Shown in pieces: positions 1-64,000 of a stretch of DNA of 64,000 nucleotides (position 1 is the first letter of the stretch; each line of letters opens with the position of its first letter). The notes under the pieces were generated by a model, which saw only the letters and a program-made list of their open reading frames with translations, ran no database searches and had not been told where the DNA came from. A program made the translations under genes and the position numbers. Origin of the DNA: Thecamonas trahens ATCC 50062 (taxonomy: Eukaryota; Protista; Apusomonadida); contig NW_013657662.1 in assembly GCF_000142905.1 (NCBI RefSeq), positions 186,001 through 250,000 on the forward strand. The letters are read 5' to 3'.

Positions 1-118
1 GGGCTCGGACAACAGGGGGAGGGGGAGGGGGGGGGGGGGGGGGGGGGGGGCATTGGTGTGACACGAGTCGCACTGCGTGTTTGCGGTGCGGTTGTCGGAA
101 CGACTACCGGTAGGGTTG

Positions 119-1072
119 TTAGGAGAACGACGGCTGCGATGTGGCAACGTTGAGGAGGGCGGCGGTGGCGGCCGAGGGGACGGGGAGCGGGCCATCGAAT
201 GACTCGCGGGCGATGTGCCAGTTGCCGTCGTCATCCTCGCGCCAGTGGACGCGGCGGACGCCGGTGCCGTTCTCGGTCGAGTAAGGACCAGACTGCTGGG
301 CCTCGCGGCCGACATGCTCAAACTGGGCATCACCAAAGGCAAAGTCTGCAACCTCTGAATCGACGACGCCGGTCCAGAAGGCGCGGATACGGGCGCGGCC
401 GACGACGATGGGCATGGGCAGGGCGTCAGCGGGCGGCGGGGCGAGGAGGGCCTCGTCGTTGTAGAGGGCAGCGATTTCTGCGGTGTTTCCGGCCTTGAGC
501 AGAGTAATGAACATGGTGTTGGCCTCCTTGAGGGCAAGGACGGCAGCGTCGGGCGCCTGCGGCTCTGTGGGCTTGGTGCCTGTGGCGGTGGCGGCGGCGT
601 CTGCGCGGTTGGCGACGGGGGTAATAACGCCACAGGCGATGAGCTGCGAGACGTCGATGTGGAGGATGAGCTTGCACATGAGCGGCAGCTGCTGGGTCGG
701 ATCAGCAATGGCCGAGTCCGAGTGCAGCTGGATGGGAACGCGGCAGTTTGTGGCGCCGACCTTCATGCGCTCTAGGTCTGCGATGCGGAGGAGGCCGTCG
801 CCGAGGACAATATCCTTCCGGAGGGTGTTGTGGTCGACGAGCTGAAAGTAGAGGATGTCGTTGCGGCCGACGGTGGCGGAGAAGGCACGGTCATCGCCCT
901 CGCCCCACACGGGCTGGCGCGAGTTGTTAATCCGCTTGGTCTGGTGGACCTCCTTGGCGTTGACCTTGACCACCACGTACGTGTCGGGCGACTTGACAGC
1001 CACATGCTCGTACGGCGTGGCCGCTTGGATTTCGATAAAGACCTTGGCGGAGACCGCTCGTGTTGCGGCCAT
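119..1072 (-). CDS. C2 domain + NTF2/SnoaL-like (DUF4440-type) domain protein
   Basis: ATG at 1072 follows a C-rich leader. N-terminus is C2-like (SPDTYVVVKV..QTKRINNSRQPVW..DHNTLRKDIVLG). C-terminus is SnoaL-like (ANTMF..AGNTAEIAALY..GRARIRAFW..WREDDDGNWHIARE). Confidence 0.75.
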   Translation of the reverse strand: MAATRAVSAKVFIEIQAATPYEHVAVKSPDTYVVVKVNAKEVHQTKRINNSRQPVWGEGDDRAFSATVGRNDILYFQLVDHNTLRKDIVLGDGLLRIADLERMKVGATNCRVPIQLHSDSAIADPTQQLPLMCKLILHIDVSQLIACGVITPVANRADAAATATGTKPTEPQAPDAAVLALKEANTMFITLLKAGNTAEIAALYNDEALLAPPPADALPMPIVVGRARIRAFWTGVVDSEVADFAFGDAQFEHVGREAQQSGPYSTENGTGVRRVHWREDDDGNWHIARESFDGPLPVPSAATAALLNVATSQPSFS

Positions 1073-1527
1073 GGTGACGAGTGACGAGGGGTTGAGGGGG
1101 GAGGGTTGAGGGGGAGGGGAGGAAGGGAAGGGGGAGGGGTGGTCGTGGACCAGGCAGCCAGGCAGCCAGGCGGCCAGGCGGCCGGGCGGTGAAGCGGAGA
1201 GGCGGCCGGGCGGCCAGAGTGGACCACGGGGGGGAGATGAAGTATGGATGCGGAGATTACGGGTGGTGGATGGTGGGGGGTGAGGGTGAGGGTGAGGGAG
1301 GATGCGGTCGGTGACGGGATATGGCGGTCGATCTGAGGGGTGGCGGGTGGTTAGAGACGGGGGAGGGGGAGAAGGGGAGGGGGCATGGCTGTCGGGTGGC
1401 GTCCAACGTGGTTCAGTGGCGGTTGGGGGCATCGGCAAGGGCAGGGAGGGGGAACACTCGACTGAGGCAGCACCGGCTGTAGGTGGGCGGCTGTAGGTGG
1501 GTGGCTGCGACAGTGGGAGGGGTTGGT

Positions 1528-3981
1528 ATGGCTGACTACTTCTTTGACGACTACGTGGCGCCCGAGGCGGGCAAGGGGAAGAGCAAGAGCAAGAGCAAGC
1601 GCAAAGGGAAGGGGAGGGGCAAGGACCCGGGCAAGGTCACCGCAGGCGCAAGAGCAGACGCCGACAGTAGTTGGGCCGCCGCAGCAACAGCTGGTAAGGG
1701 TAAGGGTAAGGCCAAGGGTAAGGCCAAGGCCAAGGCGAGCACATCTTCAGAGTCCCGCATCCAGGCGCAGCCGCCATCGCGCAGAGCCAGCTCGCGCGCG
1801 GGGGGCTCACGCGGCAGCTCGCGGGCAGAGTCGCGGCGATCTGCAAAACACGGCTCAAACAAGTCCGGCGGGCGCGACTCGCCGCCGCGCGACGGACGTG
1901 ACTGGCGGCGGGAGAGCCGAGACAGCGCTGAGAGCGAGGAGGCGCCGGCGGCGCGACGGCAGCGCGGTCCGGTCACCTCGGTCTCGCGCGAGTCTGTCGC
2001 CGATGAGCCGCTGCGGTTTGTACTTTCGCGGGCGCCGCCGCCGCCGCGGCCGGCTTCGACCCATACGTTTGCGCCGCCGGTCGGTGAGCCCGAGCCCGCA
2101 TCTGTGGATCCCAAGGCGACTGACGCCGAGATCCGCGGTGGGCTGAGTCTTGCGCTCGAAATCCGCCGCGCGGCAACCGCCGCGCTTGATGCTGCGCTTC
2201 TGGACGACGCTGCTAACGTCGAAAAGTCTGAGCTCGACATCTTTGTTCAGCGCTCGTTTGTCGAGTTTCGGACCGAGACAACCGAGGGCAAGAGCCTCAT
2301 GGCTCAGCTGAAGAACAAGCGCAAGCTGTTCAAAGTCCAGGTCGCACGCCGCGCGTTGGCGTGGCGCATGCCGCCGCGCGACCTCGCCGCCGAGGTGGAG
2401 GCTGTCAACCTTGGCAAGCTCCGCCTCGGTGCCGACGACGCTGACACCGCTGCCATGCGCGAGCTGGCCTTTCTCCAGCGCGCTGTCGCTCTACACGAGG
2501 ACAAGATCCTGTCGCGCTTCTGCCGCTGGCTTGTCGGGGCCAAGGAGCGCCGCGTCTCGGTCGCACGCGTCGTCTCCATCGTCGGTCCGCTCGTCCGCTC
2601 GGTTCCGCCCGAGCTAGTCTCGGTCTCTCTCGCATCACCTCTCTTTGCCCGCTCGCGGACCGGCCTCAAGGGCGCGGACGAGGCCTTCGCTGCAAAAAAA
2701 GCTCGCGAAGAAGAGGAGGCCAAGGCGTGTACGTTCAAGCCGGCCATCTCGGACAAATCGCGCGAGATAGCTCGCATCCGTGCCGCCGCGCCGACTGGCG
2801 ACGCTCCGGCCCGCGTCGCACCCGCTGCCTCCATCTTTGATCGTCTCTACCCGGGCTCGGCCGTCGCGACAGGCAGCTCGTCGCGCGAGCTGCTCGCCAT
2901 GACGCCAAAGGCACTGCGTGGTATGTCCAAGCTCCAGCTCGCCGACATGCTCTCGTTCTTGCGGCGTGCGCTCGACAAGCGCCGCCACAGGCGCGAGCAT
3001 CTCGAGCACCTCGTTCTCGTCAAGTCGGAGGCCCGCAAGCATGGCGCTGAGCTGGCCAAACTCCGCGACGAGTGCGACCATGTCACAAAGCTTGTCGCCG
3101 TCGCCGAGGACCTCTACTCGTCGCGCTCGCCTATGAGCAAATCTGCACCTGGCGCCGACCCCGCCTCTCGTGTCCGCCCGCACCACCCGGCGCCCGAAAT
3201 CACCATCCAGCCGCAGCTCGCGCCCGAAGACGACTACACCGACTGCTCGTCTTCGGACTCGGCCGGGCCCGAGCCCGAGCCGTGGAAGCCTGAGCCATGG
3301 CGGCCCGACTCGCGCTATGAGGGCATTCTCGATCCAGCCCGCGTCCATCCGCGCCACGCTCGTCGAGACGATGATGCGTATGAGAGGGACAGCGGTGCCT
3401 ATTATGAGGGCGACGGCGCGTATTATGAGGACGACGAAGGCGCGTATTATGAGGACGACGAAGGCGCGTACGGCGAGGACGACGAAGGCGCGTACGGCGA
3501 GGACGACGAAGGCGCGTACGGCGAGGACGATGAAGGCGTGTATTATGAGGACAAAGGCGCGTACGGCGAGGACGACGGCGACTCTGGCAACCACTACAAA
3601 GATGCGGGGTATGGCGACGACGGCGAGCGCTATGACGACGAGCGCTACGAGTACGACGACCCCTACTACAACAGCGACCAGGGCTACGACAGCAACCACG
3701 ACGTTGACGCCGAGGCTGGTGTCTACTATGACGACGGCGATGACGATGGCAGCTACTACGGCGACGACGAGCGCCCAGGCCCGGGAAGGCTGTCGGTGCA
3801 CGTGCGGCCCGACCTCCCGTCGCCCGCCCAAGCCCTCGGCGAGTTTCGTCACATTCCGGCGCCGTCGCGACGATCGCCGTCGACGCAGCACTCGCCACAA
3901 CCTCCTGGTTACGACCACACCTCGCCGCCGCTCAATCGCCATGCCGTCGTTCCGCCCATTCCGCATAGACGTGGCTACTGA
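1528..3981 (+). CDS. Hypothetical protein with Lys/Ser-rich N-terminus, CTFKP/IFDRLY motif, coiled coil and acidic Tyr-rich repeat
   Basis: Long ORF from ATG 1528 (MADYFF) with GC3-rich codons. Contains EEEAKACTFKPAIS..SIFDRLY. Confidence 0.7.
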   Translation: MADYFFDDYVAPEAGKGKSKSKSKRKGKGRGKDPGKVTAGARADADSSWAAAATAGKGKGKAKGKAKAKASTSSESRIQAQPPSRRASSRAGGSRGSSRAESRRSAKHGSNKSGGRDSPPRDGRDWRRESRDSAESEEAPAARRQRGPVTSVSRESVADEPLRFVLSRAPPPPRPASTHTFAPPVGEPEPASVDPKATDAEIRGGLSLALEIRRAATAALDAALLDDAANVEKSELDIFVQRSFVEFRTETTEGKSLMAQLKNKRKLFKVQVARRALAWRMPPRDLAAEVEAVNLGKLRLGADDADTAAMRELAFLQRAVALHEDKILSRFCRWLVGAKERRVSVARVVSIVGPLVRSVPPELVSVSLASPLFARSRTGLKGADEAFAAKKAREEEEAKACTFKPAISDKSREIARIRAAAPTGDAPARVAPAASIFDRLYPGSAVATGSSSRELLAMTPKALRGMSKLQLADMLSFLRRALDKRRHRREHLEHLVLVKSEARKHGAELAKLRDECDHVTKLVAVAEDLYSSRSPMSKSAPGADPASRVRPHHPAPEITIQPQLAPEDDYTDCSSSDSAGPEPEPWKPEPWRPDSRYEGILDPARVHPRHARRDDDAYERDSGAYYEGDGAYYEDDEGAYYEDDEGAYGEDDEGAYGEDDEGAYGEDDEGVYYEDKGAYGEDDGDSGNHYKDAGYGDDGERYDDERYEYDDPYYNSDQGYDSNHDVDAEAGVYYDDGDDDGSYYGDDERPGPGRLSVHVRPDLPSPAQALGEFRHIPAPSRRSPSTQHSPQPPGYDHTSPPLNRHAVVPPIPHRRGY
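3400..3580 (+). repeat. Coding 24-nt tandem repeat (Y[YG]EDDEGA), about 6-7 units
   Basis: Repeated tattatgaggacgacgaaggcgcg / tacggcgaggacgacgaaggcgcg. Confidence 0.9.
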
Positions 3982-4468
3982 CGGCTGGAGAGCGCTCAGG
4001 ATCGGGATGGGGATAAAGTTAAAGTCACCGCGCGTTCTTCGCTCCAGTACTTTCTGCACCTTACGGTGGCAAACTCTCATCCCATCGTCTCATGCAGCCA
4101 AACACTCTGACCTAAGCTCGTGCTTGGTCCGGCCGTCCGATGGCTGCGGAAAAGGCGTTCGAAACACAGTCAAATTTGCGATCGCTTTGATCATCGCTTT
4201 CTGTCCCCACCCCCCCTCCCCTCTGAGCCCATCTCCTTGCCACGAACCATTCTCATCCTCATCCACGCCGTAGAAGCAGATAACGCCATTGTTAGCGCGA
4301 CCACCACCACACATCCACACATCAGGCGACGCACACCATCACTGATCTGTGCCCTCCTCGCCATCGCCGACCAGCGTCACCCATGCGAACCGGCCAAGTC
4401 GGCGAGCAAGAGCGACACCGGCGAGTTGACAGTCGGCTGGCCACTGCTCTTCTCGCGACGTGGTGTGC

Positions 4469-5208
4469 ATGGAGGGAGGACAGCAGCCAGGACCAGCACG
4501 TCCTGCACCCGAGTCTACACCTGTGTCTGGGCTGGGCCCAAGTCCTGCCGGAGCCCTGCAGGCTCGTCCGCCGCCGCCGCCGCCGCCGCACCTCAGCCAT
4601 GGCAGCCGCGACCATGGGCGCGACCGGCGCGACCGGGACCGGGGCGATAGGGACCGGGGCGACCGGGATCGTGGTCGGGACTATGGGCGGGACCGGGACT
4701 ATGGGCGGGACCGGGACTATGGGCGGGACCGGGACTATGGGCGGGACCGGGACTATGGGCGGGACCGCGGAGGCTATCGTCGTGATCGGGGCGGCGACCG
4801 AGGCGGCGACCGTGGCGGCGACCGTGGCGGCGACCGGGGCGGCGACCGAGGCAGTGGTGGGTTTAGGGGTGGCAGCCACGGTGGCGGTGGGTTTGGCGGT
4901 GGTTATGGTGGCGGTGGCCTCGGTGGTGGCGGGTACGGAGCTGGTGACCGGAGCGGCGGGTACGGCGGCCAAGGATTCGGCGGACGTGGACGAGGGCCGG
5001 GGCAGGGCCGGGGAGGGGGCCGGGGACGTGGGCGCGGTCAGCGCCTCGATCGCTACACCGCCGAGCAGCGCGAGCACCAGCGGGCCCAGCTCCGCGGGCG
5101 CCCGGTCGCGATGTGGGCTCACTCGCCGTCGCCAACACCGCTTCCGAGCCCACCGCCCGAGTCTGACCACGATTCAAACTCCAACACGGGCGCCAACCCG
5201 AGTGCTAA

Positions 5209-5248
<40 letters not shown>

Positions 5249-5785
5249 CAGTCGCGGTCGCGGTCGCGGTCGCGATCACACCGGTCGCGAAAGAGCAGAC
5301 ACCGCAAGTCGCATCGGTCGCGGCGGCAGCGCCGCAGCGCCCGATCCCACTCTGGCTCCGACTCGGGCTCGGGTTCTGGCACGGGCACGGGCCCAGGGCA
5401 AGGTGAGCGCCGGGTTGTCGGCCCGCAGCGACCAACGACACGCAAAACGCAGCTAACGGCACGCGACCTGGGCAAGGCGCTGTTGCCGGGCGAGGGCATG
5501 GCCATGGCGTCGTACGTCGAGCAGAACAAGCGCATTCCGCGGCGCGGAGAGCTGATGAGCTCCGAGGAGATCGCCAAGTTTGAGGCCGAGGGCTTTGTCA
5601 TGTCCGGCTCGCGCCACCGCCGGATGAACGCCGTCCGTGTGCGCAAGGAGTCACAGATCTACTCGGCAGCAGAGAAGGCCGCCATGGCCCAGTTCAACTA
5701 TGAGGCCCAGAAGGAGCGCGAGCGCCAGATCCAGGCCTCGCTCAAGCAGCTTGTGGCCAAGAAGACCCGTGCCCTCGACGAGTAA
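4469..5785 (+). CDS. NKAP: NKAP (NF-kB-activating protein / MAS2) family splicing-associated protein with RD/RG/RS-rich N-terminus
   Basis: C-terminal [23 protein letters not shown]...[34 protein letters not shown] matches the NKAP C-terminal (DUF926) signature. Start codon uncertain. Confidence 0.88.
4676..4768 (+). repeat. Coding 18-nt tandem repeat (RDYGRD) x5
   Basis: cgggactatgggcgggac repeated. Confidence 0.9.
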
Positions 5786-5874
5786 CACCCTCTCGCCCCG
5801 TCCCGTGTCCACCTCCCCCCTCCCCCCCCTCCCCCCCTCCGCCCCACCACCCCTCTCACCACAGGCAAAGTGCA

Positions 5875-6046
5875 ATGAGCACAGCCGAGACTGCGGGCGA
5901 CCTCTCGCGCAAGCGCCGCCGCAGCAACGAGGCCGAGGCCGGGGCCGGGGCCGGGGCCGGGGCCGGGGCCGGGGCCGGGGCCAGTGGCGAGCCAGGCCCT
6001 CCGCGGCGGCGGCGGAAGCGGTCGCGGTGGGACGCCGAGGGGAGCA

Positions 6047-6083
<37 letters not shown>

Positions 6084-6886
6084 AATGGGGAAGACGGCGA
6101 GCTCTGCGGCACTTGCTGCGAGTACGCCCAGTGGTGCTTCTACCGCTGCGGCGGGAACAGGAGCCGCCGCATCGGGCGGGCTGGCTGTCGAGGCGGTGAC
6201 GCTCGACGTGGTGGTGGCGGTGACGGGCGTGTCGACGCGGACGGCGGCAGAGAGCCTGGTGGCGCTAGTGGAGACGCTCGCTGGACGGGTGGTCGGCTGG
6301 GCGGCAGCGATGGAGCCGATGCTTGGCGTGCACAAGGGCCACATCTTTGTCTGCTTTGCCGATCCGGCGTCGGTTGCTGTGGCGCTATCCAAGGTCCACG
6401 GCTTTGTCCTCGACGGCGCCACCCTCGCTGTCTCGACCCATATCTCGTCGCTCGGCCCGCGCTACCCGCGCGGCGCGCCCAACGCGCCGTCGATGGTAGC
6501 CAACAGGGTGTATGTCGGCGGCCTGGCTGAGCAGATCACCGCTGCGGACGTCCAGGACCTACTGGAGCCGTTCGGCCCACTGCGTTCAGTTCACCTTGTC
6601 GAAGCCAAGCGCCCGCCGGCCATCCCTGGTCGCCCACTTCCGCCGGCGCCGCCGCCAGGCGCCCACGCTGGCTTTGCCTTTGTCGAGTTTGCCATCGCTG
6701 GCTGCGTCCCCGCTACCATCGCCGGCCTCAACGGCATGGATCTCGTTGGCAAGCCGCTCACCCTCGCCCCAGCCGCCACCCTCACCCACGCCCCCACTCC
6801 ATCTGTTCGTTACATCTCACCGGCCTTTGCCCCCTGGGTCGCGCCCACCGCTGCCGCGCCTGCGGCTGCCGCGCCGGCCCCAGCGC
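5875..6886 (+). CDS. RRM splicing factor, U2AF65/PUF60-like; truncated by assembly gap
   Basis: KRSRWD motif, a degenerate first RRM, then NRVYVGGL..VQDLLEPFGPLRSVHLV..HAGFAFVEF..IAGLNGMDL (RNP2/RNP1). Runs into Ns. Confidence 0.7.
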
Positions 6887-7821
6887 NNNNNNNNNNNNNN
6901 NNNNNNNNNNNNNNNNNNNNNNNNNNNNNNNNNNNNNNNNNNNNNNNNNNNNNNNNNNNNNNNNNNNNNNNNNNNNNNNNNNNNNNNNNNNNNNNNNNNN
7001 NNNNNNNNNNNNNNNNNNNNNNNNNNNNNNNNNNNNNNNNNNNNNNNNNNNNNNNNNNNNNNNNNNNNNNNNNNNNNNNNNNNNNNNNNNNNNNNNNNNN
7101 NNNNNNNNNNNNNNNNNNNNNNNNNNNNNNNNNNNNNNNNNNNNNNNNNNNNNNNNNNNNNNNNNNNNNNNNNNNNNNNNNNNNNNNNNNNNNNNNNNNN
7201 NNNNNNNNNNNNNNNNNNNNNNNNNNNNNNNNNNNNNNNNNNNNNNNNNNNNNNNNNNNNNNNNNNNNNNNNNNNNNNNNNNNNNNNNNNNNNNNNNNNN
7301 NNNNNNNNNNNNNNNNNNNNNNNNNNNNNNNNNNNNNNNNNNNNNNNNNNNNNNNNNNNNNNNNNNNNNNNNNNNNNNNNNNNNNNNNNNNNNNNNNNNN
7401 NNNNNNNNNNNNNNNNNNNNNNNNNNNNNNNNNNNNNNNNNNNNNNNNNNNNNNNNNNNNNNNNNNNNNNNNNNNNNNNNNNNNNNNNNNNNNNNNNNNN
7501 NNNNNNNNNNNNNNNNNNNNNNNNNNNNNNNNNNNNNNNNNNNNNNNNNNNNNNNNNNNNNNNNNNNNNNNNNNNNNNNNNNNNNNNNNNNNNNNNNNNN
7601 NNNNNNNNNNNNNNNNNNNNNNNNNNNNNNNNNNNNNNNNNNNNNNNNNNNNNNNNNNNNNNNNNNNNNNNNNNNNNNNNNNNNNNNNNNNNNNNNNNNN
7701 NNNNNNNNNNNNNNNNNNNNNNNNNNNNNNNNNNNNNNNNNNNNNNNNNNNNNNNNNNNNNNNNNNNNNNNNNNNNNNNNNNNNNNNNNNNNNNNNNNNN
7801 NNNNNNNNNNNNNNNNNNNNN
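6887..7821. other. Assembly gap (N run)
   Basis: 935 N. Confidence 1.
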
Positions 7822-8425
7822 AGACGCCTCGCGCTCACGCTCGCGCTCTGGCCGCGTGCTCAAAAAGTCGTCGCGCCTCGATGGCGCCATCGACATTGAT
7901 CTTGTCATCAAGGAAGTCGAGGGCCGCGACACTCTGCCCAAGCCGCGGAAGCGTAAGCGTTCGCGCGGCTCCACCTCCAGCTCGCCTGCCGTCCAATCGC
8001 CGATGGCATCTGGCGCGCCCACTCCCATCCCATCAGCCACAGCCTCTTTTGCTGTGCATGCACCGGCCGCGCCAGCTCAGGTCCCAGTCGCCACGGCAGC
8101 TACCGGCTCGGCCTTCACCGCCTCCGTCCAGCAGCACCCGCCCAAGAAGCACAAGCCGCTCAGCACTGTGCCGGCTCCCGCGTCACCGGTCATCAGTCCG
8201 CCCAACCCCAACCTCACCCCGGCAGCCATAAGGCGTGCACCCATCGCTGCCGCCGGCCCGAATGCCGCCGCCACCGCCGTCGCCGCTCCGCTGCCTGCCC
8301 CCGTGCCGGCACCACTTGCCTCTCCTGCGCTCGTGCCTGAGCCCCTCCAGCCCGCCACCCACACGTCGCCGCCACTCATGGTGCCCCAGCCGCTCCAGCC
8401 GCCGCCCGGCTCGGCCGTCCTGTAA
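7822..8425 (+). CDS. 3' part of a Pro/Ala-rich protein with NLS-like KPRKRKRS; 5' end lies in the gap
   Basis: Open frame from the gap to TAA 8425 with coding-like codons. May or may not belong to the RRM gene. Confidence 0.45.
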
Positions 8426-8806
8426 TCGCCTGCTCGCGCGCTGGCCAACATCCTCATCAAAGTACCAGTCGCGCGCTTGTCCATTCACCGGTGTTCCTGG
8501 GCCGACTGCCGACCCGTGTGCCGCCTTCCACGTGACCGGTCGACCCACCCCACCCCACCCCCACCCCCCCATCCCCTCCCCATGCAGCCGACACCATCCA
8601 CCCCCCACCCATCCCTTCCCTCGCCGCTCACTCCGTCTACCCTCGCGGCGCCCTATGCCGCACCCGAGGCTCCCCCGGGCGCTGCCGTCGCCCTCCGTCC
8701 GGTCGCCGTGTTCTCTGCCGCCGCCGACCCCGACTCGGAGCCCGCCCCCCCCCACGCTGCCCTCTCACTGCCACAAACAGCATCGCCGGCAGAGTCGGAC
8801 GATGAC

Positions 8807-11800
8807 ATGGTTCTGGATCTGGTGTGGGACGGGGACTCGCCCAGGGATCACGACGCGCTCTCGCCGCTGCTGGTGGTCGGCGACGGTTCGGCTGACGACG
8901 ACGACGACGAGCTGACCGGCTTTGCGTCGCGCGGACGCAGCTCCCGGTCCCGACGTTGTCACCCCACCCGCTGCCTCTCCTCGCGCCGCGGCAAGGGCAT
9001 AGCCTGCGCTGGCGCCGCGGTCCTTCTCCTCATCATCTACCTGATTCTAGTTGCAGTCCAACTGGCGTCGCTGGCACGGCTCGATGCATCGGTGTCCGGC
9101 CAGGTCCGCGCCGACCAGTGCAGCGATCCAGACGCCATCCCATTCGCGCTCGCGCTCACCCTCGACTCACCGTCTTGGTTTACTGCCAGCCTTGACGCCA
9201 CCCGGGTCGACATCCGAGCCGCATCTTCGGGCACTGTCCTTGCCTCGGTCGCGCTCCCGCACACCACCATCCGCTACGGCCGCCACACCGCGCCACTCGC
9301 ATCCAAACTCGCCTTTAATCACCAGGCACTACAACATGCCGCTGACTTGGCGTCGGTTCTGGCACGGCGTGCGTTCAATGCGTCCTACGCCGCTGCCCAC
9401 ACGCCGCCGAGCCTCATCCTCGACGCCAAGCTCACCATCCGTGCCCCGGCACTGCTCAGCATTCCGATATCGCACACTCTCCACCAAGCCGTCGTTCTCC
9501 AGCCACCGCCGCCGCCACCGTTGTCGCCCTCTGGCGCCGCCACCCAGCCACCGCCACCGCCCATGATCACCCTCACCGGTGCAGAGCTTGGTGAGAGCAC
9601 TTTCTCGGCCCATTTTAAGCTGCATGCTCCGGCCACTATCCAGCTGACGGTGCTGACGCCGCCGCTGGACGTTGTCGTAGCGGCAGGCGGCGCAGATGGC
9701 ACGGGCGGCCCGGACGACGCTCCCCAGCTTGTGGCCGTCCACGCTTCACCGACACGCTGGGGCGAGACAGCCAGCTTGCGCGGCCCGGCGCCGCTCCAGC
9801 TCGACCTAGAGGTCGCACGCACGCCATCAGCCGCGACAGCGCTCTCGCAGCTGCTCGCCGACGTACTCCAGCCATCAACCCACCGTGCGTATGCTCCGGC
9901 CCTGGCGCTGATCGGTGCCAATCCAGGAACGGACGCCCCGTGTCTCTTGCAGACGCTCCTCAACCGACTTCATCTCGACCTTCCCCAGTCGTCAGCCTTT
10001 GCACCGGAGCGCGACTGGCTCTCGCCTCTCATCAACGGCTCAGCGTTGGACCCATCTGTTGCTGACGGAACGACACACAACGCGCCGCTCGCCGGCAAGA
10101 TTCTGGACGTTCTGATGGCAACCACCGACGGGTCAACGGTGGTTGTCCAGGCTCTGGTCAACGCTTCGGCCGTGACAGGCTCTTCCCTGGACGTCGGCAT
10201 CATCGGAATGCCATCGTTCGAGGCCTCGCTCTACCTCACGCCAGGCGTTGACCTCCCGCCTACAGTCGTCGCTGACTTGCCGGGCGGATTGGCTGCGCCA
10301 CTGGGCACACTCAGGCTCTCAGCAGTTGCGACTAACGAGTTGATTAGAGTCTCAGCAGCAGTTACCATCGACTCGATGCCGCTGCTTCAGGCTCTTGTGC
10401 TCCCTGCGCTCCCCCTGTGGGAGGTGGACGATGTGCCGCAGCATCTCTTCACCAACCCGCTCTTTGCCCTCCGCGAGTTTGCCGATAGCCCGGACGGCCG
10501 TCCGCTGTACGGACTCGGCGCCCGGCTGGTGCCGTCAGCATCGCCGCAGGCCTCGATCTGGTCGCGTCTCGCGACAGAGTTGCGCTTGGAGGGGCTTGCA
10601 CCTTCGGCGACGTGGTTTGCCGAGCTTCCGCCGCCGCCACCGGGTGCACCGCCGCTGTTTGAGATTGCCTCGACGGTGGCGACCATTGACGGACCGCTGC
10701 TGAGCGGAACCGCAACATGCCGCCTCGCGATCCCGCACGTGCTCGATGGCGTGGTTGTTCGCGCCGCGCTCCCTCAGATGGACGCTGCAGTGGTGGCGAC
10801 GTCGGATGAGAGCCTGGCACCGAGCCTGGCACCGGCGCTGCACGGCCGGTCTGACGCGGACGTGGTTGTACTCTCGACCGGACCGGTGTCTGTTCACGGC
10901 GCAGTTGACGTGGTTTCGTCGACGATGGCGGCGTCGGCGCTCTCGCAGTGGATGGGCGGCGGCATTGTGCCTGTCTTTGCACGAGTCGCCCACTCTGCCC
11001 CGGGTCATCTCCCATCTGTCTTCCACGCCCTCCTCTCGGGTATTCGGTGGCGATACACGTTGGGCAGCGCGAGCTCGCTGTACGAGCTGCGAAAGGTTTA
11101 CGTGGCGCCGATTACGGACATTGCCATCGTGACACTCAAGCCACAGCTCTGGCTCGGCCTCGAGTGGTTGCATCTCTCGCTGACGGTGCCGGGTGTGACC
11201 GACCTTCCGGTCTGGCTGGTCGATGCCGATGCAGAGGTGGCGCAGATTGCGTGGTCGGCCTTCACCGTTGCGTCCGACGCAGTCAACACCATGGACATCT
11301 ATGCGTTTGCCTCCAACGTACCGCTGCTTGGCGAAGCTGTGGCCAGCCTCGATCTCGAGGTCGTTGTCCGCCCGCCGCCGACCACTGCCGCCGACTCGTT
11401 TATCACCGCCCTGCTCGCCGGCGTGCGGGTGGACCCGGTCCAGTCCGGGAGCGGCGACGGGCTCGCATCCCTGGTCGACGACATTGTGTTTGCCGGCGCT
11501 GACCCTGCGAGTCCGGCATCATCGTTTGTAGTCACCTCGGGCCTCGTCCTTTCCAACAACGTGGTCGAGATGACTGTGCCACCGGTTGCGCTGCGCGTTG
11601 TCGCTAGCGGGGCGAGCGGCGGTGCACGCGGGACGCTGCTCACTCTTGCATCGGCGCCGATTGCGATCCAGACTGGGCAAGATAAGGTGAGCCTTATCGG
11701 GCGTGTGGCACCAACGCGTAACGCGACGCTTCTGCGCGAGCTCGGGAGCGAGGTGCTGAAGCTTGGCAACGGCGAGGCTGCTGCTGGGCTGACGGCCGAG

Positions 11801-12847
11801 GTTCAGTTTGGCGTCGACGCGCTCGGGGCCGAGTCGTCAAACCTGCTCGCTCGCATCCTGTCCGGCGCGTCGTTCAAGATGTACTGGAACGCGAGCGCGG
11901 TGAGCGGAGGAAGTAGCGGACTTGGACGCAATGTCAGCTTTGAGGTGGTAGCGTCGGACGTGGACTTTGTTCAGGCACGAATGCGAGTGCCTGTAGCGCT
12001 TCCGGCGGCACTGCCCGACGTGGAGCTTGGACTCCCGTCGATGGCGTTTCGGTACTCGGGGGCGTCGGTCGGCTCGGTGAGCCTCAGCACCAACGTGCTG
12101 CGTGGCGGCGGGCGGACAACGTTTGTGGAGATGGAGGGGGTAGTGAGCGCCGAGGCGTCGCGTGTGGCGCTGGAGGGTCTCATCAACAAGGCGACGGCCG
12201 GCAAGGACGACGTGGCGCTTGACGTCGACGTGGTGCTCGCACCAGGTACGCAGGCTCCGGCCGCGGCCGCGTTCACGGCCCACTATCCGTTTGTGTTTCC
12301 GGCACGGGCTTCGCTCGCCGGGGCGAGCGCGGTCGACGGCATGAACTCTGTGGTACAGTGCACGGAGCTGGTTGACCTCGACTTTGGGTACTTTGCGATC
12401 CTGGAGGGCAAGTGCGAGTTTACGGCGCGGGTGGCCATCTACATCCACAACCCATCGCCGTTGCGGGTGACGGTGAGCTCGCTGGCGTTTGATGTGTGGT
12501 ACGACAACCCGCACGGGGTGTGCCTCGGCTCGATGTGCATCTACTCGCCGGCGTCGAACCTGTTCCTCACCCACGTCGACGATCCGTCGTCGGCGTCGAG
12601 TCCAGCCGAGCTGCCAACCGAGCTGGTACCCGGCGCGGTGGCGGTGACCGAGATGGTGCTGGCACCGTCGTCGGTGGAGATGTGCCTCCGCGTCGGCAAC
12701 GAGTACGAGCGCAACGACCACCAGTTCCACATCCACGTCACCAACGGCGTCGGCGTGGTCCATGTCGAGAACATGGTTCTGCACCTCGCATTCGAGCTCC
12801 CCGACTACGTCGTTCGCAACGCGCCGTCGCCGCCGTGCACGGCGTAG
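8807..12847 (+). CDS. Large type II membrane protein with tandem beta-rich LEA_2/DUF3712 (Tag1-like) domains
   Basis: Single TM (AGAAVLLLIIYLILVAVQL) after an acidic cytosolic segment with a dileucine-like SPLL. C-terminal ARVAIYIHNPSPLRVTVSSLAFDVWY is LEA_2-like. Alternative in-frame ATG at 8582. Confidence 0.6.
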   Translation: MVLDLVWDGDSPRDHDALSPLLVVGDGSADDDDDELTGFASRGRSSRSRRCHPTRCLSSRRGKGIACAGAAVLLLIIYLILVAVQLASLARLDASVSGQVRADQCSDPDAIPFALALTLDSPSWFTASLDATRVDIRAASSGTVLASVALPHTTIRYGRHTAPLASKLAFNHQALQHAADLASVLARRAFNASYAAAHTPPSLILDAKLTIRAPALLSIPISHTLHQAVVLQPPPPPPLSPSGAATQPPPPPMITLTGAELGESTFSAHFKLHAPATIQLTVLTPPLDVVVAAGGADGTGGPDDAPQLVAVHASPTRWGETASLRGPAPLQLDLEVARTPSAATALSQLLADVLQPSTHRAYAPALALIGANPGTDAPCLLQTLLNRLHLDLPQSSAFAPERDWLSPLINGSALDPSVADGTTHNAPLAGKILDVLMATTDGSTVVVQALVNASAVTGSSLDVGIIGMPSFEASLYLTPGVDLPPTVVADLPGGLAAPLGTLRLSAVATNELIRVSAAVTIDSMPLLQALVLPALPLWEVDDVPQHLFTNPLFALREFADSPDGRPLYGLGARLVPSASPQASIWSRLATELRLEGLAPSATWFAELPPPPPGAPPLFEIASTVATIDGPLLSGTATCRLAIPHVLDGVVVRAALPQMDAAVVATSDESLAPSLAPALHGRSDADVVVLSTGPVSVHGAVDVVSSTMAASALSQWMGGGIVPVFARVAHSAPGHLPSVFHALLSGIRWRYTLGSASSLYELRKVYVAPITDIAIVTLKPQLWLGLEWLHLSLTVPGVTDLPVWLVDADAEVAQIAWSAFTVASDAVNTMDIYAFASNVPLLGEAVASLDLEVVVRPPPTTAADSFITALLAGVRVDPVQSGSGDGLASLVDDIVFAGADPASPASSFVVTSGLVLSNNVVEMTVPPVALRVVASGASGGARGTLLTLASAPIAIQTGQDKVSLIGRVAPTRNATLLRELGSEVLKLGNGEAAAGLTAEVQFGVDALGAESSNLLARILSGASFKMYWNASAVSGGSSGLGRNVSFEVVASDVDFVQARMRVPVALPAALPDVELGLPSMAFRYSGASVGSVSLSTNVLRGGGRTTFVEMEGVVSAEASRVALEGLINKATAGKDDVALDVDVVLAPGTQAPAAAAFTAHYPFVFPARASLAGASAVDGMNSVVQCTELVDLDFGYFAILEGKCEFTARVAIYIHNPSPLRVTVSSLAFDVWYDNPHGVCLGSMCIYSPASNLFLTHVDDPSSASSPAELPTELVPGAVAVTEMVLAPSSVEMCLRVGNEYERNDHQFHIHVTNGVGVVHVENMVLHLAFELPDYVVRNAPSPPCTA

Positions 12848-13077
12848 GCCGGACTCTTCGTCTAGATCCAATAACACACCATGAACACAAACACATACAC
12901 AACGACATTCGTATTTATCGTCTACGGACAGACTCCAGGCAACGCAACACGTGGCCCCGCCACTGCCCCAAGCAGCGCGCGATCGAGATCTCGCGGCACA
13001 GCAATTTGCTTGCCGGTGCCGCACCAGGCTCGAGTCGATCGTCGCAGCGAACACCGCCACGCCGAGCGTAACGTTGC

Positions 13078-13869
13078 TCACAGCTTGATCTTGAACGGCA
13101 CAAACGTCGACTCTGCCACAACCTCAGCGGATGTGTCCAGAGCGGCGTCCAGCTCGGGCGCGACGTCGCGGACCCGGCGCGGCAGGATTGGGCGCGGGAT
13201 CGGCTCACCAGAGCGCTTGCTAATGCGAATGCGCTTACCGGCCTCGTCGCGAGCCCACCCTGCACGGGTCGGCTTGCCATCGATGGGATCCAGCAGCGCA
13301 ACGTTGGCGACCGGAACAGCGGCCGACTTGGTAAAGATGCCGCCGTCGAGTACCTCAGTCTTGCGCATGTGCTTCTTGACCAAGTTGAGCCCGTCCACAA
13401 TGACCTTGTTCTTCTTGCGCAGCACCTTTTCCACCACGCCCTGCCGCCCGGCGTCCCTACCCGCCAGGATGACAACCTGTCCAGCCCATGGCCCCGCCGT
13501 CCCAAGACGTGTGCGGATGCGCGTGTGTGAGTTCTCGGCCCACCGCCACTTGCCCCACCGGCAGCCTGCGCCTCATAGAAGGAGGGCACTGTTCTCAGCC
13601 GTATTGTTCAAAGCCTCTTCAACCGCTTTGCGTCTGAAACTCTATTCTGATATTTTGAAATGGCTTCATCATCGACCAGTGCTCCCCTCTCCCTTGCCCC
13701 CACCGGGTCGGGTGGGTGGGTTGGCGCGTCATCCATCCCATCAAATGGGGAGATCAAACAAAAACCAATAGCCCCTCCCCCCCTCCCCGCCCCTGCCCCT
13801 GCCCCTGCCCTGCTCTCAACCACATACCGTGTCCCCCTTGACCACCTTCCATGAGGAGATGGCGTCCAT
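13078..13869 (-). CDS. MRPL24: Mitochondrial ribosomal protein uL24m; exons 13869-13828 and 13476-13078
   Basis: MDAISSWKVVKGDT|VVILAGRDAGRQGVVEKVLRKKNKVIVDGLNLVKKH (KOW motif). The GTATGT...CAG intron is phase 0 and restores the frame exactly. Confidence 0.9.
13586..13682 (-). ncRNA. Putative intron-encoded box C/D snoRNA
   Basis: AT-rich island in the uL24m intron, on the host strand. Box C ATGATGA (13672-13666), candidate D' CAGA, C'-like TTGAAGA, box D CTGA (13598-13595), closed by a GCACTG/CAGTGC terminal stem. Confidence 0.75.
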
Positions 13870-14174
13870 GGCGGCGCGCACCACCCGCCGCTTCACCCGG
13901 AATGACATTTGCCGGGTGAGGGTGAGTGCAGTGTTGCCACGTTGGCACGGGTTGGACAAGTAGCTGTGCCGCCGCGACCGACCGACTCACCGACCAACCG
14001 ACCGCCGCCGACTCACCGCCAGTGACTCACCGACTCACCGCCAGCGACTCAGCGACTCACCGCCACCGATCCACGGCTTGGCCCGCGAAGGTGCTTCTCC
14101 TGCCCCCCTTCCCTCCCTCCTCTTCCCCTCTACCTCTTCCCCTCTCCACCTCACTCGCCACAGACGTAGGCGCC
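13870..14174. promoter_or_regulatory. Bidirectional promoter between uL24m and TTC13-like, with clustered GACTCA(C/G) motifs
   Basis: Head-to-head genes 305 bp apart; six GACTCA copies at 13984-14060. Confidence 0.5.
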
Positions 14175-16820
14175 ATGGACACGGATGCGTTCTTGGCTGA
14201 GCTCCATGCCAACAAGTTTGCAAAGTGTATCAAGCGGCTGACGGCGGCTCTGCGCGGAGGGCCCGCCACGCCGCGGGCCGAGGCCGAGCTGCTCGCCAAC
14301 CGGGCGGCGGCCAACTACGCGCTCGAGCTGCACAAGCGGGCGCTGAAGGATGCCGAGGCCGCCATCGCTGCCGATCCGGGCGTGCTGAGTGGGCATGTGT
14401 GGAAGGCGAAGGCGCTGGCGGCGCTCGGCCGCGCCGACGCCGCCCAAGCTGCTGCTGCTGCCGGCCTTGGCCACTACGGCGACCTCGCGCTGATGCACAC
14501 GCTGGGCATGCTCGCCGAGGGCGACGGAGCGAGCGCAAAGCCTGCGAAGCCTGCACAGCCTGCGCTGTGTGCGGATCGCGGCAAAGCGCGTGGAGTGCGG
14601 CTGGCCGATGGCGTCGCCGCCGACCCCGAGTACGACGTGGTCCATGCGTCGGAGCAGGTGGCTCGCCGCGGGCTAGTCCAGATGGGCTCGGGCGATCCCG
14701 CGACCGACAAGGCCATTGCGCTCGGGTACCTAGCGGTCAACACCGGAAAGCTTGTCGAGGCCGTGACCCACTTTTCGCAGCTGCTCGACGACAATCCGTC
14801 GCTGGTGGCAGCGTATGTCGGCCGCGGGACGGCCATGGCCATGGGCGGCCAGCTCGAGGCTGCGGTCACCGACTTTACTGCCGCGCTTGCGGTCGATCCA
14901 ACTTGTGCCGAGGCACACAAGCGGCGCGGCCAGTCATTGGCGGCACTAGACCGTCTTGACGAGGCGCTGGTCGACCTGACGGCCGCCGTCGACGGCTCGG
15001 ACGACCCGGACGCCCGCCAGCAGCGTGGCGTGCTCTTGCACAAGATGCGCAACTACCGCCGAGCCCAAGTTGATCTCCGGGCGGCGCTCACTGCCAACAA
15101 TGCCGATCCTGTGGCGTGGAACTTTCTCGGCCTCTGCCTCAACTCGATGGGCCAGTGCGCCAAGGCTGTGACGGCGTACACCCGCGCGCTCGATCTCGAC
15201 CCGTCGTTTAAAGAGGCGCTGGTCAACCTCGGCTCTTCGTACCGCGAGCTGGCCAACTACAAGCTGGCCATGAAGCATTTCGACGCCGTCGTTGCGCTCG
15301 ATCCGTGCTACCTCCACGGGCGCTACCTTCGCGGGCTCACCCGCTATGGCGCCGGCGAGCTCCGCGCCGCCATCACTGATCTAGCTGCCGCTGCAAGTCT
15401 GGATCCTAGCGCCAAGGATGCAACCAAGCTCCACGCCGTTGCACTCCACGCCCTCGGCCGCTACAGCGAGGCACTGGCAGCCTACAACGGCGTCCTCGCA
15501 CACCACCCATCGGACCCGGCGTGGTACCAGCGCGAACTCCTCATCGCAGTCCTCCCGCACCTCGAGACGCCGCTCCGCACCTTTAGCCTCGACCGTGCCA
15601 TGGACCCGTACTTTAAGGAGGGCTGGTGCAAGCGGCACTCGCCGGCGCTGCTACTCGAGTACACGCCGCTGCCGACGCCATCGGCCAAGACGCTTGCCGC
15701 CGCCAGCGTCGACCTCGACGCGCCGCTGGCGCCCGAGCTCGGACCAATGGTCGTCCTCGCCGACGCGCTCAGTGTTCGCCTCCAGTACCACGCACCGGGC
15801 TTTATGACCAATGCGCGACAGCACCGAATGGGTGGACTCGCCATTGTCGAGATGGCACAGGCAGCGGCTAGCCTTTGGGCAACGGGACCGATCTCGGTCG
15901 CCTCGACCGGCGCCTCGATCGGGTCGCACGCACACGCCTTTGGCTGGCGCGACTTTTATGACATCGCCGTCCGCTGGCGGCAGTTCTCCGAGCCGAACGA
16001 TCCGGTCTGGTGGGTCGACCTTCTTGCGCCAGAGCAGTTTGCTGAGGGCTTTGGCTCGCAAACGCCGATGGTGAGCGGTCAGCTCGACGTAGTCCGATAC
16101 CACCGTGTTGGCTACACACGCTCGTTTGCGCTGGTCAAGGCCCTCCTGCCGGAGCAGCTCGCGGACGAGGTGGCAATGCCGTCGGCGCGGGCAGCACTCG
16201 CAACCGCATCGACGCTCGACGAGGTGTACGCTGTTGTGGGCCATGACTTTTACGTCATCACGCCGTGCTACTCGTGCGCAGATCCTGGCGCGGCTCCGTA
16301 CGAGGGCACCCGCCTCACGCTCCAGGCACACCCACCGGAGGGCTACGACTTTACCATCCGCACGCCATGCACGCCGTCGCGGTGGAAGCAGTTTGACGCC
16401 GAGCTGACGGCGGCGTGGGACGTCGTTGCTACCGCGGCCACCGCTCTGAAGGCCGACGACTCGGCGGAGACACGGCGCGCTTTTGTCGACGCCGCCCTCA
16501 CCCTCACCTTTTACTGGTACAACTTTATGCCGCTCACCCGCGGATCGGCGATGTGCGGCCTGCTCGGCCTCCACGCGCTCCTTCTCTCGGTCGGCCTCGA
16601 GCTCGACGCACCCATTCCCGACAGCGTCCAGTTTGACTGGGAAGCCATCCTCACCCCGCGGCCAGCACCCTTTATTGCCACGCTCCGCGAGCTTTATGTC
16701 GACGACGCTCTGCGCAGCGTCGACCCAGCGCGCGACGTCTCGTGCCTCTCAACTGCCGTGGCCGACTCGGTCATCACCCTCGTCGACTTTATTCGGGTTG
16801 TCGCCGCCGCTGAAGTCTAG
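14175..16820 (+). CDS. TTC13: TTC13 / SRFR1 family TPR protein
   Basis: Many TPRs followed by the conserved C-terminal block WRDFYDIAVRWRQFSEPNDPVWWVDLL..EGFGSQTPM..F.IRTP.TP.RW..FD.EL..YWYNFMPLTRGSA. Confidence 0.82.
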   Translation: MDTDAFLAELHANKFAKCIKRLTAALRGGPATPRAEAELLANRAAANYALELHKRALKDAEAAIAADPGVLSGHVWKAKALAALGRADAAQAAAAAGLGHYGDLALMHTLGMLAEGDGASAKPAKPAQPALCADRGKARGVRLADGVAADPEYDVVHASEQVARRGLVQMGSGDPATDKAIALGYLAVNTGKLVEAVTHFSQLLDDNPSLVAAYVGRGTAMAMGGQLEAAVTDFTAALAVDPTCAEAHKRRGQSLAALDRLDEALVDLTAAVDGSDDPDARQQRGVLLHKMRNYRRAQVDLRAALTANNADPVAWNFLGLCLNSMGQCAKAVTAYTRALDLDPSFKEALVNLGSSYRELANYKLAMKHFDAVVALDPCYLHGRYLRGLTRYGAGELRAAITDLAAAASLDPSAKDATKLHAVALHALGRYSEALAAYNGVLAHHPSDPAWYQRELLIAVLPHLETPLRTFSLDRAMDPYFKEGWCKRHSPALLLEYTPLPTPSAKTLAAASVDLDAPLAPELGPMVVLADALSVRLQYHAPGFMTNARQHRMGGLAIVEMAQAAASLWATGPISVASTGASIGSHAHAFGWRDFYDIAVRWRQFSEPNDPVWWVDLLAPEQFAEGFGSQTPMVSGQLDVVRYHRVGYTRSFALVKALLPEQLADEVAMPSARAALATASTLDEVYAVVGHDFYVITPCYSCADPGAAPYEGTRLTLQAHPPEGYDFTIRTPCTPSRWKQFDAELTAAWDVVATAATALKADDSAETRRAFVDAALTLTFYWYNFMPLTRGSAMCGLLGLHALLLSVGLELDAPIPDSVQFDWEAILTPRPAPFIATLRELYVDDALRSVDPARDVSCLSTAVADSVITLVDFIRVVAAAEV

Positions 16821-16831
16821 TCTGCTTAGTA

Positions 16832-17985
16832 TTATTCGGCGGTGTCGGCGTCCTGCCGCGGATCGATCTCACCGGCAGCGACAAGGAGGTCGATAATGCC
16901 GTCGCGGCCGAGCCTATGTGCGCGCGCGATGGCGGTCGGGTTGTTGGCGGACGGGTCGACACCAGCCTCGAGCAGCACAGTCACAGACTCTGCAGCGTCA
17001 CCCCAGATTGCATCATCAAGGATTCGAGGGCCGTCGGCGACAAGATCGATGGTGCCGGTGGCAAGCAGGTCGCGGAGAATGTCGACATTGCCAGCCTTTG
17101 CCGTGCTGCAGGCGGCGTCGGCGAGCATGGGGTTGGGCCCGGCGCGGCTGATCAAAAGCTGGACCACGTCGCGCTCGTTGACATATGCTGCCACAGCAAT
17201 GGCCCGCCCTTCGCGCGCGTTGACGTCGACACTGTCGCTCTCCAGCAGCGCGTTGATGGCATCGACGTGGCCGAGCTCGGCGGCATAGTAGAGCGGCATA
17301 GAGTGCGAGAACGACGGATCGGCGCCTGCAGCCACGAGTTTTTTGACCAAATCGGCCCAGCCGCGAGCAGCAACGAGTGCGAGAACGATGTTGATGCCCG
17401 GGCCCGAGTAGCCGGCGTACTCGTCCTCGGGATCGGACTCGAGGTCGGGGATGTTGCTCATGGCGGCCGGACTGTCGGTCAGGTACGCGACCACGTCGCG
17501 GAGATTGGCAGCGGCGGCAATGGCTGGGAGCGAGTGAAAGTCAAAGTCAGAGGCGAACGCACGATCGAGAACCGTCCCGCGGCCTTCCTGCATAGCGAGC
17601 CAGGCAGCGCCGTGATCGTCGACAAACGGATTAATGTTGAGCGAGACGGCATCGGCGGCCATGCGATCAAGCAGCGTCATCCACGCCGCGTTGTCGGTTC
17701 CGGCGTCGGCCGCCCCAGAAAGTTCATGACCCGGACCGGCGTCCACACCTCGCTCGTGTCGCACTCGCTGGTATCCACCAAGCGAAGGACTCCGGTCCAG
17801 AGGCCTCGGGCGAGGCACGTGTCAAGTCCGGCAGTGGCATAAGCGAGCGACTTTGCAAACGCGTCCCCGAGGAGCTTGTTGTGGCAGGTCTTTGAGCACG
17901 AGGCGAGCGCAACGACGTCGACCGCATCAAGCACGCCACACTCGTACGCAATAAGGTGCCAGATCTCGACTGGAAGACGTTCCAT
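16832..17985 (-). CDS. F-box-like N-terminus + ankyrin repeats; frame broken near 17720
   Basis: MERLPVEIWHLI..LDAVDVVALASCSK is F-box-like. Ankyrin repeats (PLYYAAELGHVDAINALL etc.) lie in a second frame. The frames join with one extra T at 17719-17721, or via a possible GT-AG intron 17748-17588. Confidence 0.7.
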
Positions 17986-18247
17986 GGTAGCAAGTGGACA
18001 AGGTAGTAGTCGCGTGTGTCAGTGAACGGCGGCAGCGGAGCTAGGAGAGGGGGCAACGGGGTAATTTCGCATTTGTGTGGTCAGAGTTGGGGGAGGGGGA
18101 GGGGGGTGGGGGGTGGGGGTGCGGACCGAAAAAATATGAAGTGGCGGCAAGCGAGCGGCTGTTGCAATCATGTTGCGGAGGAAAGTCAGGCGACATTGCT
18201 CGGGCAGAGAAGGGGTACCCCTCTGACGGCTGTGAGGCTTGGTGAGG

Positions 18248-20171
18248 ATGAGCGGGAGCAATGGCAAGCCTACCAGGCTGCCGTGGCTTACACGGTCGGC
18301 GTACTCTGTGGGCCATGTGCTCAACGACCTCACTGCGGCGGTGTGGTTCTCGTACCTGGTGCGTCAAAGGTGGAGGGCGTGCGGGGGGTTGGGGGAGGCG
18401 GCTGCCGTGTGACCTACTAGACTGACCGGGCAGGGGAGGTGTGGCGAATGCGGACGACACGGGCACGCGGCGATGGACGGCGTGGTCGACGGTGTGGGGA
18501 GAACAGATTGTGTACTTTCAAAAGGTGCGGGAGATGTCTGCGTCACATGCAGGGATTCTGCTGTTTGTGGGCCAGGGCGTGGACGCCGCGATGACGCCGA
18601 CGGTTGGCGTGCTGTCGGACAAGTTCACCTCGCTGCCGTACGGACAGCGCAAGTCGTGGCATCTGTTTGGCACCCTGTGTGTGGCGCTCTCGTTTCCTTT
18701 CATCCTCGGCTCGGACTTTCCGTTTGTCAAGCACTTTTCGACAAACGGGCAGCTGGGCTACTTTTCGGTCTTTATCGCCATCTTCCAGATCGGATGGGCG
18801 TCGACGCAGGTTGCGCATCTCTCGCTCATTCCGGAGCTGACATCGTCGTCGCGCGAGCGCGACTTTCTTAACTCTGCGCGCTACGCGTTTACCATTGTGG
18901 CCTCGGTTGCGGTCTTTGGACTGGCGTTTGGCCTGCTGCAGGCGTCGGCCGGACGTGATGTCGGGCCGTCCGACCTGTGGCACTTTGCTCTGCTCTCGTA
19001 TCTGGTGGTGGCGACAGGGCTGGTGGCGGCGACGTACTTTCACGTGGGTGTGGCTGAGCCGAGCCACGAGGAGAAGCAGAAGGCTTGCGGCAAGTCGGAG
19101 AGCTGTAAGCGGGTCACGTGGTCGGATTGGTTCAAGCGGGCTCTCTTCTACCAGATTGGTGGTGTGTACATGTGCGCGCGTTTGGTGGTCAACATCTCGC
19201 AGGTCTACCTGCCGCTCTTTCTCCTCGACACGCTGCAGATGGACAAGACCAACATTGCAGTTGCGCCTCTGACGGTTTTTATTGCCGGCCTCCTCACGAC
19301 CTCGCTTCAAAAGGTGGTGAACAACGCCATCGGACGGCGGATGACGCTCTTGTTGGGCATTTTGGTGGTACTGGGCACGTGCGTCGGCGCGCACTTTATC
19401 GACAAGTCGTCGCCGTACCTGGTTTACGGCGTGGTCATCGGCCTCGGCGTCGGCGGGACGACGATGCTGGTCACGGCGCTGGCCATGGAGGCCGACCTCA
19501 TCGGCGACGATGTCGAGGGCTCAGCCTTTGTCTACGGCGCGCTCTCATTCCTGGACAAGCTCTCGAACGGCATTGCTGTCCTTGTCATCCAGTTTATGGC
19601 GCAGGCGCACACCAAGGCAACTCCCGACGGCGACAACGCCACATCAAAGGCTGCGTCGGCCGACGAGATAGACGAGGAGCTTGGTCCGTTCTACCGTACC
19701 ATCATGGTGTATGTGCCGGGCGCAGCCGCGCTCTGGTGTCTCGCCTTTATGATCTCAACGTACTTTGGCGGCGGATATCACGAGTACTCGAAGCGCGAGG
19801 CCATGAAGGAGGCCAAGTCGCGGGCGTACAAGCCGCTGCTCGATGGTGGCGCTGATGGGCGTGACTCCCCGTCGGACCGCTACGCCGACGCCGACTCGCC
19901 GCGTGCCATCCAGAAGTATGGCGCGATCAACCCGGCCCTCGACGCCCAATACGACGCCCAGTACGGCGGCGCAGGCTACAACTCGATGCCGGCTTCCTAC
20001 ATGCGCGGCTCGGCGGGGCTTCCTGGTAACGCCTCGCCCGAGCCGTCACACATCTTCCTCTCGCACAAAACCCCTGCTGACGACGCCATCATGCGAACCT
20101 GGGACTCGTCGATGGGCGAGCCGCGTATCAACGCTGGCATCGACACTCCGAGCGCGTTTGGCATCAACTGA
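18248..20171 (+). CDS. MFSD12: MFSD12-like MFS (GPH/MFS_2) transporter; exons 18248-18358 and 18507-20171
   Basis: AYSVGHVLNDLTAAVWFSYL|IVYFQKV, YGQRKSWHLFGT, IFQIGWASTQVAHLSLIPEL, SAFVYGALSFLDKLSNG. GTGCGT...CAG intron, phase 0. Confidence 0.88.
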
Positions 20172-20459
20172 GCGTACCCGAGCCAAGCCGAGCCGAGCCG
20201 AACCGAGCGTGATACGTTGCTGCGCGATGACGGTCAGAAATAAAGTGATGTTGACATGTCAGCGTGTCGTGGCGTGTGTGTCGGCTGTGCGTTTTGCCAC
20301 CTCCTGCGAACAGCAGCTTGTCGGAGCCGTACGATTCGCGATTCCGCACTCGGGCACTTGCCGCAGCCGACAAGTGAGCCGCACGACCAGGCCCGGCCAC
20401 AAGGCGATCAGTCCACACAGCTCTCCCTTCCCCCCCCTCCCCCCTGGCCCCCCTACACC

Positions 20460-21692
20460 ATGGCGGCGAGTCAGGCAGGCGGCGGGTGGCTGCTCGAGCT
20501 GCCGGACGAGGTGCTGCGGCAGGTGTTCAAGCTCTGCAGCCACCACGAGTTGTGCGCGCTGGCGCAGGTGTGCGTGGCATGGCACAGGTATCTGCGGACG
20601 CACCAAGGTGTGTGGCGGAGCATGGCGGCTGCCACATGGGGCCCACTCGGCTCGCGTGTCCGCGGCGCTCAGCGATGGGACAAAGTGTTCCGGGCGCAGT
20701 ACGAGGTGGAGAAGCGATGGCGACGCGGCGATGCGTCGCAGCGGCTACTCTCGCGGCCGCCTTCGAAGAAGCGGTCGACGCGGGTGACAGGCGTGGCGCT
20801 CCATGGTTTAACAGTGCTAGCGACGGCATCGTCGGACGCATCGGTCCTCCAGATCTCGCTCGATGACGGCGAAGTGGTCAACACCTTTGTCGGCCACTCC
20901 AAGGCCGTAACCGGCTTTGACATGGCGGCATCGGAGCTGATCACCGCGTCGGCCGACAAGACGGTCCGGGTGTGGGACATGACGTCGGGTCTGGTCCGCT
21001 CGGTCTTTGCGCCAACTCGCAAGCCGCTCACGTGCGTCTCGGCCCACGGCGAGCGGGTGGCAGGCGGGACCAAGGATGGGCTTGTCCACATCTGGCGCCG
21101 GGTCGAGCGGTCGGCGGCGCAGCCCGAGTACTCGACGCACGCACTGAGTGGGCCGATCTCGTCGGTGCTCATGGCGTCGTCGCGCATGGTGGTGGCGGGA
21201 ACAGCCAACGGTGAACTCTCGCTTTACACCTGCGCCGATGCGCTGGCCTGCCCGATCCGCTCGTTCTACACCGTGCCCGAAGAGGGTGCACCGGTCACCA
21301 CCATCCGCTACTCCAAGTACCACGCCCGATTGGTAGTTGGCTCGGGAGCCGGGGTTGTGGCGCTCTACCATCCATCATCCGCCGAGCCCGAGTCGGTCCT
21401 TGCCGCGCACTCGGCCAAGGTTGTCGGCCTGCAGTGCAACGCACTCCGGCTCGTCACCTGGTCCGACGATGCCACTGTCGCCATCTGGGACTGGCGGGAG
21501 ACCCGCAAGCCTGCATCGGTCTTTTCGCTCGACTACCCGGTCACTTCGGCTGCATTCGACGACCGCCACGCCACCCTGGTCATCGCCGGCTGCGGCCACG
21601 CCGCCATCGATGTCTTCGACTTTCGCGCTGCCTCGGACTCTGTTGACACGGCTGCCCTCCTCTCAGCCAACACCCTGGGCGACTTTACATGA
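20460..21692 (+). CDS. F-box/WD40 repeat protein
   Basis: LLELPDEVLRQVFKLCS..ELCALAQVC..W F-box, then WD40 repeats (GHSKAV..TASADKTVRVWD; AHSAKV..SDDATVAIWD). Confidence 0.85.
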   Translation: MAASQAGGGWLLELPDEVLRQVFKLCSHHELCALAQVCVAWHRYLRTHQGVWRSMAAATWGPLGSRVRGAQRWDKVFRAQYEVEKRWRRGDASQRLLSRPPSKKRSTRVTGVALHGLTVLATASSDASVLQISLDDGEVVNTFVGHSKAVTGFDMAASELITASADKTVRVWDMTSGLVRSVFAPTRKPLTCVSAHGERVAGGTKDGLVHIWRRVERSAAQPEYSTHALSGPISSVLMASSRMVVAGTANGELSLYTCADALACPIRSFYTVPEEGAPVTTIRYSKYHARLVVGSGAGVVALYHPSSAEPESVLAAHSAKVVGLQCNALRLVTWSDDATVAIWDWRETRKPASVFSLDYPVTSAAFDDRHATLVIAGCGHAAIDVFDFRAASDSVDTAALLSANTLGDFT

Positions 21693-22270
21693 GTCGAGTA
21701 CACGAACCGAGCGCCCATCGCTCCACACAACACGCTCAGTAGCTTTACATGATTCCATAACCCATTCCTGCCAACCCTAACCCCAAGGCCCCGGACCACC
21801 GCTCCAAGCACAGCCGATGGCGCCTATTGCCTGTTCGGCTTGGTTTGTACTTCTCAACAGTGCGCGCCTCGTCTTGACAGCACCACCATCAGAAGACAAA
21901 GCCTCGCTTGCTCTTGCGCGAGGTGCGGCCTGCGCGGGAGCGGTTCTTGCGCGAGACAGCCTTACGCGCCGACGCCCGCCTTTTCTTCTTGTCCGCCGCG
22001 ATGGCCGACTCGCCCTTGCGTGCGCCGTCCAGCTTGCCCATCGGCGTGGCACCAGCAGCCTCGCTCCCTGTCGCAGGCCCGGCACCGGCTGCCTTCTCGA
22101 TGTCCATAGTCTCACCCTCGGCTGAACTCCGCCATACCCTCAACACCTCATGAGTCTCTCCCCTTTCCCTCTCCTCCCCCCCCCCCCCTCCCCGTCCGTG
22201 ATCCCCTCCTCCCCGCTCCCCCGCTTCCCCTTCTCGTCTCACTCACTGCATATGCAACATAACACAGGCC

Positions 22271-24189
22271 ATGTACACCGACGAGGGATTTTGTCATGCA
22301 GCTTCTGCAGCTTCTCCCGCTCGACCACCATCTGCTTCTTCCGTGCAACTGGCAAGCCCTCGCTCTCGCTCATTCTGTGGGGCGTGCACTTGCTTGCCAT
22401 TGTGGCTGTCGCTATCGGATGGCGGACAAGACTCTCCATGCTGGTCCTCTGGATGTGCACTCTCTCGCTGCAGATCCGCAACGAGCTCTGCCTGCATTCG
22501 GGTGATGTGCTTCAGCGGTGCGTGATCCTCTTTGCCATGCTCATGCCGCTCGGCACCATCTGGTCTATTGACGCCGTCAACGCGCGGTTTGAAGCCGGCA
22601 CGCCGGCCGAGTCGGCCGCACTGCTGCGGCGGCGGCTGAAGAGCCGCCGGCCCGATAGTGACGTGGCCAACGACAGCGGTATGCATGTCGGCAACGGTTC
22701 ACCCCTGCACATGAACGGCGAAGCTGATGCCCGAGACGAGGCCATTGCGATCCTTGTCTCGCCGCACCAGGCCGACGTGGTGGACGCTCTGCCGCCGACC
22801 CGGACGATTGCCGACTTTACCACGCTTGCGTACATGTTTCAGATCTGCATCATGTACGTCTTTTCGGTCTACCACAAGTCTGGCCACGAGTGGACTGTCG
22901 ACTACACAGCAACGTTCTACGCGCTTCAGCTCGACTTTTTCCGAAAGCCCATGGGTGACTTTCTGCTCATGATGCCCGACGCCTGGCTGCGGTTCTTCAC
23001 TTGGGCCGTGTGGAAGTGGGAAAAGTACGGGCCGATGCTCTACTTTGTTCCGTTTGCCACCGGCCCGTGCCGGCTCCTCGGTGCCTTTGGCTTTGCCTTT
23101 ATGCACTTTTCGTTTGGCCTTGCCATGCGCCTCGCCATGTTTACCTACATCACCATGGCGGCGCAGACCGCGTTCATTCCACCGATGTTCTGGGACGACA
23201 TTGTATTTACGTTCCTTCGGCGCTTTTCAGCCTTTTCAACCCCGCTCACCATCGTCTACTCGCCGCGCAAGCCTTTGTATCGTTGGCTGGCGTGCGCGGC
23301 GCTCGAGCTGGGCCTTTTGCGAGGCGCCAAAATGGTGCGCGGCTCCGACGCGCCGTCCGCGCCTCGGCTGGCTGTCCGCGGTCCTACCGGCGATGAGGCG
23401 ACCGGCCTGGACGCACTGACTGCCCTTGCACGCGCCTCACCGCTGCTGTGGTGGTACGGCTGGCTGCTGCGGTTCCGCCCGGTCAAGCTCCATGCGCGGC
23501 TGATGCTCTGGCTGGCGGGCGCAGCCGACCGGCTGCTCTGCTTTGAGCGGGCGTCGGTTGTAGTCGAGACGAGCGAGCGGAGTGGCAACGCGCTTGTCGC
23601 CGAGTCGCGCGACTTTACCTCGCTCGTTTTTTGGGCGTGGCGCAACATCTTTGCGCTCTTTTGCATCCTCTTCATCCTCCTCTGGTGCCTCGCCAACGTC
23701 AACGCGTACCGCGGCCTTCCCGCCGAGATCCACTGGATCGGACCGACTCTCCACATCGGGCAGATGTGGAGCATGTTCTCGCCCCACCCGCCAAAGTCGC
23801 AGTGGCACTTTGTCATCAAGGCCAACCTGACCGACGACACACAGGGCGACCTCTTTCCCAACGCCGGCTTATTCAAGTTTGAGACGCTCTCACCACTGAC
23901 GTGGGAGCGACCCGACACACTTGTGGGCGACATCGGCAACCACCGTTGGTTCAAGATCTACGAGGCCTTTATCTGGGGCCAGGGGTATTCGGACGTGCCA
24001 GCGCTTCGGCTCGGCTACGGGCGGTACATCTGTCGCGAGTGGAACGCCCGCCACACGGGCGGCTCACGCTTGTGGATGTTCGAGTGGTGGATCATCCACG
24101 CCTTTGTCCACGAGGACGGGACCCGAACCTTTGCCGGTAAGGACGTGCTCTGGGAGCATCACTGTTACGACACCAAGCCGACTGACTGA
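22271..24189 (+). CDS. HTTM-domain (VKGC-like) membrane protein with an internal degenerate DCC1-like domain; 5' end uncertain, frameshift at 22289-22292
   Basis: YTDEG, GWRTRLS..LWMCTLSLQIRNELCLHSGDVL..F..LMPLG..WSIDA, Q...Y......KSG.EW..D.TA..YAL.LD, HFSFGLAMRL..F and Q.WSMFSP.P are HTTM motifs. A probable upstream exon near 22000-22150 reads poorly. Confidence 0.75.
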
Positions 24190-24252
24190 GCCCAAGTATG
24201 CACGCATCGCTGGCTTGGCATCTACTGGCATTTACCCGAGCTACCTTGTACC

Positions 24253-25257
24253 TCACAGCTTAAAGTCGTCCAGCTTGCGCATGAGCGGGTACGGATGGTT
24301 GGCATCCGGGTCGTTGGGGTCGACCCACTCCTCGTTGCGCGACTCGGCGAGCCACTTGTGAAAAGCGAGCATGCCGTCCTGCACCAGCGGGGCAAGGGCT
24401 TCGCGATCAAGGATCCGGCCGTCGGGAGTCATCACAATGACCGTCGGAATGTCCGAGATCTCGCCCACACGCTGGAAGATCGTCGGCCGCTGCGAGTACT
24501 CGGCGGCGAGCCAGTCCATCCCGGCCTTGGACATGTACTTGAGCATGTCGTCGGCGGACTGATCCACCGAGAGCATGACCACCTCGACAGGCATCCGCTC
24601 CTCGATCGCTTGATTGTACAGCTTGGTCAGCAGAGGCGTAAACGTGTGGCACGGCGGGCACCACCCGGCGGCAATGTACAGCACAATCACCTCCTTGTCG
24701 GCCGTCACCCGGAAGCCCGGCGTTCCCGACGCGTCGACCAGGTCCACCCCGTCGAAGAACGGCACGTTCTGCGCCCCACGCTCAGCCTTCTTACGGTGCC
24801 TGCACCCCCACCCCACACCCCCGTTGCCCACACCCTCCACAGCTCATGAGCTCCATCCCATGCATCCCTTCCCCGCATGCTCCTCCCCCCCTCCCCTCCC
24901 CCCCTCCCCATCCGGGATCCTCCCTCCCTCCCTCCCTCCCCTCCGCTGCCCCCCCCCCCACCCGCCCTCTCCCCCCCCACCCACCCACTCTGACACGTAC
25001 GACTTCATGATGTACTTGCGGCGCTTCACGGCGTTGACAGCCTCGCGGCGCTCGGCCTGGGCCGCCTTCCACAGGTAGAACGCGCCGGCAACCAGGACGG
25101 CGCCTGCCGCGCCCGCAGCCTTGGCCACGTTCCACAGCAGCGACGACGACGGCGCTGCAGCGTCACCACTGGCTCCGGCCACAGGGCCAGCTCCGCTCGT
25201 CTGGCCTCCCGCAGCACCGGTAGTCGTGGCAATGGCTCCAGAGACAGCGTCCGTCAT
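24253..25257 (-). CDS. Membrane-anchored nucleoredoxin/tryparedoxin-like thioredoxin (WCPPC); exons 25257-25001 and 24799-24253
   Basis: LYIAAGWCPPCHTFTPLL..EVVMLSVD..IPTVIVMTPDG. N-terminal hydrophobic anchor AAGAAGAVLVAGAFYLW. Phase-2 GTACGT...CAG intron. Confidence 0.85.
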
Positions 25258-25364
25258 GTCGATGAGGAGCACAGTCGAGTGTGGCCGAGTCAGCTGCAAC
25301 TCGCCATAGGCGACGCCAGCACACGTCACTTTACCGTCTTCCACCAGCTGACATAACACAGAAG

Positions 25365-28046
25365 CTACGATGCTGTCTCGAGCGCGGCGGCAGTGCGCTT
25401 GAGCGAGTTGAGCTCGGTCTCGACAGCAAGTGCGCGGGCCTGGGCCTCGACACGGAGCTTGGAGGCCATGGCCAGATCGCTCTTGGTTGCCTCGAGCTGG
25501 GCCTTGAGCGTGTCGACAGCGGCGAGGTCCTCGCGGAGCGCGGCCACCTGGGTCTCGAGCTCCTCGCGGGCCTCGAGCTGCTCCGCCACGCGGATCTTTT
25601 CCGACTCGAGCCGGGTCTGCGTGTGCGAGAGGTCGGCCTTGACAGCCTCGACCTCGAGCATGGCCTCACGAACCTGGCGCTTGTTGTGGGTCAACTCAGC
25701 CTCGTCCTCCTTGGCCTTGGCCTGTGACTCCTGGACCAGCTCGTCGATGGAAGTCTGGTACGTCTCGATGTCGGCGCGGAGGCGAGAGACCGAAGCCTCA
25801 AGCTGCTCGATCTGTGCCTCGTACGCCACGCGCTGCTGCGCAAAGTCAGCGTCAAGCTCCTCACGGAGCTGCGCCCGCAGCGCAGCCGCGTCAAGCGGCT
25901 CGCCCATCTCGGCCTCAAGCGCGTACGACGAGTTGAGGTCGACCGCGTCATCGCGCTCGCCGGTCAGCTCGTCGACCGTGGCCACCAGCTCAGCGTTGCG
26001 GCTCTCGAGCGCCGCCACCTCGCCCTCGAGGAACGCAACCGACGACTGCAACCGCTCGACCTCGAGCGCCGACTGATCGCGCACCTTTGAGCGTTGTGGG
26101 CCTGCGTCTCCTTGACCTGCGACGTCCGCTGCAGCGACGCCGCAGCCTCCTCGAGCTCGGCAATCTGGTTGACAAGCACAGCCTTTTCCTCCAGCAGCGC
26201 CTTGGCCTCGGCCTTGGCACTGTCGAGCTTGGCGGCAAAGCGCTCGGCCGACGCTGCGTCGGCCGCGGCCTTGGCTTCGGCGTCGGCCGCGGCTGTTGTG
26301 GCGGCGTCGGCCGTCGCCTCGGCAGCAGCCGCCCGTCCTTCGGCAGCCTCAACTGCAGCCTCCAGCTCGGCCACCTTGCTCTCGGCGTCGCGGAGGAGGT
26401 CGCGCCGGTGTGCAAGCTCCGAAGCCATGGCGTCTACGTCGCGCTCGAGCGAGATGTTCATGTCGTGCATCGACTTGAGTGCCGACCGTGACTCGGAGAT
26501 GGATGTGTTGAGCACGCCGAGATCGGTGTCGCGCGTCGTCGACTCGGCAGACTTGAGCGAGAGCTCCAGCCGAAGCGCGTTGATCTTGTGCTCAGCCGCG
26601 TTGCGGGCGTCGAGCGCCGCCGTGTACTCGGTCGTCAGATTGGTGACCTTGGCCAGCGCCTGGTCCTTGAGCGCCTTGGCTTCGTCGGCTGCCGCCCGTG
26701 CTGACGCTGCCGCCGTCTCGGCCTCCAGCTTCTCGTGTTCCAGCCGCGCCACCTCGAGCCGCAGCTCCGAAATCGTCGCCTTGGACCGCGATGCCAGCCG
26801 GGTGTGTCGCTCCACCTCGGCGTTGGCCTTGCGCAGCTGGCTCAGCAGCGAGTCGTTGAGCGTAGTCGCCTCGCCCAGCGCCTTGCGCGTCTCCAGCAGC
26901 GCCGCATGGTCGTCGCCCGACCGCGCCACCTCGGACACCAGATCCGCTTCAAACTCGGCGAGTTTGGTCTGCAGGATCGCTTTCTCGGCCTCGAGTAGCG
27001 GTACATCCTGCCGCAGCTTCTCCAGCTCGACCACGTAGTTGGCGATCGAGTCCTCGTAGTGCTCCCGCAGCGACGACGCCTCGTCCAGCAGTGATGCCAG
27101 CTCGGCCCGCTCCTTGGTCTCCTCTTGCTGCAGCACCTCGAACCGGCTCTCGAGCGACGCCGCCCGCGCCCGGACAGACTTGAGCTCGCGGGTGGCCGAG
27201 GTCAGCTCGCGACGCGCGCGATCACGCTCGCGCGCAAGCGGCTCCAACTGCTCGCGCGCTGTCGCCACCGCAGCCGTCAGACGCTCGTTCTCCGTCTTTG
27301 CCTCCTCCGCTCGCTCGTGCATCCGAGCAATCTTGCGCTCCGCGTCCTTCACCGCCACTCGCAGCGAGTCGCGCTCGTCGCGCACCCCGTTGAGCGCCGC
27401 AAGTTCCTCCTCCAGCCCATTGATCGTCGCCTCGCGATCCTTGAGCGTGGCGTAGTACGAGTGGAGCTCCGTCTCAAGCTCGTCCTCGCGTGTGATGAGA
27501 TCCTGGTTCTTGGCGAGCCGCTGCGCGTTGGTCTCGTTGACCAGCGCCACCAGCTTGGCGTTCTGCTCGCGCGCAAGATCCAGCACGTGCGCCTTCTCCG
27601 CAAGCTCCTCCGCCAACCGCGCAGCCTCAGCCTCTGCCCGCGCCGCAGCCTCGGTCACCACCTGCTTCTCGCTGCTCAGCGTCCGCACGTCCATCAGCAG
27701 CTTGTCGCACTCGACCTTGAGCTTGCCGGTGAATTTTTCTCAACACGCAGATTGCCCTCAGCATGCGCCAGCTCGATCTTGGCATCCGCCAGCTCCCGCG
27801 CCAGCTGTCGCCACCACCCAGTCCCGCAGTTTCCCATTGCCAGTGAGTCCCGTATCCTGTGCCGCAACCCAAGGGTATCCGCCTGACTGCCTCCAACAGC
27901 CAAAAACGGTTTGTGGCTGCCAACCGCCCCCCCTCCCCCCCCCTCCTCCCCTCACACACACTACATTCACCAACCGCACACAAGCCACTTACCGACTCAC
28001 GCAGTTCCTTCTCTCGCACAAGCTGCGCCTGCAGCCGGGCTTCCAT
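25365..28046 (-). CDS. Long coiled-coil protein; exon 28046-27993, intron to 27805, apparent frameshifts at 27734-27738 and 26086-26088
   Basis: Heptad-rich ORF segments join through a GTAAGT...CAG intron and two single-A insertions (EKKFTGK; AQKVRDQ). Confidence 0.65.
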
Positions 28047-28471
28047 CTTCCCTGCCCCAGTAGCCACAGCGTCGGGTGTCCGGCCCCTCGTCGCCCCCCT
28101 CCCTCCCTCCCCTCCTCGCCCTACCCCCTTCGGCCAGCTCGCCCGGCACCCCACGCCTCGGCCTCAGCCGCCAATTCGCGGCGCGACAAAGGGCAATGAC
28201 CGGAGCGAACAATGTGGCAGGCGGTGGTGACTAACCGCCCCAGTGGCAAAATAGTCGTTGCTATTGGGCAGGCATGTCAGTCGGCGGCACGTTTGTTGAC
28301 TTGACTGGGCGGTAGGAGCCAACTGCGGGTCTGGCCCTGGTCTGGCGGCAAGACGTTGGAGCGCACATACCCACACCCACACTTCTCCCACCCTACTTTA
28401 CTCCACCCTCTCTCTCTACCTCCCTCCCTCTCCCTCTCCGCCGCCACCGCCACACACTCACACCGCCGGTC

Positions 28472-31400
28472 ATGGCCGCCCGCCATCAGCAGGCCAAACG
28501 GGCCAGTAGGCTCTCTGTCTACTCGGACGACGCGGACCTGGCATTCCTGGCACAGCTGGAAGAGCCGTCGTTGGCGCTGAGCTCGTCGGGCTCAAACTCA
28601 GAGTCGGTGTGCGGACTGGCACTCGCACCCAACTCCCCCTCGCCGCGCCTTGTCCGCTCGCCGCTTGCCTCTCATCCACACGCGCTCGGCTACACGCTCC
28701 AGGACTCGTCGTCGGGCTCGAGCTCGAGCTCAAGCTCGTCGCGATGCAGCATCCGTCGCCCGGTCCGGCACCGCAAAGCCCATCCGCCCGCTCGCTCCTC
28801 ACCACTTCGCCATGTACAGAACGCGGCGTCGTCAACAGACTCGACGACGTCGTCGTCATCGTCACCCTCGCCTTCGAGCGCGTCGCCCTCCTCTGAATCG
28901 AGCTCGCGCCGCGGCAACGTCCAGGACGTGGACGATCTCGGAACGCCTGCAGGCTCAGACGCGTCGATGGTCAACTTTCCCATCTCGACACCGCTCTCGC
29001 GGTCGTCGGCGGCGCTCCACCGCAAGCGGCCGGCATCGGGCTTCTTCTCGCAGCAGATTGTCGACTTGGAAGACGACACCTTTCAGCGCGACTCGATCAA
29101 GATGTACCGCTTGAAGCCACGGCGGCGCTCGCTCTCAGCGGTCCACGTGGTGAACAATCCCAACGCCGGTGGAAGCACCAAACTGTTGGAGAAGGCCTCA
29201 TCCTCGCTCCACGCCATTGGCGAGGGCTTTGACATCAACATTGACGATGATGCGCTCGACCTCAATGACTTTGACTTTGACGACATTGGCGACACGGTGG
29301 CCCTCGACTTTGCCGACGAGAGTAATGCTGCTGGCCCGATCGAACTCGACGCTCTGCCTGGCGGAGACGGCAAGTCGTGGTCGTCGTCGGGCTCGGACGA
29401 AGCCGCACAAGGCGCGGCCGCCGTGTCCACGCCGCGCGGCACCGCTGGCTCAAGCGCCGCGCTCACCAATAAGGCCGGAAGCAAGACCGACGCCAGTGCA
29501 CCAGACTCGAACGAGGCTGCAGGCGATGAGGCGGCGCCTCGCCGCTCGCGTTGGCGCGAAAAGTCGATCCGATTCCTCGACTCGATCCCGGTCACCATCT
29601 TTATGCTTGTCATCACTCTCTTTGTTCTCTTTGCCGACGACACACTCATCATTGTTGCGCCGGACAAGGATGACAGCCTCGACTTGTACCTACTCATCTC
29701 CAAGAACTTTGTCTTTCTCTGCTTCCTCGTGGAGCTGGTGTGGACGTCTGTGGTCAAGCCAAAAGACTACTTTCTCACCTTTTTCTTCTGGCTCGATGTC
29801 CTTGCCTTGGTCTCGTTTGCGCCCGATGTTGTCCTTCTCGTCGCTGACTACGACATTGTGACGCTGGTCTCGGCGCTGGCTGTGGCCCGAACTGGGCGAG
29901 CCGCCCGCGCCTCAGCGCGTGCCGCCCGCCTCGTCCGTGTTGTCCGTGTTGTCAAGTTTGCACGCATTGTGCAGCGCGGACACTCGGAGATAGCGGCCGA
30001 TGACAACGTCATCGACTCGCTCGAGACAAATCTTAACCGCAGCGCGCCCGCAGCGATGTCGACATCCGCAAGCGACGCCGGCGGTGGAGGCGGCGAGGTG
30101 ACGACGCTCGGCGAGCCGAGTCGCCTCGGCTCGCGGCTCATCAACCGGACGACCAACAAGGTCATCGCCATTGTCCTCATCTTGTTCCTGGTCACCTCTA
30201 TTGCTCAAATCACTGCGCCGTGGCGGCACCACGTGACGGCCGGCGTGTCGGCGCTGGAAGATTCAGCCGCCGCGCTGGGCGGCGTCACCAGTCCCACCTT
30301 TGTCAACGGCCCGCTGGCCTCGTTTCTCGAGGCCTACGGCTCGTCACTGCTCTGGCTCTCTATCTCTGATGTGGAGGTCTACGGCACGATCGAACAGGCC
30401 TCGCGCGTCCGCGAGGTATACATTCAGGAAGGTATGTCGCTAAGCAAGGCGTCGGTGGCATGGATCGACGTGAAGGAGACCGAAGTCATCCAAGCCATCT
30501 TCAACATCGCAATCCTTGTCTTTATCATCGTCATCATGGCGCTCGGCAACATGCTCATCACCCGCGATGCCAATCGGCTCCTCATCGTGCCGGTAGAGAA
30601 GATCATGGGCGTGGTCCGTGTCCTGCTTGACCACGCCAAGGTACCCGGCAAGCGCAAGGCTGGCGGGCCGGTTCAGCAAGCCAAGCAGAGCGAGACGGGG
30701 CGCAGCGGGTCGATGACTTCGCTACTGGCGCTGGACGACTCAGGCGCAAGGGTCGGCTCCGGTCGCTTGGGCGGCTCGGGTCGGCAGCTGTCTGAAGCCG
30801 AAGAACTGCTGCAAATGCTGTCGGAGATCGATGGCTCGCTGGCAATGGCGCAACAGGATGTCGAGTCGACTGAGACTAAGGTTCGCATCCGCGAGGCCGA
30901 ACTCGAGTCGGTCACCCTCTTCACCGTCCAACTCGAGATGTTGCTCTGTGTCGCGTTGCGAAAGCTGGAGTCCAAGGCACTGGCCAAGTGGGCAGCGTGG
31001 CATGAGTGGGGCCTCGTCCCACTTGCAGACCGCATCAGGGTTGCGCTCGCCGAGGCAGGTGGCGACTCGGCCGCGCTGGTAGCCCGACTCTCCCAGCACC
31101 CGCTCGCCCTGCCATCGATCGACGATCTGCAGCGGCACCGGGCTCAGCTCACGTTTGAGATCCTCGGACCGAGCGGCGGCGTCGGGGCTGATGGCGAGGA
31201 CGTGCGGCCGACTGTTCAGCTGCAGTCTGGCGCACTGCCGCACATTGTGGAGCACTTGTGCCACCCACTGGCGCATGATGCCGACTTTGACCGGGTCTTC
31301 TTTCTTACATACCGGGCGTATCTTTCGCCGGCTGAGCTACTGCAGCGGCTCATCGTTCGGTTCTCGCTTACGCCAGACGTGTACTACATTCGGGCGTCGC

Positions 31401-32476
31401 GCGATGGGCTTGACGCCTACTCGCAGTGGCGGCACGAGGTGCAACACCCGGTCCGGGTCCGGATTCTCTCGCTTGTCCGGCTCTGGCTCAAGTCGTACTT
31501 TTTCGACTTTCATGCCGATCCGGTCATGGTGGCGCTACTTGTTGACGTCCTCGTCCCGCTCCTTCGGGCCTCGCGAGTCTTTTCTGAGGCTGGGCGGCAG
31601 CTCCGGGTCCTGCTCGAGAACAAGCTGCTGGGACTCGAGGTCGGTGATGATGATGACTTTGGCTCAGAGACGACCGAGACGACAACGTCGTCGATAGTAA
31701 TTCCGCGGATGGCAGCGACGCGCGGCGCGCGGCTGAAGCTCCTCAACGTCGACCCTATGGAGGCAGCGCGGCAGCTCTCGCTCATAGAGCACGAGCTGTA
31801 CGGACAGATTGGCAAGCATGAGCTGTTGGACCTTGCATGGTCGCGTGACGACGCCGATACCCGCGCACCCAACGTGCTCGCCCTCATCAACCACTTTAAC
31901 GGAGTAACCGAGTGGGTCCAAGTCGCGCTCCTCTCCGAGGCCTCGGTCAAGACACGCGCCGCTATCCTCCGCACCTTTATCGACATCCTTGACAAGCTCT
32001 TTGCCATCCGCAACTTTAACGGCGCCATGGAGCTGGTCTCGGGCCTCTCGTCGGCGGCTGTGTCGCGGCTGCGCAAGACGTGGAAAGAGGTCGACGAGAC
32101 GCGGCGGTCGCGGTTCGAGGCTATCACAGCTTCGCTCTCGGCGCTCGGCAACTATGCGCAGTACCGCCGGTTGGTTGCCGACTACATGGAAGTTCCGGTC
32201 ATCCCGTACCTCGGTATGTACATGGGCGATCTGGTGTTCATCGAGGAAGGCAATGAGGATTACGTCGGCGACGGTCTCGTCAACTTTGACAAGTGCTACC
32301 AGATCGCCAACGCCATCCAGCTTGCCCTCCACTGGCGGCGGGCGTCGTTCCCGTTCTTTGAAGTTGCCGAGGTCAAAAGCCTCCTCACCTCTAGCATTGC
32401 CGAGGTCACCTCCAATCCAACCGATGATCGTGCGCTGTACAAGCTCTCGCTCAAGGTCGAGCCGCGCAAGAAATGA
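28472..32476 (+). CDS. Voltage-sensor-like 6-TM module + HAMP-like linker + RasGEF (REM and CDC25 domains)
   Basis: S1-S3 helices ending FFFWLDVLALVS; S4 ARTGRAARASARAARLVRVVRVVKFAR; two further TMs. REM: SGALPHIVEHL..FFLTYRAYLSPAELL..VRLWLKSYFFDF. CDC25: ARQLSLIEHELY..NFNGAMELVSGL..VIPYLGMYMGDLVFIEEGN..LVNFDK..LSLKVEPR. Confidence 0.88.
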   Translation: MAARHQQAKRASRLSVYSDDADLAFLAQLEEPSLALSSSGSNSESVCGLALAPNSPSPRLVRSPLASHPHALGYTLQDSSSGSSSSSSSSRCSIRRPVRHRKAHPPARSSPLRHVQNAASSTDSTTSSSSSPSPSSASPSSESSSRRGNVQDVDDLGTPAGSDASMVNFPISTPLSRSSAALHRKRPASGFFSQQIVDLEDDTFQRDSIKMYRLKPRRRSLSAVHVVNNPNAGGSTKLLEKASSSLHAIGEGFDINIDDDALDLNDFDFDDIGDTVALDFADESNAAGPIELDALPGGDGKSWSSSGSDEAAQGAAAVSTPRGTAGSSAALTNKAGSKTDASAPDSNEAAGDEAAPRRSRWREKSIRFLDSIPVTIFMLVITLFVLFADDTLIIVAPDKDDSLDLYLLISKNFVFLCFLVELVWTSVVKPKDYFLTFFFWLDVLALVSFAPDVVLLVADYDIVTLVSALAVARTGRAARASARAARLVRVVRVVKFARIVQRGHSEIAADDNVIDSLETNLNRSAPAAMSTSASDAGGGGGEVTTLGEPSRLGSRLINRTTNKVIAIVLILFLVTSIAQITAPWRHHVTAGVSALEDSAAALGGVTSPTFVNGPLASFLEAYGSSLLWLSISDVEVYGTIEQASRVREVYIQEGMSLSKASVAWIDVKETEVIQAIFNIAILVFIIVIMALGNMLITRDANRLLIVPVEKIMGVVRVLLDHAKVPGKRKAGGPVQQAKQSETGRSGSMTSLLALDDSGARVGSGRLGGSGRQLSEAEELLQMLSEIDGSLAMAQQDVESTETKVRIREAELESVTLFTVQLEMLLCVALRKLESKALAKWAAWHEWGLVPLADRIRVALAEAGGDSAALVARLSQHPLALPSIDDLQRHRAQLTFEILGPSGGVGADGEDVRPTVQLQSGALPHIVEHLCHPLAHDADFDRVFFLTYRAYLSPAELLQRLIVRFSLTPDVYYIRASRDGLDAYSQWRHEVQHPVRVRILSLVRLWLKSYFFDFHADPVMVALLVDVLVPLLRASRVFSEAGRQLRVLLENKLLGLEVGDDDDFGSETTETTTSSIVIPRMAATRGARLKLLNVDPMEAARQLSLIEHELYGQIGKHELLDLAWSRDDADTRAPNVLALINHFNGVTEWVQVALLSEASVKTRAAILRTFIDILDKLFAIRNFNGAMELVSGLSSAAVSRLRKTWKEVDETRRSRFEAITASLSALGNYAQYRRLVADYMEVPVIPYLGMYMGDLVFIEEGNEDYVGDGLVNFDKCYQIANAIQLALHWRRASFPFFEVAEVKSLLTSSIAEVTSNPTDDRALYKLSLKVEPRKK

Positions 32477-32576
32477 ATGCACCTCCAGACCGAGAGCACG
32501 CCCAGTGGCCGCAAATTCGCATTCGGCCTGCTGCACTCGTCTTCTCCGAAGTTCGGAACACGAGCAAGCACCGGCC

Positions 32577-33659
32577 ATGTCGGCGACCATCCAGCAGCAG
32601 CTCCGCGAGTACCAGCTACGCCGCAAGCAGGAAGCAGCGCAAGGCGAGGAGGCCGGCAAGCAGGCCGAGGCATCCGCGGTGGCCGAGGGGGTGGCCCAGG
32701 ATGCGGCCAAGGAGGCAGCCGAGATGTCGGCGGGGGCGGCGCCGTTGGGGAACACTGCCGTCTCGGCGGCCGACCCATACGCGACACGGCCACCGCAGAC
32801 GCCACCGCCACCGCAGCCGCAGCCGAAGCTGCAGCCGCACTCGCAACCGTCGGGTGCGGTGACCGACGTTGCTGCGCTGCTTCAACGAATTGCAGATCTC
32901 GAGTCGGAGAACGCGGCGCTCCGGGCCGGGGCGGCGGTGGTGGTGGCCGGACCGGGTGAGACGGACCCGACGGCGGCGGTGCCCGGCTCGCTGGCGCGCG
33001 GACCGGTGCCGGTCACGCCGGGTGGAGCGATTCCGATCCAAATTGTTGGCGGCGGCGAGGCGGTGGCGCGGCTGCAGGCTGAGAACGCAGCCTTGGCCGA
33101 CGCGCTTCGTAAGGCCAAGCGGAAGGTCCAGCGCGAGCGACAGCGTGCAGACCAGTCGGCGGCGTCGACCGAGCTCGAATACCTGCACATGGCCGAAGAG
33201 CTCAAGATGCTCGAGTCAGAGCGCAATCGGCTGGTAGAGCTCACCAACCGGCTCTCGACCAACCTGGCAAGCATGCAGTCAATGGCGTCGGAGTCGGCGA
33301 CTGCCAACAGTGGTCTCCACGCCGATGCCGCAGTCAAGCGCCAGTTTGAGGCACAATCGGCCGAGCTCGAGGCCGAGCTCCACGCCGCAAAGACTGCGCT
33401 CTCGTCGCTCGAGTACGAGAACCGGCTCAACCTTCGCCAGCTCGCTGCCGACCAAGACTCGGTTCGCAAGCTGGCCAAGGACCGCGCCGACATCTCGTCG
33501 CAGCTCGCCCAGAGCCAGGCGATCAACTCGAGCCTTGCATGGTCCAACTCGATGACCCAAGCACATCGTGCAGCCCTCATGCACAAGCTGGCGCTCACCG
33601 AGTCGGCCCTCGCCTACGTCGCTGCCAAGAACAAGGAGCTCGAGGCCAAGGCCGGTGTT

Positions 33660-33696
<37 letters not shown>

Positions 33697-33698
33697 AC

Positions 33699-33744
<46 letters not shown>

Positions 33745-34631
33745 ACTCATCCGAGTCGGCCACCTCGCGGCGCGCCGCCGAAGCTTCAGCTGCCACCCGC
33801 GACTTTAAGCGGTACTTTGAGGCGGCATTTGGCGAGAAGTTTGGATCGTCGGCCGACTCGACCATCTCGTCGTCGTCGTCGGTCACGGCGCGGACAATGG
33901 TCTCGAGCTCGGCCTCGGCCTCGGACTCGGGCTCCAGCTCGGCCTCGGGTTCGGACTCGGCCTCGGCCTCGTCGTCATACAGTTTCGATGGTTCTTTGTA
34001 CTCGGCGGCGTCATCGACAATGTCAGTGGTCACCGACTCGGGTGCCCGCTCTGGCTCGTCAGCGCCGTGGAACGCCGATCTTGATGCATCATCCAAGGCA
34101 AGTCCGGACAAGAAGAGCAAGCGCGGGGAAAAGGGCAACGACAGTGCAAAGTCCAAGGCAAAGTCCAAGGCCAAGTCCAAGTCCAAGGCCAAGTCCAAGG
34201 CCAAGTCCAAGGCCAAGTCCAAGGCTAAGATCAAATCAAAGCCAAAGCCAAAGACGGGCAACGCTGGCGAAAGCCCGGCAAAGACCAAGCGGCGTCGCCG
34301 AAGTGCCCAGGCTTCACCGGAAGCAAAGGCTAAGACTGACAAGGCCGGCAGTGGACGGAGGCGGCGAAGCAAGGGCGACAAAGGTAAGGCTCGGCGGAAG
34401 CGCAGGTCGCGCAAGAGCGGTGGTGCGCCGGAGACGGACGAGCTGCCTCACAGCAAGAGCAAGCGCAGGAGCAAGGGCCGGAAGCGACGATCGCGTAAGC
34501 GTGTCGACGCCGGCTCCGTACCTGAGAGCGATGGGAAGAAGGGCCGGCGCCGGCGGCGCAGCCGCAGCGGCAGCAAGGGCGAGTCACCGTCCAAGAAGGA
34601 GCGGTCACGGCCAAAGCGGAGCTCCGGGTGA
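32577..34631 (+). CDS. Coiled-coil protein with GS repeat, Ser-rich region and highly basic Lys/Arg tail
   Basis: ORF from ATG 32577 (MSATIQQQL) with heptads, (GS)n at 33660-33745 and KSKA repeats. Confidence 0.65.
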
Positions 34632-34673
34632 CAGTGAACATGGTGTTTATCTCTGCCTCACAGTGTCTATAAT

Positions 34674-35282
34674 CTAGACGCCACCAGCCTGGGCACCTCC
34701 TGCACCGCCGCCCTCGACAAGGCCAGGAACAGCGATGCCGAGGAACTCGCAGGCGTTGAGGCCAGCAGCAGGCAGCTGGAAGAGGAAGAAGCCGACAACA
34801 ACAAGGGCAAACGAGTAGCCGGCCTTGAACGAATCCTTGTAGCACTTGGTCGAGTACGAGATGATGCAGTAGAAGATCCACGCGATAAAGGTAAGGACAG
34901 CAAAGGCGGTCGAGAGTGCAAAGTTGAGCTTGGGCAGGAGAGCAGCGTCCAGCGGACCGACCTCCATCTCGACAGCCGCGATGGCGTTGGTGGCGATGGC
35001 GATGAGTCCCGGGAAGATGGCAAAGAGCAGGAAAGAGAAGGCAAAGCCACCGCCGTGCTTGATCTTCTTGCAGCTGCTGGCATCAGCCGAGTTCTCGCCG
35101 ATCTTGCTCAGCGAGTTACACGTCGACGTGCCCGGCGCCTCGACGCAGTACCGCAGGAGGCCGACGTCGACCTTTGCGCCGTTCTTGTCCGACGTCATCC
35201 ATCCGAGCGTGCCCATGCCGATTACCACAAACAGCCACGCCAGAAACAGCAGCGCGGCCACAACCACATTTCCGAGCTTCAT
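34674..35282 (-). CDS. Claudin/PMP22-like tetraspan membrane protein
   Basis: Four hydrophobic segments; first loop W..GLLRYC-x8-C resembles the claudin W-GLW-C-C signature. Confidence 0.65.
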   Translation of the reverse strand: MKLGNVVVAALLFLAWLFVVIGMGTLGWMTSDKNGAKVDVGLLRYCVEAPGTSTCNSLSKIGENSADASSCKKIKHGGGFAFSFLLFAIFPGLIAIATNAIAAVEMEVGPLDAALLPKLNFALSTAFAVLTFIAWIFYCIISYSTKCYKDSFKAGYSFALVVVGFFLFQLPAAGLNACEFLGIAVPGLVEGGGAGGAQAGGV

Positions 35283-35712
35283 CTATAACCCGTAGCGCAT
35301 GTGTGAGCCACTCTCATGTACCCTCCCTGGGACCACCCGCACAAGCGAGCCACGGACGCGCGCCAAGCCCGTGGCCGATCATCACCCCCCTCCCCTGACA
35401 GTCTCCTACACCGGACCCAAGACGCACATGCGTGCACATGCACACACACGCTTCCTCACGTTCCAACCCCTTCTATATATCTTGTCCACATCCCTCCTGC
35501 CTAGGCACATACCAGGGTCTTTTTGCTAGTGTAGTACTTCCAGATGCGACGAGGTGGTCGGAATAAAGAACGAGACAACGGCTGAATGAAATGAACGCGC
35601 GAACGAGCGGCAGCCAACGGATGAATGGGCCATGGGTGGAGACCGTTGGCGCCAACGCCCCGCCGACCACCCCACCTCAGTCACCACAGCCACCACAGCC
35701 TACCAAGGCCTG

Positions 35713-35715
<3 letters not shown>

Positions 35716-35765
<50 letters not shown>
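35716..35765. repeat. (CA)n microsatellite
   Basis: Continuous CA run upstream of the 35848 ATG. Confidence 0.95.
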
Positions 35766-35766
<1 letters not shown>

Positions 35767-35847
35767 GTACATATACACACACGCACACATATACTCTCAC
35801 ATACACATACAACTACCCGGGCACACCTCTCCTCCTGAAGCCCATCC

Positions 35848-38840
35848 ATGTCGTCACCACCGCAGCTGTACGACCAGGCGGCGGGTGCTGCCCCGACAGA
35901 GGCGCCCGCATCGCCAGCCCGCAAGCACAAGCACAAGCACAAGCGAAAGGGCAAGCGGAAGGACAAGAAAAAGTCTGCAACAGACCTTGTCTCCACGCCG
36001 CCGCCCGCACCAGCTGCACCGTCCGCAGCATCGCCCTCGCTCTCGCCGCCGCAAGAGCCCTCGCCCTCGCCCTCGCCCTCGCCACCGCGGCAGGCCAAGA
36101 AGACCAAGCCTGCTGGCGCTAGATCTGGCGCTGGCAATTCGGCGTTTGAGACGCTCTACCGCGACGCTCAGGAGCGCAAAACCCGCCGAGCTGAGCGCGC
36201 GGCAGCGGCGGCGGCAGCCAAGGGGACCCATCCGCGGTTCAAAGTCGGCGGGGTCTCGGCTCAACTGGCGGCCGAGATGTTTTCCGGTGAGACCTCACAC
36301 TTTGAGACGCTCTACGAGCAGGCACAAGAACGCCAGACACGCGAGGCCCAGCGTGCGGCTGAAGAAAAGGCCCGTCGTGAGGCCGAGGCCGACGCATTCT
36401 CGTTCAAGCCGCGCATCTCGCAGATGGCAGCATCGATCCAGGTCGCGGGATCGTTCGAGGAGCGCTCGGCGCGGTACGAGGCCGAGCGCGCGCGGCGGAT
36501 AGAAGAGCTGCAGCGGCGGGTCGAGGAAGACCGCAAGGCCCAGCTCACCTTTCAGCCGGACATCTCTGTCTCGCAAACCCAGGTGTCGGCGGCGGAGCGA
36601 AGCCGGCCGCGCGACGTGCTCGAGCACATGCGGACCGAAGAGCTGGCGACGCAGGACCACCTCCGCGAACTGGAAGCACGCTACTCAGAGACAGCCATGT
36701 ACCCGTTCCACCCCGAGATCTCGTCATACTCCAAGTCGCTGGTCCGGGACGGCGAGATCCACGAGCGGCTGTTTGAGGAAGCCAAGGCGCGGCAGGAGCG
36801 GCGTGAAATGCAGGCCCGCATCGCCGCTGTCAAAAGCGAGGCCGAAGAGTTCAGCCACTCGCCTAACATCCACCGGTATGCCGCCGACGACGGCAGCGGC
36901 AACAACTCGACCCGCCGCCTGATGAACGCTGTGCGGTCGTACCTGGCGGCGTCAACGTCCAACTCGGACGTGCGACTCTACGACGAGGCCAAGTTTATTC
37001 GCGTCAAGCGCCGTGTCGCCGCGGAGCGCCAGCGGACTCTCATCGCCCGCCATGCCGCCATGCCCAAGATCTCCAAGAACTCGATTGGCATCTTCCGCGG
37101 CAAGCTCTCTGCCCGGCTTGACGAGGTCTTTGACGCCCACGTCATTGACACCCACCTCTCGCTCGATGGTCTGAAGGCTTGCCTCGTTGACCTCAAGCTC
37201 TTCTCCGACCTCCCCGGCCGCTCGCTAACTATGCGGACCAACGAGGACGAGCTTGCGCTCGAACTGTTCAACTACCTCTCGCAGGCGTCGGGAGCGGTCG
37301 GCTCAACGAAGGAAGCCTTCTCGGCCTTTTCCTCAAGGCTTTTGACGTGGTCATGACCGCCGACCCGGTCCACACCTCCAAGCTCCGCATCTCGTCTCAG
37401 ATGCTAGGGCTTGAGAACAAGCCTCTGGCCAAGCCGCTGACCTCGATGCTGTACAACTTTAACGAGTCGCTCCCGACCGAGGCAGAGCCCGAGGATGCCT
37501 TCTCTCAGCTCCTCGAGTCGTTCCGCCAGCACTGCAAGAACGAGCTCGCTTTTGCCGTTGTCGCCACGCTCAAAGTCGGTCACATGGACGAGCAGCGCGC
37601 CAACGCGGCGACCGAGGACGCGCTCCGCGACTGCACCTTCCGGCCAACGATCAACAACACCTCGCGTGCCGACGGCGAGGCTGCATCGGTCGTCGACCCG
37701 CTCCTCTACGCACAAGAGCTCTACCGCAAGGCCCAAGAGGCCGAGGCCAAGAAAAAGGTCACCCGCATGGTCCACCTCCGCCGCGAGATGGCCGAGTGCA
37801 CCTTTAAGCCGGCCATCAACTCGGCGTCCAAGTCGTCAATCTCGGCCGCTGCCCGCCGCCACCTCCAGTCTAAGCACGACGTCGTCCACGCCGAGCAGAT
37901 CGAGGCCTACGCCGCCCGCGGCGCTGAGCGCAAGGCCGCTGTTGAGGTCGCTGTCGACAACGCCCGAACGCTTGCCGACTTGATTGCCCCGCTGCCTGGC
38001 AAAAAGAAGCCCGCCCGCCGCAAGCGCAGCTCACGCAAGCGCCCGTCTACAGCCTCGTCTGGCCGCGCCGGCTCGTACGCCGCTGCGCATGGCGGCAAGA
38101 AACGTCGCGCCCGCCGCAAGCGTGGCCGCAAGACATCTCGTCCCGCTACGGCCGAGCCCAAGGGCTACAAGGAGGCAGTCGAGCGGCTGCGCAAGGCCAA
38201 GGAGGTGCGAGAGGAGATCATGCTCCGCGAGGCTCCGCGCGGTGCCATGTTCTCCACTCAGTTTGCAGACACGCTAGCCCGCAAGTCGGCGGAGGCGCAG
38301 CTGGCGGCCAACACCTCCATCGAGGGCTTTGCCCCCCCTGCGTCGACCAACAGGCCCGTCCCTATCCAGCCCAAGGTTCGCAAGGTCACTGCCCATCTGC
38401 CCGACCTCCTCGTCGAGGTCAAGCTAGGGCCCGACCGCATTGCGCGCATTCCGCTCCGCCGGCGCGACGACCCGGCCAAGGTCGCACGCCAGTTCTCGCT
38501 CACTCACGGCCTCGACCGCGAGCTCCGCGCCAAGCTCGTCGTCGTCCTTAAGGCCGAGGTCGCCAAGCTCCTTCGCGACAGCCCCGCCGGTTCCGTTCCC
38601 GCTCCCGCTCCCGAGTTCGCCGCCCCGTCCGCCTCGGCCTCCGGCTCGGCGCCGGATTCTCCTCGTGCAGAGCCGCCGGTCCACGCCGTGCCCTCGTCGT
38701 CTACCGCCGGCGCCGGCACCGAGATCCCCAACTTTGCCGCCTCGTTCGGGCCCGAGCAGAGCCATGGCCGACGCGATGGCGGTCCACAGATTGAGCTTGA
38801 TGATCTGTCCGAGGACTCGTTTGAGTACGCCCTGGAGTAA
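35848..38840 (+). CDS. [CT]F.P.I-repeat coiled-coil protein (putative microtubule/cilium-associated); frameshift at 37327-37330
   Basis: Repeated FSFKPRIS/LTFQPDIS/YPFHPEIS/CTFRPTIN/CTFKPAIN and FETLY/HERLF motifs. ORFs 35848-37356 and 37347-38840 fuse with one extra T (SAFFLKAFDVVM). Confidence 0.65.
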
Positions 38841-38977
38841 CACTCGTTTGAATGCGCGCCTGGAGTAACACCCGTGTCTTGTTGCTAGCGCCCGAGGTGG
38901 GAACCGACGGTGGGCCGCTTGCCGGCGGCCGGCAGGCTACGGCGGCGAGTAACACCTCTCGCACGACAGCTACCAGT

Positions 38978-41641
38978 ATGAGTGGAAACGGGAGCGGTGG
39001 GAGCGGTGGGGGTGGAGCGTCCAACGTGCACGTGGTGTGTCGGTTTCGGCCCATGGACGCACGCGAGGCGGCGGCAGGCTCTGTGGCTGCGGCGCGGCTC
39101 GACGAGGAGAGCGGGCAGGTGGTGTACGGCCTGCACGAGTACGACCAGCTGACGTTTGCGTATGACAAGGTGTTTGGGCCTGGTGCAAGCCAGGAAGCGG
39201 TGTATACCCAGACAGCGCGACCCATTGTGGAGGACGTGCTTGCCGGATACAACGGGACGGTCTTTGCCTACGGGCAGACTGGATCGGGCAAGACCCACAC
39301 CATGGAGGGGCCGGACATCGCCTCGCCCGAGCTCAAGGGCATCATTCCGCGCATGGTCGAGGACATATTCGACGCCATTCTCGATGCAGACGCAAAGTAC
39401 GAGTTCACCGTCCGCGTCTCGTACTTTGAAATCTATCTCGAGCGGCTGCGCGATCTGCTCAATCCAGCCGGCGCCGACCTCGCCATTCGCCAGGACGTCC
39501 GCCGTGGTGTCTACGTCGAGGGCCTCACCGAGGTATACGTCTCGTCGGTTGACGAAGTCATGGCCATCATGGCTGAAGGCGCTTCGAACCGTGCTGTCGG
39601 AGCCACCCAGATGAACGCCCAGTCGTCGCGCTCGCACTCGCTGCTCACCATCGAGGTTGCCGCCAAGGACACCGTCAGCCTCGCGTCGTCGACAGGCAAG
39701 CTCACACTCATCGATCTTGCAGGCTCCGAAAAAGTCTCCAAAACCGGCGCAGAGGGTACCACCTTTACCGAGGCCAAGAACATCAACCTCTCGCTCACCA
39801 CCCTTGGCCTTGTCATCAACGCCCTCACCGATCCCAGCGCCTCGCACATCCCCTACCGCAACTCGAAGCTCACCCGCGTCCTCTCCGAGTCGCTCGGTGG
39901 CAATGCCAAGACCACCCTCATCATCAACTGCTCGCTTGCCTCGTTCAATGCTGACGAGACGCTCTCGACGCTCCGCTTCGGCTCGCGGGCCAAGCGCATC
40001 CAGAACAAGGTCTCGCTCAACGTCGAACGTGCGCCCGCTGAGCTTGAAGCCATCATTAAGGAGCAGACTGCCATCATCGAGCGCCTTCAGGCTCGGTTGG
40101 CCGGGTGCGTCTGTGGCTCGGCAGTGGTTGGAGCCGACAAGAAGGGGGAATCCGAGCCTGAGCGGGAGGGCATCCCCGCGCTCGCCCCCTCACTCGCTCC
40201 TACACTCGCCCCCTCGACTGCCGCACCTCAGTCGGTCGTCGTCGCGGAAGCCACTGAGGCTTCCGCAGCGGACGAGTCTGTCACTGACGACGATGGCGCG
40301 GCCGATCAGGTTGCCATGCTCCTGGACGAGATCGAGCGGCTGCAGACCGAGAACACCCGACTCAGCGAGACGCAAGATGCGCTCCTCTCGCTCCTTGATG
40401 AGCAAGTGGCCGGCGAGGGTGTGGCAACCGTTCAAGCTGCCCCTGACACCATCGTCAGTCACGTGCGCAACACGGACAAAGTCGTCGCCGGAGACGAGCC
40501 TGTCGCCCCGGAGCCGGATGCCTCCACAGCCGCGTCCGATGCTGCGAGGCTTGCCGACGCTGAGGCGCTCTCTGCCGCGAAGCTTGCCGCCGTCGAACTC
40601 AAAGCCGAGAAGGACACGCTGCTCGCCCTCAAGACCGAACTTGAGGACGAAGTTGTGGCCATGCACGAAGCATTGGCGGCGCTGAACGAGCAGTTGGCGG
40701 CAGCCGAGGGCAAGAACGACGAGTTTACGGCGCAGCGCGAGGCGCTCATCCAGCGGTTGGCCGAGGCCGAGGGCTCTGCAGCGCGCGCAGCGGCCGAGCT
40801 GTGCGAGTCGCGCGCCGACGCCGCAGAGCTCGCCCAGCTCTCCGCTGACAATGAGGACGAGCTGCGGAAGGAGCTCCAGGCGGCGCAGACCGAGCGGGAT
40901 GTGGCCTCGGAGCAGGCGACCGCGTTGGCGGCCGAGGTCAAGGCGCTCGAGAACGAGATTTCTGAAACGACAGCTCGGTATGAGACCGTGCTAGGTGCCG
41001 AGCAGCAGGAGGTTGTGGCGCGGATGACCGGCCTCGAGACCAAGATCCAGCAGCTGTCGGCAGCCAATCTCAAGCTGCTCGGCGAGCTCAACAAGCTCAA
41101 AGACGTCGGGCTCGGGTGGAAGACCAAGATGCTTGCGCAGCAGGAGCGGATGGAGCAGGTTGAGGAGCAACTGCTGCGCTTGCAGCGCGAGTACGCGCTG
41201 CAGGCGCAAGAGTACGAGGCACAGCTTGCAGCACTCGGCCGCGGCCGCAGCCGCAACATCGCCAAGCCCATCCGTGGCGGCGGCGGAAAGGCCCGTCCCG
41301 CTCCTCCGGCCAGCTCCTCGCCTGCCGCCGCAAGCCCGGGCGCGGCCATCCAGCCGTCGCCGCGGTTTGTGGTCAAGTCCGGTCGTCCGACGGCCAAACG
41401 GTCGTTCCTTGGCCGGCTGTTCGGTATTGGCAGCTCGAGCAAGGGCGGAGCGGCTGCATCGCCACGCCCGTCGGTGTCGCCAGCGTCACCAGCGCAGAGC
41501 GCACCTGTTCTTGCGCCGGCGACCAGGCCGCAGCGAGGCTCGACGCCGCGCCGCAACTCTCAGTCGAGCCGCAGTGCGAGTGTAGCTGGCCGCGGGCGGG
41601 CCGACTCACCGTCGGTCGACCAGCTGCTCGGTTGCGAGTAG
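38978..41641 (+). CDS. Kinesin-1 heavy chain (conventional kinesin)
   Basis: GQTGSGKT P-loop, NAQSSRSH, DLAGSE, HIPYRNSKLTR, coiled stalk and the autoinhibitory tail motif NIAKPIRGGG. Confidence 0.92.
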   Translation: MSGNGSGGSGGGGASNVHVVCRFRPMDAREAAAGSVAAARLDEESGQVVYGLHEYDQLTFAYDKVFGPGASQEAVYTQTARPIVEDVLAGYNGTVFAYGQTGSGKTHTMEGPDIASPELKGIIPRMVEDIFDAILDADAKYEFTVRVSYFEIYLERLRDLLNPAGADLAIRQDVRRGVYVEGLTEVYVSSVDEVMAIMAEGASNRAVGATQMNAQSSRSHSLLTIEVAAKDTVSLASSTGKLTLIDLAGSEKVSKTGAEGTTFTEAKNINLSLTTLGLVINALTDPSASHIPYRNSKLTRVLSESLGGNAKTTLIINCSLASFNADETLSTLRFGSRAKRIQNKVSLNVERAPAELEAIIKEQTAIIERLQARLAGCVCGSAVVGADKKGESEPEREGIPALAPSLAPTLAPSTAAPQSVVVAEATEASAADESVTDDDGAADQVAMLLDEIERLQTENTRLSETQDALLSLLDEQVAGEGVATVQAAPDTIVSHVRNTDKVVAGDEPVAPEPDASTAASDAARLADAEALSAAKLAAVELKAEKDTLLALKTELEDEVVAMHEALAALNEQLAAAEGKNDEFTAQREALIQRLAEAEGSAARAAAELCESRADAAELAQLSADNEDELRKELQAAQTERDVASEQATALAAEVKALENEISETTARYETVLGAEQQEVVARMTGLETKIQQLSAANLKLLGELNKLKDVGLGWKTKMLAQQERMEQVEEQLLRLQREYALQAQEYEAQLAALGRGRSRNIAKPIRGGGGKARPAPPASSSPAAASPGAAIQPSPRFVVKSGRPTAKRSFLGRLFGIGSSSKGGAAASPRPSVSPASPAQSAPVLAPATRPQRGSTPRRNSQSSRSASVAGRGRADSPSVDQLLGCE

Positions 41642-41647
41642 TGGCAC

Positions 41648-42233
41648 TCAAACGGTGTGGGCATCGCTCTGGAGGTCCATCTTAGCCAGAGCCTTCGAGA
41701 CCTTGGTGGCGGTAAAGAGGCAGCCGCCGATGCAGACGGTGGCCATGCCCATGTAGCCCCAGACAGCAGAGAGGCCACCATCTGCGACATCGCCTCCATC
41801 GCTGCTGACGGCGGTACCTGCCGCGGTTGCATCTCGCCCGGCACTGCCTGCGGCGGCTGCAGGAGGAGGCTCACCGGCATCCCCGGTAGGCGCACCCGTG
41901 TATTGCATGGTGAGGACGATGGTGCCGCCGATGCAGATGAACAGGATCCACACCATGTGGCGCAGCATAAAGGTGAGCGCCCGTCCAGCCAAAGTGCTCC
42001 CCACAGCTGCAGCGGGGCGCGGACGGGCGGGACGAGCAGGGCGCATGCGAGGAAGAGGGTGGGGAGAGGGGGCGTGGGTCGAGGGCGAGGTGTGGGAGGG
42101 GGGAGGGGGAAGGGGAGGGGGAGGGGGGGGAGGGGGAGGGGAGGGGGGGGGGGGGGGGGGTGAGACCGGTGGAAGGCGGAATCGGTAGCGGTGGCGGTGC
42201 CACGGCAGCAGACACCAGCTGCCAACCTGGCAT
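41648..42233 (-). CDS. Small two-TM protein (weak FUN14-like resemblance); exons 42233-42167 and 42006-41648
   Basis: Phase-1 GT...CAG intron with poly-C tract joins the frames; hydrophobic segments MVWILFICIGGTIVL and VWGYMGMATVCIGGCLF. Confidence 0.5.
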
Positions 42234-42292
42234 GGGCAGGGGCAGGGTGGAGGCAGGGGTGGGCAAGGCGGAACTGCAGCCGCACCACCCCT

Positions 42293-42296
<4 letters not shown>

Positions 42297-42375
<79 letters not shown>
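42297..42375. repeat. (CA)n microsatellite in divergent intergenic region
   Basis: About 39 CA units. Confidence 0.95.
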
Positions 42376-42377
<2 letters not shown>

Positions 42378-42422
42378 CCCCTTCCCCCCCCTCTCCTCCC
42401 CCCCCCCTCGCCCGCACACACC

Positions 42423-43579
42423 ATGGTCGCCGTCTCGCGCATGGACGAGTTCCGCGAGCGTGTCTCGTACAACATGCAACAGCAGCCCGCAGGCTCGGCG
42501 CAAGACCCTCTGCTGGGTCGCAAGTCGCAGCACTCGCACTTTTTCCATCTCTCGCGTACGTACAGGTCGTACATGCCGAAGGGAGGCGGACGGGGTGGGC
42601 GGGTGGGCGGGCGGGCGGGCGGGAGAGGGAGAGAGAGAGGAAGAGGGAGGAGATGGGGGTGGAGGTACACATCGCAAACCCCGTCATGGACTCACATCCA
42701 CGGATACGCTGGCTTGGGGGTGCCCCTTGACTCGGACACGGGCTTGTGTGGTCGTGGCGGGCTGCAGGTGAGATCGGCCAAGACATCCGACGGACGACCC
42801 GGGAGCTGGATGAGCTGGCCAAGGTGGCGCAGAAGAAGACCTTGTTTGACGACCCGACAGTCCAGATTCAGGAGCGAACGGCGGCGATCAAGCGGACGAT
42901 CAACGAGCTCAATGCCAAGATCAAGAACTTGCAGACGCTGCAGGCACAGCAGGCAGCAGGCGGCAGCGCGTCGAAGCAGGCTAACTCGCACTCGTCCAAC
43001 GTGGTCTCGCTGCTCAAGACAAAGCTCGCGGTCACCGGCCAGTCCCTGCAATCGGTCCTCAAGTCGCGCAACAAGATCATGCTCGCGCAGAAGGAGCGGC
43101 TCGAGGCCCTGCATGCCCGGCCTGAGCCGCGCGCCCGCCCGGCCTCATCGCTCTTTGGCGGTGCTGGCGCCGGCTCTGGCCGTCAGTCGCCCGCAGGCTT
43201 TGGCGCTGCGGACGACAGCGAGCCCCACGACGCAGTCGCCATCGACATGTCGGGCTCTGGCCAGAGCCAGGCCCTTGCCACCGTCATGCGCTCCGGCTCG
43301 ACTTACTACCAGGACCGCGCCGCTGCCGTCGAAAATCTCGAGGGTGCCATCGAGGACGTCGCAGAGATGTTCTCGGAGTTTGCCGTCGTCCTCGAGCAGC
43401 AACGCGAGATGGTTATGCGTATCGACGAGAACGTCGACGCGGCCCTTGGCGACGTCGAGATCGGCCAATCGGAGCTCGTCAAGTACTACAAGAGCATATC
43501 TTCGAACCGCGGACTCATGTTCAAGATCTTTCTTGTCCTTCTGGCCTTTGTCGTCTTCTTTGTCGTCTTTGTCGCCTAG
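42423..43579 (+). CDS. STX5: Syntaxin-5 (Sed5) Qa-SNARE; exons 42423-42555 and 42768-43579
   Basis: SRMDEF N-peptide; EIGQDI..L.KVAQKKTLFDD; SNARE YYQDRA.AVENLE..I..MF....QQREMVMRIDENV; SSNRGLMFKIF followed by a C-terminal TM. Confidence 0.92.
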
Positions 43580-43654
43580 CCCGCGTCGCCTGCCACGTCG
43601 CCTGCCGCGTCGCCGTAGACGGTTCGATCGAGCCATCCTCGCAATTGAAGCGCA

Positions 43655-43686
43655 CCACACCACACACACACACACACACACACACG
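43655..43686. repeat. (CA)n microsatellite
   Basis: CA run upstream of the MFS gene. Confidence 0.85.
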
Positions 43687-43767
43687 CACCCGCTCTCACC
43701 GGAGTACCACGCAACTCCGGGACGCCTTGGCTCTCGGTTCCTCTGCCCCTCTCCCAACACACGATCC

Positions 43768-45426
43768 ATGTCGTCGTACGACTCTCTCGCCGAGGCTGAG
43801 CTGCTGGCCTCGGGCGGCGCAGCGGGCGCGGCTGCGGCTGCGGCGGCAGCAGCCGAGGACAAGGCCGCGGTGGCGGCAGCAGCGGCCGAGGCGCACAAGG
43901 CACAGCGCGGATTCATCATGCCGTACTACCGGCTGCTGCGGGACAACCGTGGGTTCAGGCGGCTATATGCGGCGTCGTTTGTCTCGACCTTTGGCGACTG
44001 GTTCAACTACATTGCCTCTCTGACGCTCATCACCTCGCTGGCAACGTCGCGCGGCACGGCCATCTCGATCTACCTCGTCTTGCGGCGCTTCCCACCACTG
44101 GTCTTTGTTCCGCTTGTCGGCTATCTTGCCGACTCGTTTGACCGCCGCCTGCTGATGATTGTCTCGGACCTCATCCGCATCGTTGTCGTCGCCGTCCTCC
44201 TCGTCCTCGCCATGATCCACAAGGCCTCGCTGCTCTGGCTCATCTACATCTGCGTCTTTCTGCACTTTTCCTTCGCCGCTCTGTTTGATCCGGCCCGCGC
44301 AGCCCTCGTTCCGCAACTTGTCTCTGCTGACTCGCTCCTCACCGCCAACGTTCTCGACGGCTCCACCCGCTACGCGCTGCTGTTCGTCGGCTCGTCCGTC
44401 GGTGGCATCGTCACCTCGTTCTTTGGCATCCAGGTCGACTACGTTCTCGACGGTGTCACCTTTCTGCTCTCCTCGTACCTTATCTGGCGACTGTGGGTCG
44501 AAGTCCCGCTCGAAGGCGATCCGGGCTATGTCGCGCTCGCGGACTCGGGCGACAACACCGCCGAAGCGAGTCTCTCCTCCTCCGACGTCGAGATCAATCT
44601 GGGCGGGCGGAGCAAGGACTCGGCTGCCAGCAACGATGGCGGTGACGCTGTCATCTTGGGCATCTCGTCCGACGAGGTCGAGGAGCAGGAGCACGCCGCA
44701 TTCGAGTACTCGCCGTCGTCAGAGGTCGAGCTCATGCCATTTGACACCGATGTCGAGAGCGGCAAGAGACCATTTGACTCGGACACGAGCGTGCTGGGCA
44801 AGATCAAGGGTGGCTTTGCGTTTTGGCTCCGCAACCCTTACATCCTCGCGCTCACGTGCATCCGTTCGCTGGTGGCGATCGGCGGCGGGTCGAACTTGCT
44901 CAACATTCTATTTGCCGAGGAAGTCTACCGGTTCTCGTTCGACCACGACGGCTCGCTCACGCTCGGCATCATGTATGCCGTCGTGGGTATGGGCGCGTTT
45001 GTGGGCCCGAACCTCGTCAAGCGGTTCACGCCACCGCACGACCAGGCGCGCGAGGTGGCCTTCATCGGCGCCATGGTGCTGATGAACATCGGCTCGTACG
45101 TGACGGCCTCGGTCCCGTCGTTCTACGTCTTCCTCCTCTCCAATCTTGTGCGGGTCGCCGGAGGCTCGACCATCATGACCATGGGATCTGCGCTGCTGCA
45201 GACCAAGGTGCCCAACGAGGTTCGCGGGCGGGTCTTTGCCATCGACATCTCGCTATTTACCCTCTCCTACACCACCGTGGTCGTCCTCGTCGGTCAGGCC
45301 ATCGACCACCTGCATTGGTCGCCTTTCAAGGTCCAGCTCTACATCTCGTTCGCCTACACCGGCATGTTTCTCCTCTGCGCACCGTACCTCAAGTTCTTTT
45401 CGCATCGCGATAGGCCAATCCGGTAA
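43768..45426 (+). CDS. MFS transporter, DHA3/MFS_3-like
   Basis: NRGFRRLYAASFVSTFGDWF, GYLADSFDRRLLMIVSDLIR, FDPARAALVPQLV, LQTKVPNEVRGRVFA; about 12 TMs. Confidence 0.85.
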   Translation: MSSYDSLAEAELLASGGAAGAAAAAAAAAEDKAAVAAAAAEAHKAQRGFIMPYYRLLRDNRGFRRLYAASFVSTFGDWFNYIASLTLITSLATSRGTAISIYLVLRRFPPLVFVPLVGYLADSFDRRLLMIVSDLIRIVVVAVLLVLAMIHKASLLWLIYICVFLHFSFAALFDPARAALVPQLVSADSLLTANVLDGSTRYALLFVGSSVGGIVTSFFGIQVDYVLDGVTFLLSSYLIWRLWVEVPLEGDPGYVALADSGDNTAEASLSSSDVEINLGGRSKDSAASNDGGDAVILGISSDEVEEQEHAAFEYSPSSEVELMPFDTDVESGKRPFDSDTSVLGKIKGGFAFWLRNPYILALTCIRSLVAIGGGSNLLNILFAEEVYRFSFDHDGSLTLGIMYAVVGMGAFVGPNLVKRFTPPHDQAREVAFIGAMVLMNIGSYVTASVPSFYVFLLSNLVRVAGGSTIMTMGSALLQTKVPNEVRGRVFAIDISLFTLSYTTVVVLVGQAIDHLHWSPFKVQLYISFAYTGMFLLCAPYLKFFSHRDRPIR

Positions 45427-45449
45427 AGGCAACGACGCACGGGGTGTGT

Positions 45450-46507
45450 TTAGCTCGACGCGACGGGCTCGGGCGCCGGCGACGAGGCGGCGGCCGCGGC
45501 CGGCGTCGGCGCGACGCCCAGGACGGCGTCAAAGGCGCGGAGCCGGGTGACGAGGTCGGCTTTGTCGGCGTGGCTCTCAAGTTGTGCCACCCACTTGTCG
45601 CGAATTTGGGCGGCCTTGCCCGCCACGTTCGAGTCATCGTGCGAGGTGAGGGCGGCGATGTGGCGCCCGAGGCGCGACGAGACAACGGCAATGAACGAGG
45701 TCTCGGTATTGGCGATGCGATCGAGGACCACACACAACTCAGCGACAGAGCCTGTGTTGGCCACCAGGTCGCGGTGAAGGACGAGCGTGTCCCACAGGTC
45801 GGCGTCCAGCTTCTTGAGCTGGCGCGGGCGGTCGTCGACTCTCGAGCTCCGGTACTTGGCAGCCGCCACCTTTTTGCGCGCGCGGTTGGACTTGGACGCT
45901 GCGCGCTTGCGCTTCTTGGGAGCCGCCTTCTTCTTCTTCTTTGACTTGCTCTCGGTGTAGCCCTCGTCGTCGTCGTCATCATCGTCGTCGTCGCTGGACG
46001 GAGCCGAGGCCTCAGACTCAGAGTCGACCGCAGCCCGCGCCTCCTCGCCGGCCTCGTCCATCGGTGCAGCACCGTCGTCAACCTCGTCGTCATCGTCCGA
46101 CAGAACCGTTCCGTTAACATACGCCTCCCTGGCCTTGAGCGCCCGCGCCAGGTCCTTCTTCTTGCCAAACTTGGCCAGCCCGTCGTCCCACAGCATAAAG
46201 CTCTGGTTCTTGCCCACCCACGAGAACGACTGCGCCGCCGGGACGCCAAACCAGTACACCAGCAGCGACGTAGCCTTCTTCTTCCCTGCGCCCTCGACCA
46301 CCTCGGGCGGTGCGTCGTCAGGGTCGATGACCTGCCGACAAGAATCTATGGTGAGTGTGCGGAGGGGGAGGAGGGGGGAGAGGGGGGGAGGGGGGAGGGG
46401 GGGGGGGGGGGGAGGGGGCGTACAATGCAGGGCCAGTAGGGGTGCCCACGGAGCCTGACCCAGATACATGTGTTGACAGGGTACTTGGCCTTGAGCTGTG
46501 CGGCCAT
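45450..46507 (-). CDS. PWWP domain + C-terminal TFIIS-N-like domain chromatin protein; exons 46507-46424 and 46331-45450
   Basis: IWVRLRGHPYWPCI|VIDP..LLVYWFG...FSWV (PWWP), acidic and basic linker, then SSRLGRHIAAL..VAGKAAQIRDKW (TFIIS-N-like). Confidence 0.8.
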
Positions 46508-46754
46508 GGTGGAAGGTGAGGGAGGTGGTGGTGGCCAAGGTAGAAGCAGGCGGGTGAGGTTGGCGCGAGGGGAGGAGGGGGGGGGGGGCTGGTCGGTGGT
46601 GCGGCCTGCCGGCGGCGAGTGGCGGTGGCCAGGCGGTGGCCAGACGGTGGCCGGGCGATTGCCTGGCGCCACCAACTGGCGGCTTTCACGCTATCTCTTC
46701 TGGTTCTACCCCTCCACCGGCACCCCACCCCACCACCTCCATCCCCGTGCAGCC

Positions 46755-48788
46755 ATGAGCAACTCGTCGACTGTGGTCGACAGTGCTTGGCAAGCTGCTC
46801 CTTGTGAGGTGGCTCCGCTGCAGACGGCCTGGGGTCGGGTTAAGGCTCTCCTTCACTCACGCCTGGCGGAGGCGGAGCGACGTGCCGGGGCGGCTGAAGC
46901 GAGGGCGAGGGAGGCGCAGGAATTGATTGCCGCTGCAGAGGCTCGCACAGCAGAGGCAGTGGCTGCGGCAGCGACGCTCAAGATCGCCTTGCTGGATTCA
47001 CATGCAGCGGTGCAGGCTGCGCAGGCCGACGCTGCGTCAGCCTGGGCCACCGCTGCTGATCGCAAGCAGGTGTGTGCCGAGATGGAGGCCCTGCTGGCAG
47101 AGACGGTGCAGGATCGCCGCGAGTTGGAGCTGTCGCAGGTGCTGGTGGCTGCAGGGGACTCGTCCGAGTCAATGCCATCCGAGTCAGAGCCGCCACGCCG
47201 CCTGCCGCCGCCGACGCAGGCCGTTTCGCCGCCGCAGCCAGATTCGGTCCCGGTCTCGCTCACCGAGTCGGAGGCCAGCTCGCGGTCTGACGATGACGAC
47301 GCCGAGGAGGACAGGAGCGAGTTGGCCGGCACCGACCTGATGTTGTTTGAGGATCGAGTTGCGCTTCGGATCGGCGATCTGGCCGAGAGCGTCCGCGCTC
47401 GGGCCCAGGACCAGGGCAAGGCGCTCGAGGCGCTGAGGACCACGATGGAGCTCCGCGGTTACATGGGTCAACCCGACGCTGCCGGCCGAGTTGTGGCTCT
47501 GAATGCCGCGCTCCAGGCGGTGTCGGAGGAAGCTGCGCACCTGCGTCGCCGGGCTGTGGCTGCCGAGGTGGCCCTGGTGGCGGCGGCGGTGCCGACCAAA
47601 GACGCGCTGCTGGACGCGTTGGGTGAGGCTCAGCGGCTGCGGACTGAGCTTGCCCATGCGCGTGCCGAGCGGGATGCTGTTTTTGACATGCATGACGCCG
47701 TGGTGGAAGCACTGTTGCTCCCTGCGGATGCCAAACTCGACTCGGCCCGGGCGCGGATTGAGGCCCTGGGCACCATGCTAGCAGCCAAGAGCGACGAGGC
47801 TGCTCGCGACCGCGCCGGTTTCCAGATTGCGCTGGCATGGCGAAAGCGCGCAAACGCCAAACTCCGTGCGCAGTTGCGCGAGCTGCAACTATCGCAGCCA
47901 AGCTCGATCCAGGAGACCGACGACGAGAGCATCGAGCGTCTCCGAATCCGGTTGGCAGGCGCCGAAGCCGCATGTCTGCACAGTTCACGAGTGGCGGCTG
48001 CCACCAAAGATTCGCTCATCGCCGCACTTGGGCGAGTCCAGGAACTCGAGCACAAGGTAGCGGCTGCAACCGCCGCACGCAACGCGGCCGATGCTGAGCG
48101 CGAGGGCCTCGTTGAAGCCGTACTCCTCCCTACCGATGCCAAGCTCGACTCGGCGAGGGCGCGGATCGAGGCTCTGGGCACCATGCTGGCGGCCACGAGT
48201 GACGACGCCGCCCGTGACCGTGCCGGTTTCAAGATTGCTCTGGCCTGGCAAAGGCGGACTATTGCCAAACTACGGAGCGAGAGCGGGTCGTCCACCAAAG
48301 GCTGCGACCGCATGTCGGCTATCAAAGGCGCGCTCATCGCCGCACTTGCGCGGGTCCAGGAACTCGAACACAAGGTAGCGGCTGCAACCGCCGCACGCAA
48401 CGCGGCCGATGCTGAGCGTGAGGGCCTGGTTGAAGCCGTACTCCTCCCTACCGACGCCAAGCTCGACTCGGCGAGGGCGCGGATCGAGGCTCTGGGCACC
48501 ATGCTGGCGACCAGAAGTGATGCTGCCGCCCGTGACCGTGCCGGCTTTCAGATAGCACTGGCGTGGCGGCGCCGGGTAGTGGCCAAGCACCGAGCGTACA
48601 TTGCACAGCTGGAGAGCGAGAACGCCAGCTTGGTCAAGGCACTCGAGGAAGCTCGGGCGGGTGGCCGCAAGGTGGCTAGTCGGCTGGACGAGTCCAAGCG
48701 AACTATTGCCGGGCAGCGGATCGCCATGGCATGGATGCGGAAACGTCTAGCACGGCACCAGGTACCTCAGACGTCTGCGCTGCAGTAG
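46755..48788 (+). CDS. Coiled-coil protein with three internal ~90-aa repeats
   Basis: Three copies of L..AL..V.EL....VEA.LLP.DAKLDSARARIEALGTMLA..SD.AARDRAGF.IALAW. Confidence 0.7.
   Translation: MSNSSTVVDSAWQAAPCEVAPLQTAWGRVKALLHSRLAEAERRAGAAEARAREAQELIAAAEARTAEAVAAAATLKIALLDSHAAVQAAQADAASAWATAADRKQVCAEMEALLAETVQDRRELELSQVLVAAGDSSESMPSESEPPRRLPPPTQAVSPPQPDSVPVSLTESEASSRSDDDDAEEDRSELAGTDLMLFEDRVALRIGDLAESVRARAQDQGKALEALRTTMELRGYMGQPDAAGRVVALNAALQAVSEEAAHLRRRAVAAEVALVAAAVPTKDALLDALGEAQRLRTELAHARAERDAVFDMHDAVVEALLLPADAKLDSARARIEALGTMLAAKSDEAARDRAGFQIALAWRKRANAKLRAQLRELQLSQPSSIQETDDESIERLRIRLAGAEAACLHSSRVAAATKDSLIAALGRVQELEHKVAAATAARNAADAEREGLVEAVLLPTDAKLDSARARIEALGTMLAATSDDAARDRAGFKIALAWQRRTIAKLRSESGSSTKGCDRMSAIKGALIAALARVQELEHKVAAATAARNAADAEREGLVEAVLLPTDAKLDSARARIEALGTMLATRSDAAARDRAGFQIALAWRRRVVAKHRAYIAQLESENASLVKALEEARAGGRKVASRLDESKRTIAGQRIAMAWMRKRLARHQVPQTSALQ
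48015..48575 (+). repeat. Near-identical intragenic tandem duplication (318-nt period), with an older copy at ~47600-47840
   Basis: ctcatcgccgcacttg at 48015 and 48333, followed by about 240 nt of high identity. Confidence 0.85.
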
Positions 48789-48816
48789 AACTAATGCAGG
48801 AGCAGAGACAAATGGT

Positions 48817-50088
48817 TTACACGCCAAAGTCGTCACCGAGGTCAAAGGCAGAGCGATAAGGCTTGGGCAGGAGCGGGCAGGCGCCGGTCTTAGGCTTGGC
48901 GAAGAGCATGTGGCGGACTGAGGCGACGCTCTCGTAGCCAAAGTCGCGGAGGTTCTGTGGAAGCAGCATACCCAGCTCGCCGATGACCCGCCACATGCCA
49001 CCAAGACGCTGCATGACATAGAACGCTGCCGCTGACTTCATCAGCAGGCGCCCATCGGCGGTGACCACTAGGACCGAGTCCGGAAGAGGCCCAGCCTTGG
49101 CCTCGTCATACAGGCCCGAGTCAAGGACGAGCCGCTTGCACAGCGGCGACTGGAGTGGGGTAAAGACAAAAGGCAACGTTGAACGCTGCGCCTCGGCCAT
49201 GACCAGCCGGAGGAATCGGTGGCAGAGCCCGCAATCGCCATCATACAGGACCCGGTCACGGGCGGTGGAGCCCGGCGCCACCGGCGCACAAGCGCACGCC
49301 GGCACCCATTGAGGCTCAAAGGCAACAAGATGGAGAATGGCAAGGCCGAGGCTCGCGCCCAAGCCCGAAAGCGAGGTGCTGCCGTCGATACCCGACGCCG
49401 CGAGTGCCGCCGCCGCAATCTGCGCCACAAACGAGGCGTGCCAGATTGCGGCACGAGTGACTGGCGCCGCGAGCGCGGCAACGCCGGCCAGAAACAAACC
49501 GCCTAGCGGGCTGCCCAGAGCCCGCAGTCCCAGCGGCGTGTCTCCCCCCGGCCAAGCAGCAGCGATGGCCAGGAGCCCGTTGGCGTACGCCATCACCACC
49601 ACCGCCCAGGCCAGCACAGTGCTCGCCGGAGCAACAGAAAAGTCCCCACGCGGATCAACACGAACCCGTGCCGGCCAAGAGCCGTACGGTGCGCCACGGG
49701 CGGCAGCCAGGGCTGCCAGCGCCGCCAGCGTCGGCATCAGCGGAGGCAGGCCCGCAGCCTGTGCCGGCGGCCACGGGAACACCGCCGCCGTCGCCCGCCT
49801 GTCTGCCCACCACGCCAGTACACAGCCAGACGCCACCGCCAGCGGACGAGTCGCCACTCCGACAACCACCCCAACTGCGGCTGCCGCCAGGAGGAGCGCA
49901 ACCAGGCCCGGCGAGACGAGCGCCGCAAGCAGACCTGACGGCGCCGAGTTGGACGCCTCCTGCGAACCGCCCGACGCCACCACGCAGGCAAGAGCGAGAA
50001 GATGCAACCCAACCGCAGCCCGAACCACAGAAAACTGCCCGCCTGTCCATCCAGCATGCATGTTGAGGGCGCCACCAAGCTCTGGCAT
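48817..50088 (-). CDS. Membrane (HTTM-like) domain fused to a DCC1/DUF393 thiol-disulfide oxidoreductase
   Basis: GWTGGQFSVVR N-terminus, APYGSW.AR.R.DP.G.F, then VLYDGDCGLCHRF..F.PLQS..LPDSVLV..KSAA..LGGMW..P..LRDFGY..VA..R..FAKP...CP. Confidence 0.8.
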   Translation of the reverse strand: MPELGGALNMHAGWTGGQFSVVRAAVGLHLLALACVVASGGSQEASNSAPSGLLAALVSPGLVALLLAAAAVGVVVGVATRPLAVASGCVLAWWADRRATAAVFPWPPAQAAGLPPLMPTLAALAALAAARGAPYGSWPARVRVDPRGDFSVAPASTVLAWAVVVMAYANGLLAIAAAWPGGDTPLGLRALGSPLGGLFLAGVAALAAPVTRAAIWHASFVAQIAAAALAASGIDGSTSLSGLGASLGLAILHLVAFEPQWVPACACAPVAPGSTARDRVLYDGDCGLCHRFLRLVMAEAQRSTLPFVFTPLQSPLCKRLVLDSGLYDEAKAGPLPDSVLVVTADGRLLMKSAAAFYVMQRLGGMWRVIGELGMLLPQNLRDFGYESVASVRHMLFAKPKTGACPLLPKPYRSAFDLGDDFGV

Positions 50089-50596
50089 GAGCGTCGGCCC
50101 GGGGAAGGAAGGGGGGGGGGGGAGGGGGGGTGAGAGGTGATCGTGGACGAGACAATTGTGGTGGTCGCAGCAATTGTACGGATCGTGACAAAAAGGTCGC
50201 GATGGTGATGGTGGTGGTCGTGGTCTGGCATGGTGATGGTGGTCTTGGTCCGACGTGGTGATGGTGGTCTTGGTCCGACATGGTGATGGTGGATGTGTTC
50301 CGGCTTCCCATCATCCCCTCGCTCTGTCACATGTGCGCGCGGGCGGGCAGCCAACCGGCCTCTGTTCGCGATCCACTCAGCGGGGAAGGGGAAGGCCTAC
50401 ATCACAGCCAGGTACTTATTTTGTGGCCACCCTCGAGCCAACCTGCAGTCCAGAAGCAGGAGGAGAAGGAGGTCGTTCCGGCAGAGGGTAGGCGTGGAGT
50501 CCACGGCGAGTCCACGCGTGCGGCCAACGGCAAAAAAAGCGGCAGCCACGCAAGAACGAGCCGAGTGGCCACCTGACGCCGGCGAGAAAAAATCTC

Positions 50597-53500
50597 ATGT
50601 CGGCGCCACCCCTGCCGTCCAAGGTACCGGGAGCAGCCATGGGTGTTGGACAGGGTCCGCGTCGAGGCTCGCATACCTCCAAGCCCGTGCCTCCCAAGGC
50701 GGCCGGCCCAAAGCCGCCTCCTGTTGGCCCTAAGCCTACTACAAGGCCCAAGCCGCTCGCCACGGCTCGATCGTCGTCGCACGCGTCGTCACGACCTGGC
50801 AACCCTGGAGAGGGCAAGCTCCCGCCGCCGCGCCCACCGCCGCCTGCAGCAGGAGCCGTCACAGCTACAGCCCCCCGCCGGAAAAGCCGCCGGTCACCAG
50901 CCCGAAGAACGACTCTGCCGCGGTGTTGACGCCTGCCTCGTCACCTTTGCCGCCCGGGGCCTCGCCCGGCTCTGATCGTGCTGACGCGCCCGTCGTGCCG
51001 CCCGCCCGTACTGCCTCGCTGGGTGTGCACTCGCCGGCCAAGGGTGAAACAGGCGCTAGCGCGCCGCCGTCCGACGCGGCTCAGGCGGACATTGGGGCGC
51101 GGTTTACCTCGCCAGAGTCGTATGCACTTGCTGCCGCGCTGGTTGGCACGCCCGAGGGCGAGCGGTCAGTGGTGCTCAAGAAAACGCTCGGCGGGACAGC
51201 CGACGACGACGCCACGCCTTCGCCGCGGGCTAGCACCTTTGCCGAGCGCCGCCCCGACGTCATCTCATTCATCAACGCACAGTACTCTGCACACAGCCAC
51301 GTCGAGGTCGACGACAGCGATGTCGACGACGCCGCGGCCGACGTCGGCCTCGCAGACCCAGAAGCGGTAGCCGACGCAAACGCTGCGGCAGCCCAGCTTG
51401 CGCGCCAGCGCGCTACAACCGCAGCGTCGGCCGGCAAGGCCAAGAAGAAGAAGAAGAAGGCCAAGCGGCGGAAGCGCGGCGGCGTCGGTAGGTTCCAGGG
51501 CGTCTCCGATGACCGCCCGCTGACGTCGACGTCGGGCGAGGCGTTCACCAAGCTTCGCAAGCCCAAACTGCTGCGGCAGACGGCGACGCATGTTCCGGAT
51601 CTCCTCCCAATCGGGGCGGCGGCGCCGTCGCAGGCCTTTGCTGTCGACGACTCGTACGAGAGCTCGTCGTCGACCTCATCGGGCACGGTGCATCGGCACC
51701 GGATACGGCACAACATGCGCGACGTGCAGGATGAGGTGGCTGAGCTCCACCAGGCCGTCTCGCGCATTTCATCGCAGCACTCAAAGATGATGCGCGGAAA
51801 GCAACTGTTTGCCTTCCGTCTTTTCAAGCGCGAGAAGCGGGTCCTCCGCGCCGAAAACGACTACCTCCGCGACCGAGTCAAGATGCTCGAGGACTCGGTC
51901 GACAAGCTCCGCGAGCAACAGGTGGTCATGACCACCGAGATCGAGACCTATCGCCAGACGGTCGAGAACCTCGGCCAGCAGTTTGCCGAGACTGTGCTCA
52001 CCATCCAGGCCCAGCATGAGATGTTCCTCGCCCGCCAGGAAGTGGTCATGGACTACGAGAAGACCATCGCCGATCACTACTACTACCTCCGTCAGCGTGC
52101 CGAGGAGGAGAATCCGTCGCCGCTGGCAGGGGCGCTGGCGAACCAGAACCAGAGCCACAGCACGACGAGCCTAACCTCGCATCCGTCAGGCGAGCTGAGT
52201 GCCTCGGAGACCGCAGGCGAGTCGACGGCGGCGGCACTCGCGGTGGCCATGGCATCGTCGAACGCTCCACCGACTGGTGTCGACTCGACCGGCTCGCCGT
52301 TTTGCGTGCCGGAGGGCATGTGCTGGGTGTGCAACAAGCTGCTCAACGGCGACGAGACAACGGTCAAGGGTCATACCATTCATCGGTCGAAGAAGACCTG
52401 CCTTCGGCTGCTTCCGGCCAAGCTCAAGGAGGAAAAGGCGTTCCTTGCAGCTGCAGCCAGCAATGTCTCGATCGACGACGAGCTCAACGACGCCATGAAC
52501 ATGCTCATGGACGCATCAGATGCGTCGGTGGACTCTGTCCCGCCGTCGGTACTGACGCTCAACATGAGCAGCTCGGCGACGCCGCCGCTCAGCGGCTCCG
52601 AGTCGCGGCGGCGGTCGGCGACGATTGTGCGAATGCCGCAGTTTTCGCCGAGCCTGGAGCCGTCATCGCCGGCGCACGGCTCAGCCCCGCCGTCACCGGC
52701 CGACTCGTCGGGCACCGACCGCGACGAGTCGCCGGCGCGGATGGCCAACTCGCGGCAGATGCGGGCCGGGACTAAGCGATCGTCAACGGTGGCGGCGCGG
52801 CCGAATCGGCCGGCGCTGACGCTGGATCAGCCTGCCGTTGTTCCGCAGACCACCGAGTTCGAGCTCGAGTCGGAGACTGAGAAGCGTTCGTTCCGGGTGG
52901 CTGGGCCGGTCAACACTGTGGCGGAGCGGCAGCTGTTGAAATTTGTCTCGACGTGCTCCCCGCAGAACCTGCTTGACGTGCGGTGCTCGGGCTGGCTGGG
53001 CAAGCGCAAGGGCAAGGTCTCCAAGTCGTTCACCAAGATGTTTGGCTGGAACCGGCGGTTTTTTGTCCAGCACAGCAACTATCTCACCTACTTTCGCAAT
53101 GAGTCGTCCAAGTCGCCGCTGTGGTCGATCCCGCTACGCAACACCACCCTCGAGACGGCTATTTTGTCGAAGAAGCACCTCATCACGCTCTCTAACCCTG
53201 TTTTTGAGCGCATGTTCCAGTTTATGGCATACTCGCAGCGTGACTATGACATTTGGTGCGAGGTCCTGGCCAAGGCCATCTCTCAGGCCAATTCGCCCGA
53301 GGCCAAGCTCGACCACCTGGCGGTTGCGCCCAGCGGCGGTGACGATGGCAAGCACGCGGCTGTCAAGCGGGTCTCAGTTGACCTCTCGTCAAACACCGGG
53401 ACCACGTCGGAGGACCTACTGTCGTCGCCGGACGCCTCGCCGGCGTGCTCTCCGCCGTCGTCGCCGCGGAGCTCAGCGGAGCGGGTCCCTGCTCCCGTCG

Positions 53501-54264
53501 TCGTCACGCCAGAGGTGGGCGGTAGCGAAGGACCGCCGCCGGCGCTGCCGTCGCGGCAGCCAGGCAAGCGTCGGAGGGTCACCATGCGGTCAGCGCCGGG
53601 CTCGCGCCCGCTGCCCGGAACGCCGCCAGGACCGCCGCCCAAGCCGCTCTCGACGGGCTCGTCGGGCTCGGCCGGCTCGGCCGGCTCGGGTGAGCAAGCT
53701 GCAAGCGAGAGTGAAGCTTCAGTGCCAAGCACCGTCGACGATGACAATGACGACGACGACGACGACGACGATGACGATGACGAAGATGTCGATGCAGGCG
53801 CACACTCGGGTCCCGGCTCGTCCAAGCCGCGGGTCCTCCCGCTTGTCGCTCGCGGTGGGCGGTTCCGGACGCGGTCGACTACGCTCGGTGGAGCGCCTTC
53901 GCGGGCCATCCCACCGCCCAAGCCGTCGCCGCCGCCTTCCAAGCCGCGCCGTCCCCCGTCGCAAGTCCTCGAGCAGGTGGCTGCTCTCAAGGCGCGGCGG
54001 CCGCCAAGCGGCTCGGGTGGCTCGGGGAGTGTCGGTGACGCCCTCGACGCGGGCGGCTCTGACTGCGCGGCTGCGGCCGAAAAGTCCCCGCCGTCGACAG
54101 AGCCGTCTCCAACACCGGCCAAGGAGGTGGACCACGAGCTGGAGGTGCCCCGCAAGGACGCCCAGCTCATATCAGAAGCGGTTGTGGCCAAAGAGGAGGA
54201 GGCCAAGCCGCTGCAGGTGGGGGAAGGGCAAGGCGGACTCGACTTGGAAGAGTTTGGCTTTTGA
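50597..54264 (+). CDS. Pro-rich, coiled-coil and PH-domain protein with a LIM-like Zn knuckle; frameshift at 50871-50876
   Basis: PH: CSGWLGKRKG..GWNRRFFV..LTYF..P...IPL..FMAYSQRDYDIWCEVL. Zn knuckle CWVC..H..C. The upstream Pro-rich ORF joins with one extra C. Confidence 0.7.
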
Positions 54265-54314
54265 GCGCAATATCAAGGCAGAGAAGGCGTGTTACGAATG
54301 AACAAAGAGCTGGC

Positions 54315-55807
54315 CTATGAGACTCGACACTCGGGCGCCGGTGCGTGCGAGCCATCGAGCTCGTCAACCTCCAGCTCGTGGATGGTGGAGATGTGGCGTG
54401 CCGCGGCAACGTTGAGCAGGTGCATACGGCGGCCGCAGTGGATGACGACCTCGTCGCGCATTGCCCACTTTGCGTAGGCGAGCGGAGTTTGAACCAGAGC
54501 AAGGAGGCTGTTGAGCTGTGGGAGCCAGGGCGCAATCAGGATGGCCGGCCGCGATGCCTCGTTCTCAGCGTACGAGCCATGCTGGACGGCCGCGAGGCCG
54601 TGGAGGGGGTGGGCGCGGTGCCGACCGAGACGATGCGGCGATTGACGTTGAGCGAGAGGCCGTCGAGCCAGGTCTGGGTAAACTCGCCGCCGGCGATGGT
54701 AGCGCCGGCGGCCTGCGAGGCGAGCGCAGACGCTTGGACGGCGACATTGGAGAGTTGTGCGTACGCCGGATTGTCAGCGAGCTCATCGGCCCAGGCGCCC
54801 GAGTGTGAGCAGTCGGCAATAATGACGAGGCGGGAGCCGGCGGCGCACGCGGCCGAGAGTTGCCAGGCCGCCATCATGTCGGCAAAGGAGAAGCGCGGTG
54901 AGGAGACAGCCCAGTCGCCGGTTCCCACTTGGGCGCGGCCGGTGTAGTACACGATGTAGTGCGAGTGGACCGGATCGACGTCGAAAAGTTGCGGATGTAG
55001 CGGGCGAGCTCTTCCGGCGAGCCGCCGCCGATGCGGGTGGCATGGTGGCCAAAGACCTCAATGCGGCGGTCGCGGAGGGCGCCGACCATCCGCGACATGT
55101 CGCACGAGTATGACGCCAGCTCAGCTTCGGCCGACACGTCGACCGGACCTGCACCGGGCTCACTCTCACCGCCGACCTCGGCCGCGAGGGCGGCGGCGTC
55201 GAGATGGACGCGTTTGCGGTCGCCGCGCTCGACATTGCCGTCAGGTCCATAGTACGAGAAGAGCAGGGCAGTGGAGGTCAGCTGAGTGACTTTGCCGGAG
55301 CGCAGGGCGGCGACAGCATCGCGCTGACCCTTGACGAGTGCGGGCGCGCCCGGATTGAGGAGCAAGCCGTCCTGAAAGGTGCGATAGGCTAGCGCGTACT
55401 CGCGGAGCTGCAGATGGCAAAGGCCTTTGCGATGGTAACCAGCCGGGTTCTTCCGCTTCAAATTGATCATGATCTGAGCATCGCCCACGCACAGCTGGAA
55501 CTTGCGAAGCTTGAGAAAGCAGAGCGAGCGCATTGAGTGGAGCTTAAAGTCGCCGCTCTGCAGCTCGATGGCGGTCGAGAAGTGCTGCGACGCGCCCTCG
55601 TACTTTTTCTGCGCATACGCCTTCTGCCCGGCTTTACGCGCTGCACCGAGGGCCTGTGGATGGGGAGGAGGAGGGGAGGGTGAGGCGTTGGGGGGTGGAG
55701 GGGTGGGGGGGTGGGGTGGGGGGGAGGGGGGGAGAGCGGGAGTGGGCGGTGCGTACCTCGAGGCGCTCCAGCTCGGCCTCCTCCTCCTTGGTCATGCGCT
55801 GGGCCAT
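54315..55807 (-). CDS. TPR (STI1-like) + TMEM168-C-terminal/caspase-like domain protein; exon 55807-55757, intron to 55654, frameshifts at 54984-54987 and 54605-54609
   Basis: GQKAYAQKKYEGA..HFSTAI..SMRSLCFLKL..GYHRKG (TPRs), then HYIVYYTGRAQVGTGDWAV..RLVIIADCSHSGAW..VAVQAS. Confidence 0.65.
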
Positions 55808-56187
55808 GGTGAGTGAAGGCCAAAGGGGTGGCCGTGGTGAGGTGTAGGTATAGGTGGGGAGGAAGGGGGGGGGGGTAGGGGGGGGAGTGGGGTGGCGGTC
55901 GGGTCGTCCAGTCTCGGCTGTGCCTGCAGCGGGGGGCCACCACCGCCAACGGTTTGTCGACAGGGCGTGCCGGCGACGGCAGCCAGCCGGGGCAGCCAGC
56001 CAGCTGGGGCAGCCAGCCAGCCGGGGCAGCCAGCCAGCCGGGGCAGCCAGACGGCCACGGTTGGTGGCGGTGGCACTTCCTTCGGTGACACCAACCACAC
56101 ACTGCCCTCCCCCTCTACTGGGTCGGGCTGTGGCGGCAGCATACTCCTCCCCCCTTCCCCTCCTCCTTTTTTTACAAAGTACCTTTG

Positions 56188-57513
56188 ATGATGATGTCTG
56201 TGGCTTGTGTGCGTACGGCGGTTCGGTCCGCCGCCATGGCTGGCAGGGCAGCTGTTGCGGGTGGAGGCGTGGTCGGCCAGCGGCAGGCGCTGAGCACCTC
56301 GGCTGGCTTGCGCGAGGAGGCCGGCGAGGAGCGGATCGAACCTGCCGATGCCGAGAGTCTGATGCAGATCGGAACTCGGCGGATCCTGTCTGCGGAGCAT
56401 GACGAGTACCGGCGCGGGGTGCGTGCGTTCTTCCAGGATCAGGTGGCGCCGTTCCACGACGAGTGGGAGGCGGCAGGGCAAGTGCCGCGCGAGCTGTGGA
56501 CGGCGGCGGGCGAGGCTGGGCTGCTCGGGGTGGGGGTGCCCGAGGCCGAGGGCGGAGTGGGCGCCGACATTCGGTACTCTGCAGTGGTGTGGGAGGAGCA
56601 GAGCTACTCGAACTGCTCCGGCCCGGGCTTTGCGCTGCACTCGGACATTGTGCTGCCGTATCTGGTCCACTACGGGACGGCCGAGCAGAAGGCCAAGTAC
56701 GTCCCGCCGATGATCACCGGCGAGGCTATCGGCGCCATCGCCATGACTGAGCCCAACACCGGGTCGGACTTGCAGGGCGTGGCGACCAAGGCCGTGCAGG
56801 TTGACGACGACACGTTCAAGATCTCGGGCTCCAAGACGTACATCACTAACGGCGCCCTCGCCGACACGGTCATCGTGGTCACTCGGACCGGGCAGCCGGA
56901 CAAGCGCGGCGGTGGACTCACCCTGTTTGTTGTCGAGGATGGGATGAAGGGCTTCTCGCGCGGGCGCAAGCTCAAGAAGATGGGCCTCCATGCGCAGGAC
57001 ACGTCCGAGCTCGTGTTCGAGGACGTGCTCGTGTCAAAGAAGGAACACATGCTCGGCCAGGAAGGCGGCGGCTTTTACCACCTCATGACCGAACTCCCGC
57101 AGGAGCGGCTGATTGTGGCTGGCGCCGGCATTGCCGCCGCCGAGGCCGCCTACGAATGGACCCGCGCGTTTGTCAACGAGCGCAAGGCCTTTGGCCAGCA
57201 GATCAAGCGATTCCAGGCCCTCGCCCACCGCCTCGCCGAGGTCAAGACCAACGTGGTCATCGGTCGCACCTTTGTCGACTCGTGCCTCGAGCTCCACGCC
57301 CAGGGCCGCTTCACCTCGCAGATGGCCTCGATGGCCAAGTACTGGGCCACTGACCTGCAGAACGAGGTCGTCGACGTTGGCGTCCAGATGCACGGCGGCG
57401 CCGGGTTCATGGAGGAGTACCCGATTTGCAAGGCATACCGTGATGCCCGTGTCCAGCCCATCTACGCCGGCACCAACGAGATGATGAAGGAGCTCATTGC
57501 TCGCACCATCTAG
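56188..57513 (+). CDS. ACADL: Mitochondrial long-chain acyl-CoA dehydrogenase (LCAD type)
   Basis: Presequence-like N-terminus; IAMTEP.TGSDLQG, GSKTYITNG, LPQERL (LCAD-position Glu), MAKYWA, QMHGG.G.M.EY, QPIYAGTNE. Confidence 0.9.
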   Translation: MMMSVACVRTAVRSAAMAGRAAVAGGGVVGQRQALSTSAGLREEAGEERIEPADAESLMQIGTRRILSAEHDEYRRGVRAFFQDQVAPFHDEWEAAGQVPRELWTAAGEAGLLGVGVPEAEGGVGADIRYSAVVWEEQSYSNCSGPGFALHSDIVLPYLVHYGTAEQKAKYVPPMITGEAIGAIAMTEPNTGSDLQGVATKAVQVDDDTFKISGSKTYITNGALADTVIVVTRTGQPDKRGGGLTLFVVEDGMKGFSRGRKLKKMGLHAQDTSELVFEDVLVSKKEHMLGQEGGGFYHLMTELPQERLIVAGAGIAAAEAAYEWTRAFVNERKAFGQQIKRFQALAHRLAEVKTNVVIGRTFVDSCLELHAQGRFTSQMASMAKYWATDLQNEVVDVGVQMHGGAGFMEEYPICKAYRDARVQPIYAGTNEMMKELIARTI

Positions 57514-57626
57514 ACCTGTCCGTGCTACTCTTTTACACACACACTGTCTCTCACGTCCGTGCCCGTCCACTCTTGTCCACTCCCGCCTCTCGGGCTTGAT
57601 TTTGCACGGCCTCTTCAGCGTAAGAC

Positions 57627-58231
57627 TCACATGGTCCAGCGGTTCTTGCACTCTTCGTTGCAGCAGACAAAGAACAGCGTCATGGTATCGCCGGTCTTGA
57701 TGTGACTCTGGAAGAAGACAGCCTCCTCGCCGCCGCACGAGGCGCACTTTGTCTGGAACGACCGCGGCAGGGTCGGGTCGCTGATGACCTCGTCTGTGAT
57801 CTGGCTTGCGGTACTGCAGAGAACGGAGGGAGGGTGAGTTGGCAGCGAGGGAGGGAGGGGGAGGGGGCAGGAGGGGGGTAGGGGGGGGGGGGGAGGGGAG
57901 GGGGAGGGGGGGAGGACGTACTCCTCGGCGCGGCGGACGACCTTGCGGGTGAAGACCTTCATGGACGAAGCAGGGCCCACAAAGTCACAGGTCATGCACT
58001 CGAGGTTGAGCACAAACTGTCCGTCATTGTCCTGCGAGCACTTTGGGTGCAGAAGGTTGTTGCTGTAGGAGGAGAGGGGGGAAGGGAGTGGTGAGTGCGA
58101 CTCGTGGCGACGGCAGCAGGGAGGGGAGGGGAGGGAGGGAGGGAGGGGGAGGGGGGGAAGGAGGGGAGGAGGGGGAAGGAGAAGGGAGAAAGGGAGGGGG
58201 AAGGGGCATACCACTCGACACAGAACTCCAT
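57627..58231 (-). CDS. RPB9: RNA polymerase II subunit RPB9; exons 58231-58212, 58062-57922, 57813-57627
   Basis: MEFCVEC NNLL.PK..C..C and SDPTLPR..C..C...EAVFFQ..MTLFFVC...C..RW. Both GT-AG introns keep the frame. Confidence 0.92.
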
Positions 58232-58859
58232 GGGCGGGGGGGGGGGCGGGGCCTCGGTCGCCAAGACGAGTCGTGTGCGGGCTGGATAGGGGAGGTGTCG
58301 CCAGCGGGGGTGGCTGGGTGGCGGGGTGATCGGGTGGTGGTGGCTGGGTGATCGGGTGGTGGCTTTGGGCACGGCTACCACCGACAGAGACCACAATTTC
58401 GGTCTGCCTGCCATGCCTTTACCCTCGAGTCGTCCCTATCGGAAGGTGGCGTGAGGGTGAAGAGAAACTGGTCACCGAGCCTGGATTAGTCACCGCACCC
58501 TTGCAGAAATCTGTGGCAACCGGTGCGCGTTTGCTTGATCAGCAAAATGGAATTGTCCCAGGCGCGCCCAAGGTATATGCATTGGTCCACCAACCGCAAC
58601 GCATGGGTGAGCATCACCGATTTAAACCCATAAGCATGGCCTGCATTTGGTTTCCACCCAATTGCTCTTGGAATTGCGGTGCTTGGTGCAGATGGTCAGG
58701 ACGAGGGCCGAGAGGAGCCCGGCTCGGCGACGAACATGGCACGGCAGCCGACCGAGCGCGGCTCGGCGGTGGCGTCGGCGGTGCCAACAAAACCGGCCAT
58801 GCGGCGGCGAGGCGGCATCTACAACGTTTGCCACACACAAGAACCCAAACAACAACAAC

Positions 58860-60121
58860 ATGAACACGGATAGCAAGATTACGACGACAGAGAGCATCGC
58901 GACGGCAGGCAGCGATGGATACGACCAGTGCGCGGCGGCGGCGGGGTGGCCGGGGAGTTGACCAAGGAGTACGAGACTTTTGACGACATGGGGCTCGCCG
59001 ACGAGATCCTCCACGGGCTGTATGCGTATGGCTACGAGAACCCGTCGCGGATCCAGACGCTGGGAATTGTGCCCATTGCCAAGGGCCGTGACATTGTGGC
59101 GCAGTCGCAGAGTGGGACCGGCAAGACGGCGACGTTTGTCATCGGCGCGCTGCAGCAGATGGTCAACACGGGAACGGTGAGCGACGGCATGCCGCGCCTG
59201 CTGATTCTAGAGCCGACGCGCGAGCTGGCGCTTCAGAGCGCGGGTGTGGTCGAGGACCTCGGCTCCTACCTCGACGTGGGGGTGACGACGTGCATCGGCG
59301 GCTTGAGGCGGTGGGACAACATCAGCGAGCTGCGGCGGAAGCGGCCAGGGGTAGTGGTGGGGACGCCCGGGCGGGTGCTCGACCTGGCCGGCGCCGGCGA
59401 GCTCGACCTCTCGGCCATCAACCGGCTGGTGCTCGACGAGGCCGACGAGATGCTCTCGATGGGCTTTGTCGAGGCCATGTACGAGGTGGTGCGCCAGCTT
59501 TCGGACGCGGCTACGATTGCGCTTGTCTCGGCCACCCTCGATGATGGCGTGCTCGCCATCGCCGACAAGATGCTGCGCAGCCCGGTGCGGATTCTGCTCG
59601 AGCGCGACGAGGTGACTCTTGAGGGAATCGACCAGTACTACGTCATGGTTGAACGGCAGGAGCACAAGCTCTCTACACTGCTTGACCTCTACGCCACCAT
59701 CTCGGTCTCGCAGACGGTCATCTTCTGCAACACCCGCCATGGGGTTGAGGCGCTGGCGGCTGCCCTCGACGCCGAGGACCATACCGTGGCGTACGTCCAC
59801 TCGGAGATGCCACTCGAGGAGCGGCGCGACATCCTGGCGGCCTTTTCCACCGGCGCGGCGCGGATCCTGCTCGCCACCGACCTCCTCGCCCGCGGTATTG
59901 ACGTCCAGTCGGTCTCGCTCGTCATCAACTACGACATGACCCGCAACAACCGTGAGAACTATGTCCACCGCATCGGCCGTGGCGGCCGCTTCGGCCGCAA
60001 GGGCGTCGCCATCTCATTCGTGCAGCCGGCAGACACCCGTGAGGTCCGCGACATCGAGGCCTTCTACGCCACAACTATCCACCCGCTTCCGGCGGCGCTC
60101 GACACCGTCTTTGCCAGGTAG
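58860..60121 (+). CDS. eIF4A-like DEAD-box helicase; apparent frameshift at 58943-58946
   Basis: Q motif (FDDMGL..YGYENPSRIQ), AQSQSGTGKT, PTRELA, GTPGRV, DEAD, SAT, ARGIDVQ, HRIGRGGRFGRKG. Confidence 0.88.
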
Positions 60122-60197
60122 GGGAGAGGCGAGACAACAGCAACAAAGAACTTCACACATCACCTGAGGCGAGGCAGAGCCGGCAGCAAGTACCTGC

Positions 60198-61468
60198 TTA
60201 CTGCGACGATGGCGGAGGCGCGCCGCCGCGGGCAGCCTTGGCGGCGTCCTCCTGGCGCTTGAGCGCGACGCCGCGCTGGTAGATGTGCTGCGCAGCGGCC
60301 GGGTTGGCCGGCACGCCCTCGGCGTGCATGAGGCACTCGGCAAAGGCGATGCAGCCCTGAGACGAGCCCTTCTCACAGGCGATGCGGTAGTACTTGGCGC
60401 CCTTGGCCTTGTCGAGCGCGACGCCGTTGCCGGTAAAGTGTGAGACGCCGAGGAGGAAGCAGCCGTCGGCCGAGCCGAGGCGGCAGGCCTTGCCAAACAT
60501 GGCTGTCGCCCGCAGGTTGTCCTTCTCCACGCCGGTCCCGTGCAGGTAGGCCGAGCCGAGCGAGAAGCAGGCTGCGATGGACTCGAGGTTGCAGCCCTTT
60601 TGCAGGAACTTGACCATGTCTGCGGTCTCCTTGACGACGGCGGCGGTGCGGGCGGCATTGAGGCAGCCGGTGGCGTCGTCGAGCGAGCATGACTTTGCGA
60701 AAAAGTCTGCGGCGGCATCGGCGTCCTTCTCCACGCCCGAGCCGGTCTGATACATGATGCCGAGGTTGTTGCACGAGCCGCCCTCGCCGAGGTTGCACGC
60801 CTTCTCAAACGAGGCAAGTGCATCAGGCATGGAGACCGGAGTGCCTGAACCATGGTACTGGGTCAGGCCCAGATGGTAGCACCCATCGGGCAGCGAGGCA
60901 TCGCAAGCCCGACGGAAGTACTCGACCGCCTTCTCCTTGTTCACCGCCACGTCCTTGCCCAGCAGGTACCGCACCCCGAGGTTGTTGCACGCCTCACCAT
61001 CCTGTCCACCACACTTGTTCTCGAGCTCTTCCAGCAGATCAGATGTGTCGAGGATGTGTGACTGGTCGAACTGTGTTCAGGAGGGCATGGGGAGGGCGTG
61101 GTGAGGGAGAGGATGATGGAGATTGACGCGCCAAGGTGGGCGGGGGGGGGGGGGGGGGGGGAGGGGAGGGGGGGTGGGGGGAGGGGTGGGAGGGGAGGGG
61201 AGGGGGACGGACAGAGTGGGGAGTTGGGGAGCTTGTTGACAAGTGGGNNNNNNNNNNNNNNNNNNNNNNNNNNNNNNNNNNNNNNNNNNNNNNNNNNNNN
61301 NNNNNNNNNNNNNNNNNNNNNNNNNNNNNNNNNNNNNNNNNNNNNNNGGGGGGGGGGAGGGGAGGGGGGTGGGGGAGGGTGGAGGGAGGGAGGGGGACGG
61401 ACAGAGTGGGGAGTTGGGGGAGCAGGGCACACAAGGCGTACGTCTTTGTAGTTGTCGGCAGAGCTCAT
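60198..61468 (-). CDS. Sel1-like repeat (Hcp/COA7-like, Cys-rich) protein; exons 61468-61442 and 61070-60198
   Basis: Repeats of C..LG..Y..G.GV.KD...A...F.KAC. The GTACGC...CAG intron spans the second gap. Confidence 0.82.
61248..61347. other. Assembly gap (100 N) within a poly-G intron
   Basis: N run. Confidence 1.
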
Positions 61469-61673
61469 GTGGGCGTGAATGTGGATGAGATGAGTGGCTG
61501 GCACTGTCTGCTGGCACTCGCTGCTGGCACTCGCTGCTGGCACTCGCTGCTGGCACTCGCTGCCCACCTCCTGCCAGTGGCAGGCCACCACACGCTGCGA
61601 GTCTAGGTAGGCTGGTTAGGATGGTCAGACTCACCACTGGCTGGCATAGGGAGATATCTCGTGGTTGGTGGCT

Positions 61674-63059
61674 CTATTGCGCGGCGATGGATGACCCGCT
61701 CGAGTCGGCATCGGTGGCGGTTGCCTGAGACGTGGACTCGCCTGTCCCGCTGGTGGCGGGCTCCTCGCGCAGGCTGGGCGCAACCGGCGGCGGGTCACTG
61801 GGCGTGGAGCCGTCGTAAGAATGAGTGTAGAGAAGGACGGCCTTGGTGGCAATGTCGCCGCCGCGGTCGTAACGCTGTACGGCCTCGATCCACGACGGTG
61901 GAATGGCGGCAAGGCCGTAAAAGGCGCCAGCCAGCTGGCCGACGACAGCGCCGACCGAGTCGGCGTCGCCGCGCAGGTTGGCAACTTTGAGCAGCGCGGC
62001 CTCAAACGAGGCCGTCGAGTGGACGCAGTGGAGCGCCATCGCGAGGCAGTCCATGGCGTACGAGCCGATGTAGCCCGGCTGCGACTTGGCCCGGCGTGCA
62101 CAGTACCGGAACTCGGCGTCGCGCCAGGTCCACTCCCGATCGGCAAGATCAAGATGGCTGTTGGACGGGTGTGCTTCCTCGGCAAGGCCGCGCGCCAGTC
62201 GGCCCACTGAGTACGTGTACGCCTCGAACCCGTCGAGCACGCCCGATCCGTCGAGCCATTCACCCATGGTGGCATAAGCCGGCTCACTTGCGCGGCTGAT
62301 GGCTGCGAGTGTGATGTGGGTGAGCAGCCGCGCAGCGTCGCCGGCCTCGTCGCCGCGGTGGGTGGTCTTGCTCTGCGCCCAGGCGGCGTCGAGCGCGGCG
62401 TCAGGCGTGTTGTGGAAGAAGATCGGGATCGGCGCGTTGCGCATGATGGAGCCATTGCCTGAGGTGGCATAGTTGCCAGCTTGGGTGTACATCGAGTTGT
62501 TTTCTTCAAACTCGCGGAGTGAAGCGCCGACGTTGCCGCCTAGCCCGACGGCGCGGCGACCGTGATCGGCGGTAAGCGGCGAGAAGCCGAACGAGGTGTT
62601 GAGCCCGTTCGTCCACCACATGCCGAACCTTCTCCGCACATCGCGGGCGTCCAGCCGTCCACAAACTAGCAGCGAGTCGGCGAGGCAGAGCGCCATCGAT
62701 GTGTCGTCGGTCCACTGGCCCGGCTGCAAGCTGAACCGGTTATAGCCGGGCGTCCGCCACACCTCCTCGTCGTCCAGACCGCGCACAAACGTCTTTCCAT
62801 ACTGCAGAGGAGCAAACTCCAACGGTGCGCCAAGCGCATCGCCCACCGCAGCGCCCATCAGCACCGCCACCGCCCGCTCCAGCTCCACGTCACCGCCCTC
62901 GACGCCTCCGCCACCCACCGCCGCCGCCGCCATCGCCCGCGCTGCCACCACCGCCTCGGCTGTCGGCGGAACCTCCTCATCGTCGAGGACCGAGTACGTT
63001 GCCTTGGCATTCCACACCCCATCTGCAGGCGGCGCCGGCTTGGACTTGGTGCTGCCCAT
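61674..63059 (-). CDS. ADP-ribosylglycohydrolase (ARH/DraG family), predicted N-myristoylated
   Basis: GAAVGDALGAPLEF, WTDDTSMALCLADSL, GNGSIMR, THRG, NLRGDADSVGAVVGQLAGA; start MGSTKS. Confidence 0.88.
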   Translation of the reverse strand: MGSTKSKPAPPADGVWNAKATYSVLDDEEVPPTAEAVVAARAMAAAAVGGGGVEGGDVELERAVAVLMGAAVGDALGAPLEFAPLQYGKTFVRGLDDEEVWRTPGYNRFSLQPGQWTDDTSMALCLADSLLVCGRLDARDVRRRFGMWWTNGLNTSFGFSPLTADHGRRAVGLGGNVGASLREFEENNSMYTQAGNYATSGNGSIMRNAPIPIFFHNTPDAALDAAWAQSKTTHRGDEAGDAARLLTHITLAAISRASEPAYATMGEWLDGSGVLDGFEAYTYSVGRLARGLAEEAHPSNSHLDLADREWTWRDAEFRYCARRAKSQPGYIGSYAMDCLAMALHCVHSTASFEAALLKVANLRGDADSVGAVVGQLAGAFYGLAAIPPSWIEAVQRYDRGGDIATKAVLLYTHSYDGSTPSDPPPVAPSLREEPATSGTGESTSQATATDADSSGSSIAAQ

Positions 63060-63507
63060 GACGCTGTGTCGAGTGTGCGCCCGTGACAAAGGTGGGAGGG
63101 GGAGAGACTGTTCCGAAGCCTGGCTTCCATTTCTGCTGGCTGGCCAGCCAGCCGAAGCCAACCCCGGTCGGCACAGGCTGCTTCTTCTCACATGGGAGCC
63201 AGATCATGGCCTGACTGGCCGGAACTACAAATTGGACCCGATGCCAGGTCGATCGCCGCATGTCACATGCCTGGTCTGGTACGCATGTACGCTCACCAGC
63301 CCGAGGCCGACTGGCCAGAGTCATGTCGACAAGGTGAATGTGTCGTCAAGCTGCTGTGGCTGCAAGGATGCTTCATAAGAGTCTCGACGGCCGCAATCGA
63401 TCCGGTTGCCTCGGCCTCGAGGACAAGGGTGGTGGTGCAAGGAGTAAGTAGCGTGGTGTGGAGGGGTGAAGAGTTCAATGCGTTGGCACAACGGCGTATG
63501 GGCGGCT

Positions 63508-64000
63508 CTATGGGCGCGGCTCGGCAAAGAGCGCGGCCATGTCGTAGCGGATGAACTGGCGTTCATAGGCCTTGAGGATGGGGTTGGCCTCGGGATCCTG
63601 CGAGGCCACAGAGACGTCGACCGAGTTTGTGCCAAAGTCATAGACGGCGATCATCATGTCGCCGGTCTCGACCCACGAGACAAAGTCCTGCTCGATGGCC
63701 TCAGGCGTAATGTCGCCGTGGATGGCGTCGAGGAGCGAGGCGGTGCAAGGATGGGACGACGGCTGCGAGTGCTTGTCGACATAGACCAGATCGGTCATGG
63801 CGGGATGCTCGGCCGGCGTAGGGGCGTAGCCCGGGAACGGAGTGTTCCAGTCAAACTCGTTGAGCTGGTCGTACGAGTACTCGAAGATGCGGCCCTGGCC
63901 GTCGACGCGCGAGCCGACACCCACAAAGATGGATGCGGTCCGCTTGGCGGCCTGCATGCGGGCGGTGGCCTCTGCAATGGTCGAGTCGAACTGCAGGATG
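63508..64000 (-). CDS. 3' part of a probable Ntn-hydrolase (acid ceramidase / peptidase C45-like); 5' end outside the window
   Basis: ILQFDSTIAEA..RM..AKRT.SIFVGVG..VYVDKH.QPS..PC..TGDM.IAVYD. Family assignment tentative. Confidence 0.5.
   Translation of the reverse strand, partial: ILQFDSTIAEATARMQAAKRTASIFVGVGSRVDGQGRIFEYSYDQLNEFDWNTPFPGYAPTPAEHPAMTDLVYVDKHSQPSSHPCTASLLDAIHGDITPEAIEQDFVSWVETGDMMIAVYDFGTNSVDVSVASQDPEANPILKAYERQFIRYDMAALFAEPRP

Follow-up and report, generated by a model that had tools for sequence, protein, structure and literature searches.

A predicted pore-less voltage-sensor-type membrane module fused to a SOS-like Ras exchange factor in Thecamonas trahens

Several described proteins place a voltage sensor outside a classical ion channel. 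The voltage-sensing phosphatases (Ci-VSP and the TPTE family) join a pore-less S1-S4 voltage sensor to a cytoplasmic signalling enzyme acting at the inner leaflet, with the enzyme hanging on S4 through a short linker, and Ci-VSP shows that a voltage sensor can drive such an enzyme. SLC9C1, the sperm Na+/H+ exchanger, is a voltage-sensor-gated transporter, and it and Hv1 are other cases in which a voltage sensor works without a classical pore domain, although their outputs are transport or proton conduction and not an enzyme that acts on a GTPase. Voltage-sensor-type class III adenylyl cyclases occur in Paramecium, Plasmodium and Tetrahymena (Weber et al. 2004, cited in PMC10651576) and in Phytophthora (PPTG_13136 and PPTG_13761, PMC12223298), and hyperpolarisation-stimulated cAMP formation in Paramecium is ascribed to a voltage-sensor cyclase (PMC10651576). 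On the side of Ras activation, SOS1, RasGRF1 and yeast Cdc25 are REM-CDC25 exchange factors, and D. discoideum RasGEFW is reported to have a transmembrane domain and to sit at the plasma membrane (PMC11696275). We found no paper describing a voltage sensor coupled to a RasGEF.

The gene examined here lies in a 64,000-nucleotide window of Thecamonas trahens ATCC 50062 (GCF_000142905.1, contig NW_013657662.1, positions 186,001 to 250,000 of the forward strand), and all coordinates below are positions within this window on the + strand. A single uninterrupted ORF at 28472-32476 encodes 1334 amino acids plus stop in one exon, and the public gene model equals this ORF, since the identical protein is in NCBI, UniRef and EukProt. 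The original prediction described this ORF as a four-TM voltage-sensor-like region with an Arg-rich S4, followed by TM5, an extracytoplasmic loop, TM6, a HAMP-like linker and a REM-CDC25 RasGEF without a GYG filter, and our analysis confirms that observation with the exception of the HAMP-like linker. Hydrophobic helices lie at residues 376-394, 405-423, 439-471, 556-582 and 672-690, S4 is where it had been placed, and TM6 is followed by the motif that had been predicted to end it. The N-terminal region (28472-29533, aa 1-354) is low complexity (S 20%, A 13%, D 9%), has no Pfam hit and no paralogue match, and is probably disordered and cytoplasmic.

The C-terminal half is a strong REM + CDC25 RasGEF, in agreement with the predicted coordinates. 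Pfam RasGEF_N (PF00618) matches aa 917-1023 (31220-31540; E 1.6e-20, 73.7 bits against a cut-off of 28.3) and aligns to the SOS1 REM, while RasGEF (PF00617) matches aa 1097-1275 (E 1.2e-53, 182.1 bits against 23.1) within a CDC25-homology domain at 31760-32473 whose fold extends to the C-terminus. The catalytic core aligns over REM and CDC25 to SOS1 (E 2.9e-43), yeast Cdc25 (E 7.7e-42) and RasGRF1 (E 9.6e-34), with the three conserved RasGEF blocks and the helical-hairpin Glu kept. In the hairpin block (the SOS1 L938 and E942 region) the protein reads DLVFIEEGN against NILKTEEGN in SOS1, so that Glu and Asn are kept and Leu is replaced by Val. Compared with SOS1, RasGRF1 and yeast Cdc25, there is no DH-PH, histone fold, SH3 or proline-rich tail, and as an integral membrane protein it does not need to be recruited.

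To examine the membrane half we built an AF2 model (pLDDT 80, pTM 0.75), in which residues 372-499 (29585-29968) form a predicted four-helix voltage-sensor domain, with pLDDT above 90 over S1-S3. S1 spans aa 372-395, S2 401-428 with F418 and E421, S3 437-457 with D442, and S4 472-499 (29885-29968) with nine basic residues in an every-third-position pattern, R473, R476 and R479, then R483, R486, R489, R492, K495 and R498. The best structural match by VIA-align is the Ci-VSP voltage sensor (Z 13.2, rmsd 2.8 Å, 134 of 136 residues, with sequence identity of only 17%), and 31 of the top 32 rows are voltage-sensor-containing channels or transporters, SLC9C1 among them (Z 10.4). Foldseek gives a TM-score of 0.74 to Ci-VSP, though its E-values are poor (0.3 or worse) and a Z around 13 can arise among helical bundles. 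The protein's own Pfam Ion_trans (PF00520) hit is below the cut-off (E 0.033, 13.8 bits against 25) and its best PDB hit is weak (Hv1, E 0.32), but the family profile hits Nav, Cav and Kv voltage sensors over S1-S4 only, down to E 2.3e-9 for Nav1.7. Of 54 relatives, 34 hit Ion_trans, and in every relative listed individually the hit covers only the first half of the profile, with six passing the Pfam cut-off, so membership holds by transitive homology. Among 143 family members, the position of F418 is Phe in 138, that of E421 is Glu or Asp in all 143 and that of D442 is Asp in 142, these charge-transfer positions being assigned by alignment. The family median is nine basic residues in S4; by group the median is 9 in the cyclase, PDE, RGS, SH3 and unclassified groups, 7 in RhoGEF types and 6 in RasGEF types, and the nine seen here is the highest among RasGEF types.

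Beyond S4 the module does not resemble a channel pore. An S4 extension and disordered S4-TM5 loop, cytoplasmic (29969-30112, aa 500-547; pLDDT 37-69, poorly occupied alignment columns), is followed by an amphipathic pre-TM5 helix plus TM5 (30113-30217, aa 548-582; helix 194-224 of the model) with the family motif S.vG..L...TT.rVI, conserved across all output classes. Between TM5 and TM6 lies a predicted extracytoplasmic α/β domain of about 85 residues (30218-30472, aa 583-667) with two helices, a β-hairpin, a short helix and two more strands, modelled at pLDDT 93-97. It is not a re-entrant pore loop: no G[YFL]G occurs anywhere in the protein, Ion_trans and PDB profile matches stop at or just after S4 wherever the matched range was listed, and the TM5-ectodomain-TM6 model matches no pore domain or selectivity filter among the top 50 rows by Foldseek or VIA-align. 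TM6 continues as one long cytoplasmic helix (30473-30637, aa 668-722; helix 314-368 of the model) carrying the motif DA..LV..PIERM...V..L, which is conserved in cyclase, PDE, RGS, RhoGEF and RasGEF members. Pfam HAMP (PF00672) gives no hit even at E <= 1, and the uninterrupted helix runs into a Gly/Ser/Lys-rich spacer (30638-30793, aa 723-774; pLDDT 40-50) that is probably disordered. A conserved linker motif, EA..LL.ML..ID.SL, follows (30794-30856, aa 775-795); in hmmsearch alignments it is shared with dictyostelid and Ceratiomyxa RasGEF-type members and aligns to the helix that precedes the catalytic domain in cyclase-type members. A motif written after seeing those alignments occurs in 10 of 21 RasGEF-type proteins against 0.065 expected after shuffling. 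The remaining linker (30857-31219, aa 796-916) is probably helical and is not conserved in sequence among paralogues, with no tblastn hit of this part.

The module has 1,320 relatives at E <= 1e-3 in the representative library, far beyond chance; about 1,300 representative protist proteins carry it. Most appear to be class III cyclases, with 74 of 154 proteins classified by phmmer (150 of them hits of that search) carrying a cyclase domain, and others are PDE, RhoGEF-PH, RGS or RasGEF fusions. Cyclase-carrying homologues share S1-S4, the TM5-ectodomain-TM6 hairpin and the post-TM6 helix, and two cyclase-type paralogues are present in this genome. The T. trahens protein is itself not a cyclase, having no Guanylate_cyc hit and a match to the family profile that ends at aa 799, at the start of the profile's catalytic region. 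RasGEF versions occur at six loci of this genome, in dictyostelids, in Lithocolla and in Ceratiomyxa. The dictyostelid proteins (Cavenderia XP_004358992.1, D. purpureum XP_003291660.1 and D. cf. discoideum KAM9986321.1), which we infer probably correspond to RasGEFW, have the same architecture of module + REM + CDC25 at about 27% identity, but their S4 keeps only three basic residues. In a quick tree, modules of GEF-type fusions fall on one side of a split from cyclase, PDE and RGS types (SH-aLRT 87). The architecture is not entirely unrecorded, as dictyostelid homologues are annotated as RasGEFs and Pfam 38.1 lists part of the module as PF26726 "Helical_RasGEFs", although none of these sources describes a voltage sensor. 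PF26726 is precomputed on nine homologues and the nearest Atlas cluster (score 0.97) carries it in 86% of members, so this protein likely belongs as well.

The original interpretation, that the K+-channel-like module of alveolate AC-alpha cyclases had its output swapped for a Ras exchange factor and senses rather than conducts, is partly supported. A swapped output is a fair description given the fusions above, and without a pore sensing is more likely than conduction, but TM5-loop-TM6 is not K+-channel-like, and the homology shown is to cyclase-type relatives in general and not to Paramecium or Plasmodium AC-alpha by name. The C-terminal K+ pore loop reported for the Paramecium enzyme has no counterpart here.

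What our analysis establishes is a single gene for an integral-membrane, SOS-type Ras exchange factor by homology, whose membrane half combines a relative of the S1-S4 voltage-sensor domain, a TM5/TM6 hairpin holding a small predicted ectodomain, a long helix continuous with TM6 and, after the spacer, a second short conserved helix. The remainder is inference, including nucleotide exchange itself and any movement of gating charge, and rests on no functional data for any member with a GEF output. In this view, which we hold with moderate confidence, S4 facing F418/E421 in S2 and D442 in S3 would move with membrane potential, and that movement would pass through the pre-TM5 helix to the TM5/TM6 hairpin and down the TM6 helix. 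This would change how the linker helix holds the REM-CDC25 unit, most likely by releasing an autoinhibited state, so that Ras at the inner leaflet is loaded with GTP and membrane voltage may switch Ras on directly. Because the cyclase relatives must pair to be active, the module probably works as a dimer. The enzyme hangs on TM6 and not on S4, however, and about 190 residues separate TM6 from REM, including the spacer of about 50 residues, so rigid mechanical coupling as in Ci-VSP is unlikely. The three basic residues in the dictyostelid S4 also indicate that voltage sensing is not obligatory for this kind of GEF, and the conserved ectodomain suggests an extracellular input as well.

It is possible, though unlikely, that the ectodomain is the real sensor, working like the periplasmic domain of a two-TM bacterial sensor kinase or cyclase, with S1-S4 as a structural or modulatory partner and Ras activated by an extracellular cue. 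The domain is confidently modelled, carries family motifs such as R..E and A.FD, and the output is attached to TM6, which leaves it; the one weak Foldseek row with a comparable layout is a WalK sensor-kinase model (TMq 0.41). However, no known ligand-binding fold was recovered when it was searched together with TM5 and TM6, and the strongest conservation in the module lies in the gating-charge and charge-transfer residues, which a passive scaffold would not need. A similarly doubtful reading is a constitutive tether that only places REM-CDC25 next to membrane-bound Ras, recruitment being the main way SOS is activated, with the voltage-sensor features as inherited baggage. The long, partly disordered linker, the degenerate dictyostelid S4 and the simple plasma-membrane localisation of RasGEFW fit this, but this copy keeps all nine S4 charges plus F418, E421 and D442, the post-TM6 helix and linker motif are conserved between apusomonads and Amoebozoa, which an anchor would not require, and six RasGEF-type paralogues are kept in one genome.

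Conduction of protons or cations, through the voltage sensor itself (Hv1-like or omega pore) or through an oligomeric TM5/TM6 pore, with ion flux controlling the enzyme as was once proposed for the Paramecium cyclase, is very unlikely. The weak Hv1 hit and the K+ conductance historically linked to the Paramecium cyclase (PMC10651576) can be cited for it, but the missing selectivity-filter motif, the restriction of profile matches to S1-S4, the lack of any pore domain among the top 50 structural rows and the globular TM5-TM6 loop speak against it. Least likely of all is a gene-model artefact in which two adjacent genes, a membrane protein and a RasGEF, are read as one. High GC content produces long spurious open frames, and with no RNA from this organism, transcription of this copy is supported only by short near-identical metatranscriptome contigs, which could come from DNA carry-over. 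Against this, one frame stays open for 1386 codons, the linker motif between the halves is conserved, and the same fusion recurs at the six loci and in the other lineages, being carried in Lithocolla and Ceratiomyxa on single assembled transcripts marked as complete ORFs. No joints appear in any contig aligned to the gene, and one contig of unknown kind spans 29942-32013 colinearly.

Window 28472-32476 (+) is one open frame of 1334 codons, and the identical 1334-aa protein is on record in NCBI, UniRef and EukProt, so the public gene model is this ORF. The observation behind the original prediction, a multi-helix membrane region with an Arg-rich S4 continuing in one frame into REM and CDC25 domains, was borne out. 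Pfam finds RasGEF_N at aa 917-1023 (E 1.6e-20) and RasGEF at aa 1097-1275 (E 1.2e-53), together with a sub-threshold Ion_trans hit at aa 376-499 (E 0.033) that covers only profile positions 3-111 of 241. The REM-CDC25 unit aligns with SOS1 at E 2.9e-43, with yeast Cdc25 at 7.7e-42 and with RasGRF1 at 9.6e-34, and the conserved blocks and the hairpin Glu are in place. S4 sits at aa 472-499, where the original prediction placed it, and carries nine basic residues. The predicted hydrophobic helices flank it as expected, and no G[YFL]G motif occurs anywhere in the protein. Many overlapping ORFs of 150-880 aa surround and overlap the gene on both strands, including one at 31989-34631 (+), as expected from 65% GC, and those overlapping the CDS are treated as probably spurious.

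To examine how widely the membrane half is distributed, we ran a full HMMER scan with aa 355-770, which found 1,320 cluster representatives at E <= 1e-3 and 371 at E <= 1e-10. Among 54 long relatives, 34 hit Ion_trans, 21 carry a class III cyclase domain, 9 carry RasGEF, 2 carry RhoGEF-PH, 2 carry RGS and 1 carries a PDE. Local phmmer searches raise these counts to 74 cyclase-type, 9 CDC25-positive RasGEF-type proteins plus one REM-only fragment, and 6 PDE-type among 154 proteins, and the RhoGEF-PH and RGS fusions were confirmed individually. In every relative listed individually the Ion_trans hit covers only the S1-S4 half of the profile, and six of them pass the Pfam cut-off. A profile of 114 family members hits the voltage sensors of Nav1.7 (E 2.3e-9), Nav1.4, Nav1.5, Cav1.2 and Kv1.2, with these matches confined to profile positions 18-202. 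The membrane half is therefore a homologous module that has been widely reused. Named members come from dictyostelids (RasGEF and RhoGEF types), Lithocolla, Ceratiomyxa and metagenomes, while Atlas clusters point to green algae, diatoms and perkinsids. A further homologue search with the family alignment returned only six proteins, with no named alveolate cyclases among them, and the link is only to cyclase-type relatives in general. Pfam 38.1 already lists part of the module as PF26726 'Helical_RasGEFs'.

With a 114-row alignment, AlphaFold2 gives a confident model of aa 355-770 (pLDDT 80, pTM 0.75). In order, the model shows a pre-S1 helix, S1 to S4 with S4 part of one long helix, a disordered loop, an amphipathic helix running into TM5, an ectodomain of about 85 residues built of two helices, a β-hairpin, a short helix and two more strands, and TM6, which is continuous with a cytoplasmic helix to aa 722. 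An exhaustive VIA-align search puts the Ci-VSP voltage sensor first (Z 13.2, rmsd 2.8 Å, 134 of 136 residues), and voltage sensors of Nav, Cav, Kv, CatSper, TPC, KCNQ and SLC9C1 follow and fill 31 of the top 32 ranks. Foldseek against the PDB gave no match at E <= 0.001 for either of the two models built, though its best local match to the first is the same Ci-VSP protein (TM-score 0.74), and the fold assignment rests on VIA-align Z-scores and profile searches. TM5-ectodomain-TM6 was also folded alone (pLDDT 90.5) and matches nothing by Foldseek and only generic helical hairpins by VIA-align (Z 8.6 or less). As the ectodomain was searched only together with TM5 and TM6, we do not claim that it has no known fold. 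No pore domain appears among these matches, and the pore reading of TM5-loop-TM6 was rejected on this evidence, on the globular fold of the modelled loop, on the restriction of the profile matches to S1-S4 and on the absence of G[YFL]G. The module is thus predicted to be a voltage sensor plus a two-helix hairpin carrying an ectodomain, and it is not a channel. The suggestion of a HAMP-like linker was likewise rejected, since Pfam gives no HAMP hit and the model shows a single continuous helix after TM6.

Conservation across the family points at the sensor. Among 143 members aligned to a module HMM, F418 is Phe in 138, E421 is Glu or Asp in all 143, D442 is Asp in 142, and the S4 basic positions are Arg or Lys in 115-135 members each. 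The median number of basic residues in S4 is nine in cyclase, PDE, RGS, SH3 and unclassified types, seven in RhoGEF types and six in RasGEF types. This protein has nine, whereas the dictyostelid RasGEF-type proteins have only three. Dictyostelids also carry the same membrane module fused to RhoGEF-PH, in P0016 (Acytostelium XP_012748630.1) and P0034 (D. purpureum XP_003292884.1), where S4 has 6-8 basic residues, more than in their RasGEF version. The conserved residues are those that define a working voltage sensor, the gating charges and the charge-transfer centre.

Three elements outside S1-S4 are conserved across output classes: the pre-TM5 helix (S.vG..L...TT.rVI), the post-TM6 helix (DA..LV..PIERM...V..L) and a short helix that follows a variable spacer. 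In cyclase-type members this last helix abuts the catalytic domain. In this protein it is aa 775-795, and it is nearly the same in the dictyostelid and Ceratiomyxa RasGEF-type proteins. A motif that we wrote after seeing those alignments occurs in 10 of 21 RasGEF-type proteins, against 0.065 expected after shuffling. Such conservation inside an otherwise low-complexity linker argues that the output is regulated and not merely anchored.

The window is C18:186001-250000 of the assembly, and a paralogous locus of the same assembly is 99.9% identical to a protein that NCBI names as Thecamonas trahens ATCC 50062, which confirms the organism. The Thecamonas genome holds nine loci with the module. 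Six carry REM and/or CDC25, namely this gene on contig C18 and loci on contigs C61, C11, C37, C32 and C7. The RasGEF-type paralogue on C7 (36127-39953; positions 6948-8933 of locus sequence L020), recorded together with the protein P0001, has an EF-hand pair inserted inside the REM domain and may combine Ca2+ and voltage inputs; a 66%-identical orthologue occurs in ENA metagenome assemblies. Two paralogues match the whole cyclase-type family profile, including its catalytic part (E 1.8e-197 and 6.5e-154), although Pfam Guanylate_cyc does not detect them: C53:113479-116997 (L019 5078-8032, minus strand) and C18:443662-447750 (L017 5950-8466), the latter about 230 kb from this gene on the same contig. 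They look like divergent voltage-sensor-type cyclases outside stramenopiles and alveolates. The ninth locus, C43:295572-299549 (L016 4711-7179), is the paralogue whose membrane module is closest to this gene (41% identity over 294 tree columns; 56% over S1-S4). It has an SH3 domain in front of the module, and its open frame ends right after TM6; its output domain, if any, would lie in another exon.

A quick maximum-likelihood tree of the module was built from 74 rows, with all GEF, PDE and RGS types and a random 30 cyclase and 15 unclassified rows included and proteins covering fewer than 290 profile positions left out. It places all RasGEF and RhoGEF types on one side of a split from cyclase, PDE and RGS types (SH-aLRT 87, not decisive), which fits one early swap to GTPase-exchange outputs, and all named carriers of the GEF types belong to Amorphea. 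Orthology with the dictyostelid proteins is not resolved by this tree, and only the linker motif and best reciprocal similarity suggest it.

The interpretation in the original prediction, that the K+-channel-like module of alveolate AC-alpha cyclases has had its output replaced by a Ras exchange factor, giving a possible direct membrane-potential or ion-flux to Ras signalling device, was partly supported. We are highly confident of the architecture, which rests directly on the sequence, profile and model searches. In contrast, everything that concerns its operation is inferred, including charge movement, coupling, exchange activity on Ras and dimerization, and we consider voltage control of the GEF at best about as likely as not. 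The predicted topology puts the N-terminus, the S4-TM5 loop and everything after TM6 in the cytoplasm, where Ras is. In this view S4 would move with voltage, the pre-TM5 helix and the TM5/TM6 hairpin would relay this to the TM6 helix, and the conserved linker helix would then change its hold on REM-CDC25. Release of autoinhibition is the usual way RasGEFs such as SOS, RasGRP and Epac are controlled. Cyclase relatives must dimerize, so by analogy the module probably does too. Direct coupling is weakened by several points, as about 190 residues separate TM6 from REM, including a spacer of about 50 residues that is probably disordered, and the output sits on TM6 and not on S4. In addition, the dictyostelid S4 is degenerate, and a conserved ectodomain could receive another signal.

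Only a few ways are known in which membrane voltage acts on something other than an ion pore: VSP phosphatases, Hv1, SLC9C1 and the poorly characterised protist cyclases. Voltage-sensor enzymes are known as VSPs and as the protist cyclases (PMC10651576, PMC12223298), so the principle of a voltage sensor coupled to an enzyme is established, and what differs here is the attached RasGEF. Literature searches on voltage sensors with RasGEF or RhoGEF, on gefW and on surveys of RasGEF and RhoGEF evolution found no paper describing a voltage sensor coupled to a Ras or Rho exchange factor. D. discoideum RasGEFW is mentioned as having a transmembrane domain and a plasma-membrane location (PMC11696275) and is probably the dictyostelid homologue, though this is our inference and not based on sequence comparison.

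We regard the gene as a real and well-preserved member of an uncharacterised class in which a voltage-sensor-type module is joined to a RasGEF, with a function that is so far only predicted and that is of high interest for voltage-sensing and Ras-signalling research. A broader reading is possible but remains tentative, in which this gene is the best-preserved RasGEF version of a general protist 'voltage receptor', one membrane module (voltage sensor, ectodomain hairpin and transducer helices) that converts membrane potential directly into Ras, Rho, cAMP/cGMP, PDE or G-protein (RGS) signalling depending on the enzyme attached. If this is true, it would make a direct electrical input to Ras, with no channels or Ca2+ in between, testable for the first time. 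A voltage sensor wired to a Ras exchange factor would be a new output class, linking electrical state directly to the Ras network that drives motility, macropinocytosis and chemotaxis or electrotaxis in amoeboid cells. Since homologues exist in the genetically tractable Dictyostelium (probably gefW, plus a RhoGEF version), the idea can be tested quickly, and the Thecamonas copy is the natural candidate for biophysics because it keeps all nine S4 charges. The same module sits in front of at least five kinds of signalling enzyme, making it a potentially general and portable sensor and a possible part for voltage-controlled tools.

Transcript-level support for the fusion comes from complete ORFs in the Lithocolla and Ceratiomyxa transcriptome assemblies. 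For the Thecamonas gene itself, only two environmental metatranscriptomes hold short, near-identical pieces inside the gene (29886-30150, 30424-30565, 30580-30730 and 30664-30912), and one colinear 2,072-nt contig of unknown library kind spans S4 to CDC25, with no intron-like joints seen. The sequencing runs of a source designated organism A are also of unknown kind and may be DNA, and the depth peaks at 28335-28501 and 32677-32843 are cross-matches of low-complexity sequence, so these data allow no conclusion on transcription or transcript ends. Seawater and subsurface metatranscriptomes hold contigs with 0-3 differences per 150-414 nt to this locus (window 29886-30912 and 32551-32964), and a Thecamonas strain or a very close relative is therefore present in those samples. 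Elsewhere in the window, 6887-7821 and 61248-61347 are runs of N (assembly gaps), the first of which explains the apparent low-GC island at 6001-8000 in the composition profile.
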